Shown piece after piece: positions 1 through 64,000 of a stretch of 64,000 bases of DNA (within the stretch, counting starts at the first letter, position 1; each line of letters opens with the position of its first letter). Below the pieces are notes generated by a model. The model did not search any database. It was not told the DNA's origin and was given only the letters and a program-made list of their open reading frames with translations. Position numbers and translations under genes: made by a program. The stretch lies in NCBI GenBank assembly GCA_963666275.2, contig CAXXOA010000002.1, positions 1,504,001 through 1,568,000 on the forward strand, in the 5' to 3' direction. The DNA is from Oceanispirochaeta sp. (GTDB lineage: Bacteria; Spirochaetota; Spirochaetia; DSM-2461).

Positions 1-1640
<1,640 letters not shown>

Positions 1641-1652
1641 CAGGGGGAATGA

Positions 1653-5903
<4,251 letters not shown>

Positions 5904-6007
5904 GTTTCCAGCGGGGGATTATGCTGACCCCTGATAAACATTTTTGCCCTGAAAATCTCTTTTTTTGACGTTTTGGGGTAAAAAACAGATATATATAATT
6001 TAAGCAG

Positions 6008-6037
6008 TTGACTCTTTTCAGGCAAATCTGTTAGAGT
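6008..6037 (+). promoter_or_regulatory. Putative sigma70 promoter of rpsL-rpsG
   Basis: TTGACT-18 nt-TAGAGT, with an extended TG before the -10. Confidence 0.5.
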
Positions 6038-6082
6038 CCTCTTGCTTTTGAGTAAATGATTGTAAAGGGAGATGGTATTTAA

Positions 6083-6457
6083 ATGCCTACTATAAATCAG
6101 TTAATCAGGAATGGGCGTAAGTCTGCAGTTAAAAAGACTACAGCTCCGGCCCTTCAGTCCTGCCCTCAGAAAAGAGGTGTATGTACAAGAGTTATGACCA
6201 TTACTCCTAAAAAGCCTAACTCCGCGCTTAGAAAAGTTGCCAGGGTTAGATTGACTAATGGTATTGAAGTAACAGCTTATATCCCCGGTATCGGACATAA
6301 CCTTCAGGAACACTCTGTAGTTGTTCTCAGGGGTGGAAGGGTAAAAGACCTTCCCGGTGTAAGATACAGGATTATCAGGGGTGCGAAAGATACTCTTGGT
6401 GTAGATGGTCGTAAACAGGCGCGTTCCAAGTATGGAACCAAGAAACCCAAGGCGTAA
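6083..6457 (+). CDS. rpsL: 30S ribosomal protein S12
   Basis: [27 protein letters not shown]. Confidence 0.99.
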
Positions 6458-6468
6458 GGTGAGGTAAG

Positions 6469-6945
6469 ATGTCCAGAAGAAGAGAGGCTCCGGTCAGACC
6501 GTTAATGCCCGATTCCAAATACAGTAATACTACCGTTGAAAAATTCATCAAAAGAATGATGATGGACGGTAAAAAATCAACCAGCGCTAAATGCCTTTAC
6601 GGGGCAATGGAAGTCGTGAAAAATAAGAAAAGTACTGAAGACGGTGAGCTTCAGGTTTTTCTGAAAGCGCTGGAAAATGTAAAGCCTGCAGTGGAAGTTA
6701 AATCCAGAAGAGTGGGTGGTTCTACTTATCAGGTTCCCGTAGAAATCCGTGATTCCAGAAGGGAAGCGCTGGCTATGAGGTGGCTAATTGCCGCTGCTAG
6801 AAGCCGGAGCGGAAGAAGCATGAGCGAAAAGCTCAGTGCGGAAATCCTGGATGCTTTTAATTCTACAGGTTCTGCTTTCAAGAAGAAAGAAGATACCCAT
6901 AGAATGGCTGAAGCAAATAAGGCTTTCTCCCACTACAAGTGGTAG
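6469..6945 (+). CDS. rpsG: 30S ribosomal protein S7
   Basis: [30 protein letters not shown]. Confidence 0.99.
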
Positions 6946-6957
6946 GGGTCTGAGAAT

Positions 6958-7136
6958 AGGGAGTCGGCAATCAGATGTTATGCTGGCCGACTCTTTCCTC
7001 GGCGGAATGCCTCGAGAAATCCTTTAGATGATTTTAAGAGGCCGCTACTGCGACAGAGGTTTTCAGTAATAACAGACGGTATGAACCGTAAAGTTATTCG
7101 TTATAGCCAAACCGTTTTATGAAAAATAGGTGGCTG
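6958..7136 (+). other. Run of five adjacent stem-loops in the rpsG-tuf spacer (first one terminator-like)
   Basis: GAGTCGGC/GCCGACTC; GCCTC..AAATC/GATTT..GAGGC; TACTG/CAGTA; AATAAC..ACGGT/ACCGT..GTTATT; TAGCCA/TGGCTG. Confidence 0.5.
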
Positions 7137-7332
7137 AATATGCTGTTATGAAAACAAAAAGGTTAATATCTCCTTTTAAATCTGTACTTTAGTGAAAATT
7201 CTGCCGAAAAAAACTACTTTCTTGCCATTGGATGTTGAGCTGGTATGACGTTTCTTGTTAATATCACCTTCGATGCCCGGAAGTGGCATAAGAAAAGAGT
7301 GTTGTTTTTTTTAAAATGCCTAGGAGGTAGAA

Positions 7333-8520
7333 ATGGCTAAAGACAAATTTCAGAGAACCAAACCGCACGTTAACGTCGGAACAATTGGTCACGTTGACCA
7401 CGGTAAAACAACTCTAACTGCAGCGATCTCTATGTACTGTGCCGCCAAAGCGGGTGGTAAAGTAATGAGCTATGAAGATATCGATAATGCTCCTGAAGAA
7501 AGAGAACGTGGTATTACTATCAACACAAGACACGTTGAGTATGAAACAGAAGCACGTCACTATGCTCACGTTGACTGTCCCGGACATGCTGACTACATCA
7601 AGAACATGATTACTGGTGCTGCTCAGATGGACGGTGCTGTACTGCTGGTAGCTGCTGACTCAGGACCCGAACCCCAGACAAGAGAGCACATCCTGCTCGG
7701 CCGTCAGGTTGGTATTCCCAAAATGATCGTTTTCATGAACAAACTCGACCTGGCTGACCCCGAACTGGTAGACCTGGTAGAGATGGAAGTTCGTGAACTC
7801 CTCGATGAGTACGGATACCCCGGAGATGATACTCCCATTATCAAAGGTTCTGCTTTCGAAGCTATGTCTAACATTGAAGACGGTGATAAGACTGCCTGTA
7901 TTCAGGAGCTGCTGGATGCCATGGACTCTTACTTCCCTCTTCCCGAAAGAGCTGTTGATCAGCCCTTCCTGATGCCTATCGAAGACGTTTTCTCAATTTC
8001 CGGTCGTGGTACTGTAGTAACCGGTCGTATTGAGCAGGGTGTTGTACACGTTGGTGACGAAATCGAAATCGTTGGTGTTAGAGACACTCAGAAAACTACC
8101 TGTACCGGTGTTGAGATGTTCAACAAACTTCTGGACGAAGGACAGGCTGGTGACAACATCGGAGCTCTTCTCCGTGGTGTTGACAAGAAAGAGGTTCAGA
8201 GAGGACAGGTTCTTTGTAAACCCGGTTCCATTCTGCCCCACACGAAGTTCAAAGCTCAGCTGTATTGTCTGACAAAAGAAGAGGGTGGTAGACACAATCC
8301 TTTCTTTACCGGTTACAGACCCCAGTTCTACTTCAGAACTACCGACATTACCGGTACAGTTACTCTTCCAGAAGATAAGCAGATGGTTATGCCCGGTGAT
8401 AACACTGAGATCGCCGCTGAACTGATTCACCCGATCGCTATGGACAAAGGTCTCCGCTTCGCTATTCGTGAAGGTGGAAGAACCGTTGCCTCTGGTCAGG
8501 TTGTAGAAATTATCGAATAA
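7333..8520 (+). CDS. tuf: Elongation factor Tu
   Basis: [21 protein letters not shown] motifs; SD AGGAGG upstream. Confidence 0.99.
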
Positions 8521-8531
8521 GAATTATAGAT

Positions 8532-8563
8532 GCACCCTGCTGAATAATGGGCAGGGTGTTTTT
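8532..8563 (+). terminator. Intrinsic terminator-like hairpin between tuf and rpsJ
   Basis: GCACCCTGC-loop-GCAGGGTGT followed by a T-tract. Confidence 0.6.
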
Positions 8564-8574
8564 CTGGAGGAATA

Positions 8575-8883
8575 ATGGGTAAGGAACGGATACGCGTTAG
8601 ACTGAGAGGGTTTGACGTTGAATTGATTGATCAGAGTGCAAAAGCCATTGTTCAGGCTGTTCAGAAACAGGGTAGTAAAGTTTCTGGGCCGATCCCTCTG
8701 CCTACGCGGATTAATAAATTTACCGTTTTGAAATCGACTTTTGTAAACAAGAAGTCCAGAGAACAGTTTGAAATGCGGACTCACAAGAGATTGATAGATA
8801 TTTTAGAGCCAACCTCTGCTGTGATGGATGCTCTCATGAAACTCGAGCTGCCTGCTGGAGTTGATGTTGAGATCAAACAGTAA
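8575..8883 (+). CDS. rpsJ: 30S ribosomal protein S10
   Basis: [23 protein letters not shown]. Confidence 0.99.
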
Positions 8884-8905
8884 GTAAAGATTGTTGAGGT
8901 ATTAA

Positions 8906-9526
8906 ATGATTGGTTTGATTGGCAAAAAAGCTGGAATGACCCAGGTGTTTGATGAAGAAGGTACATTGACTCCTGTTACTGTAATACAAATAGAGCCTAA
9001 TGTTGTTGTAGCCAATAGAACAGTAGAAAAAGATGGTTACGATGCGGTTGTACTTGGGTCTTTAGATATGAAATCCAGCCATGTTACAAAACCTTATGCA
9101 GGTCAGTTTAAAGATGATACTGCGCCCAAAAAGCATGTTATGGAAATCCGGGATTTTGAGAAAGAATGTAATGTTGGCGATTCTTTCGGTGTAGAGATTA
9201 TCGAAGATCTCGCATTTGTTGATGTTATCGGAACTTCCAAGGGTAAAGGTTTTCAGGGTGTTATGAAGCGCCACAACTTCAGTGGTGGACGTGCAACGCA
9301 CGGTTCAAAATTTCATAGGGCCAACGGTTCTACCGGTATGGCTGCGTATCCTTCAAAAGTAATTAAGGGTACAAAAATGGCTGGCCGCATGGGTGGCGAA
9401 AGAAAGACTGTTCAGAATCTGGAAGTAGTTCGAGTAGATGCTGAAAAGAATATAGTATTGGTTAAGGGTGCTGTACCCGGTACTAAGAATAGTATCGTTT
9501 TAGTGCGCAAGGCCAAAAAGAAATAG
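8906..9526 (+). CDS. rplC: 50S ribosomal protein L3
   Basis: GKKAGMTQVF; SKGKGFQGVMKRH. Confidence 0.98.
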   Translation: MIGLIGKKAGMTQVFDEEGTLTPVTVIQIEPNVVVANRTVEKDGYDAVVLGSLDMKSSHVTKPYAGQFKDDTAPKKHVMEIRDFEKECNVGDSFGVEIIEDLAFVDVIGTSKGKGFQGVMKRHNFSGGRATHGSKFHRANGSTGMAAYPSKVIKGTKMAGRMGGERKTVQNLEVVRVDAEKNIVLVKGAVPGTKNSIVLVRKAKKK

Positions 9527-9535
9527 AGGATTATT

Positions 9536-10162
9536 ATGGACAAAAAAGTCTTTTCAATTGAAGGAAAAGAGCTGCGTACTATAACTCTTGATGATTCAGT
9601 ATTCGCCCGCGAGGTTAGCGAAGGTTCAATATATAACGCTATAAAGAATGAACTTGCAAATAAAAGAGTTGGTACAGCCAGCACAAAAACCAGGAGTGAG
9701 GTTCGCGGAACAACTGCGAAACCCTGGCGTCAGAAAGGAACTGGTCGTGCCAGAGCCGGACGCAGAAGATCTCCTGTATGGGTAGGTGGTGGAATCACTT
9801 TCGGCCCCAAACCCAGGGATTACAGCTATGTACTTCCCAAGAAAATCAAACAGCTTGCAATGAAGTCCATACTGAGTCTCAAAGCTCAGAGTGAAGATAG
9901 ATTTAAGGTTGTTGAGGATTTCACTGTTGAATCCGGTAAAACCAAGGATATGAAAACTATCCTGAGTGCTCTGGTGGATGGTGAAAAAACCGTTGTTGTT
10001 CTTAAGGATGACGACTCCATGGTCAGAAGAGCCGGACGGAATCTGCCTAACGTAAGATTTCTCTCCTATAACAGACTGAGTGCTCACACTCTTTTTTATG
10101 GAAAGAATATCGTGGTTATGGAAGGTGCGGCTACCAAACTGAACGAATTTTATGGTGGATGA
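9536..10162 (+). CDS. rplD: 50S ribosomal protein L4
   Basis: KPWRQKGTGRARAG; FGPKPRDY. Confidence 0.98.
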   Translation: MDKKVFSIEGKELRTITLDDSVFAREVSEGSIYNAIKNELANKRVGTASTKTRSEVRGTTAKPWRQKGTGRARAGRRRSPVWVGGGITFGPKPRDYSYVLPKKIKQLAMKSILSLKAQSEDRFKVVEDFTVESGKTKDMKTILSALVDGEKTVVVLKDDDSMVRRAGRNLPNVRFLSYNRLSAHTLFYGKNIVVMEGAATKLNEFYGG

Positions 10163-10170
10163 GGTCGGAT

Positions 10171-10485
10171 ATGGATGCCTATAAAGTAATAATCGAACCT
10201 GTCTTGACAGAAAAGTCCAATGTTCTCCGCGAAGGGGAATCCAGGAAGTATGTCTTCAAGGTAGATAAAAAAGCTAACAAAATCCAGGTTATGAGTGCTG
10301 TAAAAGACCTCTTCTCTGTAAATCCTGTGAGCTGCAACATTGTTAATGTCAATGGAAAGAAAAAAGCGAACGTTCCTGTTTCTGCCAACAGTTTTAAAAG
10401 AGGTTATGGTAGAACAGCGAGCTGGAAAAAAGCAATTGTGACCCTCACTGCCGGTGAGAAGATCGATGCTTTTGAAGGTGTATAA
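10171..10485 (+). CDS. rplW: 50S ribosomal protein L23
   Basis: IIEPVLTEKS; WKKAIVTL; start set at ATG 10171 after SD GAGG. Confidence 0.96.
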   Translation: MDAYKVIIEPVLTEKSNVLREGESRKYVFKVDKKANKIQVMSAVKDLFSVNPVSCNIVNVNGKKKANVPVSANSFKRGYGRTASWKKAIVTLTAGEKIDAFEGV

Positions 10486-10498
10486 TTAGGAGGCTTCT

Positions 10499-11323
10499 GT
10501 GGCTATTAAAACATATAACCCGAGAACACCGTCCCAGAGATACAGACAGAGTCTGACTTTTGATGATATTACACGGAGCACTCCTGAGAAATCACTGTCT
10601 TCTGGTAAATCATCCAAGGCTGGGCGTGGCGCCGGTGGACGCATCAGTGTTCGTCGTCGTGGTGGCGGTCATAAAAGAAAATACAGGGTCATTGACTTCA
10701 AGAGAGAAAAATTCGGGATCCCCGGAAAAGTTGCTCAGATTGAATACGATCCGAATAGAAGTGCCAACATCGCTCTGATTCACTATGTGGATGGAGAGAA
10801 AAGGTACATTATCTGTCCGAAAGGACTGAAAGTTGGAGATCAGGTTGTCAGCGGTGCTGATGCTCCTATCGAAGTTGGGAACGCCCTTCCTCTGGAGAAT
10901 ATTCCTGTAGGTCGTCTGGTGCACGCAGTAGAGCTTCAGCTCGGACGTGGTGCGCAGATGGTAAGAACGGCCGGTGGATCTGCTCTTATTGCTGCTAAGG
11001 AAGGAAAGTATGTTACTTTGAAAATGCCTTCCGGCGAGATGAGAATGGTTCTCAATAAATGTATGGCTACCATTGGTGAAGTCGGAAACGAGGATCACAT
11101 GAATGTGAAAGTCGGTAAAGCCGGTAGATCCAGATGGATGGGAAAAAGACCCAAAGTCCGGGGTGTTGTAATGAACCCGGTTGACCATCCCCATGGTGGT
11201 GGTGAGGGTAAAACTTCCGGTGGTCGTCATCCTGTGTCTCCCTGGGGTAAACCTACTAAAGGGTTTAAAACAAGAAGTAAACACAAGAGTTCTAACAAAT
11301 TTATTGTTAAGAGACGGAAGTAG
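10499..11323 (+). CDS. rplB: 50S ribosomal protein L2
   Basis: [29 protein letters not shown] start. Confidence 0.99.
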
Positions 11324-11332
11324 GAGTCAAGC

Positions 11333-11611
11333 GTGTCAAGATCTATTAAAAAAGGGCCGTTTATTGCTAAAAGTCTTTACAAGAAGGTTGTTGATCAGTC
11401 AAAAGCCGGTGGAAAAGGGATGATTAAAACTTTTTCCCGGACTTCAACAATCATTCCTGAGATGGTAGGTTTAACGGTTTCTGTATATAACGGTAAGACC
11501 TGGGTTCCTGTTTATGTGACTGAAAACCTTGTTGGTCATAAACTTGGTGAATTTGCTCCGACCAGACTGTTCCGAGGACATGCTGGTTCAGACAAAAAGT
11601 CAAAAAGGTAA
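11333..11611 (+). CDS. rpsS: 30S ribosomal protein S19
   Basis: [20 protein letters not shown]. Confidence 0.99.
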
Positions 11612-11619
11612 GGTGAGAA

Positions 11620-11982
11620 ATGGAAGCTAAGAAAGGATATAAAGCGATTGCTAAAAATCTGCCCATGTCACCCTCTAAAATAAGACCAATTGCAGACAAT
11701 GTCAGGAGAAAACCCTATGCGGATGCAATGGCAATTCTGGAAAACTATCCCAACAAAGGGGCTAAGTTCCTTAAGAAAGTAATCCAGTCTGCTGCTGCCA
11801 ATGCTCTCAACCAGAATAACATGCTGGATGAGGAATCTCTCTATATTAAAGAGCTTCTGATTGATGGTGGGCCCATTCAGAAAAGAATGTGGGCTCGTTC
11901 CAGAGGAAGAGCTGATAGATTGTTAAAGAGATCTTCGCATATCTCTGTTGTGGTTGAAGAATTAGGAAGTACGGGGGAATAA
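11620..11982 (+). CDS. rplV: 50S ribosomal protein L22
   Basis: SPSKIR; SAAANA; RSRGRA...SHISV; position in S10 operon. Confidence 0.97.
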   Translation: MEAKKGYKAIAKNLPMSPSKIRPIADNVRRKPYADAMAILENYPNKGAKFLKKVIQSAAANALNQNNMLDEESLYIKELLIDGGPIQKRMWARSRGRADRLLKRSSHISVVVEELGSTGE

Positions 11983-12684
11983 ATGGGACAGAAAGTCAAT
12001 CCTTACGGTCTCAGACTGGGAGTTAACAAAACCTGGAAATCTAAGTGGTATGTAGATCCCAGAGATTATGCTGATTCACTGCATGAAGATCTGGCTCTCA
12101 GAAAAGCTCTGATGGACAGTCCTGAAGCAAAAGGTGCAGAAATCGGCGATGTGGAAATTATCAGACAGCCCCAGCGGGTTACTATGATGATCTATACCGC
12201 AAGACCCGGTGTGATTATTGGTACAAAAGGTGCCAATATTGAAAAAATCGGTGCCAGACTTCAGAAGCTTACTGATAAAAAGATTCAGGTTAAGATCAAA
12301 GAAGTTAAAAAACCCGAAGCTGATGCACAGATCATTGCATTGAATGTTGCTCGTCAGCTCAAGGGAAGAGCCGCTTTCCGGAGAGTTCTGAAAATGACTG
12401 CCGGGAATGCTATGAAAGCTGGTGTAAAGGGAATCAAGATTAAAATTTCCGGAAGACTGGGCGGAGCAGAAATGGCACGTTCTCAGGAAGTAAAAGAGGG
12501 ACGTATTCCTCTTCACACTCTGAGAGCAGATATTGATTACGGTTTCGCTGAAGCTAATACCACTTTTGGTTTAATCGGTGTAAAAGTATGGGTTTTCAAA
12601 GGCGAAGTTTACGGTAATGAACAGAAAGATGACGCCGGCCTGCTTGTAAGTCGCAGTCAGCGTGACAAAGCTGGAAGGAGCTGA
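11983..12684 (+). CDS. rpsC: 30S ribosomal protein S3
   Basis: MGQKVNPYGLRLG; GRIPLHTLRADIDY. Confidence 0.99.
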   Translation: MGQKVNPYGLRLGVNKTWKSKWYVDPRDYADSLHEDLALRKALMDSPEAKGAEIGDVEIIRQPQRVTMMIYTARPGVIIGTKGANIEKIGARLQKLTDKKIQVKIKEVKKPEADAQIIALNVARQLKGRAAFRRVLKMTAGNAMKAGVKGIKIKISGRLGGAEMARSQEVKEGRIPLHTLRADIDYGFAEANTTFGLIGVKVWVFKGEVYGNEQKDDAGLLVSRSQRDKAGRS

Positions 12685-12688
12685 GTAG

Positions 12689-13102
12689 ATGCTGAGTCCT
12701 AAGAAAACAAAATACAGAAAACGCATGAGAGGCGTGATGAAGGGTAATGCAACCCGCTGTAACACCATCAACTTTGGTGAATGCGGTCTTGTTGCCCTTG
12801 ATACACATTGGATCACTGCTCGACAGATTGAAGCTGCCCGTATTGCAATGACCCGTCATATCAAGAGGGGTGGAAAAGTCTGGATCAGAATTTTCCCGGA
12901 TATTCCTTATACCAAAAAACCCGCTGAAACCAGAATGGGTAAAGGTAAAGGTAGCCCCGAAAAATGGGTTGCTGCGGTTAAACCGGGAACAGTAATGTTC
13001 GAAATCGCCGGTGTTGATATTGAACTTGCCAGAAGAGCTATGGAACTGGCTGGAAGTAAACTGCCTATCAAAACCAAGTTCGTAGCTAAGGAAGCGAGGT
13101 AG
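12689..13102 (+). CDS. rplP: 50S ribosomal protein L16
   Basis: [20 protein letters not shown]. Confidence 0.99.
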
Positions 13103-13105
13103 TTT

Positions 13106-13306
13106 ATGAAGGAAAAATACAACGATCTGTCTGTTGAAGAGCTGAAAGCAAAGCGTGATGAGCTGAGCAAAAAGCTTCAGAAACTCAGATTTGATATGGT
13201 GCTGGGTCACGTTGAAAACCGCATGGAAAAGCGGAATCTGAGAAAAAGTGTTGCCCGCTTGAATACTATGATTCATGAGTCTGAACTCGGAATCAGAAAA
13301 GCTTAG
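13106..13306 (+). CDS. rpmC: 50S ribosomal protein L29
   Basis: 66 aa basic helical protein; RKSVARLNT; lies between rplP and rpsQ. Confidence 0.95.
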
Positions 13307-13314
13307 GGGAAGTC

Positions 13315-13584
13315 ATGGAAAAAGAGACATCCAAAAAGACTGGTAAGAAAGTCTTTACCGGCGTTGTAGTAAGTGACAAGATGGACAAGACTATTGTCGT
13401 TAAGATCACCACTAAGAAACTGCACCCGCTGTATAAGAAATATGTAACCAGTTCGGTTAAATATAAAGCACATGATGAGAAAAATGATGCTAATATTGGT
13501 GATACAGTCCGCATTAAAGAGTGCAGACCTGTAAGTAAAGATAAGTGCTGGGCTCTTACAGACGTTATAGAAAGAGCGAAATAA
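13315..13584 (+). CDS. rpsQ: 30S ribosomal protein S17
   Basis: [27 protein letters not shown]. Confidence 0.98.
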
Positions 13585-13599
13585 CACCGGAGGAAGGAA

Positions 13600-13968
13600 A
13601 TGGTTCAGGATAATACATATTTGAATGTTGCTGATAACTCTGGTGCTAAAAAAGTTCAGTGTATCAAGGTTCTCGGCGGAAGCAAGAGAAAATATGCCAG
13701 TGTTGGTGATATCATTGTGGTAGCAGTAAAAGATGCCCTTCCCAACGCACCTATTAAAAAAGGTGATGTTAAGAAGGCCGTTATTGTAAGAACACACAAA
13801 GAGTACAGAAGAATAGACGGGACTTATATCCGTTTCGATGATAACGCCTGTGTTATTATCGATGCCGGTAACAACCCTGTTGGTAAGCGTATCTTCGGAC
13901 CGGTTGCCCGTGAATTGAGAGATGGCGGTTTTATGAAAATTGTATCTCTGGCACCAGAAGTACTCTAG
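13600..13968 (+). CDS. rplN: 50S ribosomal protein L14
   Basis: [26 protein letters not shown]. Confidence 0.99.
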
Positions 13969-13979
13969 GAGATATTGTG

Positions 13980-14297
13980 ATGGCAGATGTAAAATACAAG
14001 ATTAAAAAGGGCGACCAGGTCAAAATTATGGCTGGTAAAGACAGTGGTAAAACTGGTAGAGTCCTTAAGATTAATAGAGATACCGGGCGAGTTATCGTTG
14101 AAGGTCTTAATATGGTTAAAAAGGCTCAGAAGCCTAAAAGCCAGGGTGAAAAAGGCAGCATCATCGAGCTTGAAGCTCCCCTCAATATCTCTAATGTACA
14201 GGTTCTCTGTAAAAAATGCGGACCCACAAGGATCGGCATTAAAGTAGACGGAGATAGTAAAGTTCGAATTTGCAGAAAATGTGGGGAATCCTTATAA
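13980..14297 (+). CDS. rplX: 50S ribosomal protein L24
   Basis: [14 protein letters not shown] (KOW); EAPLNISNV. Confidence 0.97.
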
Positions 14298-14848
14298 TGG
14301 CTGGATACGTACCAAGATTAAAAACTGCTTATAATGACAAGATTGCTCAGGAACTGTTCACTGAATTTGGATACAAATCCAAAATGCAGATTCCTAAAGT
14401 AGAGAAAATTGTTGTCAGCATGGGAGTTGGAGAAGCGATTACCAACAAAAAGCTGCTGGATGCTGCTGTAGAAGAACTTGGTCTGATCACCGGACAGAAG
14501 GTTTTGAAAACCAAGGCAAGAAAATCAATTGCCGGTTTTAAAATCCGTGAAGGTCAGGAAATCGGAGCAAAAGTTACCCTCAGAGGCGAAAAGATGTATG
14601 AGTTTCTTGATAGACTCATCAACATTTCTCTTCCCCGTGTAAAAGACTTCAGGGGAATCAATCCTAAAGCTTTTGATGGTAGAGGAAACTATTCACTCGG
14701 AATTACTGAGCAGATTATCTTTCCTGAAATTGATTATGATAAGATTGAACAGATCAACGGTCTGAATGTGGCCATTGTAACTACGGCGAAAACGGATGAC
14801 GAGGCCAGATCTCTGCTGGCTAAGTTCGGGATGCCTTTCAGTAAATAG
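14297..14848 (+). CDS. rplE: 50S ribosomal protein L5
   Basis: [24 protein letters not shown] overlaps rplX stop (TAATG). Confidence 0.98.
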
Positions 14849-14858
14849 GAGTTTATAG

Positions 14859-15044
14859 ATGGCAAAGAAATCCATGATCGTTAAATCCCAGAGAAAACCC
14901 AAATTCAGCACCAGACAGTATAACAGGTGCCGTGTTTGCGGAAGACCTCGGGGATATATGAGAAAATTTCAGATGTGTAGAATCTGCTTTCGTAAGCTTG
15001 CTAATGAAGGTATGATTCCCGGCGTCACCAAATCAAGCTGGTAG
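14859..15044 (+). CDS. rpsN: 30S ribosomal protein S14, short Zn-binding type Z
   Basis: 61 aa; CRVC...[12 protein letters not shown]. Confidence 0.98.
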
Positions 15045-15053
15045 GAGAGTGTA

Positions 15054-15452
15054 ATGAGTATTTCAGATCCTGTAGCGGATATGCTCACAAAAATTAGAAA
15101 TGCCAGCAAGGCAAACTTTGAGAAGGTGGATATAACTCCTTCTAAGCTGAAGCTGGAAATTATAAAGATTTTGAAGAATGAAGGTTTCATCAAAAACTTC
15201 AAGAAAGTTACACAGGATGACAAAAGTGTTATTCGTGTTTTCCTGAAATATGATGAAAAAGAAAATGCTATCATTCATGGTATTAAGTCTGTTTCCACAC
15301 CCGGAAGGCGTGTATACACAGGTTACAGAGAAATGCCTCGTGTAATGAATGGTTTCGGAACTCTGATTGTCTCTACTTCTACCGGTGTTACCACTGGTAA
15401 AAAAGCGACTTTGAATAAAGTCGGTGGAGAAATTATCTGTCAGATCTGGTAA
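15054..15452 (+). CDS. rpsH: 30S ribosomal protein S8
   Basis: [27 protein letters not shown]. Confidence 0.98.
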
Positions 15453-15464
15453 GGGGAAGGTTAG

Positions 15465-16001
15465 ATGTCTCGAATTGGTTTAAAACCTGTAGCAGTCCCT
15501 ACCGGGGTTACTGTAACAGTTAAAGACAATGAGCTGACTGTAAAAGGTGCTAAAGGGGAGCTGAAACAGACTTTCCTTCCTGAAGTCAGTTTTGATATCA
15601 AAGACGGTGAAGTGGTTGTAAGCAGAAAGGATGATTCCAAGAGAGCTAAATCCATGCATGGTCTTTATAGAAAGCTTCTCGCCAATATGGTTGAGGGCGT
15701 TAGCAGCGGTTTCAGTAAAGCTCTTCTGATCAACGGAGTTGGTTACAGAGCGGAAGTCAGTGGAAAGAGCGTTTTGTTCAATCTTGGTTTTTCAACTCAG
15801 ATCGAATATGTTCTTCCCGAAGGCATTACTGCCGCAGTTGAGGGAAACAAAGTAACAGTTTCCGGGATCAGCAAAGAAGTCGTAGGACTTGCTGCCAGTG
15901 AGATTCGCGGTCTCAGACCGCCCGAACCTTACAAAGGTAAAGGTATCAAGTACGAAACTGAACATATCAGACGTAAAGTCGGTAAATCCGGTGTTAAGTA
16001 G
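15465..16001 (+). CDS. rplF: 50S ribosomal protein L6
   Basis: MSRIG; RPPEPYKGKGI. Confidence 0.99.
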   Translation: MSRIGLKPVAVPTGVTVTVKDNELTVKGAKGELKQTFLPEVSFDIKDGEVVVSRKDDSKRAKSMHGLYRKLLANMVEGVSSGFSKALLINGVGYRAEVSGKSVLFNLGFSTQIEYVLPEGITAAVEGNKVTVSGISKEVVGLAASEIRGLRPPEPYKGKGIKYETEHIRRKVGKSGVK

Positions 16002-16011
16002 GTTGTAGAGT

Positions 16012-16371
16012 ATGGATAGGATTAAACAGAAGCAGGCTAAAAGACTGCAGAGAAAAAAACATGTCCGGAAAAGAATCTCCGGTACCGCTGAAAGACCTCG
16101 TCTGACTGTATTCAAGAGTAACAAAAACCTCAGCGTTCAGGTTATTGATGATTTAAAAGGTCATACTCTTGTTAGTGCATCAACTCTGGAAAAGGATCTC
16201 TCCGAAATCAAGGTAAATGTTGAGGGCGGAGCGAAACTTGGGAAAGTTGTTGGAGAAAGGCTGAAGGCAGCTAACATCAGTACAATCGTATTCGATAGAA
16301 ACGGTTACATGTACCACGGTGTTATCAAAGCTATAGCCGAGGCCGCCAGAGAAGAAGGCATTCAGTTTTAA
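16012..16371 (+). CDS. rplR: 50S ribosomal protein L18
   Basis: GTAERPRLTVFKSN; FDRNGYMYHG. Confidence 0.98.
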   Translation: MDRIKQKQAKRLQRKKHVRKRISGTAERPRLTVFKSNKNLSVQVIDDLKGHTLVSASTLEKDLSEIKVNVEGGAKLGKVVGERLKAANISTIVFDRNGYMYHGVIKAIAEAAREEGIQF

Positions 16372-16382
16372 GAGGTTGATGT

Positions 16383-16889
16383 ATGGCGTTTAAAGAAAGA
16401 AACAAAGAAGAGAAAGAATTTACAGAAAAGCTCATCAGACTGAACAGGGTTTCTAAAGCAGTAAAGGGTGGACGGAAGATGTCTTTCTCTGCTCTTATTG
16501 TAGTTGGAGATGGTAAAGGAAGAGTGGGATTCGGTTTCGGAAAGGCCAATGATGTAGCCGAAGCAATTCGGAAAAGTGTTGAAAAGGCAAAAAAGAACCT
16601 TATTACTGTTCCTCTCAAAAACAATACCATTCCCCATGAAATCCTGGGTAATTTCAAGAGTGCTTCGGTTCTGTTGAAACCAGCTGCACCCGGTACCGGT
16701 ATTATTGCCGGTGGACCTGTACGTGCGGTAATGGAAGCCGTTGGAATACATGATATTCTGGCAAAATCTCTCGGTTCCAAAAACACAATGAATATTGTTA
16801 AAAGTGTTTTTGACGGACTTGAGAATATTTTTGATGCCAGAGAGCTTGCCGCTGGTCGCGGTAAATCCATAAATGAGTTGTGGGGTTGA
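16383..16889 (+). CDS. rpsE: 30S ribosomal protein S5
   Basis: [22 protein letters not shown]. Confidence 0.98.
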
Positions 16890-16890
16890 T

Positions 16891-17085
16891 ATGGCAGCTA
16901 AAGCTAAAATGATTCGGGTAAAGCTCGTTCGTAGTACAATTGGCCGCAAACCGGAGCAGAGAAAGACTGCTAAAGCACTCGGACTCGGAAAGCTCAATTC
17001 TGTAGTGGAAAAAGTAGCAAACCCCGCTGTTCTGGGTATGGTTGAGTCAATTTCACATCTGGTGGAAGTTGAGGAGATTAACTAG
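16891..17085 (+). CDS. rpmD: 50S ribosomal protein L30
   Basis: [10 protein letters not shown]...ALGL...GMV; start set at ATG 16891. Confidence 0.95.
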
Positions 17086-17087
17086 TT

Positions 17088-17549
17088 ATGAGCAGTATTG
17101 AACTGAAAGCTCCTGCGGGAGCCAATAGGAACAAAAAAGTACTGGGCCGCGGACATGGTGCCGGTACCGGAAAAACTTCCGGTAAAGGTCACAAAGGTCA
17201 GAAAGCCCGTTCCGGTGGAAATGTAAGACCCGGATTTGAGGGTGGACAGATGCCTCTGTATCGTCGTGTTGCGGCGAGAGGTTTCTCCAACCATCCTTTT
17301 AAGAAGGTATTCGTTCCTGTAAATCTTTCTCTTCTTGAGAAAAACTACAGCGACGGGGAAGTTGTTTCTCTGGAAACACTGATTGAAAAAGGATTGATTA
17401 AAAAATCCGAAACAGAAGTGAAAATCCTGGGGAACGGAGAACTTTCCAAGAAACTGGAAGTTCAGGTTGGTAAGGTTTCTGCTGGTGCGGTACAGAAAAT
17501 TGAAAAAGCCGGTGGTAAAGTCGCAGTAAAAGAATCCGTACAGGAATAG
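17088..17549 (+). CDS. rplO: 50S ribosomal protein L15
   Basis: GRGHGAGTGKTSGKGHKGQKAR; GFEGGQMPLYRR. Confidence 0.99.
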   Translation: MSSIELKAPAGANRNKKVLGRGHGAGTGKTSGKGHKGQKARSGGNVRPGFEGGQMPLYRRVAARGFSNHPFKKVFVPVNLSLLEKNYSDGEVVSLETLIEKGLIKKSETEVKILGNGELSKKLEVQVGKVSAGAVQKIEKAGGKVAVKESVQE

Positions 17550-17559
17550 TTGGTAATAT

Positions 17560-18891
17560 ATGGCAGGTAATCCACTTTACGACATGTTTAGAATAAGAGA
17601 GTTAAGATTTAAAATTTTCTTTACTCTCGGTATGCTGATCATCTTCAGGCTAGGTGCTATATTGCCTATTCCCGGTATTGATGCCTCTGCATTGAGTCTT
17701 TATTTTTTGAATCAGGCATCTACCGGTGCCGGAATGGGTATAACCGAGTATCTGGATTTCTTTGCCGGTGGTGCATTTAAGAATTTTTCAATCTTTATGC
17801 TCGGTATTATGCCGTACATTTCCATGTCTATTATCATGCAGCTTCTGCTGCTGGTGTTTCCGCAGTTGAAAAAGATTTCGGAAGAAGACGGGGGAAAGAA
17901 GAAAATTCAAAAGTTAATTCGCTATGGAACAGTCGTGGTATGTATTATTCAGTCTTATGCTGTTACAGTATATGCCAGCAGAATACCTGATGCGATTATC
18001 CCGTCAATGGTCGGTTGGAAATACACAGTTGTTGCCATGCTGACCGTAACAACAGGAACAATGTTCCTGATGTGGATTGGCGAACAGATCAATGCCCGTG
18101 GAATTGGAAACGGTATATCCCTTCTGATTTTTGCTGGTATTGTTGCTAGAATGCCTGGTGCATTCAATATTCTGGGGACAGAAATCCGTAATGGAGATCT
18201 GAACCCTGTATTTGTAATTTTTGCACTGCTTATGTTTGTTGGAATCATTATGCTGGTGATCTACGAACAGCAGGGACAAAGAAAAATACCCGTTAATTAC
18301 GCAAAAAGAATTGTCGGACGCAGGATCTATGGGGCACAGAATACTTATATCCCCATTAAAATAAATCCAAGTGGAGTTATTCCTGTAATTTTTGCATCAT
18401 CAATACTGACATTTCCGCTGCAGATTGCCGGGGCATTAGGAAGCAGCAGTAAAGCATGGTCTCAGATTGCCAGTTGGTTACGACCCAACGGCGCCCCCTA
18501 CCTTGTTTTATATGCGCTGTTAATCATCTTTTTTGCTTACTTTTATACACAGGTTTCTATGAATCCTATTGAAATTGCTAGGCAAATAAGAGAAAATGGC
18601 GGTTCAATACCTGGTATCCGTTCCGAAAACATGGAAGATTATCTGACTAGAGTTCTCAATCGGATTGTACTTCCCGGAGCAATTTTCCTGGCATTGATAG
18701 CATTGATCCCTTCATTTATTATTAACCTGTTTGGTTTTCCAAGCCAGGTAGCATATCTGATGGGCGGTACATCGTTGTTGATCATGGTGGGTGTAGACCT
18801 GGATACCATGTCCCAGATTGAAGGTCATCTTAAGATGCATCATCATGACGGTCTAGTGAAACGCGGTAAACTGAGAACAAGAAACCTATAA
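17560..18891 (+). CDS. secY: Preprotein translocase SecY
   Basis: [28 protein letters not shown]; multiple TM segments. Confidence 0.99.
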
Positions 18892-18902
18892 GAGGTATAA
18901 CA

Positions 18903-19016
18903 ATGAAAGTTAGAGCAAGTGTTAAACCAATTTGCGATAAGTGTAAGGTTATCAGGAGAAGGGGTGTCCTGAGAATCGTTTGTGAAAACCCGAAACATAA
19001 ACAGAGACAAAAGTAG
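18903..19016 (+). CDS. rpmJ: 50S ribosomal protein L36, Zn-ribbon type (not in ORF track)
   Basis: Manual translation [43 protein letters not shown]. Confidence 0.98.
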
Positions 19017-19027
19017 GAGGAACTTAA

Positions 19028-19393
19028 GTGGCTCGTATTGCAGGTATAGATCTGCCTAATAAGCATACCGATATTGCACTTACCTATATTTTTGGTATAG
19101 GAAGAACTTCTGCTAAAGAAATCTGTGCAAAAACCGGTGTTGATCCTGAAAAAAGAATCAACGAATTAACAGCTGACGAAGTAAATGAACTGAGAAAGCT
19201 GATTGAAAGTGAATATAAAGTGGAAGGTCGTCTGAGATCTGAAGTTGCTCTTAATATTAAGAGGCTTATGGATATCGGATGCTACCGGGGTCTTCGCCAC
19301 CGGAGAGGTCTGCCCGTAAATGGACAGAGAACCAAGACAAATGCCCGTACCAGAAAGGGTAAAGTAAAAACCGTCGCTAAGAAAAAGAAGTAG
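19028..19393 (+). CDS. rpsM: 30S ribosomal protein S13
   Basis: [33 protein letters not shown]. Confidence 0.99.
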
Positions 19394-19414
19394 AACGGTT
19401 GGAGGTTTTTGAAA

Positions 19415-19795
19415 TTGGCTAAGGCAAAAAAAAGAAAAGATAAAAAGAGTGTTTATGAAGGGAATGTCTATATTCAGGCTACCTTCAATAATACAATTGT
19501 AACAATTACCGATCTTAAAGGTAATGCCATTTCCTGGAGTAGTGCAGGTTCTCTCGGGTTCAAAGGAGCTAAAAAATCAACTCCTTATGCTGCTCAGACT
19601 ACTGCTGAAACTGCTGCTAACAGAGCATTGGATTTTGGTCTTCAGGAAGTTAATGTATACGTAAAAGGACCTGGTGTTGGTAGAGAATCAGCAATCAGAT
19701 CCCTTGGAGGTCTCGGCCTTAGAGTAAAATCCATCAAGGATATTACGCCGATCCCCCATAACGGATGCAGACCTAAAAAGAGCAGAAGAGTCTAA
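19415..19795 (+). CDS. rpsK: 30S ribosomal protein S11
   Basis: [35 protein letters not shown] start (19415 or 19409). Confidence 0.98.
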
Positions 19796-19879
19796 TTGTT
19801 TTAAAGTGATAGCAGGGTGTTTTTACTGAATAGTTTCAGGTAAACCAGCAGGATCGCTTATTCTTAGTAAGGAGCAGAA

Positions 19880-20920
19880 ATGGCACGTAAAAACCTGTTA
19901 AAGGGATTTAAACGACCAAAGGGTATCACCTTTGAACATGGTGAACAGGAATCAAATTACGGAAAGTTTATAGCTTATCCTTTTGAAAGGGGATATGGTG
20001 CAACAATAGGGAATTCTCTGCGCCGGATCCTGTTGTCTTCCATTCAGGGATATGCTGTAACCGCAGTCAGAGTAACCAGCTTTAACAAAGACGGTAACTC
20101 TCATGTAATTACCAGTGAATTTGAACCAATACCTGAGGTTGTTGAAGATACTCCCGAGTTTATTAGTAATTTAAAATCTCTGCAATTAAGCCTGCCGGAA
20201 GACATTGAAGAAAAAACCATCCTCATCGAATGGAAAGGCGGCGGTAATTTAACCGGTGCTGATCTTGAGAAAGATGGAGTGGTTGTTACCAATAAAGATC
20301 TTCAGCTGTGTACAATGATGGATAATGCTGATCTGGAAATTGAAATCCAGATTGATCTGGGACGTGGATACGTTCCTTCTGAGCTTAATGAGAAATATAT
20401 TGATGTTGTAGGTACCATACCTGTGGATTCAATTTTTTCACCCATCAAAAAAGTACGTTACGAAGTGGAAAATACCCGTGTAGGTCAGAGATCAGATTAT
20501 GATAAACTGATCCTGGAAATCTGGACTGACGGTACCATTTCTCCTGAAGATGCTCTGGCTGAATCAGCTAAAATTGCAAAAGATCATTTCACCATTTTTA
20601 TAAACTTCGATGAAGATGACGTTATCGGTGATGATGAGGTTGATGAGGAAGAAGAGAGAATCAAAGCTCTTCTTGACACTCCGGTAGAAGAATTGGAGTT
20701 GTCTGTACGTTCAAGTAATTGTTTGAAGAATGCTAATATAAAGACCATTGGTGATCTGACTAGGAGAACCGAAGAAGACATTGCAAAAACCAGGAATTTT
20801 GGTAAAAAATCTCTGATGGAAATCAAAGAAAAGCTGAAAGAATGGAATCTGTCTCTTGGAATGGTTGATTACAGCGTTTTAAAGAAAACAATTAAACTTG
20901 AGAATAATAAGGAAGAATAG
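19880..20920 (+). CDS. rpoA: RNA polymerase alpha subunit
   Basis: [39 protein letters not shown]. Confidence 0.99.
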
Positions 20921-20922
20921 TC

Positions 20923-21339
20923 ATGCATAATCGAATCGGTTTTAACAGACTTGGAAGAAAAGCCAGTCACAGAAAAGCCCTTCACAGAAACATGGTTACT
21001 TCTCTGTTTAAATATGAGAGGATTAAAACCACCAAAGCCAAGGCAATGGAAATCAGAAGAACTGCTGAGAAGATGATTACCAGAGCCAAAGTTGATTCTG
21101 TGCATAATCGAAGAATTGTTGCAAAAGCAATCTCTGACAAGGATATTCTTAATAAACTTTTTACAGAAATTGCTCCCCGTTTTACAGAAAGACCCGGTGG
21201 TTATACCAGGGTTCTTAAAATGGGAAATCGTCAGGGAGACGCTGCAGAAGTAGTACTTCTTGAGCTTGTAGAAAAAGCTGGAGCAGATGAAAAACCTGCT
21301 AAGAAAGCAGCTAAAAAAGAAGCAGCAGAAACTGAATAA
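20923..21339 (+). CDS. rplQ: 50S ribosomal protein L17
   Basis: [30 protein letters not shown]. Confidence 0.99.
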
Positions 21340-21383
21340 TAAAACAATTTACTAAGGTAAAGGTTTTAGGACTTCGATAATAG

Positions 21384-21428
21384 TAAGGAAGGTCTCTCCT
21401 TTTGAGGAGAAATCTTCCTTATTTTTTT
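21384..21428 (+). terminator. Intrinsic terminator of the ribosomal/alpha cluster
   Basis: TAAGGAAGGTCTCTCCT / AGGAGAAATCTTCCTTA stem, then T7. Confidence 0.75.
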
Positions 21429-21440
21429 GGGGAAAGCTGG

Positions 21441-24400
21441 ATGCGTCAGGTAAATAAAGCACTTTTATCTTTACTAATCTCATTACTTCTTGTCAGTGCA
21501 TTCAGTTTTTTTGCATTTACCGGATTCTTTTCCTATCTGGAAACGCAATACTTCAGTCAGCGAATCATTGAGAACCAGTTAAACCGCGTCAGAATAAATC
21601 ATACCCTTGTTAATGAATATCATGAAAATAATTTTCAACGCTTACAGAACATTCTGGATCTGAATTATATAAAAAATGTATACGATCCCACACAGGAAAG
21701 AGCAGATATTATCGATCGAACGAATTTGTTTGGAAGATTGCAGGATGAACTGGTCGGTTTTCAGTCTGTTAAGATTATTGATACTCAGGGAGTGGCCATA
21801 CTTTTCAGTACTGCCCAGACAGATATCAGAGATAGAAGCGATGAAAGAATCTTTTTCCGCCTGTGGAATACAAGTCCGGATTATATTGAAACCTTTCCTC
21901 TGATGCAGTCAGAAGAAGAGAATCCAAGATACTTTTATGATGCAGAGAATAAACGTATACTCTACCTTTTTCCGGCTGTTGATCAATATGGTCTGTTCCG
22001 GGGGACAGCCATTTTCTATTTTTCAGTCAATGGCATTCAGGACTATCTCTTCCGTAATGCGGGTATATCCGGAATCGATAGATTGCGGCTCCTTGATACA
22101 AATACTTTACTCTTTTCCCTATCCGATTCACAGGCTGATGTTCTACAGTCAAATCTGTCTCAGTTCCGTGACAATGCCGGCTCCGGGGACTATATTCAGA
22201 GAATAGCCAATGATGGAGTCGAAGACTATTATCTATCTCAAACAGTTCATGAGGATGGAAGTATATCCATTCTTTCCATACCCGGTCGGGATCTAGTCTT
22301 TTCGTTTGAATATAGGATCCTTTTACTATCAGCCCTGTTTGTATCTTTTTTTCTTATGCTTTTTCTGCTCTTCAATTTAAAACAGGATGAAGAGCTTCGG
22401 ATCAAACAGAAAATAAAAAAATTCCAGCTCTCCTTTTTAAAGGAACTCCTTGATTCCAGTGATGAACCGGACTGGGATTCTTATGAAATAGAGTTCAAAT
22501 CCAGAAAAGATGAAATTAAAAAGGAACTGCTTAAAGGTCACTCTGACAAATTTAAGAAAGAGAATAAAGAGAAGATCGATGCTCTGATTGATGCCCGCTG
22601 GGATGAAATCATTGATGTCATTAAAAGCCGGCAGAGCCGTCAGGAAGATGAACCTCGATTTTCCATTAGTGACCTTGAAAAAATGATCAAATCGGCTTTG
22701 GCTGATGCCCATTTCACAATAGAAAATGCAGATGTTAAAAATCTCTCCTCTCTCCCTGTGCAAAAGGAAAGAACTCCGGACAGGAAAGCACTTCAGCCGG
22801 TCGATGTAGAAGAACTGGGTGAAGATGATCTGGAAGAACTGGAAGAGCTTGATGAAGCCGAAGAGCTTGATGAACTGGAAGAGCTTGATGAACTGGAAGA
22901 GCTTGATGAAGCCGAAGAGCTGGACGAAGCCGAAGAGCTGGACGAAGCCGAAGAGCTGGACGAAGCCGAAGAGCTGGACGAAGCTGAAGAGCTGGACGAA
23001 GCCGAAGAACTGGATGAAGCCGATGAACTGGATGAAGCCGATATACTGGACGATACCGAAGAGCTGGACGAAGCCTTAGAGCTGGACGAAGCCGAAGAGC
23101 TGGACGAAGTAGAAGAAGACCGTTCTTCTGAAGGCTCAGATGTTCCGAGGGATGGAATCTCCACTATCCCTATGGATGATTTTGATGAAAATGACTATAA
23201 CGGCATTTCCGATGATATTCCTCAATTAGAATCTCTACAGGATTTGAAACCAATGGATGTTGTTCCAGAGGCTTCAATACTGGACCTGGATGCACAGGAA
23301 TATCTTTCGGACAAAGACGAAATCCTGGTTGACTTGGATGAAGTAGGAACTGAATTTAATCTAGACAGTTTAATTGATTCTATGGATGTTGACGAAATAT
23401 CAAAGAATCTTGAAGAACGGTATAACAACTATATTGAAGCTGAAGAAGAGGATCTTGAAGAGCTGCCTGTTTACTCAGGCTATGATTCGATCCTTCCTGA
23501 AGAGGAGGAAGAGATCCTGCCTGTTCTGGATCTCTTTCAGGACATGACTGATTGTGAACTGATCGAAATAGAGAATAGTACCACTCTGGATTTCTTCAGC
23601 ATGGACAGGATAAATCCCTATAATTTAAATTATGGGGCAATTGAACAGAACATGCAGGAGCTGGAGAAAGTTGCAGAGCCTATCCTTGTTTCCTCAGGGG
23701 GAATGGGTCTTGAAGAAAGAAATCTTACTGATCGGAGTCTTCAGGAGATGGAAAGTCTTATTGAACTTGATATAATCAGCCCCACAGAGGAATTTACAGT
23801 AAGGAAAAGCAGTGTTACTGTCCAGGATTCTGATAATTTAAAAGGTTTCGTTGATGGCAGAGGTGCTGGTTCTATGAGTAATGATGCAGAAATTGTGAAT
23901 GAAGATCAGGATATACCTGAAAATACCTCTCAGCAGGATGAAACGTCCCCCGGAAATATAGAAAGTGTTGATGATGACAATCTCTTTGAAAATAGCGAAA
24001 CTCTGAACGCATCTGAAGATCTCAAGACCTTGGAAGTTTTTGAAGATGTAGAATCTCTGGAAGATTTTGACGAAGAGGAAGATCTGGATGAACTGGAGGA
24101 GCTCGACGACGTAGAAGATCTGGATGAACTGGAGGAGCTCGATGAAGAGGAAGATCTGGATGAACTGGAAGAGCTCGATGAAGAGGAAGATCTGGAGGAG
24201 CTTGACGACGTAGAGGATCTGGAAGAGTTCGACGAAGTCGAAAATGCGCTGATTGAGATCCCTTTTGAGCAATTTATGGAAATTTCCGGTCTCCCCCTGT
24301 CAGCCGATGCCAGATCGCTTGCAGAGGAAGAGTCTTCATTAACCGAGCCCGAGTCCTATGAGAAAGCAACTGACGGTATCAGCGGGCTGATTCAGACACT

Positions 24401-24899
24401 TACTGATGATCTCCTGCCTCTTGGGGATGATCTGGACGAGCGTGAGTTTGGCGCTGTTCCCTCGGAGCATGGAAATGTAGTCCTGGATAAGCAGGGTATT
24501 GATTTTGATTTTTTCAGGAATTCCTATAAGGATGGTTCTATGGGGCTTTTAAAAGCCTTGAGAGATCTTACCAGAGAGTTTGATGCTCTTTGCGGGATTC
24601 TGTATCAGGTCGAGGGGGGATCCGTAACACCTGTTCATTCTATTGGAATCAATGAAGACGGAGTCAATGATCTGAAAGGTCAAAAACAGGCAGCAGTTGC
24701 CGGAGAATTCCTGGATGTCACCAAGGTCGTCTACCTCCGTGATCGAAATAATTCGGATCTTTCTGAATATCTGAGTCATAGTGATTTCTCTCTTTTTAAT
24801 GCCGGGGTTTTCATTCCTCTTAAATCCAGCCGTAAATTCGATTTTATTTATCTGGGATTCAAAGACGCGAAGTCCTGCTTTCTTGAAAAGCTGATTTAA
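21441..24899 (+). CDS. Large two-TM membrane protein with periplasmic domain and a very acidic, repeat-rich cytoplasmic region
   Basis: Hydrophobic segments ALLSLLISLLLVSAFSFFAFTGFF and ILLLSALFVSFFLMLFLLF; two EELD-type repeat arrays; ATG 21441 preferred over TTG 21402, which lies inside the terminator. Confidence 0.85.
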   Translation: MRQVNKALLSLLISLLLVSAFSFFAFTGFFSYLETQYFSQRIIENQLNRVRINHTLVNEYHENNFQRLQNILDLNYIKNVYDPTQERADIIDRTNLFGRLQDELVGFQSVKIIDTQGVAILFSTAQTDIRDRSDERIFFRLWNTSPDYIETFPLMQSEEENPRYFYDAENKRILYLFPAVDQYGLFRGTAIFYFSVNGIQDYLFRNAGISGIDRLRLLDTNTLLFSLSDSQADVLQSNLSQFRDNAGSGDYIQRIANDGVEDYYLSQTVHEDGSISILSIPGRDLVFSFEYRILLLSALFVSFFLMLFLLFNLKQDEELRIKQKIKKFQLSFLKELLDSSDEPDWDSYEIEFKSRKDEIKKELLKGHSDKFKKENKEKIDALIDARWDEIIDVIKSRQSRQEDEPRFSISDLEKMIKSALADAHFTIENADVKNLSSLPVQKERTPDRKALQPVDVEELGEDDLEELEELDEAEELDELEELDELEELDEAEELDEAEELDEAEELDEAEELDEAEELDEAEELDEADELDEADILDDTEELDEALELDEAEELDEVEEDRSSEGSDVPRDGISTIPMDDFDENDYNGISDDIPQLESLQDLKPMDVVPEASILDLDAQEYLSDKDEILVDLDEVGTEFNLDSLIDSMDVDEISKNLEERYNNYIEAEEEDLEELPVYSGYDSILPEEEEEILPVLDLFQDMTDCELIEIENSTTLDFFSMDRINPYNLNYGAIEQNMQELEKVAEPILVSSGGMGLEERNLTDRSLQEMESLIELDIISPTEEFTVRKSSVTVQDSDNLKGFVDGRGAGSMSNDAEIVNEDQDIPENTSQQDETSPGNIESVDDDNLFENSETLNASEDLKTLEVFEDVESLEDFDEEEDLDELEELDDVEDLDELEELDEEEDLDELEELDEEEDLEELDDVEDLEEFDEVENALIEIPFEQFMEISGLPLSADARSLAEEESSLTEPESYEKATDGISGLIQTLTDDLLPLGDDLDEREFGAVPSEHGNVVLDKQGIDFDFFRNSYKDGSMGLLKALRDLTREFDALCGILYQVEGGSVTPVHSIGINEDGVNDLKGQKQAAVAGEFLDVTKVVYLRDRNNSDLSEYLSHSDFSLFNAGVFIPLKSSRKFDFIYLGFKDAKSCFLEKLI
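22836..23105 (+). repeat. Coding tandem repeat, 15 x 18 nt (consensus GAAGCCGAAGAGCTGGAC = EAEELD)
   Basis: Units counted in sequence; central copies nearly identical. Confidence 0.95.
24061..24240 (+). repeat. Second coding acidic repeat, about 36-nt unit (EEEDLDELEELD)
   Basis: GAAGATCTGGATGAACTGGA(G/A)GAGCTCGA repeated three times plus degenerate copies. Confidence 0.85.
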
Positions 24900-24959
24900 G
24901 ATATGCTTCTCATGGCCGGCACCGGAATTCTGTAGATTATTTCCTTAAAATGCTTTGAC

Positions 24960-24987
24960 TTGACAAATGGGTAGTTACTTATATAAT
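24960..24987 (+). promoter_or_regulatory. sigma70 promoter of rny-ymdB-tlyA
   Basis: TTGACA-16 nt-TATAAT; SD GGGGAG before the rny ATG. Confidence 0.7.
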
Positions 24988-25017
24988 CAATAACATATTG
25001 TAAGATTAGGGGGAGAC

Positions 25018-26547
25018 ATGACGACTGTCTATTGGATCGCTTTACCCCTCGTCGGAATTTTATTAGGTTGGACAATAAGATGGCTTTATGCCAGATATCA
25101 GCTCTCTTCTTCGGAGCAGAAATCATTAAGACTGAAACAAGATGCCGTAAAGGAAGCAGAACAGGAAAAGAAAAGTATCCTACTTGAAGCTCAAAACCAG
25201 ATTATGAAAGAACGTCGCCAGCTGGAACGGGAAAACCGTGACAGACGGAATGAAGTTCAGAAGTATGAAAGGCGCGTTCAGCAGAAAGAGGATAACCTTG
25301 ATAAGAAAACTGCTACTCTTGAAAAGAAACTTTCTTCCATTTCAGAAGTGGAAGCGGGTCTTGAATCGAGAGAGGCAAAAATTGCAGAAGAAGAAACCCG
25401 CTGGCAGGCGGAGCTGGAGAAGATCTCCGGTCTAACCAAAGACGAGGCAAAAAAGTTAATAATACAAAGTTTAGAAAATGAGGCCAAACACGATGCTCAG
25501 GCTCTTGTCAACAAGATTGAACAGGAAGCCAATTTAACAGCAGAGAAGAAGGCGCGAGACATTATTATAACCACTATCCAGAGGTTGGCTACAGATGTCA
25601 GTACAGAGATTACTGTTACTTCTGTCAGTCTGCCCAATGACGAAATGAAAGGAAGGATTATCGGCCGGGAAGGTCGGAATATCAGAACCCTGGAGACGTT
25701 GACAGGTGTGGATATCATCATTGATGATACTCCCGAAGCTGTTGTTATCTCCTGTTTTGATCCTATCAGAAAAGTCATTGCCAAGATTGCTCTGGAAAGG
25801 TTGATTGCTGATGGACGGATTCATCCCGCCAGGATTGAGGAAGTTGTTCAGAAAGTAACAAAAGAGATTAGCCAGACTATTTATGAAGAAGGGGAAAAAA
25901 TCCTTTTTGACCTTGGTATTCATAATATCAGACCGGAAGGAATCAGGGCTCTCGGTAGACTCCATTTCAGAACCAGTTATGGTCAGAATGTTCTGTCTCA
26001 CTCGAAAGAGGTTGCTGTTATTGCCGGTATGATCGCTGCAGAAGTCGGTGCAGACAGAGAAATTGCCAAACGCGGAGCTCTGCTCCATGATATTGGTAAA
26101 GGACTTGAAACCGACGGTGATGGAAACCATGCTGAACTGGGAGCTGAACTCTGTAAAAGGATGAATGAGGATCCCCGTGTTATCAATGCTGTGGCCGCCC
26201 ATCATAATGATGTGGAAATCAATTCGATTGAAGGCATCATCGTTCAGGTAGCCGATGCTATATCGGCCGCAAGACCCGGTGCCAGAAGAGAGACCCTTGA
26301 TAACTACATAAAACGACTGGAAAATCTTGAAAAGATTGCCATGAGTTTTGAAGGTGTTGAAAAGGTTTTTGCAATACAGGCTGGTAGAGAATTGAGAATA
26401 ATGGTCAACAATGACAGAATTGACGATCAGAAAGCTCAGTTGCTGGCAAAAGATATCGCCAAAAAAATTGAAAATGAACTGAAGTATCCCGGACGAATCC
26501 GAGTTACTATCATTCGTGAAACCAGGGCAGTAGAATACGCCCGTTAG
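25018..26547 (+). CDS. rny: Ribonuclease Y
   Basis: N-terminal TM, coiled coil, KH domain ([14 protein letters not shown]), HD domain (LLHDIGK), [10 protein letters not shown]. Confidence 0.98.
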
Positions 26548-26556
26548 GAAGTTGCT

Positions 26557-27345
26557 TTGGCAGGTAAAAAACGCGCCCTTATTCTGGGAGATATCGTTGG
26601 TTCTCCCGGAAGCAGGGCGCTTTTCTTTGGACTTAAAAAATACATAAAAGATTACAGAGCCGATATCGTTGTTGTTAATGGTGAAAATGCCGCAGACGGC
26701 TTCGGGATGAACCCTGAGGATGTGAGTCGACTTTTTTCATCCGGTGTGGATGTCATAACAACCGGGAATCATATCTGGCAGAGAAAAGAGATATATCCCG
26801 TACTGGATACGGAAGAGTTCCTTCTCCGGCCGGCCAATTATCCCCCCGGAGTCCCGGGACATGGTTACTGTCTGATTCAGAAAGGCGATGTTGCCTATGG
26901 GGTCATCAACCTTCTGGGACGGTCCCGGATGGGATTCAGCGGAGAGTGTCCTTTCCGTACCGGTAAAAAGCTTGTACAGCAGCTGTCGGGGAAAGCGGAC
27001 TTTATTCTGATTGATTTTCATGCGGAAGATCCTCTGGAAAAAGAAGCCCTTGCTTTTCATCTTGACGGGGCCGCCAGTATTGTTTACGGGACCCATACTC
27101 ATATACAGACAGCTGATGAGAGGATCTTTCCCGGTGGGACAGGTTATATCACAGACATCGGGATGGTAGGTCCCGGTCATAGTGTTATAGGCTCTGATCC
27201 CGAGCAGTCAATAAAGCGGAGCATCTCCCAGCTTCCGATTAAAATGGAAGTTATTGACAATGTACCTCTGGTCTGCGGTCTGCTTGTTGAAATGGAAAAC
27301 GGAAAAACTGTTTCTATCGAGAGGATTCGAGTTCAGGGAATTTGA
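26557..27345 (+). CDS. ymdB: YmdB-family metallophosphoesterase
   Basis: GDIVG, NGENAA, TTGNH, DFHAE, GTHTH; canonical position after rny. Confidence 0.93.
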   Translation: MAGKKRALILGDIVGSPGSRALFFGLKKYIKDYRADIVVVNGENAADGFGMNPEDVSRLFSSGVDVITTGNHIWQRKEIYPVLDTEEFLLRPANYPPGVPGHGYCLIQKGDVAYGVINLLGRSRMGFSGECPFRTGKKLVQQLSGKADFILIDFHAEDPLEKEALAFHLDGAASIVYGTHTHIQTADERIFPGGTGYITDIGMVGPGHSVIGSDPEQSIKRSISQLPIKMEVIDNVPLVCGLLVEMENGKTVSIERIRVQGI

Positions 27346-27348
27346 GCT

Positions 27349-28149
27349 ATGAAAAAGATCCCTTTGTTTCAGAAAGTGCAGGAGGAATTTCCCGATTACC
27401 CTCCCAAGGAACTTTATGCCATGATCCTCTGCGGCGAAGTCATCACCGCCGGGCAGGTTCTGAAAAATCCCAAAGAGAGAGTTTCTGCTGATTCGGCCAT
27501 TCAGATCAGGACAAAAAAGTATGTCTCCCGGGGGGGGCTGAAGCTGGAGAAAGCGCTCAAGCTCTGGAATCCTTCCCTGGAAGGAAAGATAATCCTTGAT
27601 GCGGGCTGTTCTACCGGGGGGTTTACGGACTGTCTTCTACAGCACGGCGCCTCTTCTGTTTATGCCGTGGATGTGGGATTTAATCAGCTGGACTACTCCC
27701 TGAGAACTAATCCCGCAGTCCGGGTTATGGAAAAAACAAATATTATGCATCTGGATGTTCTGGATCCCCAGCCGGACTGGGCGGTGGCAGACCTCTCTTT
27801 CAGGAGTATCCGTTCCGCCGCATCAAAGATCATCGGCCTGACCCGGGATAAATTCCTTATATCACTTATTAAGCCTCAGTTTGAATGGAAGAATCCGGAC
27901 AGTGATTTTCAGGGTGTGATAAAGGATCCCCGGAGAATCAGTGACATTGCACTGGAGGTGATGGAAGAACTCCGGGAAGAGGGGGCCTATGTTCTTAAAG
28001 CCGCCGCTTCTCCCGTACCGGGAAGGAAAGGGAACAGAGAACTGCTTTTCTGGATATCCACGGATGAAAAACTGAGCTACCCCGATATGAGAGATCTTCA
28101 GAGTCAGATACTGAGAGATCTTGAGGCCTCCTCTCAGGGAAGTGACTGA
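27349..28149 (+). CDS. tlyA: TlyA-family rRNA 2'-O-methyltransferase / hemolysin A
   Basis: YVSRGGLKL; LDAGCSTGGFTDCLLQ; LIKPQFE; SPVPGRKGNRE. Confidence 0.95.
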   Translation: MKKIPLFQKVQEEFPDYPPKELYAMILCGEVITAGQVLKNPKERVSADSAIQIRTKKYVSRGGLKLEKALKLWNPSLEGKIILDAGCSTGGFTDCLLQHGASSVYAVDVGFNQLDYSLRTNPAVRVMEKTNIMHLDVLDPQPDWAVADLSFRSIRSAASKIIGLTRDKFLISLIKPQFEWKNPDSDFQGVIKDPRRISDIALEVMEELREEGAYVLKAAASPVPGRKGNRELLFWISTDEKLSYPDMRDLQSQILRDLEASSQGSD

Positions 28150-28952
28150 AAGCTTTCTCTGGACAGGGGCTCTCCTACAAACATACCTTCACCTCCCAGG
28201 TATTCCTTCTGGGAGCCTTCAATGAGAATCTGTACCTGATCTATATTTGAAAACTCCGTCGCCGTATAGACAATCTGTTTCAGCTGGGCTATGTAGCCTT
28301 CCCGGCCCAGAGAATTGAACCTGAAGGCTTCATTGAAGTTCAGATAGGCTGTATTGCCTTCCACTCTGGCCGAGAGCAGTCTGGTTCCGTCGGGAACCAG
28401 AGTCAGTGATCCCTTATTGATTTCATCTGATGACGGCCCTTTGAGGAGGGTGTTGATTGTCTGTGTGAGAGGGGAGCCTGTATGGGTTATGTCCCTGGTT
28501 AAGCCTTTGAGGGTTATCTGGCCCTCCGTATTGACTTTGACAAAAAACAGCCTGGCTTCCCTTGTTCTGTTTTCCTTGTCAGTCTCTTCTTCAGCTGCCG
28601 GGGGCTCTAGGGTTTTTTCCGGTTCCGGTACCGTTGGAATGACTGCTGCTTCTGGTATGGGCTCTTCTTCCGGTACAAGCCTCTGAACATCGGGAAGAGA
28701 GCTGTCTTCCCTGGATACTGCAGTGGGGTTCTGCCAGAACTGAATTCGGCGGGGCTGAAAAAACAGAAATACAAGAACTCCCATAAAGAGTATAACCAGA
28801 ACAAGGAGTGTAATCGTCACTGCCTGGGCCGGTTTGAGCTTTTCTTTGGTCACGGGCTGTTTTTCCGGTTTCTTTTTGGGAGAAGGGGTTTCCTTTTTTT
28901 GTCCGGTACTCATCTTTCTGAATTCTTTGGGTCTTTCTTCCTGCTTTTTCAT
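28134..28952 (-). CDS. Single-TM protein with C-terminal GerMN-like domain
   Basis: Basic N-terminus, TM, Pro/Glu linker; LLKGPS...VPDGTRLLS...AYLNFN...QIVYTATEF...VQILIEG. Confidence 0.8.
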   Translation of the reverse strand: MKKQEERPKEFRKMSTGQKKETPSPKKKPEKQPVTKEKLKPAQAVTITLLVLVILFMGVLVFLFFQPRRIQFWQNPTAVSREDSSLPDVQRLVPEEEPIPEAAVIPTVPEPEKTLEPPAAEEETDKENRTREARLFFVKVNTEGQITLKGLTRDITHTGSPLTQTINTLLKGPSSDEINKGSLTLVPDGTRLLSARVEGNTAYLNFNEAFRFNSLGREGYIAQLKQIVYTATEFSNIDQVQILIEGSQKEYLGGEGMFVGEPLSRESFQSLP

Positions 28953-29012
28953 ACATGTTGATTATCGGATTATATAGAGTTTATGTATAGGGAAAACATG
29001 GAGCGCACAAGT

Positions 29013-29041
29013 TTGACAGCAGATTGAAAGTTGCGTATTAT
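29013..29041 (+). promoter_or_regulatory. sigma70 promoter directly abutting the ptsI start
   Basis: TTGACA-17 nt-TATTAT, 8 nt before ATG 29050. Confidence 0.7.
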
Positions 29042-29049
29042 TAGAGCAA

Positions 29050-30792
29050 ATGAAAGAGTTCCATGGAATTTCCGCTTCTCCGGGAATCGTCATATCCAAG
29101 GCGTACTTATACAACGAAGAGAATTTCTCTGTTCCCCGTTATCAGATTAGCGAGGAAGATATTGAACATGAAATTGTCCGATATAAAAAAGCTATCCGTA
29201 TAGCAGCAGAAGAACTCAATCAGTTGAAAGACAAGATTACGGAAGAACATAGTGAGGATGAAGCGCGATTCCTTGATTCTCATTTACTGATGCTCCATGA
29301 TCCGATTTTTACAGATCAGATATATGAAAAGCTGAGACATGCAAAAACTAATATAGAATGGGTTGTTCAGAATGTTGTGAACGATCTGGTCGCCAGGCTT
29401 AATGCTTCGCCCGATCTCTACCTTCGCGAGCGCTCAATGGATATCGATGATGTATCCAAGCGGGTGATTAACCATCTGATGTTCCGGGAGAGGATCTCCC
29501 TGGCTGATATTTCTTCAGAGGTTGTTCTGGTTACGCCTGATCTGCTCCCTTCTGACACCCTGCTGATGAATAAAAGGATGGTTACCGGGATTGTTATGGA
29601 TGCGGGGGGAAGAACTTCCCATACAGCCATCCTGGCCCGTTCCTTCGGGATCCCCGCAGTTCTGGGGCTCCGGGATATAACCAAAGAGGTTAATAACAGC
29701 GATACCCTGATCGTCGACGGGCTGAGAGGAAAGGTTATTCTCGATCCTGATGAGGAGACCCGGGATAAATATCTGCGAATGCAGATGGACTATATGAAAC
29801 GGGAGTCGGAGCTTATCAATCTGAGCACCCTTCCCTCGGAAACCCAGGACGGGAAAAAGATCCTGCTGAAAGCCAACATTGAAATTGCTGAGGAGCTGGA
29901 GTCTGTTCATGCCTACAATGCCGAAGGCATAGGCTTGTTCCGCAGTGAATTCCTTGTGATGCAGCCCGGGCAGGAACAGGACGAGGAAAATCAGTATATA
30001 GCCTATAAAAAGATCCTGGAAGGCATGAATGGAGCTCCCGTCACCATCAGGACACTGGATGTGGGCGGCGATAAACTGATAAACGAAATTGCTCAGAAAG
30101 AAGAAAAAAATCCCCTCCTGGGATGGCGGGCCATTCGGTTCTGTCTGGAGCGGACTGATATCTTCAAGGTGCAGCTCAGGGCTCTTCTGCGGGCATCCGT
30201 CTACGGGCATCTCAGGATCATGTTTCCCATGATTTCGGGGATTGAAGAACTGGAGAAAGCTCATGACGTTCTGGATGAAGTAAAAAGGGAATTGACCTCT
30301 CAGGGTATTGCCTTTGCAGAGCATATTCCTGTAGGATGCATGATCGAAGTCCCCTCGGCGGCCCTGACCTCTGACATCCTGGCCAGAAAAGCGGACTTCT
30401 TTTCAATTGGAACGAATGACCTTATTCAGTATACAATCGCTGTAGACCGGGGCAATGAAAAAATCTCGAATATGTATGAACCCTTTCATCCGGCTGTCCT
30501 CAGACTGATCAAGATGGTGGTGCAAAACGGCCACAATGCAGGCATTCCTGTCGGTATGTGCGGAGAGATGGCAGGAGATCCTGTCGCCGCAGTCATACTT
30601 CTGGGCCTGGGGCTGGATGAATTGAGTATGAGCCCTTTCAGCGTACCTGAAATAAAAAGGATTATCCGTGCCGCCACGATCCTGGAAGCGGAGGAATTCC
30701 TGGGAACCCTTGCCGAGATGAGGAGTTTCAAGGATATCGACCGTTATGTCCGGGAATGGATGGAGGAACGATTTGACATTATCACAGGATAA
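29050..30792 (+). CDS. ptsI: PTS enzyme I (PEP-protein phosphotransferase)
   Basis: GGRTSHTAILARS phospho-His site; GIGLFRSEF; SIGTNDLIQY; CGEMAGD. Confidence 0.96.
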   Translation: MKEFHGISASPGIVISKAYLYNEENFSVPRYQISEEDIEHEIVRYKKAIRIAAEELNQLKDKITEEHSEDEARFLDSHLLMLHDPIFTDQIYEKLRHAKTNIEWVVQNVVNDLVARLNASPDLYLRERSMDIDDVSKRVINHLMFRERISLADISSEVVLVTPDLLPSDTLLMNKRMVTGIVMDAGGRTSHTAILARSFGIPAVLGLRDITKEVNNSDTLIVDGLRGKVILDPDEETRDKYLRMQMDYMKRESELINLSTLPSETQDGKKILLKANIEIAEELESVHAYNAEGIGLFRSEFLVMQPGQEQDEENQYIAYKKILEGMNGAPVTIRTLDVGGDKLINEIAQKEEKNPLLGWRAIRFCLERTDIFKVQLRALLRASVYGHLRIMFPMISGIEELEKAHDVLDEVKRELTSQGIAFAEHIPVGCMIEVPSAALTSDILARKADFFSIGTNDLIQYTIAVDRGNEKISNMYEPFHPAVLRLIKMVVQNGHNAGIPVGMCGEMAGDPVAAVILLGLGLDELSMSPFSVPEIKRIIRAATILEAEEFLGTLAEMRSFKDIDRYVREWMEERFDIITG

Positions 30793-32119
30793 GATCCCCG
30801 GATTACCCCGGGTTGTTATTGCGGGCAGACCCAATGTGGGAAAGTCCACACTATTCAATAGAATCATCGGAAAAAGAAAAGCGATTACCGATCCCACTCC
30901 CGGAGTTACCCGGGATACCATACGGGAAAAGTGTATCATGGGCGGACGGGAACTGATGCTCATGGATACCGGCGGTTTCAAGCTGGAACGAGACGATGAT
31001 TTTGATGAGCTCGTTTCGGAAAAAAGTCTGCAGATGCTGAACTCGGGAGATCTTATTCTCTTCCTTATGGATGTGAATGATATTACCAGTGAAGATGAAA
31101 CATTTATTGAGCATCTGAGGCCCTTCAAGGAGAAGGTTCTTCTTGTGGTAAACAAGGTGGACCACCCGGAGAAGGAGAATGAGATCTGGAACCTCTACTC
31201 ACTGGGGTTCGATCATATCATCGGCATTTCCGCTACCCATGGGAAAAATGTGGATGCCCTGTATGAGAAAGTCCTCTCTATGATTGATTTTTCCCGGTTT
31301 GATCCTTCTCTTGAGAAAGATCTGGTTCCGGATATCAGTATAGCCATACTGGGAAAACCCAATTCGGGAAAGTCCACTCTGACCAATAAACTCAGCGGCG
31401 CTGAACATGCGATCGTTTCACCTATTGCAGGGACAACCCGGGATGTTATTGAAGGTCGTTTTGCCTATAAGGGGCAGAATTTCAGGGTTCTTGATACAGC
31501 AGGGATCCGGAAAAAGAAAAAAGTTATTGAAGATGTGGAGTATTACTCGGTCAACAGGGCTTTCAAATCCATTGAAGAAGCGGATGTTATCCTTCTTCTG
31601 ATCGATGTCAATGAAGGGCTGACCGAGCAGGACAAGAAGATTACCCAGCAGATTATCAACAAAGGAAAGGGTGTTCTTCTGGTTCTCAATAAATGGGATA
31701 CAACCGACAAGAGCAAGGAAACCTGGGAAAAGACAAAAGAACGGGTGGAATTCCTCTTTCCTGTTCTGCACTTCGCTCCCATTCTGGCGGTTTCCGGCCT
31801 CCAGGGATCGGGGATTGATAAACTCCTGGATGAGGTTTTAAAGGTTTACAGACAGCTGACAAAGCGGATAGAGACAAGTGTTCTGAATGAGGCTCTGGCA
31901 GACTGGGTGGATTTTAATCCGATTCCTTCGGTGAAAAACAGACGGTATAAACTCCGTTATATGACCCAGGTCTCTTCTCATCCTGTGAAATTTATCGCAT
32001 TTGTTAACAGATTAAGCGGATTTCCCGATTCTTATAAGAGATACATTATGAATCAGATCCGCAAAGAGTTCGGAATGTCAAAGATTCCCATCACTCTTGA
32101 CTTGAAGGAACGTTCCTGA
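30773..32119 (+). CDS. der: Ribosome biogenesis GTPase Der (EngA)
   Basis: Two G domains (GRPNVGKS/DTGG/NKVD and GKPNSGKS/DTAG/NKWD) plus KH-like tail; TTG 30773 after SD GGAGG. Confidence 0.96.
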   Translation: MTLSQDKIPGLPRVVIAGRPNVGKSTLFNRIIGKRKAITDPTPGVTRDTIREKCIMGGRELMLMDTGGFKLERDDDFDELVSEKSLQMLNSGDLILFLMDVNDITSEDETFIEHLRPFKEKVLLVVNKVDHPEKENEIWNLYSLGFDHIIGISATHGKNVDALYEKVLSMIDFSRFDPSLEKDLVPDISIAILGKPNSGKSTLTNKLSGAEHAIVSPIAGTTRDVIEGRFAYKGQNFRVLDTAGIRKKKKVIEDVEYYSVNRAFKSIEEADVILLLIDVNEGLTEQDKKITQQIINKGKGVLLVLNKWDTTDKSKETWEKTKERVEFLFPVLHFAPILAVSGLQGSGIDKLLDEVLKVYRQLTKRIETSVLNEALADWVDFNPIPSVKNRRYKLRYMTQVSSHPVKFIAFVNRLSGFPDSYKRYIMNQIRKEFGMSKIPITLDLKERS

Positions 32120-32144
32120 GCGGTTTCTGATCCGGGAGAGGTTT

Positions 32145-33494
32145 ATGTTCTATCAGAACCTGAAATATCGGGTTTTTTCTGTTCTCTTTCTACTCACCGC
32201 ATCCCTCCTCTGGTCCCAGTCTTCTTTCATAGAAGAAGAAAGGATTCTGGAGGAGGCGGGCTTTCTGGAGAATGCAGAGGTCCGGATGGGTATGGAAGAC
32301 ACAATCAAGGCCCCTTTCTACTCCCTTCTTACAAGACAGAAAGAGATCCATCAGCAGATCCTGAATCCTATCGCAGTCGAGTTTGAGCTGAGAAAATCAG
32401 CCGAATCCTTCTATCTCCTTTTCAAGAATGAGCAGGATTACAGGTATCCTGTCTGGGGAAGGGGAAATTATATAATCAAAAGGGATCTCCGTTCAGGGGA
32501 TTTTGAGCAGATAAAAATATTTCTGCAGAATGATGAACACACCTTTCTCCGCCTCTTTCCTCTGGATGAAAAACGTTCTGTACTGGATCTTGTCCTTTAC
32601 GGGGTGACTCTCTACGAGGGAATTGTGATTCCCGTATCTCTTGAGGATCTCTCTGTTTCTCCTTTTACCCGTCTGATGCATCTTACAAGAGGAACAATCC
32701 AATGGGATCTACTCTTTACTGTCCGGGAGTATCCCGAGTGGTCGGTCATGGCCTCTCTTGTGGAAAAGATCTCATCCGGTCTGGATTCTCTTCATGAAGT
32801 GGATGATGCCGCTCAGAACAGTTTGGGGAATTTTGTTCTCATCGAGGACGGGACGGCACTTGAAGCTCCCGGCGGGGTGAACTGTTCGGGGTTTGCCAAA
32901 TGGGTGGCCGACGGTCTCATTCTGGGGGAGAGCAAGGCTCTTCCGGAAGCTCTGATTTCCATTAATCGGCTGAAACAGCCTACAGATCCACCCGACGAAA
33001 GAGAAGAGAATCCCTGGAGTGCCGCCCGGGAGGACCGGGATCCCTATTTCGGTCTGGACTGGACCCGGAATCTCTCCTCGATCCTTTCGGAATTTGAAAA
33101 GGAAGATGCCGCCGGCGATCCCAGGGCTCATGATGTGAGGGATGTGCCGTTTTACACATATCGCGAAAATATCGGATATCCTCTGGAAAATATCAAATCC
33201 GTGCTGTATCTTCTTGCTGTGAAGAATCCCGGGGCATTTTATATGGGGTCGATCAACTCTCTTTTCGGAGAGGATCCGGTTTTGTGGCAGTACCACCACA
33301 TTGCTCTCTTTTTTCCCTGGTTTTCCGAAAAAGGGGACTTTCAGCTCTCTGTTCTGGAAACGGGAGTGACTTCCTCTCTTGAGAATCTGGAAGCCAGGTA
33401 TCCTGAAAGCTTCGTTCACCTGGTACGTGTGGACGGGGCAGATAAGTTTAAAAATCCATCGGACTTTGGTAAAGCCGCCGATATGCTGGAGTAG
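32145..33494 (+). CDS. Secreted hypothetical protein with possible papain/NlpC-like Cys-His pair
   Basis: Signal-peptide-like N-terminus; GVNCSGFAKWV and QYHHIALF motifs. Confidence 0.75.
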   Translation: MFYQNLKYRVFSVLFLLTASLLWSQSSFIEEERILEEAGFLENAEVRMGMEDTIKAPFYSLLTRQKEIHQQILNPIAVEFELRKSAESFYLLFKNEQDYRYPVWGRGNYIIKRDLRSGDFEQIKIFLQNDEHTFLRLFPLDEKRSVLDLVLYGVTLYEGIVIPVSLEDLSVSPFTRLMHLTRGTIQWDLLFTVREYPEWSVMASLVEKISSGLDSLHEVDDAAQNSLGNFVLIEDGTALEAPGGVNCSGFAKWVADGLILGESKALPEALISINRLKQPTDPPDEREENPWSAAREDRDPYFGLDWTRNLSSILSEFEKEDAAGDPRAHDVRDVPFYTYRENIGYPLENIKSVLYLLAVKNPGAFYMGSINSLFGEDPVLWQYHHIALFFPWFSEKGDFQLSVLETGVTSSLENLEARYPESFVHLVRVDGADKFKNPSDFGKAADMLE

Positions 33495-33594
33495 GGATAG
33501 AAGGGGAGGATGCGGCGCATCGATTCCCGTTCTTTATTCAGCGGCAGGTTTTCTGCAGAGCAGAAAGTCCGATAGCTATAATAGGAGTGATTGA

Positions 33595-34230
33595 ATGTTG
33601 GACATTATTTCGAAAGGCGGACCGATTCTGTGGATGATTATGGTGCTGTCTGTTGTGGCAACGGCAATAATTATTGAGCGGCTTTTATATTTTAAACGGA
33701 TAAAAGTAGATGAAGATAAACTCTTTCAGAGAATCAAAGGGGCTATTGAAAAACAGCACTTTGATGAAGCCCTCTCCATATGTGATTCCAATGTTTCTCC
33801 CCTGACCGGTTTGATGCAGGTGGGGATCAATCACAGAGATCAGCCGGATTATGTTCAGAAAGAGGTCCTCAAGGATGCGGCCCGTCAGGAAATTCCCCAG
33901 CTGGAACGGTTCCTGACTCCCCTGGGAACCATAGCCCATATCTCTCCGCTGCTGGGGCTTCTGGGAACCGTTACGGGTAATATTAAATCCTTCGGTATCC
34001 TCGGAGGCGGTATTTCCATGGGAGATCCCTCCATTCTGGCGAAAGGAATCTCCGAAGCTCTGATCACAACCGCGGCGGGTCTGATTGTTTCCATTCCGGC
34101 AGTTATCTTCTACAACTATCTCGTTAATAAAGTGGAGACGATCCTCATAAAGATGGAGAATCAGGTAAACGAAATGATCCTGCTCCTGAAAGGAAAAGCC
34201 ACTGACCAGTCCACAGGAGAAGCCCTATGA
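33595..34230 (+). CDS. exbB: MotA/TolQ/ExbB proton-channel protein
   Basis: LGTIAHISPLLGLLGTVTG; GISEALITTAAGLIVSIPA. Confidence 0.9.
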   Translation: MLDIISKGGPILWMIMVLSVVATAIIIERLLYFKRIKVDEDKLFQRIKGAIEKQHFDEALSICDSNVSPLTGLMQVGINHRDQPDYVQKEVLKDAARQEIPQLERFLTPLGTIAHISPLLGLLGTVTGNIKSFGILGGGISMGDPSILAKGISEALITTAAGLIVSIPAVIFYNYLVNKVETILIKMENQVNEMILLLKGKATDQSTGEAL

Positions 34231-34643
34231 TGTTTGAGAGGCGGTTGAAGCCTCACATCAATGTGGATCTGACTCCCCTTATCGATGTGGTGTTTCAGCT
34301 TGTGATTTTTTTCATGATCTCCAGTGTTTTCAATACGGCTCCCGGTATCACTCTGGATCTGCCAGAATCGGCCACTTCAGAGAATGTGGAGATTACTGAG
34401 CTCCGTTTGACTGTCATTTCAGAGGACGAGATCTATGTGAACAAGGATCTCTGCGATCTCAATACTCTTGAGGAAACCATACAGCTGGTCCGGGAACGGG
34501 ATGGGATTGAAGATCCTGTGGTTGTTCTGGACGGAGAGAAGAATATTCCCTATCAGCTTATGATTGAGATGCTGGATGCTCTGAGGAAACAGGGTTACGA
34601 CGGAGTGAATCTTGTAACCAGCGAGAAGAACAGGGACAGCTGA
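34227..34643 (+). CDS. exbD: ExbD/TolR biopolymer transport protein
   Basis: VDLTPLIDVVFQLVIFFM with the conserved TM Asp. Confidence 0.92.
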   Translation: MMFERRLKPHINVDLTPLIDVVFQLVIFFMISSVFNTAPGITLDLPESATSENVEITELRLTVISEDEIYVNKDLCDLNTLEETIQLVRERDGIEDPVVVLDGEKNIPYQLMIEMLDALRKQGYDGVNLVTSEKNRDS

Positions 34644-35596
34644 TGACTCCATATCAGATAAGCTGGCAGAAAAAAAGGACCAGGGACAGTATCCTGGCGG
34701 CTGTTCTGCTCCACCTCCTGCTGATCGGCGGCATGCTTCTTTTCGGACTGCTTTTCCGGGAGAATCTGGAAGAGTTTTCCGGCCCCGTTCTTGTAAAGCT
34801 GGGAGAACCCGAAGGGGCGGACCTGCCCCTTCCCCCCGAACCGGTGGATCAGGAAAGCATCCCCGAGGAGACTCAGCCCGAGCCTCTGGATACGCCTGAG
34901 GAAGCTCCCGTTCCGGAAGAGACGTCCATTCCCGAAGAGGTGCCCCGGACTCTGCCTGAGACGCAGAATGCGGCAGAACAGCAGACTCCTGTGGATTCGG
35001 CCGAAACCGCACCGGTCCAGCCTGTCTCTCCTCCCCAGACGGTGGAAGCTCCGGCGGCTCCCGAACCGGTTAAGATTCAGGGCAGCGATGCGGGGAATGC
35101 CTATGAAACAGTCCTGGCTACCGATGAGGGCCGGGTTGGAAGGAATCTCTGGATTCCCATCAGCCTCTATATGCCTTTGCCTGTGAATATCGAATCCTCT
35201 GTTATAGACAATATCCGCGGGGATTCTCTGAATACTCCGGAAGATTATAAAAGACTTCTTCTTCGTTATTACACTGAAGATCCCGTTCGGGATGGGGTCT
35301 ATCTGCTTGAATCCAATGTTTCACTGCCCGAGCGGCCGACTATCTGGAACCTGCTGGAGAATCAGACAGACTATGATGTAAGTCAGGCTGAATATAAAAC
35401 CGGCCGTACTCTTAATCCTGTGGTGCTGACATTTACAGTGAACCCGGAAACAAATCGGCTGGAAGATGTGGAACTGGATAGAACCAGCGGTTACGGTGAA
35501 ATTGATGAAGCTGTTCTTTACGGTTTTCAGGCTTCCCAGTACTACAATTCCACTGACCGAAAAATAAAGGGCCGTTTTACATACAGGTTCAACTGA
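34643..35596 (+). CDS. TonB/TolA-like energy transducer
   Basis: TM with His (AVLLHLLL), Pro/Glu-rich linker, TonB_C-like end (FTVNP...RTSGYGEIDEAV). Confidence 0.75.
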   Translation: MTPYQISWQKKRTRDSILAAVLLHLLLIGGMLLFGLLFRENLEEFSGPVLVKLGEPEGADLPLPPEPVDQESIPEETQPEPLDTPEEAPVPEETSIPEEVPRTLPETQNAAEQQTPVDSAETAPVQPVSPPQTVEAPAAPEPVKIQGSDAGNAYETVLATDEGRVGRNLWIPISLYMPLPVNIESSVIDNIRGDSLNTPEDYKRLLLRYYTEDPVRDGVYLLESNVSLPERPTIWNLLENQTDYDVSQAEYKTGRTLNPVVLTFTVNPETNRLEDVELDRTSGYGEIDEAVLYGFQASQYYNSTDRKIKGRFTYRFN

Positions 35597-35607
35597 GTAG
35601 AAACAGC

Positions 35608-35636
35608 TTGCAAATACCCTTTCATTAGGGTACTGT
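35608..35636 (+). promoter_or_regulatory. sigma70 promoter upstream of the structured RNA and HAD operon
   Basis: TTGCAA-17 nt-TACTGT; contains a TACCCT/AGGGTA inverted repeat. Confidence 0.6.
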
Positions 35637-35648
35637 AGAAACAGAAAT

Positions 35649-35780
35649 CTGCTTTCAGAAAAGTATCACATATTTATTGCAGTGTTAGCGAATGAATCTG
35701 ATAGTCTCATGTTCGCTGACAGGGTTTTACCTGACTTTCCGGTTACTCTGTCGGGAATCGACTGTTTATTCTGAAGGCGG
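35649..35780 (+). ncRNA. Candidate structured RNA (about 130 nt, multibranch), family unassigned
   Basis: 12-bp closing stem CTGCTTTCAGAA/TTCTGAAGGCGG enclosing GCAGT/ACTGT, GTTAGCGAA/TTCGCTGAC and CCTGAC/GTCGGG helices; starts just after a promoter. Confidence 0.5.
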
Positions 35781-35813
35781 CTAATTTTATATTCTGGACG
35801 GTTTTGCTGAATT

Positions 35814-36482
35814 ATGGCTGTAAAAGCGGTTGCCTTTGATATCGACGGGACTCTTTATCCCAACTGGAGAATGAAATTTCATTCCATTCCATTCCTCTTC
35901 TCTCATATCAACCTGATCATGAATTTTTCCCGGGTCAGGAAAGATATCCGGAAAATCGAGAAAATCGACAATTTTCACGAGATACAGGCGACTCTCATGT
36001 CCCAGATCACGGGCATGGACGTGGCTACGGCCAAGGAGACGCTGGACAGGATCGTCTATAAAAAGTGGGAGAAAATCTTCCGCAGAGTCAGGCCCTACGG
36101 CGGTCTGGATAAAACCCTGAGGCAACTGAGGGAGAAAGGCTATAAGCTGGGAGTCCTTTCGGATTTTCCCGTGGGCAATAAACTCAATTATTTCCGGGTC
36201 GACGGACATTGGGATGTGGCCATGTCCTCCGAGGAGACGGGGTACCTGAAACCCCACGCCGCTCCCTTTCTGGAACTGGCTTCCCGGCTGGGCTGCAGGC
36301 CCGAAGAGGTTATATACGTGGGAAACAGCATTGAGTACGACATAGAAGGTGCATCGGCTGCAGGGATGAAAACAGTTTATATCAACTGGAAAAAGCAGGA
36401 CCTCCCCCAGGCGGATGTTTCCATCACCTCTTACAGGCACTTTGTGGAGAAAATAGCTTTCCTGCTGGAAGAACAGGAGTAG
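35814..36482 (+). CDS. HAD-superfamily hydrolase
   Basis: AFDIDGTLY motif I; LSD; KP; VGNSIEYDIEGA motif IV. Confidence 0.92.
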   Translation: MAVKAVAFDIDGTLYPNWRMKFHSIPFLFSHINLIMNFSRVRKDIRKIEKIDNFHEIQATLMSQITGMDVATAKETLDRIVYKKWEKIFRRVRPYGGLDKTLRQLREKGYKLGVLSDFPVGNKLNYFRVDGHWDVAMSSEETGYLKPHAAPFLELASRLGCRPEEVIYVGNSIEYDIEGASAAGMKTVYINWKKQDLPQADVSITSYRHFVEKIAFLLEEQE

Positions 36483-36485
36483 GGT

Positions 36486-39400
36486 ATGACCACATTTAAT
36501 GCGGCGGATATTATTGTTCTTGCCATAGTCGCGATTGTTCTTTTTCTGTATCGGCAGATGGACAAGAATAACCGTTCCCTGGAGAAAGTCAGAAAATATG
36601 CTGACAAAGTCCGGGCGGATCTGGATAAACTGACCAAAGAGAAAAAAACGGAGATACATGATCTCAACATAGATATTGAACTCCAGGAAAAGACAAACCG
36701 GGAGATCCTTAAAAGGATTCAGACCGCCAACAGCGAAGCTCTTCAGCATTCGGAAGAACTGGAAGCTCTCAGAAATCAGCTGGATAAGGCTTCCGGGCGG
36801 CTCAGCGATCTTGATGAACTTACAAGAAATGTGGATGAAAACCTTCAGAGGATCCGCAAGGAATCGGAGTATGTCGATTCCGTGGGGCTCCGTCTCAATG
36901 ATCTTCTGCAGAGGACCGAGGAGCTGAAGGGCGGTATGGGAGAGCTTGTCGGAGCTTTCCGGCAGGAAAATGATAAAAGCCTGACCGAACTGAAGGATGC
37001 TTTCAGCGGTCAGATGACCGAAGAGTATCAGCGGTTCGGCAGAGAATATGCGGAACTCCAGGGACAGCTGGAGAGTTTTCAGACCTCCCTGTATGATCTT
37101 GTTCAGGCCCGGGACCGGGTGGCTGAGGAAAAAATGGCCTCTTTTCAGGGGCAGCTGTCGGAAGTGGAAAAATCTTTCAATATCCGTATTGAGAAAACGG
37201 CCCAGGAGGCGGTGGCTCTGGAGTCTACAGTTTTCGATGAGCTGAAAGAGGTCCTTTCCGGTCATAGGGACTCTCTGGAATCCAAATGGTCCGGGACCGT
37301 GGAAGATCTCAACGGAGATATCCGCACAACCAGAGAGGGGCTTGAGGATGAGATGACCTCTCTGAAAGAGGAAATGGATCGTCTTTCCTCTCATCTGAAT
37401 CAGTCTACAGGAGAGCAGGACAGGGTTCTCGGCTCCATGAAAGAGGAGCTTGAAGTGATGCTTCAGGCTTTCACCTCTACACGGAATAATATGACCCGCA
37501 TCAAAGATGAGGTGGAACAGAATCTTGATAAAATGGATGCCCGTGTTACAGCCCATCAGAAAGATGTTGAGACCCGTCTGGATGAGTTTTCGGGTTCCTT
37601 TACGGAAAAAATCGGAGAGACTGCCGAGACACTGCAGCTGGATTCTCTGAAAGCCATAGAAATGAAGCTCAAAGAGTATGAAAGCGGTTTTTACCCCCGG
37701 TTTGACAGGCTGGAGCAGTTTATGACTGACCTGGATGATCTGGAAGGGTCACTCCGTCAGAGTCTGGATGAAGTTAAATCCGGTGTTCTGGAAGAGTTTG
37801 CCCGGTTCGACAGACAGATGCAGGAACAGCGCTCAGACGAAGAGAAAGAGACCGAGGAGAGAGCAGAGAAACTCCGACAGGCCATGAAAGAGCTGGAACA
37901 GGGGCTGGATGATCTTAAAAGCCGTGCCTACGACAATGTTTCCGAGCAGCTCCAGGTCTTTGAGGATGATTTTTTCTCGGATCTGAAAAAACGGGATGAT
38001 TCCATCCAGAAAAATCTGAAAGAGTGGCAGGACAGCCTGTCTCTGCAGATTTCCGAAATGGCGGACCAGCAGGTCCGGGACCGGGACGAAGTGGAGCGGT
38101 CCTATACAGCGGAAATGAATAAACGGATGGGAGAGGTTCAGACAAAGGTCTATCAGCAGCTTGAAAAATTCCAGAATCAGGTGGAAGCCTTCAGAGAGAC
38201 CCTTGAAACCGGTATGGCCGACGGGGCTGATATGGTGAAGTCCTATCAGGAGAATCTCTCGGGAGATGTGAGCCGGCTCAGGGATGAATCCATGGATTTT
38301 ATGACGGATATCCTTGAAAAGATGAAAAACCATCTTCAGGAACGTCTGGATACGACCCGGAAGGATTTCTCCCAGAATATGGAGTCTATGAATCTGGACT
38401 TTGAACAGGCCCGCAAGGATTTTCAGATGAGTCATGAATCCATACAGTCCGATGTGACAGCCTGGCAGAACCGGGTTCTTCAGCAGATGAAGGATCAGGA
38501 GGAGCAGGTCGCTGAGCAGTACTCGGATTTTAAAGAGGGTGTGAAGAGCGAGATTCAGGAACTCCGGGATGATTTCAAGTCCCAGAAAGAGGAACTGATC
38601 CTGTCTACCAATGAAGAGCGATCCGATCTGAAACAGGATCTGGCGAGCATCAGCGAAAAGGTTTATCAGCTTCAGAACGATCTGAAGGATAAAACCTCCC
38701 AGACTCTGGAGAAATTCAACAGCGATTATAATCTTTTTATTCTGGAGTTCCAGAAGAAGATGCGCGACTCCCAGGGCGATGCGGAGCTGAAAGTCCGTGA
38801 AATGAGACAGGGTGTGGCGGATGCCAGGGAAAAACTGGAGACATTTCAGAAAAAACTCTTTACCAGGATTGAGGATGATTCCCGTCATCTTGCGGATAAC
38901 CTGGATGAAATATCCCGTAAACAGCAGGACTTCATCGCTCAGACCCATGTATTTGAAAAGGCCGATCAGCTCAAAGAGGCTCTTACCAGGGATCTGGGAG
39001 ATCTTAAAACCGAGATTCAGAGGGTGGAAGCCAATATGGAGCGGCTCCACGAGTATCAGGACGGTTTTGAAAAAGTTCAGGATCAGTACAGGGATGTACT
39101 GGATCAGATCAACAGGTTCATGCAGGAAAAACAGAAGGTGGACGAACTGGAGGAGAAGATCTCCCGGATGGTCAGCCTTTCCAAATCTGTGGATCTCAAA
39201 CTGGATCAGGTTACCTCGCTTCATGAAATGCTGCAGCAGTATCAGCAGCGGGTCAAAGAACTGGAGGATCAGCATCATGCGATTGATGCCAGATTTGCCA
39301 GGATTGAAGCAAAAGCCAAACTGGTGGATCAGACCAGCGAAAGTGTCGACAAGTTTACCGCTGTCCTCGCTGATATGGAAGAAAGTCTCACCGGAATGAA

Positions 39401-39824
39401 AGGGGAGATTGAACCCCTTTCCGTTCAGATCTCCTCTCTGGAACACAGGGATCAGGTTCTGAGCGAAAACAGGGCGATCACAGACGCTGTCTATGAAAAG
39501 ATCAATAACCTGAAGGGTGTCCTGGAGGATCTGGATACCCGGACGGCAAAAATTGAAAAAGCCAGGGAGTGGATGGCCCGGACCGAAACCCGAATGGATG
39601 GTGTGATCAAACAGGCCCAGGATCAGGTGAAACTGATGGGGCGACTGGCAGAGAGAGACGGACGTCCCGATGCGGCCAGGGCCGGAGGCTCTCCGGATAT
39701 GGATACCAGAGAGACTGTTCTCCGTCTGGCCAGGATGGGATGGAAATCGGAAGATATCGCCAGGACCCTGAAACTGAGCCGCGGCGAGGTGGAGCTGATT
39801 CTGGAAATAACACCGAAAGGTTAA
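36486..39824 (+). CDS. Large membrane-anchored coiled-coil protein (SpiroCoCo-like) with C-terminal HTH-like tail
   Basis: N-terminal TM then YRQMDKNNRSLEKVRKYA; about 1000 aa E/K/Q/L heptad-rich; ends GWKSEDIARTLKLSRGEVELIL. Confidence 0.85.
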   Translation: MTTFNAADIIVLAIVAIVLFLYRQMDKNNRSLEKVRKYADKVRADLDKLTKEKKTEIHDLNIDIELQEKTNREILKRIQTANSEALQHSEELEALRNQLDKASGRLSDLDELTRNVDENLQRIRKESEYVDSVGLRLNDLLQRTEELKGGMGELVGAFRQENDKSLTELKDAFSGQMTEEYQRFGREYAELQGQLESFQTSLYDLVQARDRVAEEKMASFQGQLSEVEKSFNIRIEKTAQEAVALESTVFDELKEVLSGHRDSLESKWSGTVEDLNGDIRTTREGLEDEMTSLKEEMDRLSSHLNQSTGEQDRVLGSMKEELEVMLQAFTSTRNNMTRIKDEVEQNLDKMDARVTAHQKDVETRLDEFSGSFTEKIGETAETLQLDSLKAIEMKLKEYESGFYPRFDRLEQFMTDLDDLEGSLRQSLDEVKSGVLEEFARFDRQMQEQRSDEEKETEERAEKLRQAMKELEQGLDDLKSRAYDNVSEQLQVFEDDFFSDLKKRDDSIQKNLKEWQDSLSLQISEMADQQVRDRDEVERSYTAEMNKRMGEVQTKVYQQLEKFQNQVEAFRETLETGMADGADMVKSYQENLSGDVSRLRDESMDFMTDILEKMKNHLQERLDTTRKDFSQNMESMNLDFEQARKDFQMSHESIQSDVTAWQNRVLQQMKDQEEQVAEQYSDFKEGVKSEIQELRDDFKSQKEELILSTNEERSDLKQDLASISEKVYQLQNDLKDKTSQTLEKFNSDYNLFILEFQKKMRDSQGDAELKVREMRQGVADAREKLETFQKKLFTRIEDDSRHLADNLDEISRKQQDFIAQTHVFEKADQLKEALTRDLGDLKTEIQRVEANMERLHEYQDGFEKVQDQYRDVLDQINRFMQEKQKVDELEEKISRMVSLSKSVDLKLDQVTSLHEMLQQYQQRVKELEDQHHAIDARFARIEAKAKLVDQTSESVDKFTAVLADMEESLTGMKGEIEPLSVQISSLEHRDQVLSENRAITDAVYEKINNLKGVLEDLDTRTAKIEKAREWMARTETRMDGVIKQAQDQVKLMGRLAERDGRPDAARAGGSPDMDTRETVLRLARMGWKSEDIARTLKLSRGEVELILEITPKG

Positions 39825-39828
39825 AGGG

Positions 39829-40632
39829 GTGTTTTATCACGGGTATGTCTTTCAGACCATGCTGGCTGTAGCCGGTCCTCTGAATGACGGAGAGGTGCGC
39901 CGGACCAGAACGATGCAGCTGGTATACGGGATAAACAGATCTTTTAAAATCCGTCTGAATGACACCTGGCATACATCCCGCTGCTGTGTCCTGGACGCGG
40001 ATGTTCCCCATTATATCAATGGGGACGGGGACTGGCAGTTCAGTTTTCATATCTATCCGGATTCCCATACGGGACATCTGCTGAAGTCTACGGTTCTGAA
40101 AAATTCTCCGGTTTCCGTATTTTCCCACGACAGAACATCAGTGAAGCCTGCGGTTCTGCCCTCGGCGGTCCGTCCGGTCCTTCCATTTGACCTTATGGAG
40201 ATTTTTGAACAGATCATCTTTCTTTTTACTGGGAGACACCCCTGCGTGAGACCAGAGAATCCCTTTCTGAAAGAGATGAGGCAGCAGGTTGCCCGCCAGG
40301 AGATCATCAGTCTGGAGCTTCTGGCCCGCGATGCGGGGCTCTCTCCTGCAGATTTGAAGAGTGAGTTCAAAAGGGCCAGTGAATTCGATCTCGATACATG
40401 GCTTGTTCACAGACGGATGATCCGTTTTTTCCGAGCCCTCGATGAGAGAGAAACATTCCCTTCAGAGGACGAGCTTGTGAATCTTGTAAAAAATGCCGGG
40501 ATCGGGGGGCTTGATGCTTTAGACAGGCTGTTTAAGGATTTTTTCGGAATCCCCTACAGTAAATGGATCAACAGAAACGTGGGAACCGTCATTCTCTATG
40601 ACGAGAAGCTGGGATTCCCCTGTTTCATGTGA
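39829..40632 (+). CDS. Divergent AraC-like regulator
   Basis: Cupin-like N-terminus (DADVPH...FHIYPDS); SLELLARDAGLSPADLKSEFK and LDRLFKDFFGIP resemble the AraC double HTH. Confidence 0.55.
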   Translation: MFYHGYVFQTMLAVAGPLNDGEVRRTRTMQLVYGINRSFKIRLNDTWHTSRCCVLDADVPHYINGDGDWQFSFHIYPDSHTGHLLKSTVLKNSPVSVFSHDRTSVKPAVLPSAVRPVLPFDLMEIFEQIIFLFTGRHPCVRPENPFLKEMRQQVARQEIISLELLARDAGLSPADLKSEFKRASEFDLDTWLVHRRMIRFFRALDERETFPSEDELVNLVKNAGIGGLDALDRLFKDFFGIPYSKWINRNVGTVILYDEKLGFPCFM

Positions 40633-40638
40633 CTTTTT

Positions 40639-40953
40639 CTAGAGTTCTTCAGATTCTTCTGAATGTTCCTCTGCCTTTGATGACTCTTTTACCTTTTTTT
40701 CAAGGTTTTCCAGAGACTCCAGGGATTTCAGGCTCTGAGCCATAATGTCACCTGTGGCTGCGGACACCTCGAGCAGGTTCAGCAGGATTTTTTCCTGTTT
40801 CATCAGATCCTGATTCTGTTTTTCAAGAATCGAGATCCTTTCCGCCTGCTCTCTGAGAGCCTCTACAAGAGGGTTCATATATTCATTTTCCCCTTCCTCT
40901 TCGAGGACGAGAAGGGTGTTGATCTTTCCGTTTAAATATACATTTCTAATCAT
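40639..40953 (-). CDS. Small coiled-coil hypothetical protein
   Basis: 104 aa E/L/K-rich ORF filling the gap; promoter TTGTCT-17-TAGGAT upstream. Confidence 0.7.
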   Translation of the reverse strand: MIRNVYLNGKINTLLVLEEEGENEYMNPLVEALREQAERISILEKQNQDLMKQEKILLNLLEVSAATGDIMAQSLKSLESLENLEKKVKESSKAEEHSEESEEL

Positions 40954-41107
40954 TAATCAGATCCTAACAGGTCTGGTCCAGAAAGACAATCAACTTTTTC
41001 CGGTAAGAAGAAAAAATGGAAAAACATTTCTTGACGATAAATCAGTAAAATTATTATTTTTTAGTCAGTAAAAATAACTACAAGTAATATAACTGGAAGG
41101 TTTTTAA

Positions 41108-41755
41108 GTGGATAATTTATCAGGTGAAGAAACTGCAGAAGAATCGGTAGTAGAAGAAACCGTACAGAATGAAGCAGCGGAAAGCCGGGAAACCCCGTCA
41201 GGGGAGGAGATTCTTGATGAGCAGAACTCTGAAGAGGAAGAGCTTTCAGAGGAAGAGCTGTTGAAGCAGGAACTGGAAAATCTCAAGAATGAAAACAGTG
41301 AGCTGAAAAACCAGTACCTCAGAAAACATGCGGACTTTGAAAACTACAGAAAAAGAATGGCCCGGGAAAAAGCGGATTCTGTCAAATATGGCAATCAGGA
41401 GCTTCTGAAAGACCTGATCGAAATTATTGACAATTTTGACAGAGCCATTAAGTCTGCTGCGGATTCTCAGGATTTTGATGCTTTCCGTGATGGTATCGGC
41501 ATGATCGAGCAGCAGTTTACAGGAATGCTTCAAAGCAAATGGGGACTGGAAAAGATGGATTGTCAGGGAGCTGAGTATGACCCCAACTCGCACGAAGCCC
41601 TGATGATGGAAGAATCGGCGGATCTGGAAGTCCCCACTGTGCTGGAGGATTTTCAGGCTGGATACAGATTGCATGATCGGGTCCTGAGACCCGCTAAAGT
41701 AAAAGTGGGCAAACCGGCAGCTCCGGCAGCCACTGAATCAGCTAATAACGAATAG
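41108..41755 (+). CDS. grpE: Nucleotide exchange factor GrpE
   Basis: [33 protein letters not shown]. Confidence 0.97.
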
Positions 41756-41775
41756 AAAACAGAAGGAGAACTGTC

Positions 41776-43701
41776 ATGGGACGAATTATAGGAATAGACC
41801 TTGGAACAACTAACTCTTGTGTTGCCGTTATGGAAGGGGGAGAGCCTATCGTTATTCAGAACGAAGAAGGCCAGAGAACCACACCTTCCATGGTTGCATT
41901 TACCGATAAGGGAGACCGGCTTGTCGGCCAGCCTGCCAAGAACCAGATGGTCACCAATCCGGAAAACACCATCTACTCAATCAAAAGATTTATGGGAAGA
42001 CATTACAGCGAGGTCAGCGAAGAGCTCACAATGATTCCCTATCATGTTACAGAGGGGCCCAACGGCGATGTCCGTGTGGATGTGAGCGGCAAACATCAGT
42101 CTCCCCCCGAAATCTCTGCGGCTATCCTGCAGAAAATGAAAAAAACAGCCGAAGACTACCTGGGTGAATCCATTACCGAAGCTGTTATTACTGTCCCCGC
42201 CTATTTTAACGATGCGCAGAGACAGGCTACAAAAGATGCCGGTAGGATTGCCGGTCTCGATGTAAAGAGAATTGTAAACGAACCTACTGCTGCGGCACTG
42301 TCCTATGGTTTCGGTAAAGAAAACAAAGAGCAGAAAATTGCTGTCTATGACCTGGGGGGAGGTACATTCGATATCTCAATCCTGGATATGGCGGAAGGTG
42401 TTTTTGAAGTACGGTCTACCAATGGTGATACCCACCTGGGCGGAGACAACTTCGATCAGAAAATTATTGACTGGCTTGTGGGCGAGTTCAAAAAAGATCA
42501 GGGCATTGACCTTTCGCAGGACAGAATGGCTCTGCAGAGGTTGAAGGAAGCCGCGGAAAAAGCCAAGAAAGAGCTTTCCTCCACTCAGGCAACCGACATC
42601 AACCTGCCTTTTATTACAGCCGACGCTTCAGGTCCCAAACACCTGCAGTACAATCTGACCCGGGCCAAATTCGAGCAGATGACTTCCGATCTGGTGGAAA
42701 GGACAAAAATCCCCTGTCAGAAAGCTCTGAAAGATGCGGGATACACGGCAGCTGATATCGATGAGATTATCCTGGTCGGTGGTTCTACCCGTATTCCCGC
42801 TGTTCAGTCTCTGGTTAAGGAGCTTTTTCAGCAGGATCCCCACAAGGGTGTTAACCCCGATGAAGTTGTAGCCATGGGTGCTGCTATTCAGGGTGGTGTT
42901 CTCGGTGGTGATGTTAACGACATCCTTCTGCTGGATGTTACTCCTCTTTCTCTTGGTATTGAAACTCTGGGAGGAGTTTTTACCAAGCTGATCGAAAGGA
43001 ATACCACTATTCCTACAAAGAAAAGCCAGGTTTTCTCAACAGCGGCGGATAACCAGAATGCTGTTTCCATCCATGTTCTGCAGGGTGAAAGAGAGATGGC
43101 TTCCCAGAACAGAACTCTCGGTAAGTTCGACCTTGTGGGAATTCCTCCTGCTCCCCGGGGTGTTCCTCAGATTGAGGTTACCTTTGACATCGATGCCAAC
43201 GGTATCGTACATGTTTCCGCAAAAGATCTGGGAACAGGGAAAGAGCAGAAAATCAGAATCGAGTCTTCTTCTGGTCTGAGTGAGGATGAGATTGAGAAGA
43301 TGGTGCATGAAGCGGAAGCCAATGCGGATGCCGATAAAGCCGTCAGAGAGAAAGCGGAAGTCATGAATGAAGCAGATAACCTTATCTATTCCACAGAGAA
43401 GTCTCTGAAGGATTTCGGAGATAAAGTGTCTGCCGAAGATAAGAGTAAGATCGAATCTTCTGTTGAAGCTTTGAAAGAAGCTGTAAAGACTGATAATATC
43501 GAAGACATCAAAGCCAAAGTGGAAGAGGTGAAACAGGCCTCCTACAAACTGGCTGAAGAGATGTACAAATCTCAGGCAGCGGAACAGGGCGGACAGCCCG
43601 GTCCCGATATGGGCGGAGCCCAGGGTGCCGGAGAGGCTTCTTCTGCTGGTGAGAATGATGCAGAAGATGCAGACTACGAAGTTGTAGACGACGATAAATA
43701 A
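41776..43701 (+). CDS. dnaK: Chaperone DnaK
   Basis: [32 protein letters not shown]. Confidence 0.99.
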
Positions 43702-43715
43702 GAGATACTAGAATT

Positions 43716-43744
43716 GAGATGCCCCCGTTTCCGGGGGTATTCTC
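43716..43744 (+). other. Intercistronic hairpin between dnaK and dnaJ (mRNA stabiliser or partial terminator)
   Basis: GAGATGCCCCCG-TTTC-CGGGGGTATTCTC. Confidence 0.55.
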
Positions 43745-43764
43745 GCTAAAGGAAGTGGAAATCC

Positions 43765-44892
43765 GTGTCAAAAAGGGATTATTACGAAGTTCTGGAGATA
43801 GAAAAAAACGCTACTCCCGATGAAATAAAAAAAGCATACAGAAAACTGGCGATTAAGTACCATCCGGACCGGAACCAGAATAGTACGGATGCGGAAGCGA
43901 AATTCAAGGAAGCTACCGAAGCTTACGAAGTTTTATCTGATTCTGAAAAGAAGCAGGCTTATGATCAGTATGGATTTGCCGGTGTGGACAACATGGGCGG
44001 TCCCGGATTTAATGCTTCCGCATTTTCCGGCTTTGAAGATATCTTCGGAGGAGACTTTTCCAATATTTTTGAATCCTTTTTCGGTGGCGGTATGGGCGGC
44101 AGCCGGGGCGGAGGCCGCAGAGGCGGTCCTGCCAGGGGAAGTGATCTGAGGTATGACCTGGAAGTCGATTTCAAGGATGCTGTCTACGGCGACAAAGTTG
44201 ATGTGGAGTTTTACAAGAATTCCAGCTGTGATGTCTGTCATGGCTCGGGTGCTTCGGCAGGGACTGAAACCAGAACCTGTCCCACCTGCGGCGGATCGGG
44301 ACAGGTCCGCAGAAGTTCAGGATTCTTTTCGATAGCCTCCCCCTGTTCCACCTGTCATGGGGAAGGTACCATTATTGAGAATCCCTGTACTGCCTGTCAC
44401 GGGAAAGGGGTCCAGAAAAAACGGCAGAAGCTGAAGGTCTCCATACCGGCAGGTATTGCTCCGGGAAAGAGAATCCGTCTGGACAGTCAGGGAGATGCGG
44501 GACCGAAAGGCGGACCTGCAGGAGATCTCTATGTGTACATTCACATTAAGGATCATGAGTCTTTTGAGAGAGACGGATATGATCTCTATTGTGCCATTCC
44601 CATCTCTTTTACCCAGGCGGCCCTGGGAGGAGAGATCTTTGTCAGAACTCTGGATGATAAAAAGATCAAACTGAAGATCCCCGCAGGGACTCAGACCGGC
44701 AAAGTCCTTCGAATAAGGAATGAAGGTGTACCGGTTCTGCATGGCTCGGGACGAAAAGGTGATCTGTACGTGAAGCTGCAGATTATGACTCCCAAAAAGC
44801 TGAGTTCCAAAGAGAAAGAGATCCTCAAGGACTTTTCCAAAGAGTATGGAGTGGAATCAGAACCGGAACCTATCCGGCTGAAAGATCTCTAG
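43765..44892 (+). CDS. dnaJ: Chaperone DnaJ
   Basis: J domain with HPD, G/F-rich region, four CxxCxGxG repeats. Confidence 0.99.
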
Positions 44893-44910
44893 AAAATCTT
44901 CAATCAGCAG

Positions 44911-44945
44911 ATCCCCCATCCTTCGGGTATGGGGGATTTTTTTTT
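44911..44945 (+). terminator. Intrinsic terminator after dnaJ
   Basis: ATCCCCCATCC-TTCG-GGTATGGGGGAT then T-tract. Confidence 0.85.
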
Positions 44946-44988
44946 CTATCCCCGTGGAATCCTTAAGTAAACATGCTATAGTTGGACC

Positions 44989-46833
44989 ATGCCGAAAGCT
45001 CCCGAAGAAATCGGAAAATATAAAATTTTATCCTGTCTGGGGACCGGAGGAACCAGCACTGTCTACAGTGCTACTCATCCGACTCTGAAGAGAAAAGTTG
45101 TTCTTAAAAAGCTGAATCTCCGGGGAAAGCGTCTGTACTATGAACGGTTCCGTCAGGAAGCCGCTCTTATGATGGATCTCAATCATGATAATATCGTCAG
45201 GGTTTTTGACCATTTTAAAGAGGGCAGTAAGCATTATATTGTCATGGAATTTGTCGAAGGCTGTTCCCTTGATGAAATCCTGAAAAAGGGCGGTGCTCTC
45301 CCTGCAGGGACCTGCCGTCTCATCCTTGTCAGCTGCTGCCGGGCTCTGGAATATATTCACTCCAGGAACATCATTCACAGAGATATCAAACCCTCCAATA
45401 TTTTTATATCCCGCGATGGGAGTGTCAAACTGGGAGATTTCGGGATCGCTCAGCTGGAAGATGTCAACGAAGAGAGCGGAGATTTCTTTCCCGTTGGGAC
45501 CCCCTCTTATATGGCTCCCGAGCAGTTTCTGCCCCGGGCGAAAATCACAAGACGAACCGATATCTATGCCCTTGCGGTCACCCTGTACGAAATGCTATCA
45601 GGAGAGAAGCTGTTTGACGGCGACTCCCTGGAGGAGTTGAAAAAAAAGATCCTCCGCTCCCGGCATGTCTCTCTTCTGCCCTTTCTCTTTTCAAAGGGAT
45701 TTCCTCTCTTCTGGATTATGCGCAAAGGATCTTTCAGGAATCAGGGCTTCCGGTTTTCCACTGTGAAACCGGTTCTCCGGCTGTTGAAACTGGCGGCCCC
45801 GAAAACGGGTGATGCCGCGGCCAGAGAAATCCTGCTGTTTCTGGTGGAATCAGTGGCGGGGAGTCCTAAAGGGGAGGGGAAAAGATCCGATCAGATTGCC
45901 AAGGTTTCACCGTCTCCCGGTCAGAAAAGGGCCTGGAAGAGAATCCTGATCCTGATCGGGATCCTCGCAGCGGCGGGAGGAGTTCTGTACGGCTCACTCC
46001 AGACGGGTGATTTCTACAGACTCTTTATGAAGAATTCCCGGGGGGAACTGAAAATTACTGTCAGCTCGGCGGAAGAGGATTTTTTTCAGGCGGGGGATTT
46101 CAATCTTTACAGAGACAGGGCCCGTTTTCTGGAGCATCTGGGGACCTACGGCATGACTGACGATGCCGTGCGGGGAGGCTCTCTGTTTCTGGAGGCCGGA
46201 AATTACAGGCTGATGACCCGCTGGGGAAGTCAGGTTGAGTGGAATCTTTTTTATCTTCCCCCCCTGTCCGAACTGGAGGATGGATTTGTTCTGGATCTCA
46301 AAAGCCCTTCGGTCCCCCGGAAGGCTCTGCAGGTTTCCCTGGACGTGGTAGACTCCTATACCGGTCGGGATCTGCAGGACCAGACCGAGCTGGCTGTTTA
46401 TTACAATGATCAGTGGGTGGAATCGGCCCGAGTCTCTCTGCAGACCGGAAATGCCTACCGGTTCAGGATTCAGTGTCCCGGCTACTACCCCCGGTATATG
46501 AATGTGCCTCTGCAGTTTTATCAGGATCATCTTAAGCTTGGGGTTCAGCTGATTCCTCTGGCGGCGGAACTGTCGGTTCTCTCGGAAGTTGAGGGTCTCT
46601 CTCTGAAAGTCAACGGAAAGACGTCTTTAATGGGCGGGGGGGAAGATCCTGAAAAACTCCGTTTCGGAAAGCTCGGGCCGGAAGAAGAGGTCTGGGAACT
46701 TGTTCCCGGAGAGTATATGATCATCATCTCTGACGGGGAGAGGCAGCTGGTGAGGTCTCTTATTCTGCAGAGCGGTGACGAAGCGGCTCTCCGGATCGTC
46801 GACAGGGAGGGAGTCCTTGCTGTTGAAGAGTAA
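44989..46833 (+). CDS. Hanks-type Ser/Thr protein kinase with TM and extracytoplasmic beta-rich (PEGA-like) region
   Basis: LGTGGTSTV, VVLKK, HRDIKPSN, DFG, GTPSYMAPE; TM ILILIGILAAAGGVLY. Confidence 0.92.
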   Translation: MPKAPEEIGKYKILSCLGTGGTSTVYSATHPTLKRKVVLKKLNLRGKRLYYERFRQEAALMMDLNHDNIVRVFDHFKEGSKHYIVMEFVEGCSLDEILKKGGALPAGTCRLILVSCCRALEYIHSRNIIHRDIKPSNIFISRDGSVKLGDFGIAQLEDVNEESGDFFPVGTPSYMAPEQFLPRAKITRRTDIYALAVTLYEMLSGEKLFDGDSLEELKKKILRSRHVSLLPFLFSKGFPLFWIMRKGSFRNQGFRFSTVKPVLRLLKLAAPKTGDAAAREILLFLVESVAGSPKGEGKRSDQIAKVSPSPGQKRAWKRILILIGILAAAGGVLYGSLQTGDFYRLFMKNSRGELKITVSSAEEDFFQAGDFNLYRDRARFLEHLGTYGMTDDAVRGGSLFLEAGNYRLMTRWGSQVEWNLFYLPPLSELEDGFVLDLKSPSVPRKALQVSLDVVDSYTGRDLQDQTELAVYYNDQWVESARVSLQTGNAYRFRIQCPGYYPRYMNVPLQFYQDHLKLGVQLIPLAAELSVLSEVEGLSLKVNGKTSLMGGGEDPEKLRFGKLGPEEEVWELVPGEYMIIISDGERQLVRSLILQSGDEAALRIVDREGVLAVEE

Positions 46834-46880
46834 AAGCTGCACTGCCTCCGGTATCTCGCATTTCAGAAAAGGAAAGAATC

Positions 46881-47564
46881 ATGGATCAGCGTAAAATCAT
46901 AGTCCCATTTATACAAAATCTGTCTCCCGAGCTTATGGATCAGGGAGAGTTCGAAAATTTCAGTGACTCTTTTGATCAGATCGGAAGACCTCTACAGGTT
47001 GATGTGGCTCCCTGGGCTGAGTACCCCTATCGGCCGGAGGTCTCCCTGCGGATCGCCGCTTCGGAGCACTACCTTCTTCTCCGCTTCCTTGTAAAGGAAA
47101 AAGAGATCCTCGGAAGATTTGAAAAGGACGGCCCCGCCGTAGAGCAGGATAGCTGTGTCCATTTTTATATGGCTCCCGAATCAGCCGATAGATATTACCA
47201 TTTCTCCTTCAACTGCCTGGGAGCCTGTTTTGCCGAATTCCGGGAACCCGGAGAGAAAACGCGGGATATTTCCGAATCCCTTTTAAAAGATATGTTCAGG
47301 ATCTCATCCCTGGGAGACCGGGGAGCTGTGCATCTGGAGGCTTCTGCCGGGGAACTCTCCTCCTGGAGTCTTATGGCCGCTCTTCCGGGGGATGTCTTTT
47401 TCAAGGAGGATATCGAGTCATTCCAGGGATTGAGGTTCAAAGGAAATTTCTGCAAAAGCGGAGAAGGTCTGAAGGATCCGCACTATCTGAGCTGGAACCG
47501 GATTGAAGCGGAGACGCCCGATTTCGACCGTCCCGAATATTTCGGTGAAATATGGATAGGCTAG
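46881..47564 (+). CDS. Carbohydrate-binding family 9-like protein
   Basis: YPYRPEV; QDSCVHF; FNCLG; GNFCKSG...PHYLSW...PDFDRPEYFG. Confidence 0.75.
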   Translation: MDQRKIIVPFIQNLSPELMDQGEFENFSDSFDQIGRPLQVDVAPWAEYPYRPEVSLRIAASEHYLLLRFLVKEKEILGRFEKDGPAVEQDSCVHFYMAPESADRYYHFSFNCLGACFAEFREPGEKTRDISESLLKDMFRISSLGDRGAVHLEASAGELSSWSLMAALPGDVFFKEDIESFQGLRFKGNFCKSGEGLKDPHYLSWNRIEAETPDFDRPEYFGEIWIG

Positions 47565-48026
47565 TTATTCCCTGTTTCTGGAATCCATTGTGATTGTAAC
47601 AGGGCCGTCATTGACAAGTGAGACTTCCATATGCGCTCCGAAGCGGCCCGTTCTGATTTTTCCCGGCATCAGGGTTTCCAGTTCATCCACCAGACTTTCA
47701 AAGAGGGGGATGGCTGTTTCCGGCGGGGCAGACTGGCTGAATGAGGGACGGCACCCTTTTTTTGTACTGGCAAAAAGAGTGAACTGGCTGACAAGGAGGA
47801 TCTCCCCGAGAACATCCTGAACGCTCAGATTCATTTTATCATCAGAGTCTGTGAATATTCTCATGCCGGTAATCTTACGGGCCAGCCACCGGATATCTTC
47901 TCCCGTATCTTCCGGGGAGACTCCGGCAAGGACCACCAGGCCCCTGCCGATTGTTCTGGTGACCGGTTCTTCTGTCCCCAAGATCTGAACGGAGGCTTTG
48001 CTGACTCTCTGAAGAACCACTCTCAT
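47565..48026 (-). CDS. dtd: D-aminoacyl-tRNA deacylase
   Basis: MRVVLQRV; VSQFTL; GRFGAHM; NDGPVT. Confidence 0.97.
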   Translation of the reverse strand: MRVVLQRVSKASVQILGTEEPVTRTIGRGLVVLAGVSPEDTGEDIRWLARKITGMRIFTDSDDKMNLSVQDVLGEILLVSQFTLFASTKKGCRPSFSQSAPPETAIPLFESLVDELETLMPGKIRTGRFGAHMEVSLVNDGPVTITMDSRNRE

Positions 48027-48036
48027 CCTAATCCCC

Positions 48037-48411
48037 TTACTTTAAAGCAATGGCTTCTATTTCAATCTCTCCGTCCAGGGGGAGACGGGCCACTTCCACC
48101 AGTGATCTTGCAGGTTTGTGATCTGTAAAGAACGAAGCATAGATTTCATTGATTTTTCCGAAATTGCCTATGTCTTTGACAAATACAGTCACTTTGACGA
48201 CTTTTTCCAGGGAACTACCCGCAGCTTCCAGAATTGCTTTGACATTATTCAATGCCTGTTCGGCCTGATCCTGAATGTCTCCTTTCAGAATTTCACCGGT
48301 TTCCGGGTTTATCGGGAGCTGTCCCGATGTAAAAATCATACTGCCCGTATCGATCGCCTGTGAGTAGGGGCCTACTGCTGACGGTGCATTCTCTGTCTTG
48401 ACAGGTTTCAT
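48037..48411 (-). CDS. ridA: RidA / YjgF-family enamine deaminase
   Basis: [35 protein letters not shown]; start set at MKPVK after SD AAGGAAGG. Confidence 0.93.
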
Positions 48412-48522
48412 AATCCCTTCCTTGTGATATGAATTTATTGGCGGACAATCTACCATTTCTATACTAAAAAAGCAAATCCCTCGATTGACACTTCCTGATT
48501 ATCCGGTGAATAATTATAACAC

Positions 48523-50148
48523 ATGAAGAAGTATATATTTGTCACTGGCGGAGTTTGTTCAAGTCTGGGAAAAGGCCTTGCCTCCGCATCCCTCGGAACC
48601 CTTTTGGAAAGCCGGGGATTATCGGTCTGTATGATAAAGATCGATCCATACATCAATGTCGATGCCGGAACTATGAGCCCCTATCAGCATGGGGAGGTTT
48701 ATGTAACCGATGACGGTGCAGAAACAGACCTTGACCTGGGGAATTATGCCAGGTTTACCAATTCTCCTTTAAGCGCAGCCAACTCAATCACCACCGGACA
48801 GATCTATGATGCGGTTATCCGGAAGGAACGGGAAGGGAAATTCCTGGGGAAATGCGTTCAGGTTGTTCCGCATATAACGGATGAGATTAAAAGAAGAATC
48901 CTCACTCTAGGGGAAAAACCGGGAATAGACGTCACAATCGTGGAAATCGGCGGGACTGTAGGGGATATTGAATCTATTCCCTATCTGGAAGCGGTTAGGC
49001 AGATCATTCACGAAAAAGGTCATGATAATGCACTGTCCGTCCATCTGACCCTGGTGCCCACGGTAACCGGCGGGGAAGTGAAAACCAAACCTACCCAGCA
49101 TTCTGTTAAAGACATGAGAGAGATAGGTATTCAGCCCGATGTCCTTCTCTGCCGTTGTCAGGAAGAACTTCCGGATGAGCTGAAAAGGAAAATATCCCTA
49201 TTTACCAATATAGATCACGACTGTGTTCTTTCTGCCCATGATGTGGCCACAACCATTTATGAGATTCCTGTTGTCTATCAGCAGCAGGGTATGGATGAAG
49301 TGGTCTGCCGGAAACTGAAGATGCGGAGCAAGAAGTCCAGAATCACAGCCTGGAGTCGACTCTCCGAGATTCATAAAACAGCAGAAACAGCCGTTAAAAT
49401 TGCCATGGTCGGTAAATACATAGAGCTGGGAGATGCCTATAAATCTGTCGATGAAGCTCTGGTTCACGGAGCCCTGGCAAATAAAGTCCGTCTGGAACTT
49501 GATAAAGTTGATTCCGAGTTGATTGAAAAGAAAGTCGCTGCCGGGGAAGATCTCTCAGAGGTTTTCTCTCAGTACGACGGAATCCTGATTCCCGGCGGTT
49601 TCGGTTCCAGAGGTATTATGGGTATGGTTCAGACCGCTCAATATGCCAGGGAGAACAACGTGCCCTGTTTCGGCATCTGTCTGGGACTTCAGATCATGGT
49701 TATAGAATACAGCAGGAATGTTCTGGGTATCGACGATGCGGACAGTTCGGAATTCCGTCCTGAAGGCGACAATTCTGTTATATCCCTTCTGGAGGAGCAG
49801 GTCGATGTGACTGCCTACGGGGGAACTATGCGGCTCGGCCTCAGTGAATCTCTAGTAAAAGAGGGAACCAATATCTACAAAGCCTACGGGGATACCTCTA
49901 TCTTTGAAAGGCATCGTCATCGGTACGAAGTGGCCAACAGCTACAGAGACCGTCTTATAGAAGCAGGGCTGATCATTTCAGGTACAACCACAGATCTCTC
50001 TCTTGTAGAGTCTGTTGAGTGGCCCGGACATCCCTGGAGCGTGGGTGTTCAGTTCCATCCTGAATTCTGTTCATCCCCGGTAAAACCCGGCCCGCTGTTT
50101 AAAGACTTTATTTATAACAGTCTGAAAAACAGCAATAAGATTTCATAG
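48523..50148 (+). CDS. pyrG: CTP synthase
   Basis: KYIFVTGGVCSSLGKG; KTKPTQHSV; GICLG; QFHPE. Confidence 0.99.
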   Translation: MKKYIFVTGGVCSSLGKGLASASLGTLLESRGLSVCMIKIDPYINVDAGTMSPYQHGEVYVTDDGAETDLDLGNYARFTNSPLSAANSITTGQIYDAVIRKEREGKFLGKCVQVVPHITDEIKRRILTLGEKPGIDVTIVEIGGTVGDIESIPYLEAVRQIIHEKGHDNALSVHLTLVPTVTGGEVKTKPTQHSVKDMREIGIQPDVLLCRCQEELPDELKRKISLFTNIDHDCVLSAHDVATTIYEIPVVYQQQGMDEVVCRKLKMRSKKSRITAWSRLSEIHKTAETAVKIAMVGKYIELGDAYKSVDEALVHGALANKVRLELDKVDSELIEKKVAAGEDLSEVFSQYDGILIPGGFGSRGIMGMVQTAQYARENNVPCFGICLGLQIMVIEYSRNVLGIDDADSSEFRPEGDNSVISLLEEQVDVTAYGGTMRLGLSESLVKEGTNIYKAYGDTSIFERHRHRYEVANSYRDRLIEAGLIISGTTTDLSLVESVEWPGHPWSVGVQFHPEFCSSPVKPGPLFKDFIYNSLKNSNKIS

Positions 50149-50170
50149 ACAGAATTAAAATGATTTTTTG

Positions 50171-50202
50171 AAGGTTGCAGAGGAATCTGCAACCTTTTTT
50201 TT
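50171..50202 (+). terminator. Intrinsic terminator after pyrG
   Basis: AAGGTTGCAG-AGGAAT-CTGCAACCTT then T-tract. Confidence 0.85.
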
Positions 50203-50278
50203 CTTGATCTTCCTATAGGTAAAATTCAGCAATGTAAAGCTTTATTCTGATCCTGTTTTGTTGAGATCGAATCAGAGC

Positions 50279-50394
50279 AAAAAAAAAATAAAAAAAATAA
50301 TAAGTTCTGTTGACAAGAAAAGGGAATAAGCGTTATATTCACGGAGCGTTCGGGCAGTACAGCAGCGGACGCACAGAACTAAATGTTCTTTTAC
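50279..50394 (+). promoter_or_regulatory. rRNA operon promoter with A-tract UP element and boxA
   Basis: A-tracts 50279-50300; TTGACA 50310-50315; TATATT 50334-50339; boxA-like TGTTCTTTTACA near 50384. Confidence 0.75.
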
Positions 50395-50640
50395 AAAGGA
50401 ATTAGAGAAGGGAAATTGAAGTATTTGACGAAAGTCAAGCACTTGGTAGTATGCGCAGAATAATCTGTTTTGAACAGAAAGTTCTGCCCCATAGGATGTG
50501 GTAACACATCCATTACGTTAGTTTTCTTTTAGAGATAAAGGGAATCTGACTCACTTTGAAACGGATCAGGATGATTACATTCGACAGTATCTGTTTTGAA
50601 GCTTTGATACGAACTTATCCACTTCGGTGGATAAATTATA

Positions 50641-52181
<1,541 letters not shown>

Positions 52182-52347
52182 AGCGTGAAAGGTATAAAGA
52201 CCTTGAGTTTGTACACTCAAAGGCAGTGAGTCACTGAGCAATCGGTGCACTACCAGTTTTACGTTACCAGGTCTTCGGATTCTGGAGCGTAAAAAAGCTT
52301 GGCTTTCGTCAACTACTTCTAATTTCCCGATCAGATTCTTTTAACCA

Positions 52348-52421
52348 GGGGGTATAGCTCAGCTGGCTAGAGCACTAGATTTGCATTCTAGGGGTCTGGG
52401 GTTCGAATCCCCATACCTCCA
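52348..52421 (+). tRNA. tRNA-Ala(TGC), CCA not encoded
   Basis: Acceptor GGGGGTA/TACCTCC with G3:U70; anticodon arm CTAGA-TTTGCAT-TCTAG; GGTTCGAATCC T-arm. Confidence 0.97.
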
Positions 52422-52539
52422 TAGCCTGGTTAATTTGTTTGTTTTAATATTTTTTTTCAGGCGGAACTGAAATGCTTTTTTCAATAAGGTGTTTCGGGGA
52501 TCTTTTAAATAGGTAATAGCGAAGGGATAAATAATAATA

Positions 52540-55474
<2,935 letters not shown>

Positions 55475-55582
55475 TATTATTATTTATCTCTTCATTTATA
55501 TAAAATGCAATCGCTTTGTAAGCTACGAGTTTATGAAAGATGAATGCTTCTTATCAGGGCTTTGGCCTTGGTGAGATTATTA

Positions 55583-55690
55583 TCTGGTGGCTATTGCGTT
55601 GAGGTTATACCCGTTCCCATCCCGAACACGGAAGTCAAGCTCAACTGCGCCGATGGTACTGCTACGGTGGGAGAGTAGGTCGTCGCCAGT
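55583..55690 (+). rRNA. rrf: 5S rRNA
   Basis: CTGGTGGC/GTCGCCAG helix I; CCCGTTCCCATCCCGAACACGGAAGTCAAG; GATGGTACT...GGGAGAGTAGG. Confidence 0.97.
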
Positions 55691-55696
55691 TTATTT

Positions 55697-55730
55697 AACC
55701 CCCAGTCTACGGACTGGGGGTTTTTCTTTT
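55697..55730 (+). terminator. rRNA operon terminator
   Basis: AACCCCCAGTC-TACG-GACTGGGGGTT then TTTCTTTT. Confidence 0.9.
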
Positions 55731-55770
55731 ATAACACTGGACTTATCGGGGCGGAAGTTATGAAGAAAAT

Positions 55771-55784
55771 GTAACCTATGTTAC
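55771..55784. promoter_or_regulatory. Palindrome GTAAC-N4-GTTAC, candidate Crp/Fnr-family site
   Basis: Perfect 5-bp inverted repeat upstream of the Rrf2 operon promoter. Confidence 0.4.
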
Positions 55785-55833
55785 CGAATCTTCCTCTTTA
55801 AGCTCTATATCAGGGAATCTCATTTGAAATAAA

Positions 55834-55868
55834 TTGACAGTATATCTTTAAATAGGTATTGTGGTACC
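55834..55868 (+). promoter_or_regulatory. sigma70 promoter of the Rrf2 operon with overlapping GGTA-N6-TACC inverted repeat
   Basis: TTGACA-17 nt-TATTGT; GGTA 55855-55858 / TACC 55865-55868; SD AAGGAG downstream. Confidence 0.7.
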
Positions 55869-55886
55869 GAAATAAGGAGAGATTCA

Positions 55887-56324
55887 GTGATGAATAGTCT
55901 TTTAAATATATCTGAGGGAACATCCCTGGCTTTTCATGGTCTGGCCATGATGGCTGAAAAATCACCGGAACGGTTGAATGTCAAAGTTCTGGCGAAAGCT
56001 CTGGACGCTTCAGAAGCGCACCTTGCCAAGGTTATGCAGCGCCTGAATAAAGCGGGAATGATTTCTTCTGTCAGAGGGCCATCAGGAGGGTTCATTCTCA
56101 ATAAAGCCCCTCAGGAGATCGACTTCCTGCAGATCTATGAGATCATTGAGTCTTCTGTGAATCTAGCCGGATGTCCCCTTGGAAAGGCTACCTGTTCTCA
56201 GAAGAGATGTATTTTCGATGGAACAATGCAGAATCTGAATAAACAGATCTACTCAGCTTTAAAGCAGATCAGGCTGTCAGATTTCGCCCGGGATAATAAG
56301 AGTGAAGAAAGAGGTAGAATATGA
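55887..56324 (+). CDS. Rrf2-family transcriptional regulator with three Cys (probably Fe-S binding)
   Basis: ASEAHLAKVMQRL...SVRGPSGGF winged HTH; CPLGKATCSQKRC. Confidence 0.93.
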   Translation: MMNSLLNISEGTSLAFHGLAMMAEKSPERLNVKVLAKALDASEAHLAKVMQRLNKAGMISSVRGPSGGFILNKAPQEIDFLQIYEIIESSVNLAGCPLGKATCSQKRCIFDGTMQNLNKQIYSALKQIRLSDFARDNKSEERGRI

Positions 56325-57550
56325 AATATTTTAAAGTGGATGATACACTACTCAGTATAGTTGAAACTTTCCCTGAAACAGTTCCTGTATTTGTTTCCAA
56401 CGGATTTCCTCAGATGGATCAGGTGGAAAAAAGAGCCAAGTTTGCCGGTACAATCACACTGCAGAATGCTCTTCTACTGAAGCAGCTGGATGCGGATATA
56501 TTTGTAAAACTCCTTGAAGAGGCCATTGATCAGAAAAGGACAACCGGAGTGGATGCAACACTGCAGAGCCTGGAAAAAGTTCAGGATGAAGAGACTCTGA
56601 ATATTGTAGGCCTTTTACCCTGTCCTGTACGTTTACCCCTTCTGGAGGAGTTCAATACTTTTCATGACCAGTATAAGAGGACAGGCGGAGTTCATATAAA
56701 TCATGAACTGAAAGCGGCATCCATGGGTCTGGAATGGGTGGAAGAAAATATAGACGGTATTGAGAATGCGGAAAACCTGCCGGATCTTTTTCTTTCCGCC
56801 GGATTTGATATGTTCTTTGATGAAAAAAAAATAGGCAAGTTTAAAAAACAGGGTGTTTTTGAAGATACCACAAACCTGCCCTGTTTTAATGAAGAGTTTG
56901 AAAATATCCAGTTGAAGGATCCGGCAGGACACTACGGCATGATTGGAGTTGTTCCTGCGGTCTTCCTGATCAATCTGGATGAACTGGGAGAGCGGCAGCA
57001 GCCTGTGAGCTGGGCAGACATCCTCAAGCCCGAATTTGAACGACGTGTTTCACTGCCGGTTGGAGATTTTGATCTGTTCAACGGCATCCTGTTGAATATT
57101 CATAAACACTATGGTGATGATGGGCTTAGAAAACTGGGCAGGAGCCTTATGGAATCCATGCACCCCTCGCAGATGGTAAAGAGCCACACAAGGAAAGAGG
57201 AAAAACCGATTGTTACAATCATGCCCTATTTTTTTACCAAAATGGTGAGAGAAGGCAGCGGTATGGCCGCTGTCTGGCCAGAGGACGGAGCCATCATAAG
57301 TCCTATTTTTATGCTCTCCAAAAAGGATAAGCTGGAGAAACTGCAGCCTGTTATAGACTTTTTTGCCTCCCGGGAGGTGGGAGAAGTCCTTTCCCATAAG
57401 GGGCTGTTTCCCAGTGTTCATCCATCCGTGGATAATCATATCGACAGAGAAAAGAAATATATGTGGCTGGGGTGGGACTATATTTATTCCCATGATATAG
57501 CGGGACTGATAAAGCATTGTGAAAAAACATTCCACCAGGAGGTCGCATGA
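56321..57550 (+). CDS. ABC-type solute-binding-fold protein, no signal peptide, N-terminal DUF1858-like domain
   Basis: N-terminus TLLSIVETFPETVPVFVSNGF; PVSWADILKPEF and VWPEDGAIISP typical of Fe/polyamine-type SBPs; LLPCPVR. Confidence 0.75.
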   Translation: MKYFKVDDTLLSIVETFPETVPVFVSNGFPQMDQVEKRAKFAGTITLQNALLLKQLDADIFVKLLEEAIDQKRTTGVDATLQSLEKVQDEETLNIVGLLPCPVRLPLLEEFNTFHDQYKRTGGVHINHELKAASMGLEWVEENIDGIENAENLPDLFLSAGFDMFFDEKKIGKFKKQGVFEDTTNLPCFNEEFENIQLKDPAGHYGMIGVVPAVFLINLDELGERQQPVSWADILKPEFERRVSLPVGDFDLFNGILLNIHKHYGDDGLRKLGRSLMESMHPSQMVKSHTRKEEKPIVTIMPYFFTKMVREGSGMAAVWPEDGAIISPIFMLSKKDKLEKLQPVIDFFASREVGEVLSHKGLFPSVHPSVDNHIDREKKYMWLGWDYIYSHDIAGLIKHCEKTFHQEVA

Positions 57551-58266
57551 ATCTTGTAACTGTTTCCGGGCCCCCGTCCAGCGGGAAAACTTCTGTTATT
57601 CTCAAGACAATAGAAGCTCTTCAAAAAAGAAAATTGAAGGTAGGGGTTGCCAAATTCGACTGCCTCTATACGGACGATGATGTGCTCTATGAAAAAGCGG
57701 GCATCCCTGTTAAAAAGGGACTTTCCGGTGCCCTCTGTCCGGATCACTACTTTGTCAGCAATGTGGAAGAGGTCACCCAGTGGGGCATCCGGGAAGGATT
57801 TGATGTTCTTATCAGCGAATCCGCCGGACTCTGCAACCGCTGCTCCCCTTACATCAGGGATATTAAAGCGGTCTGTGTTATTGATAACCTGAGCGGTATC
57901 AATACACCGAAGAAGATCGGACCTATGCTCAAATCAGCGGATATCGTAGTGATTACCAAAGGAGATATTGTTTCACAGGCGGAAAGGGAAGTTTTTGCCA
58001 GCAGAGTGAATATGGTGAACCCTTCGGCTGTTATTATGAATATAAACGGTCTGACCGGGCAGGGCAGTTTTGAACTGAGTACTCTCCTTTTTGATGAGAA
58101 AAGGGACATTGAGACTCTTGTGGGAAAAAAACTCAGATTTTCCATGCCGTCTGCCCTGTGCTCCTACTGTCTGGGAGAAACCAGGATCGGAGAATCCTAT
58201 CAGATGGGGAATGTCAGAAAAATGGATCTTGAATCTGGAGGAACATCTCCGGGAGGTGCTTCGTGA
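57547..58266 (+). CDS. HypB/UreG-like (G3E) GTPase, Cys-rich
   Basis: GPPSSGKT; KFDC; LCPDH; ESAGLCNRC; TKGD; C-terminal CSYC. Confidence 0.85.
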   Translation: MNLVTVSGPPSSGKTSVILKTIEALQKRKLKVGVAKFDCLYTDDDVLYEKAGIPVKKGLSGALCPDHYFVSNVEEVTQWGIREGFDVLISESAGLCNRCSPYIRDIKAVCVIDNLSGINTPKKIGPMLKSADIVVITKGDIVSQAEREVFASRVNMVNPSAVIMNINGLTGQGSFELSTLLFDEKRDIETLVGKKLRFSMPSALCSYCLGETRIGESYQMGNVRKMDLESGGTSPGGAS

Positions 58267-59276
58267 TATCTCTTGAAAAACTGGAAGAAAGATCCCTGAA
58301 TGAGATTTTTAAAGATTACCCCTTTGTGGATGCTTTTTTAAAAAACAACGGGCTGGAAATTGCGGGCAAAGAGCATCTTTCCCTCCGGCAGATCCTGTCG
58401 GATATGGATGAGCAGGATCGGGAGGACAAGGCTCTGGATCCCGGGCACCTGACAGAGCAGATGCACGAATATATACAACAGATGCTTTCATTTCTGGGGG
58501 AGGACTCGGGGGTCCACTCCCTGACGATCCTGCCGGGTACAGACAAATCGGGAAATCCCGAGGGATTTTCTGAACTTGTTATCCGGAAAAGTGAGGTGAT
58601 TTCCATTGTAGGGCCAACAGGCTCGGGAAAGAGCCGTCTCCTGGGGGATATTGAGTGGGTTGCACAGAAAGATACTCCCACTTCCCGTCAGATTCTTATT
58701 AATGATGATCTGCCAGATACTTCCTGGCGGTTTTCATCCGCCAAAAAACTGGTGGCCCAGCTTTCCCAGAATATGAACTTTGTCATGGATCTGACTGTTG
58801 CCGAGTTTGTGAACCTTCATGCGGAAAGCCGTATGGTGGAGAACCGGGACGTTGTGGTTGAACGGATTATTGAAGAAGCCAACCGCCTGGCGGGAGAACC
58901 TTTCAGACCGCAGACCCCAATCACAAGTCTTTCAGGGGGACAATCCCGGGCTCTTATGATTGCGGATACAGCTATATTAAGCAAATCCCCCATTATACTG
59001 ATCGATGAGATTGAGAATGCCGGGATTGACAGGAAAAAGGCTCTGGAACTGCTTCTCACAGAAGAAAAAATTGTTCTTATGGCTACCCATGATCCTGTCC
59101 TGGCTCTCATGGGAGACAGAAGGATTGTCATTAAGAACGGCGGTATTTCAAAAGTCATTGAAACCACCGAAGAAGAGCGCAGTATTCTGGGACAACTGGA
59201 AGAACTGGATAAAACCCTGTTGAGTTACAGGACCCGTCTGCGAAGCGGGGAAAGTTTAGTTGATAAAGAAAAATAA
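58263..59276 (+). CDS. ABC-type ATPase with N-terminal helical (DUF1858-like) extension
   Basis: GPTGSGKS; LSQ; LSGGQ; ILIDE; ATHD; no TM segment. Confidence 0.88.
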   Translation: MISLEKLEERSLNEIFKDYPFVDAFLKNNGLEIAGKEHLSLRQILSDMDEQDREDKALDPGHLTEQMHEYIQQMLSFLGEDSGVHSLTILPGTDKSGNPEGFSELVIRKSEVISIVGPTGSGKSRLLGDIEWVAQKDTPTSRQILINDDLPDTSWRFSSAKKLVAQLSQNMNFVMDLTVAEFVNLHAESRMVENRDVVVERIIEEANRLAGEPFRPQTPITSLSGGQSRALMIADTAILSKSPIILIDEIENAGIDRKKALELLLTEEKIVLMATHDPVLALMGDRRIVIKNGGISKVIETTEEERSILGQLEELDKTLLSYRTRLRSGESLVDKEK

Positions 59277-59294
59277 TCGAGGAGAAATTGAGAT

Positions 59295-59537
59295 ATGCAT
59301 GATGGTTGTTCAGGTAGTTTTGAAAACGGAAAACAGGTCGTAGATAAAGTAAGGATGATGGGATTTTCCGGTCAGTATATGCCCATGCCCATGCAGGTTC
59401 CCTGTGGAAACTGCGGGGTTTCCTTTGAGATGGAAACCTTTGAAGCCCGGTGCCCTGACTGCGGGTCTGTTCATGCGGTGACTCCCTGTCATGCCTTTGA
59501 CCCGGCTAATGTCCTGAATGCCGGTGTGGGGTACTGA
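59295..59537 (+). CDS. Small Cys/His-rich metal-binding protein (Zn ribbon, HypA-reminiscent)
   Basis: SD GAGGAG; MHDGC N-terminus; CGNC-x12-CPDC; TPCH. Confidence 0.85.
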   Translation: MHDGCSGSFENGKQVVDKVRMMGFSGQYMPMPMQVPCGNCGVSFEMETFEARCPDCGSVHAVTPCHAFDPANVLNAGVGY

Positions 59538-59588
59538 ATTCGGTATATTTATTTGCCGGGAGCCAGTAATTCTTAGTATATTTAACAT

Positions 59589-61838
59589 GTGAAAGACAAA
59601 TCTTTTTATCAGATCCTATCCAAACTGGCCGGGAATGTTTCTCTTTTCGAGTCCTACGGGGAAGCTGATAACTTCCTGAAAGAGGCTATCCACAGGCTTA
59701 TGGAAAAAGCCGGTTCTTCTCTGGGGGCAGTCTACCTCTATAATCCCCAGAGTGAGGAACTGGAATTCCGGGTCGGTTATGATAAAAATGATTACTGGGA
59801 TACCCTGAGATGCGGTGACCAGACAGCTCCCAAAAGTTTTTCCCTGGACGGGAATGAGGTGGGACGGGCTTTCAGAGAGGGCTCCAATAAAATCGTCAAA
59901 TCCTCTGAAGAGGACAGCTCTTCCCTGAAGTCAAAAATTATAATTCCTATTGTCAGAGGGCCCGAGAAAATCGGGGTTCTCCTGATTGCCCATGAGGACA
60001 GGGATTTTTTTGATTCCATTAATAATGCGGATCTTATGAGTGCCGTATCTCTGCTGGGGGATATCCTGGTAGAGGCGAATTCGCTTCTGGAGCATTGGAA
60101 GAACAGAAAGAAAATCAAATCCGGCACTCTGCCTGAAAGGATCCAGGGAAAGAAGGCCTCCGGCGGTATTGTTTCCGGTCTGGCTCTGCCTATCTGGGGA
60201 GATATCGATGCGGTTGTTCAGTCTCTGCCTCCCAAAGGTTCAGTGCTTGAAGAAAAAGCTCTTTTTGAACAGGCCCTTGCCCAGTCCCGGAAGCAGCTGG
60301 AAGAGTTTCAGGATGGAGCGGATCCGGACAGTGAAAGTATGGTCTCTCTTATTTTCACAGCCCAGATCTATATGCTCAAGGATCAGAGTTTTACAGGAAA
60401 GATCCTGACCCTTATTGAGTCGGGAAGTTCTGCTGCTGTGGCGGTAAAAACTGTTGTCAATGAATATGCCGCCCTGTTTTCCGGAATGGATGATGCCAGA
60501 CTGGCGGAGAAAGCTCAGGATGTGAGAGATCTGGGATACCGGATTGTAACCAATATGGGCAAGATGAAGAACAGGGATTTCAGTTATGAGAATAGAATCA
60601 TACTGTCCCGTCATATCTACCCTTCCGATCTCTACAGGCTTGCGGTGGAAGGAGCCTCCGGCCTTGTTCTGAAAGGATCAGGCGTCACCGCCCATATTTC
60701 CATTCTTGCCAGATCTCTGAAGCTGCCTGTTATCATTTCAGAAGACAATTCGTTTCTGCAGATTCCCGCGGGGACACCTCTGCTGCTGGATGCCGACAGA
60801 GGGCTTCTTCTTGTAAATCCTTCGGAAGAAAAACTGGCAGACCTGTCCCATAAGAAGAGCCTTGATAAGCAGCATGGCGCCTATACTCTCAAAGGACAGT
60901 CGGCCGATGGAATTCCAGTGGCCGTTATGGCCAATATCAATATTTACAAGGACGCCCAGGAAGCGGTTGTTCAGGGGGCCGAAGGGATCGGATTATACAG
61001 AAGTGAGTTTCCCTTCATCGTCAAAAATGATTTTCTTTCCGAAGAACAGCAGTTCCGTATCTACAGATCCATTGTCAAAACCCAGGGAAAGAAACCTGTG
61101 ATTCTCCGGACCGCCGATATCGGAGGGGATAAACTCCTCAAAGGCCGGGAGGGAGATGAAAGCAATCCCTTCCTGGGTGTGAGGGGGATACGGTTTTCTC
61201 TGTCTCACCGTGAAATGTTCCGGGACCAGATCAGGGCTATGCTGAGAGCGGGGTACGAGTCAGACCTGCATATACTTCTGCCCATGGTCACAGACGTGGA
61301 TGAAATCATCCAGGCCCGGGAGGAAATTGCCTTCTGCAGCCGTCAGCTGGAACGCAGGGGGGATCCTTTCAATATGTATCCGAAACTGGGGGCTATGATA
61401 GAGCTTCCCTCGGCAGCTATGGGTGTGCGGGAGATTGCCATTGAAACGGACTTTCTCTCCATCGGAACGAACGACCTGACCATGTATCTTCTGGCAGTGG
61501 ACAGAACCAATGAAAACCTCAGTCATCTCTACAGCAGTCATCATCCTACAGTTCTGAAGATGCTGGCCACCATAGCGGAGGATGCGGGTGATAAGAGAGG
61601 GCAGATTTCCGTTTGCGGTGATGCCGCCTCGGATCCCGTGATGATTCCCTTTTTTATGGGGCTGGGAATCCGGAAACTCAGTGTCTCGCCTGAACAGATT
61701 GAAACTGTCAAACAGTCCATCAGAAAATATACCATGGAGGATGCCCGGCAGATCACCGGGGAGATGCTCCAGATACGCCGTCTTCCCCAGGTGAAAGAGT
61801 ATATTGCTTCCTTTTCTTCTGAAAAATCAGATAACTGA
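59589..61838 (+). CDS. ptsP: GAF-domain PTS enzyme I (PtsP / EI-Ntr-like)
   Basis: N-terminal GAF-like domain (GAVYLYNP...IIIPIVRGPEKIGVL); GVTAHISILARS; GIGLYRSEF; SIGTNDL. Confidence 0.88.
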   Translation: MKDKSFYQILSKLAGNVSLFESYGEADNFLKEAIHRLMEKAGSSLGAVYLYNPQSEELEFRVGYDKNDYWDTLRCGDQTAPKSFSLDGNEVGRAFREGSNKIVKSSEEDSSSLKSKIIIPIVRGPEKIGVLLIAHEDRDFFDSINNADLMSAVSLLGDILVEANSLLEHWKNRKKIKSGTLPERIQGKKASGGIVSGLALPIWGDIDAVVQSLPPKGSVLEEKALFEQALAQSRKQLEEFQDGADPDSESMVSLIFTAQIYMLKDQSFTGKILTLIESGSSAAVAVKTVVNEYAALFSGMDDARLAEKAQDVRDLGYRIVTNMGKMKNRDFSYENRIILSRHIYPSDLYRLAVEGASGLVLKGSGVTAHISILARSLKLPVIISEDNSFLQIPAGTPLLLDADRGLLLVNPSEEKLADLSHKKSLDKQHGAYTLKGQSADGIPVAVMANINIYKDAQEAVVQGAEGIGLYRSEFPFIVKNDFLSEEQQFRIYRSIVKTQGKKPVILRTADIGGDKLLKGREGDESNPFLGVRGIRFSLSHREMFRDQIRAMLRAGYESDLHILLPMVTDVDEIIQAREEIAFCSRQLERRGDPFNMYPKLGAMIELPSAAMGVREIAIETDFLSIGTNDLTMYLLAVDRTNENLSHLYSSHHPTVLKMLATIAEDAGDKRGQISVCGDAASDPVMIPFFMGLGIRKLSVSPEQIETVKQSIRKYTMEDARQITGEMLQIRRLPQVKEYIASFSSEKSDN

Positions 61839-61926
61839 GAATTTCTCTGACATAAACTGCTGATCCCGGTGTTTAATAGAAAGCAGGGAATCTGTTCCTG
61901 TGCATTATTGAAAGGGAGGTGTCGTT

Positions 61927-62403
61927 ATGAAAACTGCCATAGCGTATTATTCAAAAAAAGGATTCGTAGAGGAAGCCGCCCGGAGACTGGCGGATTCACT
62001 GGGAAATTCGGCCTCACTGTGGGATATCCATTCGGGGAAGGGTACTGCTCTGGAAGAGGCGGATGTGGTCGTTCTGGCTTCTTCGGTCCATGCGGGACAT
62101 TTTTCAGGGAAATTCAGGAAAACCTGCCGGAAGTGGATTCCTCTTCTGGAGAACCGAAAAGTCGTTCTTCTGGTTGGCGGCCTGGATGATAAAGAGTATG
62201 TCTCGACGGTGGAAAAAAATCTCTCCAGAGAGCTTTCAGACAGAATCTGGAAGATAGTCTATGCAGGGGGGCGTTACATTCCGGAGAATCACGGGCCTTT
62301 TATCAGGAAGCTCATGGCAAAAATCAATCAGTCAGAAGGACCGATCCATAAAGAGAAATGGGAGAATCTGGAGGCGCTGGCGGGAGAGATCAAGTCTCTG
62401 TGA
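61927..62403 (+). CDS. Flavodoxin-domain protein (HemG-like)
   Basis: IAYYSKKGFV FMN-loop-like start; VVLASSVHAG; YAGGRY. Confidence 0.8.
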   Translation: MKTAIAYYSKKGFVEEAARRLADSLGNSASLWDIHSGKGTALEEADVVVLASSVHAGHFSGKFRKTCRKWIPLLENRKVVLLVGGLDDKEYVSTVEKNLSRELSDRIWKIVYAGGRYIPENHGPFIRKLMAKINQSEGPIHKEKWENLEALAGEIKSL

Positions 62404-62480
62404 TTGAAAAAATTATATAATATTATAAAAATAGTAATATATTATGGAAATTCCGGGAAAGATGAATATGCTTTAGAAGT

Positions 62481-62861
62481 ATGAAAAAGATTACCTTAAT
62501 AGTTCTAATTAGTATTTTGTTTACAGCGGCTCTTGCAGCAATTGACATACCCGAGAATGTAGACCTTTCCAATCAGCCTGCAGGTGTAAAAACAATCGAG
62601 GCTTCCAACAGGGGGTTTACCTTTTATCCCTCAACCATCACGGTGAAAAAAGGGGATACCATACGGCTGACCTATACCAACGGCGGAGGTTACCATGACT
62701 GGGTTATTGATGAGTTTGGAGCCGCCACAAATCAGATCTCCGGCGGAAAGTCAGAGACCATCGAGTTTACAGTGGATCAGACCGGAACATTCGAGTTCTA
62801 CTGCAGCGTGGGAAACCATCGTAAGCAGGGAATGTTCGGTAAGCTGATTGTGGTTGACTGA
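62481..62861 (+). CDS. Secreted cupredoxin (type-1 copper ligand set)
   Basis: Signal peptide; GYHDW and YCSVGNHRKQGM (His, Cys, His, Met). Confidence 0.9.
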   Translation: MKKITLIVLISILFTAALAAIDIPENVDLSNQPAGVKTIEASNRGFTFYPSTITVKKGDTIRLTYTNGGGYHDWVIDEFGAATNQISGGKSETIEFTVDQTGTFEFYCSVGNHRKQGMFGKLIVVD

Positions 62862-62886
62862 GTTAGCCTCTTTTTTCCCTCTTGTT

Positions 62887-62919
62887 AAAACCTGCAGTTC
62901 TTGGCTGCAGGTTTTTTTT
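62887..62919 (+). terminator. Intrinsic terminator after the cupredoxin gene
   Basis: AAAACCTGCAG-loop-CTGCAGGTTTTTTTT. Confidence 0.85.
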
Positions 62920-62978
62920 GCTTTTCATAGGACCGGTTCTGTTATACTTTATGGTACGCTGCAGGAGGTGAGCCGTCT

Positions 62979-63623
62979 ATGTTTCTGGGAAAAACAAAAA
63001 CTCTTGAAAATGAGATCGATAAGTTTCTGGGGAAAATCCAGGATATCAATCAGATGTCCTATGATGCCATAACAGAATATCTGAAAGAAGATACAGTGCA
63101 TTTTGAGAATCATGTAGAGAGGGTCCGGACTCTGGAGAAGGAGATTGATGATCTGAGGATATCCATTGAACACTCCCTGTACGGCGGTATGCTGATACCT
63201 GAATCCCGGGGTGATATCCTGGGTATACTGGAGTCTCTGGATGATGTGGCAGACTCGGCAAAGGAAGTCACTGTCTCTCTGGATATTGAAAAACCCGGGT
63301 TTCCCGATTTTCTGAAACAGGGATTTCTGAAAATGGCCCTAATGAGCCGGGATTCTGTGGATGAACTGATCCAGGCTGTCCATCTGTTTTTCACCAATTC
63401 AGATCTGACCGGGAGGTTTATCAAGAAGGTCAACTACTATGAACATGAGATTGATCTGATGGAGGAGGATCTGAAGCGTCAGGTTTTTTCCAGTTCAGAA
63501 CTGGACTGGCTGAGCCATAAGATCCATCTGCGCTACTTTATAGAGAAGCTGGCCGAGATTTCCGATGGCGCCGAGTCGGTCAGTCAGCGGCTGATCCTGT
63601 CTACCATGAAACGGAGCATCTGA
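62979..63623 (+). CDS. DUF47 / PhoU-like phosphate transport regulator
   Basis: LEKEIDDLR...RGDILGILESLDDVAD; YEHEIDLME; precedes a PiT gene. Confidence 0.88.
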   Translation: MFLGKTKTLENEIDKFLGKIQDINQMSYDAITEYLKEDTVHFENHVERVRTLEKEIDDLRISIEHSLYGGMLIPESRGDILGILESLDDVADSAKEVTVSLDIEKPGFPDFLKQGFLKMALMSRDSVDELIQAVHLFFTNSDLTGRFIKKVNYYEHEIDLMEEDLKRQVFSSSELDWLSHKIHLRYFIEKLAEISDGAESVSQRLILSTMKRSI

Positions 63624-63630
63624 GGCCTAT

Positions 63631-64000
63631 ATGATCAATCTGCTTTTTTATCTGTCCAGCGGACTGTTTCTGGGATGGTCTCTGGGAGCCAATGACGCGG
63701 CTAATGTGTTCGGTACGGCTGTGGGATCCCGAATGGTCCGGTTTAAAGTGGCCGCCGCCATATGCAGTGTTGCCCTGATCATCGGAGCCATCGCCGGAGG
63801 AGCCGGTGCCAGTCACACTCTGGGAAAGCTGGGGGCTGTCAGTGCCCTCCCCGGAGCCTTCACGGTTGCCCTATCCGCGGCTGTGTCTGTTTTTTTCATG
63901 ACCAAAACGGGGCTTCCCGTGTCCACCTCCCAGGCGATTGTCGGGGGGATCATAGGGTGGAACCTTTTTGCAGGTCTTCCCACAGATCCGGAAGCCTTCA
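63631..64000 (+). CDS. PiT-family inorganic phosphate transporter, 5' part (runs off window)
   Basis: Manual translation MINLLFYLSSGLFLGWSLGANDAANVFGTAVGS...GLPVSTSQAIVGG. Confidence 0.92.
   Translation, partial: MINLLFYLSSGLFLGWSLGANDAANVFGTAVGSRMVRFKVAAAICSVALIIGAIAGGAGASHTLGKLGAVSALPGAFTVALSAAVSVFFMTKTGLPVSTSQAIVGGIIGWNLFAGLPTDPEAF

Follow-up and report, generated by a model that had tools for sequence, protein, structure and literature searches.

Does the Rrf2-led operon at 55887..59537 of this Oceanispirochaeta sp. stretch encode part of an ABC importer, or a soluble system that handles metal centres? An earlier note had favoured the latter, reading the operon as a soluble metallocentre assembly or repair system induced by redox or NO stress, and our analysis supports that reading in part. 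Within the window, by which we mean the whole 64,000-nucleotide stretch of DNA analysed, we recovered all five open reading frames at the positions reported before, with a promoter and two predicted operators upstream.

55771..55784, no strand assigned: HcpR2-type box GTAAC-N4-GTTAC, predicted activator site for an NO-responsive Crp/Fnr regulator
55834..55862, + strand: sigma70-type promoter (TTGACA, 17 nt, TATTGT), top-scoring site in the region (10/12)
55849..55874, no strand assigned: palindromic operator overlapping the -10 element, predicted Rrf2 autorepression site
55887..56324, + strand: rrf2, Rrf2-family regulator, 145 aa, predicted Fe-S sensor (PF02082, 5.5e-28)
56321..57550, + strand: SBP, cytoplasmic DUF1858-like and solute-binding-fold protein, 409 aa (SBP_bac_6, 8.3e-81)
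57547..58266, + strand: GTPase, G3E-type (UreG/HypB fold) with five invariant Cys, 239 aa (cobW/HypB/UreG, PF02492, 3.1e-12)
58263..59276, + strand: soluble ABC ATPase with an N-terminal helical domain, 337 aa (ABC_tran, 1.7e-15)
59295..59537, + strand: zinc-ribbon/rubredoxin-like Cys/His protein, 80 aa, accessory (weak HypA zinc-ribbon Pfam match, 4e-4)

The rrf2/SBP, SBP/GTPase and GTPase/ABC junctions are 4-bp overlaps (ATGA, ATGA and GTGA, respectively), and a gap of 18 nt separates the ABC ATPase gene from the small-protein gene, confirming the layout described in the earlier note. A 5S rRNA gene and a terminator form the 5' flank and a PtsP-like gene the 3' flank; no permease gene adjoins the operon on either side, as had been claimed. 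The absence of transmembrane segments and signal peptides from all five products likewise held, the peak 19-residue hydropathy being 0.58-1.39 as calculated by a hydropathy script rather than by SignalP/TMHMM. We rejected the ptsP-like gene as an operon member, finding one distant match (28%) to it among 80 loci. No riboswitch was found by Rfam in 55450-59700, where the 5S rRNA is the sole match. The DUF1858-like domains and the two operator sites had escaped the first reading of this DNA.

We compared the GTPase with structurally characterized relatives. Its model (pLDDT 87.8) superimposes on UreG and HypB with Z-scores of 16-21 overall (Z 21.0 and an rmsd of 2.3 over 184 residues for UreG, 5xkt; Z 17.8 for HypB, 4lps). 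It scores above the PF02492 cut-off, and the nucleotide motifs GKT, E91 and K138-x-D140 are invariant, which places it in the G3E superfamily. It shares ~24% identity with HypB and UreG and remains far below their family cut-offs, reaching 45.3 of the 121.2 bits needed for HypB (TIGR00073) and 26.6 of the 204.2 needed for UreG (TIGR00101), whereas the genome's own HypB scores 243.7. The residues C64-P-D-H67, C96, C99, C205 and C208 are invariant in 68/68 sequences from all three branches of the family. C64 and C99 align with the two metal Cys of HypB; the adjacent His of HypB is a Pro in the operon GTPase, which has a His at position 67. Unlike HypB and UreG, the protein carries three more invariant Cys and a C-terminal CxxC extension. 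The invariant Cys could bind zinc or nickel instead of an Fe-S cluster. GTPase relatives form 6,469 clusters at E<=1e-10, all branches pooled.

In the ABC ATPase, Walker A, the Q-loop (Q169), LSGGQ, Walker B (D248-E249) and the H-loop (H276) are invariant across 68 sequences, and its nearest relatives of solved structure belong to the MJ0796/MacB/BceA type. Its N-terminal domain resembles the DUF1858-like N-terminus of the SBP weakly (hhalign probability 56%). SufC is the soluble ABC ATPase of the SufBCD Fe-S scaffold, and our operon, which is Rrf2-led and predicted to be stress-regulated, likewise encodes a permease-less ABC ATPase with intact motifs. Here, however, the partner is a GTPase. 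The neighbours of the ATPase gene across 80 loci are the GTPase gene and either the small gene or hcp, and no SufB/SufD-like family recurs among them, as judged by clustering and sequence rather than by a SufB profile scan. No SufC model is found among the 25 best NCBIfam matches of the ATPase.

A PDB search with the SBP sequence alone returned no match at E<=1, whereas a profile search did yield matches. Its AlphaFold2 model (pLDDT 91.6) matches the P5PA/FbpA/FutA group (Foldseek E 1e-14 to 1e-11) at 10-16% identity. The operon thus shares a binding-protein fold and a canonical ABC ATPase with importers of the FbpA/FutA/AfuA/P5PA/PotD type, from which its SBP differs by that low identity, by the lack of a signal peptide and a linked permease, and by an extra DUF1858-like domain (Pfam 2e-7, slightly below cut-off) and a conserved Cys. 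The conserved residues are L99-P100-C101, H281-P282 and F305. The N-terminal domain also weakly matches ScdA (9j47, E 0.49), a faint likeness to the RIC/YtfE/ScdA repair proteins, whose di-iron hemerythrin domain is not found by Pfam in the operon proteins.

The small protein has invariant H2, C5, C37, C40, C53, C56 and C65 in 48 sequences. HypA profiles match its ribbon part alone and not a full Ni-binding domain plus zinc ribbon (PF01155 at 20.8 versus a cut-off of 28.9 bits over residues 30-60 only; hhalign probability 80%). We found no solved relative at E<0.07, and its Atlas matches are, apart from the rubredoxin-like ones discussed below, unnamed clusters with one auto-named HypA and no common Pfam family. 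The Rrf2 protein falls below the IscR, NsrR, CymR, RirA, HypR and Suf-regulator cut-offs. Its predicted Fe-S ligands are present: three Cys (C96, C103, C108) and E10, H17 and H45, each conserved in 32-34 of the 34 sequences compared. In the alignment with RsrR (6hsd/6y45), H17 falls on the N-terminal His.

We next asked which genes travel together, in a survey of 80 loci whose denominators are the testable loci. The SBP gene lies directly upstream of the GTPase gene in 74/74 and the ABC ATPase gene downstream of it in 75/75; the small gene is present in 65/69 and absent from 10 class A loci, and rrf2 is found in 28/63, under half. Linkage is thus conserved far beyond chance. The five-gene system of the earlier note was overstated: GTPase, ATPase and SBP belong together in this branch, while the small gene can be missing and the Rrf2 protein is an exchangeable regulator outside the conserved unit. 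Relatives are spread over several phyla, with Fusobacterium and Treponema among the genera, and we label them A, B and C by identity tiers (>=68%, 50-67% and <50%) that agree with gene context, B not being a single clade. The invariant core across these branches is the GTPase with a permease-less ABC ATPase, joined by an exchangeable third subunit. We draw no order of events from the GTPase tree, in which the HypB branch is very long and the deep nodes are unstarred. P0177, an apparent SBP-GTPase fusion, was excluded because it probably arose by a frameshift, and P0122, P0127, P0140 and P0197 were excluded for the same reason.

What controls the operon? The HcpR2 motif GTAAC-N4-GTTAC is that defined in PMC1274295 (available part). 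Its exact form occurs three times in the 5.27-Mb genome, at the operon and upstream of two hcp genes, with all 14 bases identical. Chance alone predicts about 0.86 copies and other spacings gave 0-2, so the evidence is the location of the boxes; we rejected the count of three as significant by itself. We built a matrix for the Rrf2 operator from 29 other rrf2-led loci and scanned the genome. The best sites are an hcp promoter (29.8 bits), the operon (27.6) and the second hcp promoter (20.4), the last only 1 bit above the next, unrelated sites at 19.4 and 19.3. For both operators, the genome-wide top three are thus the operon and the two hcp genes, which lie 180-690 kb from the operon and yet share its operators. 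The Crp protein encoded near one hcp (G000:C2:1739890-1740576) carries Arg-Pro in the recognition helix, which is the mark of HcpR2 according to the available part of PMC1274295; the genome therefore has both an HcpR2-type regulator and the box at 55771 expected of an HcpR2 regulon member. The operon shares its operator with the HcpR2 regulon (hcp, frdX), although the regulons predicted for F. nucleatum and T. denticola in the available part of that paper contain hcp genes only and the operon is unmentioned there. HcpR-dependent induction of hcp by NO has been demonstrated in C. difficile (PMC12915319, available part). The NO/redox link suggested earlier from the Rrf2 protein is thus supported by another route, the HcpR2 box and Rrf2 operator common to two hcp promoters.

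Across loci, the HcpR2 box is found in 24/44 SBP-led versus 0/29 rrf2-led loci, and the Rrf2 operator, preceded by TTGAC in the rrf2-led loci displayed, in 29/29 of the latter. Judging from these sites, the same operon may be reached by two different regulators, HcpR2 or Rrf2. Within 27 hcp-bearing loci no Rrf2 operator was found upstream of hcp, the best candidate having 18/24 matches in one locus.

The gene hcp lies inside the locus in 27/80 cases and somewhere in the genome in 69/80; the 11 carrier genomes with no hcp match are all titled MAG and of unstated completeness. In G125 (99% complete) the triad is present, but we found no hcp, and the locus carries no HcpR2 box; nor does locus L099. 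In the spirochaete-phylum sample, hcp is present in 11/12 operon carriers versus 62/201 genomes overall, these relatives not being independent. Co-occurrence says little in the clostridial sample, where most genomes (193/251) have hcp. The operon is absent from 51/62 hcp-positive spirochaete-phylum genomes, and its class A form from 185/193 hcp-positive clostridial-phylum genomes. Since most hcp-positive genomes lack the operon, it is not a general Hcp maturase, and Hcp does not in general depend on it.

In branch B, the pair is accompanied by importers that have genes resembling TOBE/ModE, ModA and ModD, together with ModE-like boxes, a setting in molybdenum-uptake loci that Fe-S repair does not directly explain. 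The boxes were located with a loose ModE pattern, matching 10/13 loci of the Bacteroidota-phylum clade, 1/8 of clostridial branch B and 7/21 longer class A control loci. In branch C there is no SBP, and the third subunit is an Fe-S (PF04060) protein. Neighbours include nifS, metY/metA/cysK-like genes and comA, sulfur genes being near a minority of loci only. These sister branches point to metal-sulfur chemistry, in favour of an Fe-S reading.

Branch C loci likely correspond to a methanogen triad of an ATPase, a Ni-binding GTPase and a COG2000 Fe-S protein, flagged as of unknown role in the Fig. 2 legend of PMC12068725 and bioRxiv 10.1101/2025.02.10.637553 (2025), as available in part; the match rests on composition and context, not on locus tags. 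A Methanobacteriaceae archaeon GTPase is 48% identical to ours and related ATPases are 52-54% identical, with comA directly upstream in 36/40 such loci. The triad differs from our operon in its third subunit, an Fe-S protein and not a binding protein, in its order, ATPase-GTPase-FeS, and in its context of sulfur and coenzyme M rather than NO. Our literature search found no description of the operon, although supplementary tables, regulon databases and subscription papers may hold one. Literature on P47K or on MJ0120/MJ0121 had nothing on the operon. The available parts of PMC5701242, PMC13056359 and PMC13140499 do not mention it.

We propose, at about even odds, that the operon encodes a cytoplasmic machine, predicted to be NO-induced together with Hcp, whose GTPase and ABC ATPase load or repair Fe-S-type metal centres. 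NO would activate HcpR2 and strip the Rrf2 cluster, lifting repression, as the shared boxes suggest. Constant adjacency and occasional fusion point to a GTPase-ATPase complex. With its five invariant Cys, a GTP-gated GTPase dimer is predicted to bind an Fe-S cluster and not a lone nickel ion. The SBP may capture cargo, either iron or nitrosylated Fe-S debris, via the conserved Cys101, and an ATPase cycle like that of SufC would move it between SBP, GTPase and client. The zinc-ribbon protein is a putative optional carrier, and Hcp would be the most likely, though not an obligatory, client.

Could the engine instead dismantle metal-sulfur compounds or move sulfur? It would then recycle iron and sulfur from nitrosylated Fe-S debris here, and in the sister branches free molybdenum from an imported chelate or supply sulfur for the synthesis of cysteine, methionine and coenzyme M. 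The same invariant pair in three contexts (NO defence, molybdenum-linked importers, and sulfur assimilation with comA) and a binding-protein fold that fits small-molecule capture speak for this. We consider it rather doubtful, however, given that the loose ModE pattern also matches class A controls, that only a minority of branch C loci have sulfur genes nearby, and that characterised G3E GTPases load cofactors. Alternatively, the module could be a nucleotide-driven electron donor or reductive activator resembling the nitrogenase iron protein, in which a cluster-bearing GTPase dimer and the small protein would feed electrons to Hcp or reset its oxidised cluster. No partner or dedicated reductase is indicated for class I Hcp in the available part of PMC10210160, the GTPase fold matches nitrogenase Fe proteins (NifH, Z 12.0-12.3), and the nearest named Atlas clusters of the small protein are rubredoxin-like (0.87-0.88, a lead only). 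Yet the GTPase is much nearer to UreG/HypB, the operon has no conserved flavoprotein, a ferredoxin-like gene occurs in just 8/81 loci, the binding protein would be left unexplained and 10 class A loci have no small gene, making this explanation unlikely.

A HypA/HypB-like insertase of a single nickel, cobalt or zinc ion for some other enzyme would account for the UreG/HypB fold, the two Cys at HypB positions, and a small partner with a HypA-like N-terminal His2 and zinc ribbon, as in HypA/HypB and UreE/F/G/D. In contrast to those systems, our GTPase has an ABC ATPase and a protein of binding fold as its partners, and in most of the carriers that we tested their client enzymes did not turn up: this genome (G000, 97% complete), G180, G200, G125 and G202 have no [NiFe]-hydrogenase large subunit over cut-off, G138 being the one of five other carriers to have one, and urease alpha is over cut-off in 0/5 genomes. 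The genome moreover encodes elsewhere a separate HypB above the TIGR00073 cut-off and a HypA-like gene. With three extra invariant Cys and a HypA match of only 28 columns, such an insertase seems quite improbable. We return, finally, to the importer, with a permease encoded elsewhere or with the operon products as a cytoplasmic receiving arm docked on it. Intact ABC motifs, an SBP fold known from iron and polyamine importers, and permeases adjoining branch B in 7/9 clostridial-phylum and 10/13 Bacteroidota-phylum loci would fit. But these permeases are accompanied by an ATPase of their own and by a separate SBP of exported type, none of 95 related SBPs has a hydrophobic N-terminus or lipobox (hydropathy/lipobox script), and branch C lacks any SBP. 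A same-strand gene with at least 4 TM segments lies within 2.5 kb in 4/45 well-flanked class A loci, from four different families, so that no permease family recurs there, and in two proteins, P0123 and P0124, the ATPase is fused in frame to the GTPase. We therefore regard an importer as very improbable, upholding the earlier claim of a soluble system; the linked permease that had been named as contrary evidence is not a recurring feature of class A and does appear, in part, in branch B.

If the loading or repair machine that we favour exists, its coupling of a G3E GTPase to a cytoplasmic binding protein and a soluble ABC ATPase would constitute a new metallochaperone architecture, and the operon offers named, highly conserved candidates for building, repairing or reducing the Hcp hybrid cluster in strict anaerobes. 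More tentatively, the GTPase-ATPase pair could be an engine by which anaerobic bacteria and methanogens handle metal-sulfur material in general, powered by two NTPases and retargeted by its swappable third subunit: an SBP for NO-damaged Fe-S material feeding Hcp, an SBP for imported molybdenum chelates, or an Fe-S protein that would deliver the sulfur for making cysteine, methionine and coenzyme M. If true, this would be a cluster-handling pathway apart from Isc, Suf, Nif and HypAB. Biochemical work on this one pair could account for three gene clusters, the methanogen triad among them.

The five genes assigned to this operon (window 55887-59537, forward strand), encoding an Rrf2 regulator, a solute-binding-fold protein (SBP), a GTPase, an ABC ATPase and a small Cys/His protein, keep the coordinates proposed for them, and the stop/start overlaps that chain them (ATGA, ATGA and GTGA) and the 18-nt gap before the last gene are real. 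The operon is preceded by the following features.

Features upstream of the operon (window numbering)
55583-55691, 5S rRNA gene, 5' of the operon
55697-55722, terminator, 5' of the operon
55834-55862, sigma70-type promoter, ahead of the operon

Pfam and NCBIfam assign Rrf2, DUF1858-like plus SBP_bac_6, cobW/HypB/UreG and ABC_tran domains and, weakly, a HypA zinc ribbon; none of the five proteins reaches the cut-off of any specific named family in these databases. The 19-residue hydropathy maximum among them is at most 1.39, and a signal-like N-terminus or lipobox is found in 0 of 95 related SBPs. Judged by sequence, the products are soluble, as the earlier note had held when it described them as free of membrane segments and signal peptides. 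Downstream of the operon lies a PtsP-like gene with a GAF domain (59589-61838), whose 35%-identical paralogue (G000:C2:160100-162820, in the window's genome) also abuts a convergent Rrf2 gene, near two CobW-like GTPase genes. It is followed at 61927-63999 by genes for a flavodoxin-like protein, an exported cupredoxin and a DUF47/PhoU-like protein, and by the start of a phosphate-transporter-like membrane protein.

The GTPase has relatives in 6,469 clusters at E<=1e-10, with identities of 82-96% for the top 120. A scan of species genomes yielded at least 542 relatives; our sample consists of the 80 best loci, which come from spirochaetes, Cloacimonadota, Bacteroidota, Fermentibacterota, clostridia and others. 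Where these are sufficiently flanked, the SBP gene lies upstream of the GTPase (74/74) and the ATPase gene downstream (75/75), with the small gene in 65 of 69 and rrf2 in 28 of 63. The supposed five-gene system is therefore better described as a core of three genes with an exchangeable regulator and a fourth gene that is optional, being absent also at loci L098-L100 and L132-L138. A same-strand multi-TM gene occurs within 2.5 kb at 4 of 45 well-flanked loci, each time from a different family, which agrees with the earlier claim that no permease is linked. A divergent nifS-nifU pair lies close to the operon in five spirochaete loci (L002, L003, L006, L031 and L057); nifSU is unlinked to it in the window's genome.

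The regulatory sites are the strongest functional evidence. Three hcp genes, for the NO-detoxifying enzyme Hcp, are present in the genome, all distant from the operon. The exact palindrome GTAAC-N4-GTTAC has three copies in the 5.27-Mb genome, one at window 55771 and one ahead of each of two hcp genes, and all 14 bases are identical at the three sites. As ~0.86 exact copies are expected by chance, the placement of the boxes and not their count carries weight. Passages of PMC1274295 identify this palindrome with the HcpR2 motif and state that the protein is marked by Pro at position 181; a Crp protein encoded near one hcp has Arg-Pro at the signature position. A second palindrome, the predicted Rrf2 operator, overlaps the -10 element of the operon promoter. 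When 29 further rrf2-led loci are used to build a matrix, the top genome-wide scores fall on an hcp promoter (29.8 bits), the operon (27.6) and another hcp promoter (20.4), the last barely exceeding unrelated sites (19.4). Among the best 80 loci, the HcpR2 box precedes 24 of 44 SBP-led loci versus 0 of 29 rrf2-led loci, and the window carries both sites; the two regulators alternate across species. The Rrf2 protein retains three Cys together with Glu and His residues that could ligate an Fe-S cluster. In C. difficile, hcp is induced ~200-fold by NO in an HcpR-dependent manner (passages of PMC12915319), and we infer that NO induces the present operon. According to passages of PMC1274295, the HcpR2 regulon comprises hcp alone in F. 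nucleatum and in T. denticola; in a Fusobacterium record (L001), by contrast, an HcpR2 box precedes the SBP-GTPase-ATPase (class A) triad. Fermentibacterota loci L019, L035, L043, L044, L051 and L060 have neither operator and share a different conserved upstream stretch, possibly the site of a third regulator.

An hcp gene lies within 27 of the best 80 loci. Of the remaining carriers, all 3 in one set and 39 of 50 in another have hcp elsewhere in the genome, which brings the total to 69 of 80; every one of the 11 carrier genomes without a match is titled MAG. A close GTPase is found in 12 of 201 spirochaete-phylum genomes, 11 of these with hcp, which 62 genomes contain overall; among 251 clostridial-phylum genomes, all 29 GTPase-family carriers have hcp, out of 193 with hcp in total. 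The operon is nearly always accompanied by hcp, but most hcp genomes do without the operon, and genome G125 has the class A triad with no hcp found. For these reasons the operon cannot be a general Hcp maturase. Away from the operon, a probable NO-defence island (L166, G000:C2:1333033-1347276) encodes a Crp/Fnr regulator, a flavodiiron (flavorubredoxin-like) protein, a protein that passes the cut-off for the RIC di-iron repair family, another Crp protein, a member of the 'nitrous oxide-stimulated promoter' family and the third Hcp. It has no exact HcpR2 box, and several of its other genes resemble cassette flanks of loci L005, L033, L041 and L056. A CPF_0552-family gene is transcribed divergently from the second hcp promoter (L165, G000:C2:2248219-2249389), where a SAM methyltransferase gene is preceded by a fourth HcpR2-like site (20.9 bits). 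Similar genes are found again next to the third hcp, and L165 has a transposase-like gene nearby.

A search of more distant genomes reveals that the fixed unit is the GTPase plus the ATPase, which are fused in frame in P0123 (613 aa, a cluster of 11 members) and P0124 (509 aa). Branch B (50-67% GTPase identity) mostly retains the cytoplasmic SBP. It adjoins complete importers, each equipped with a separate ATPase and an SBP of exported type, at 7 of 9 clostridial-phylum loci (Pfam identifies five of the permeases, and two are assigned by likeness) and, within one Bacteroidota-phylum clade, at 10 of 13 loci. The Bacteroidota-phylum surroundings include TonB receptors, methyltransferases and TOBE/ModA-type genes. 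At L183-L193, L195 and L196 (13 genomes, one Bacteroidota-phylum clade), a sister triad sits inside loci for a TonB receptor, a FecCD importer and methyltransferases that also contain ModE-like boxes and genes of TOBE/ModE and ModA type; this arrangement is a candidate route for uptake and processing of chelated molybdenum. Branch C (<50%) has no SBP and an Fe-S protein (PF04060) instead; some of its loci adjoin nifS, cysC/cysD/cysN-like genes, metY/metA, cysK and another Rrf2 gene (cys names read from sequence). In some Bacteroidota-type loci (L194 on G202:C11, L247-L260 and L264), ATPase-GTPase-FeS triads lie beside a two-component-like pair. Genome G202 holds this triad as well as the class A operon; in G258 the GTPase is present in three copies, in three contexts.

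An ATPase, a Ni-binding GTPase and a COG2000 Fe-S protein, of unknown role, are often found near coenzyme M genes (Fig. 2 legend of PMC12068725 and its preprint). A methanobacterial GTPase is 48% identical to that of the window and as a query returned 72 loci, 54 of them at least 7 kb long, including 40 of methanobacterial type. There, comA lies directly upstream of ATPase-GTPase-FeS in 36 of 40 loci, and a representative scores above the ComA cut-off. Being closely related, the 40 are treated as a single observation. The methanobacterial-type loci (L197-L244, L261, L263 and L265) have the fixed order comA, ATPase, GTPase, FeS protein and a conserved 294-aa gene, which has no NCBIfam match at 1e-15.

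The GTPase model (pLDDT 87.8) matches UreG (Z 21.0) and HypB (Z 16-18) over residues 1-199, with the C-terminal 40 residues hardly covered. All 68 sequences compared share C64-P-D-H67, C96, C99, C205 and C208 without variation. Two of these cysteines, C64 and C99, align with cysteines in the HypB that this genome encodes; the other three are additional, and a cluster rather than one ion is therefore predicted. Insertion of a single ion, to which the UreG and HypB folds would be suited, is very improbable. The nickel clients searched for in carrier genomes, [NiFe]-hydrogenase and urease, were not found: a [NiFe] large subunit over the cut-off is lacking in the window's genome and in 4 of 5 other carriers, and urease over the cut-off in all five genomes searched. 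On another contig of the window's genome (L163, G000:C3:132171-135884), genes for a true HypB and a HypA-like protein surround that for a 912-aa, glutamate-synthase-small-subunit-like oxidoreductase, in a genome without a [NiFe]-hydrogenase large subunit over the cut-off. The small operon protein has six invariant Cys and His2, its likeness to HypA being limited to the zinc ribbon. The SBP model (pLDDT 91.6) groups with P5PA, FbpA, FutA and AfuA at 10-16% identity, and a conserved Leu-Pro-Cys101 follows its first strand. No catalytic motif is missing from the ATPase, whose N-terminal domain is weakly similar to that of the SBP (probability 56%). An importer would account for the SBP fold and the ATPase and is the least probable reading, given cytoplasmic SBPs and no linked permease.

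On the features tested, the operon falls outside HypAB, UreG, Suf and ABC importers, and it works most like G3E metallochaperone systems and SufBCD. No description of it was found in the literature searched; the dual operator common to unlinked hcp genes, the GTPase-ATPase fusions and the three-branch structure were examined here. Cluster disassembly or sulfur mobilisation, which we regard as unlikely, and electron donation to Hcp, which seems more doubtful still, share most of the anatomy with the reading we favour and differ in the direction of the chemistry. We give an even chance to a NO-induced machine, driven by GTP and ATP, that loads or repairs iron-sulfur-type centres. Its GTPase and ATPase would form a complex, with a cluster bound by the GTPase and the cargo by the SBP, and Hcp would be a likely, though optional, client.
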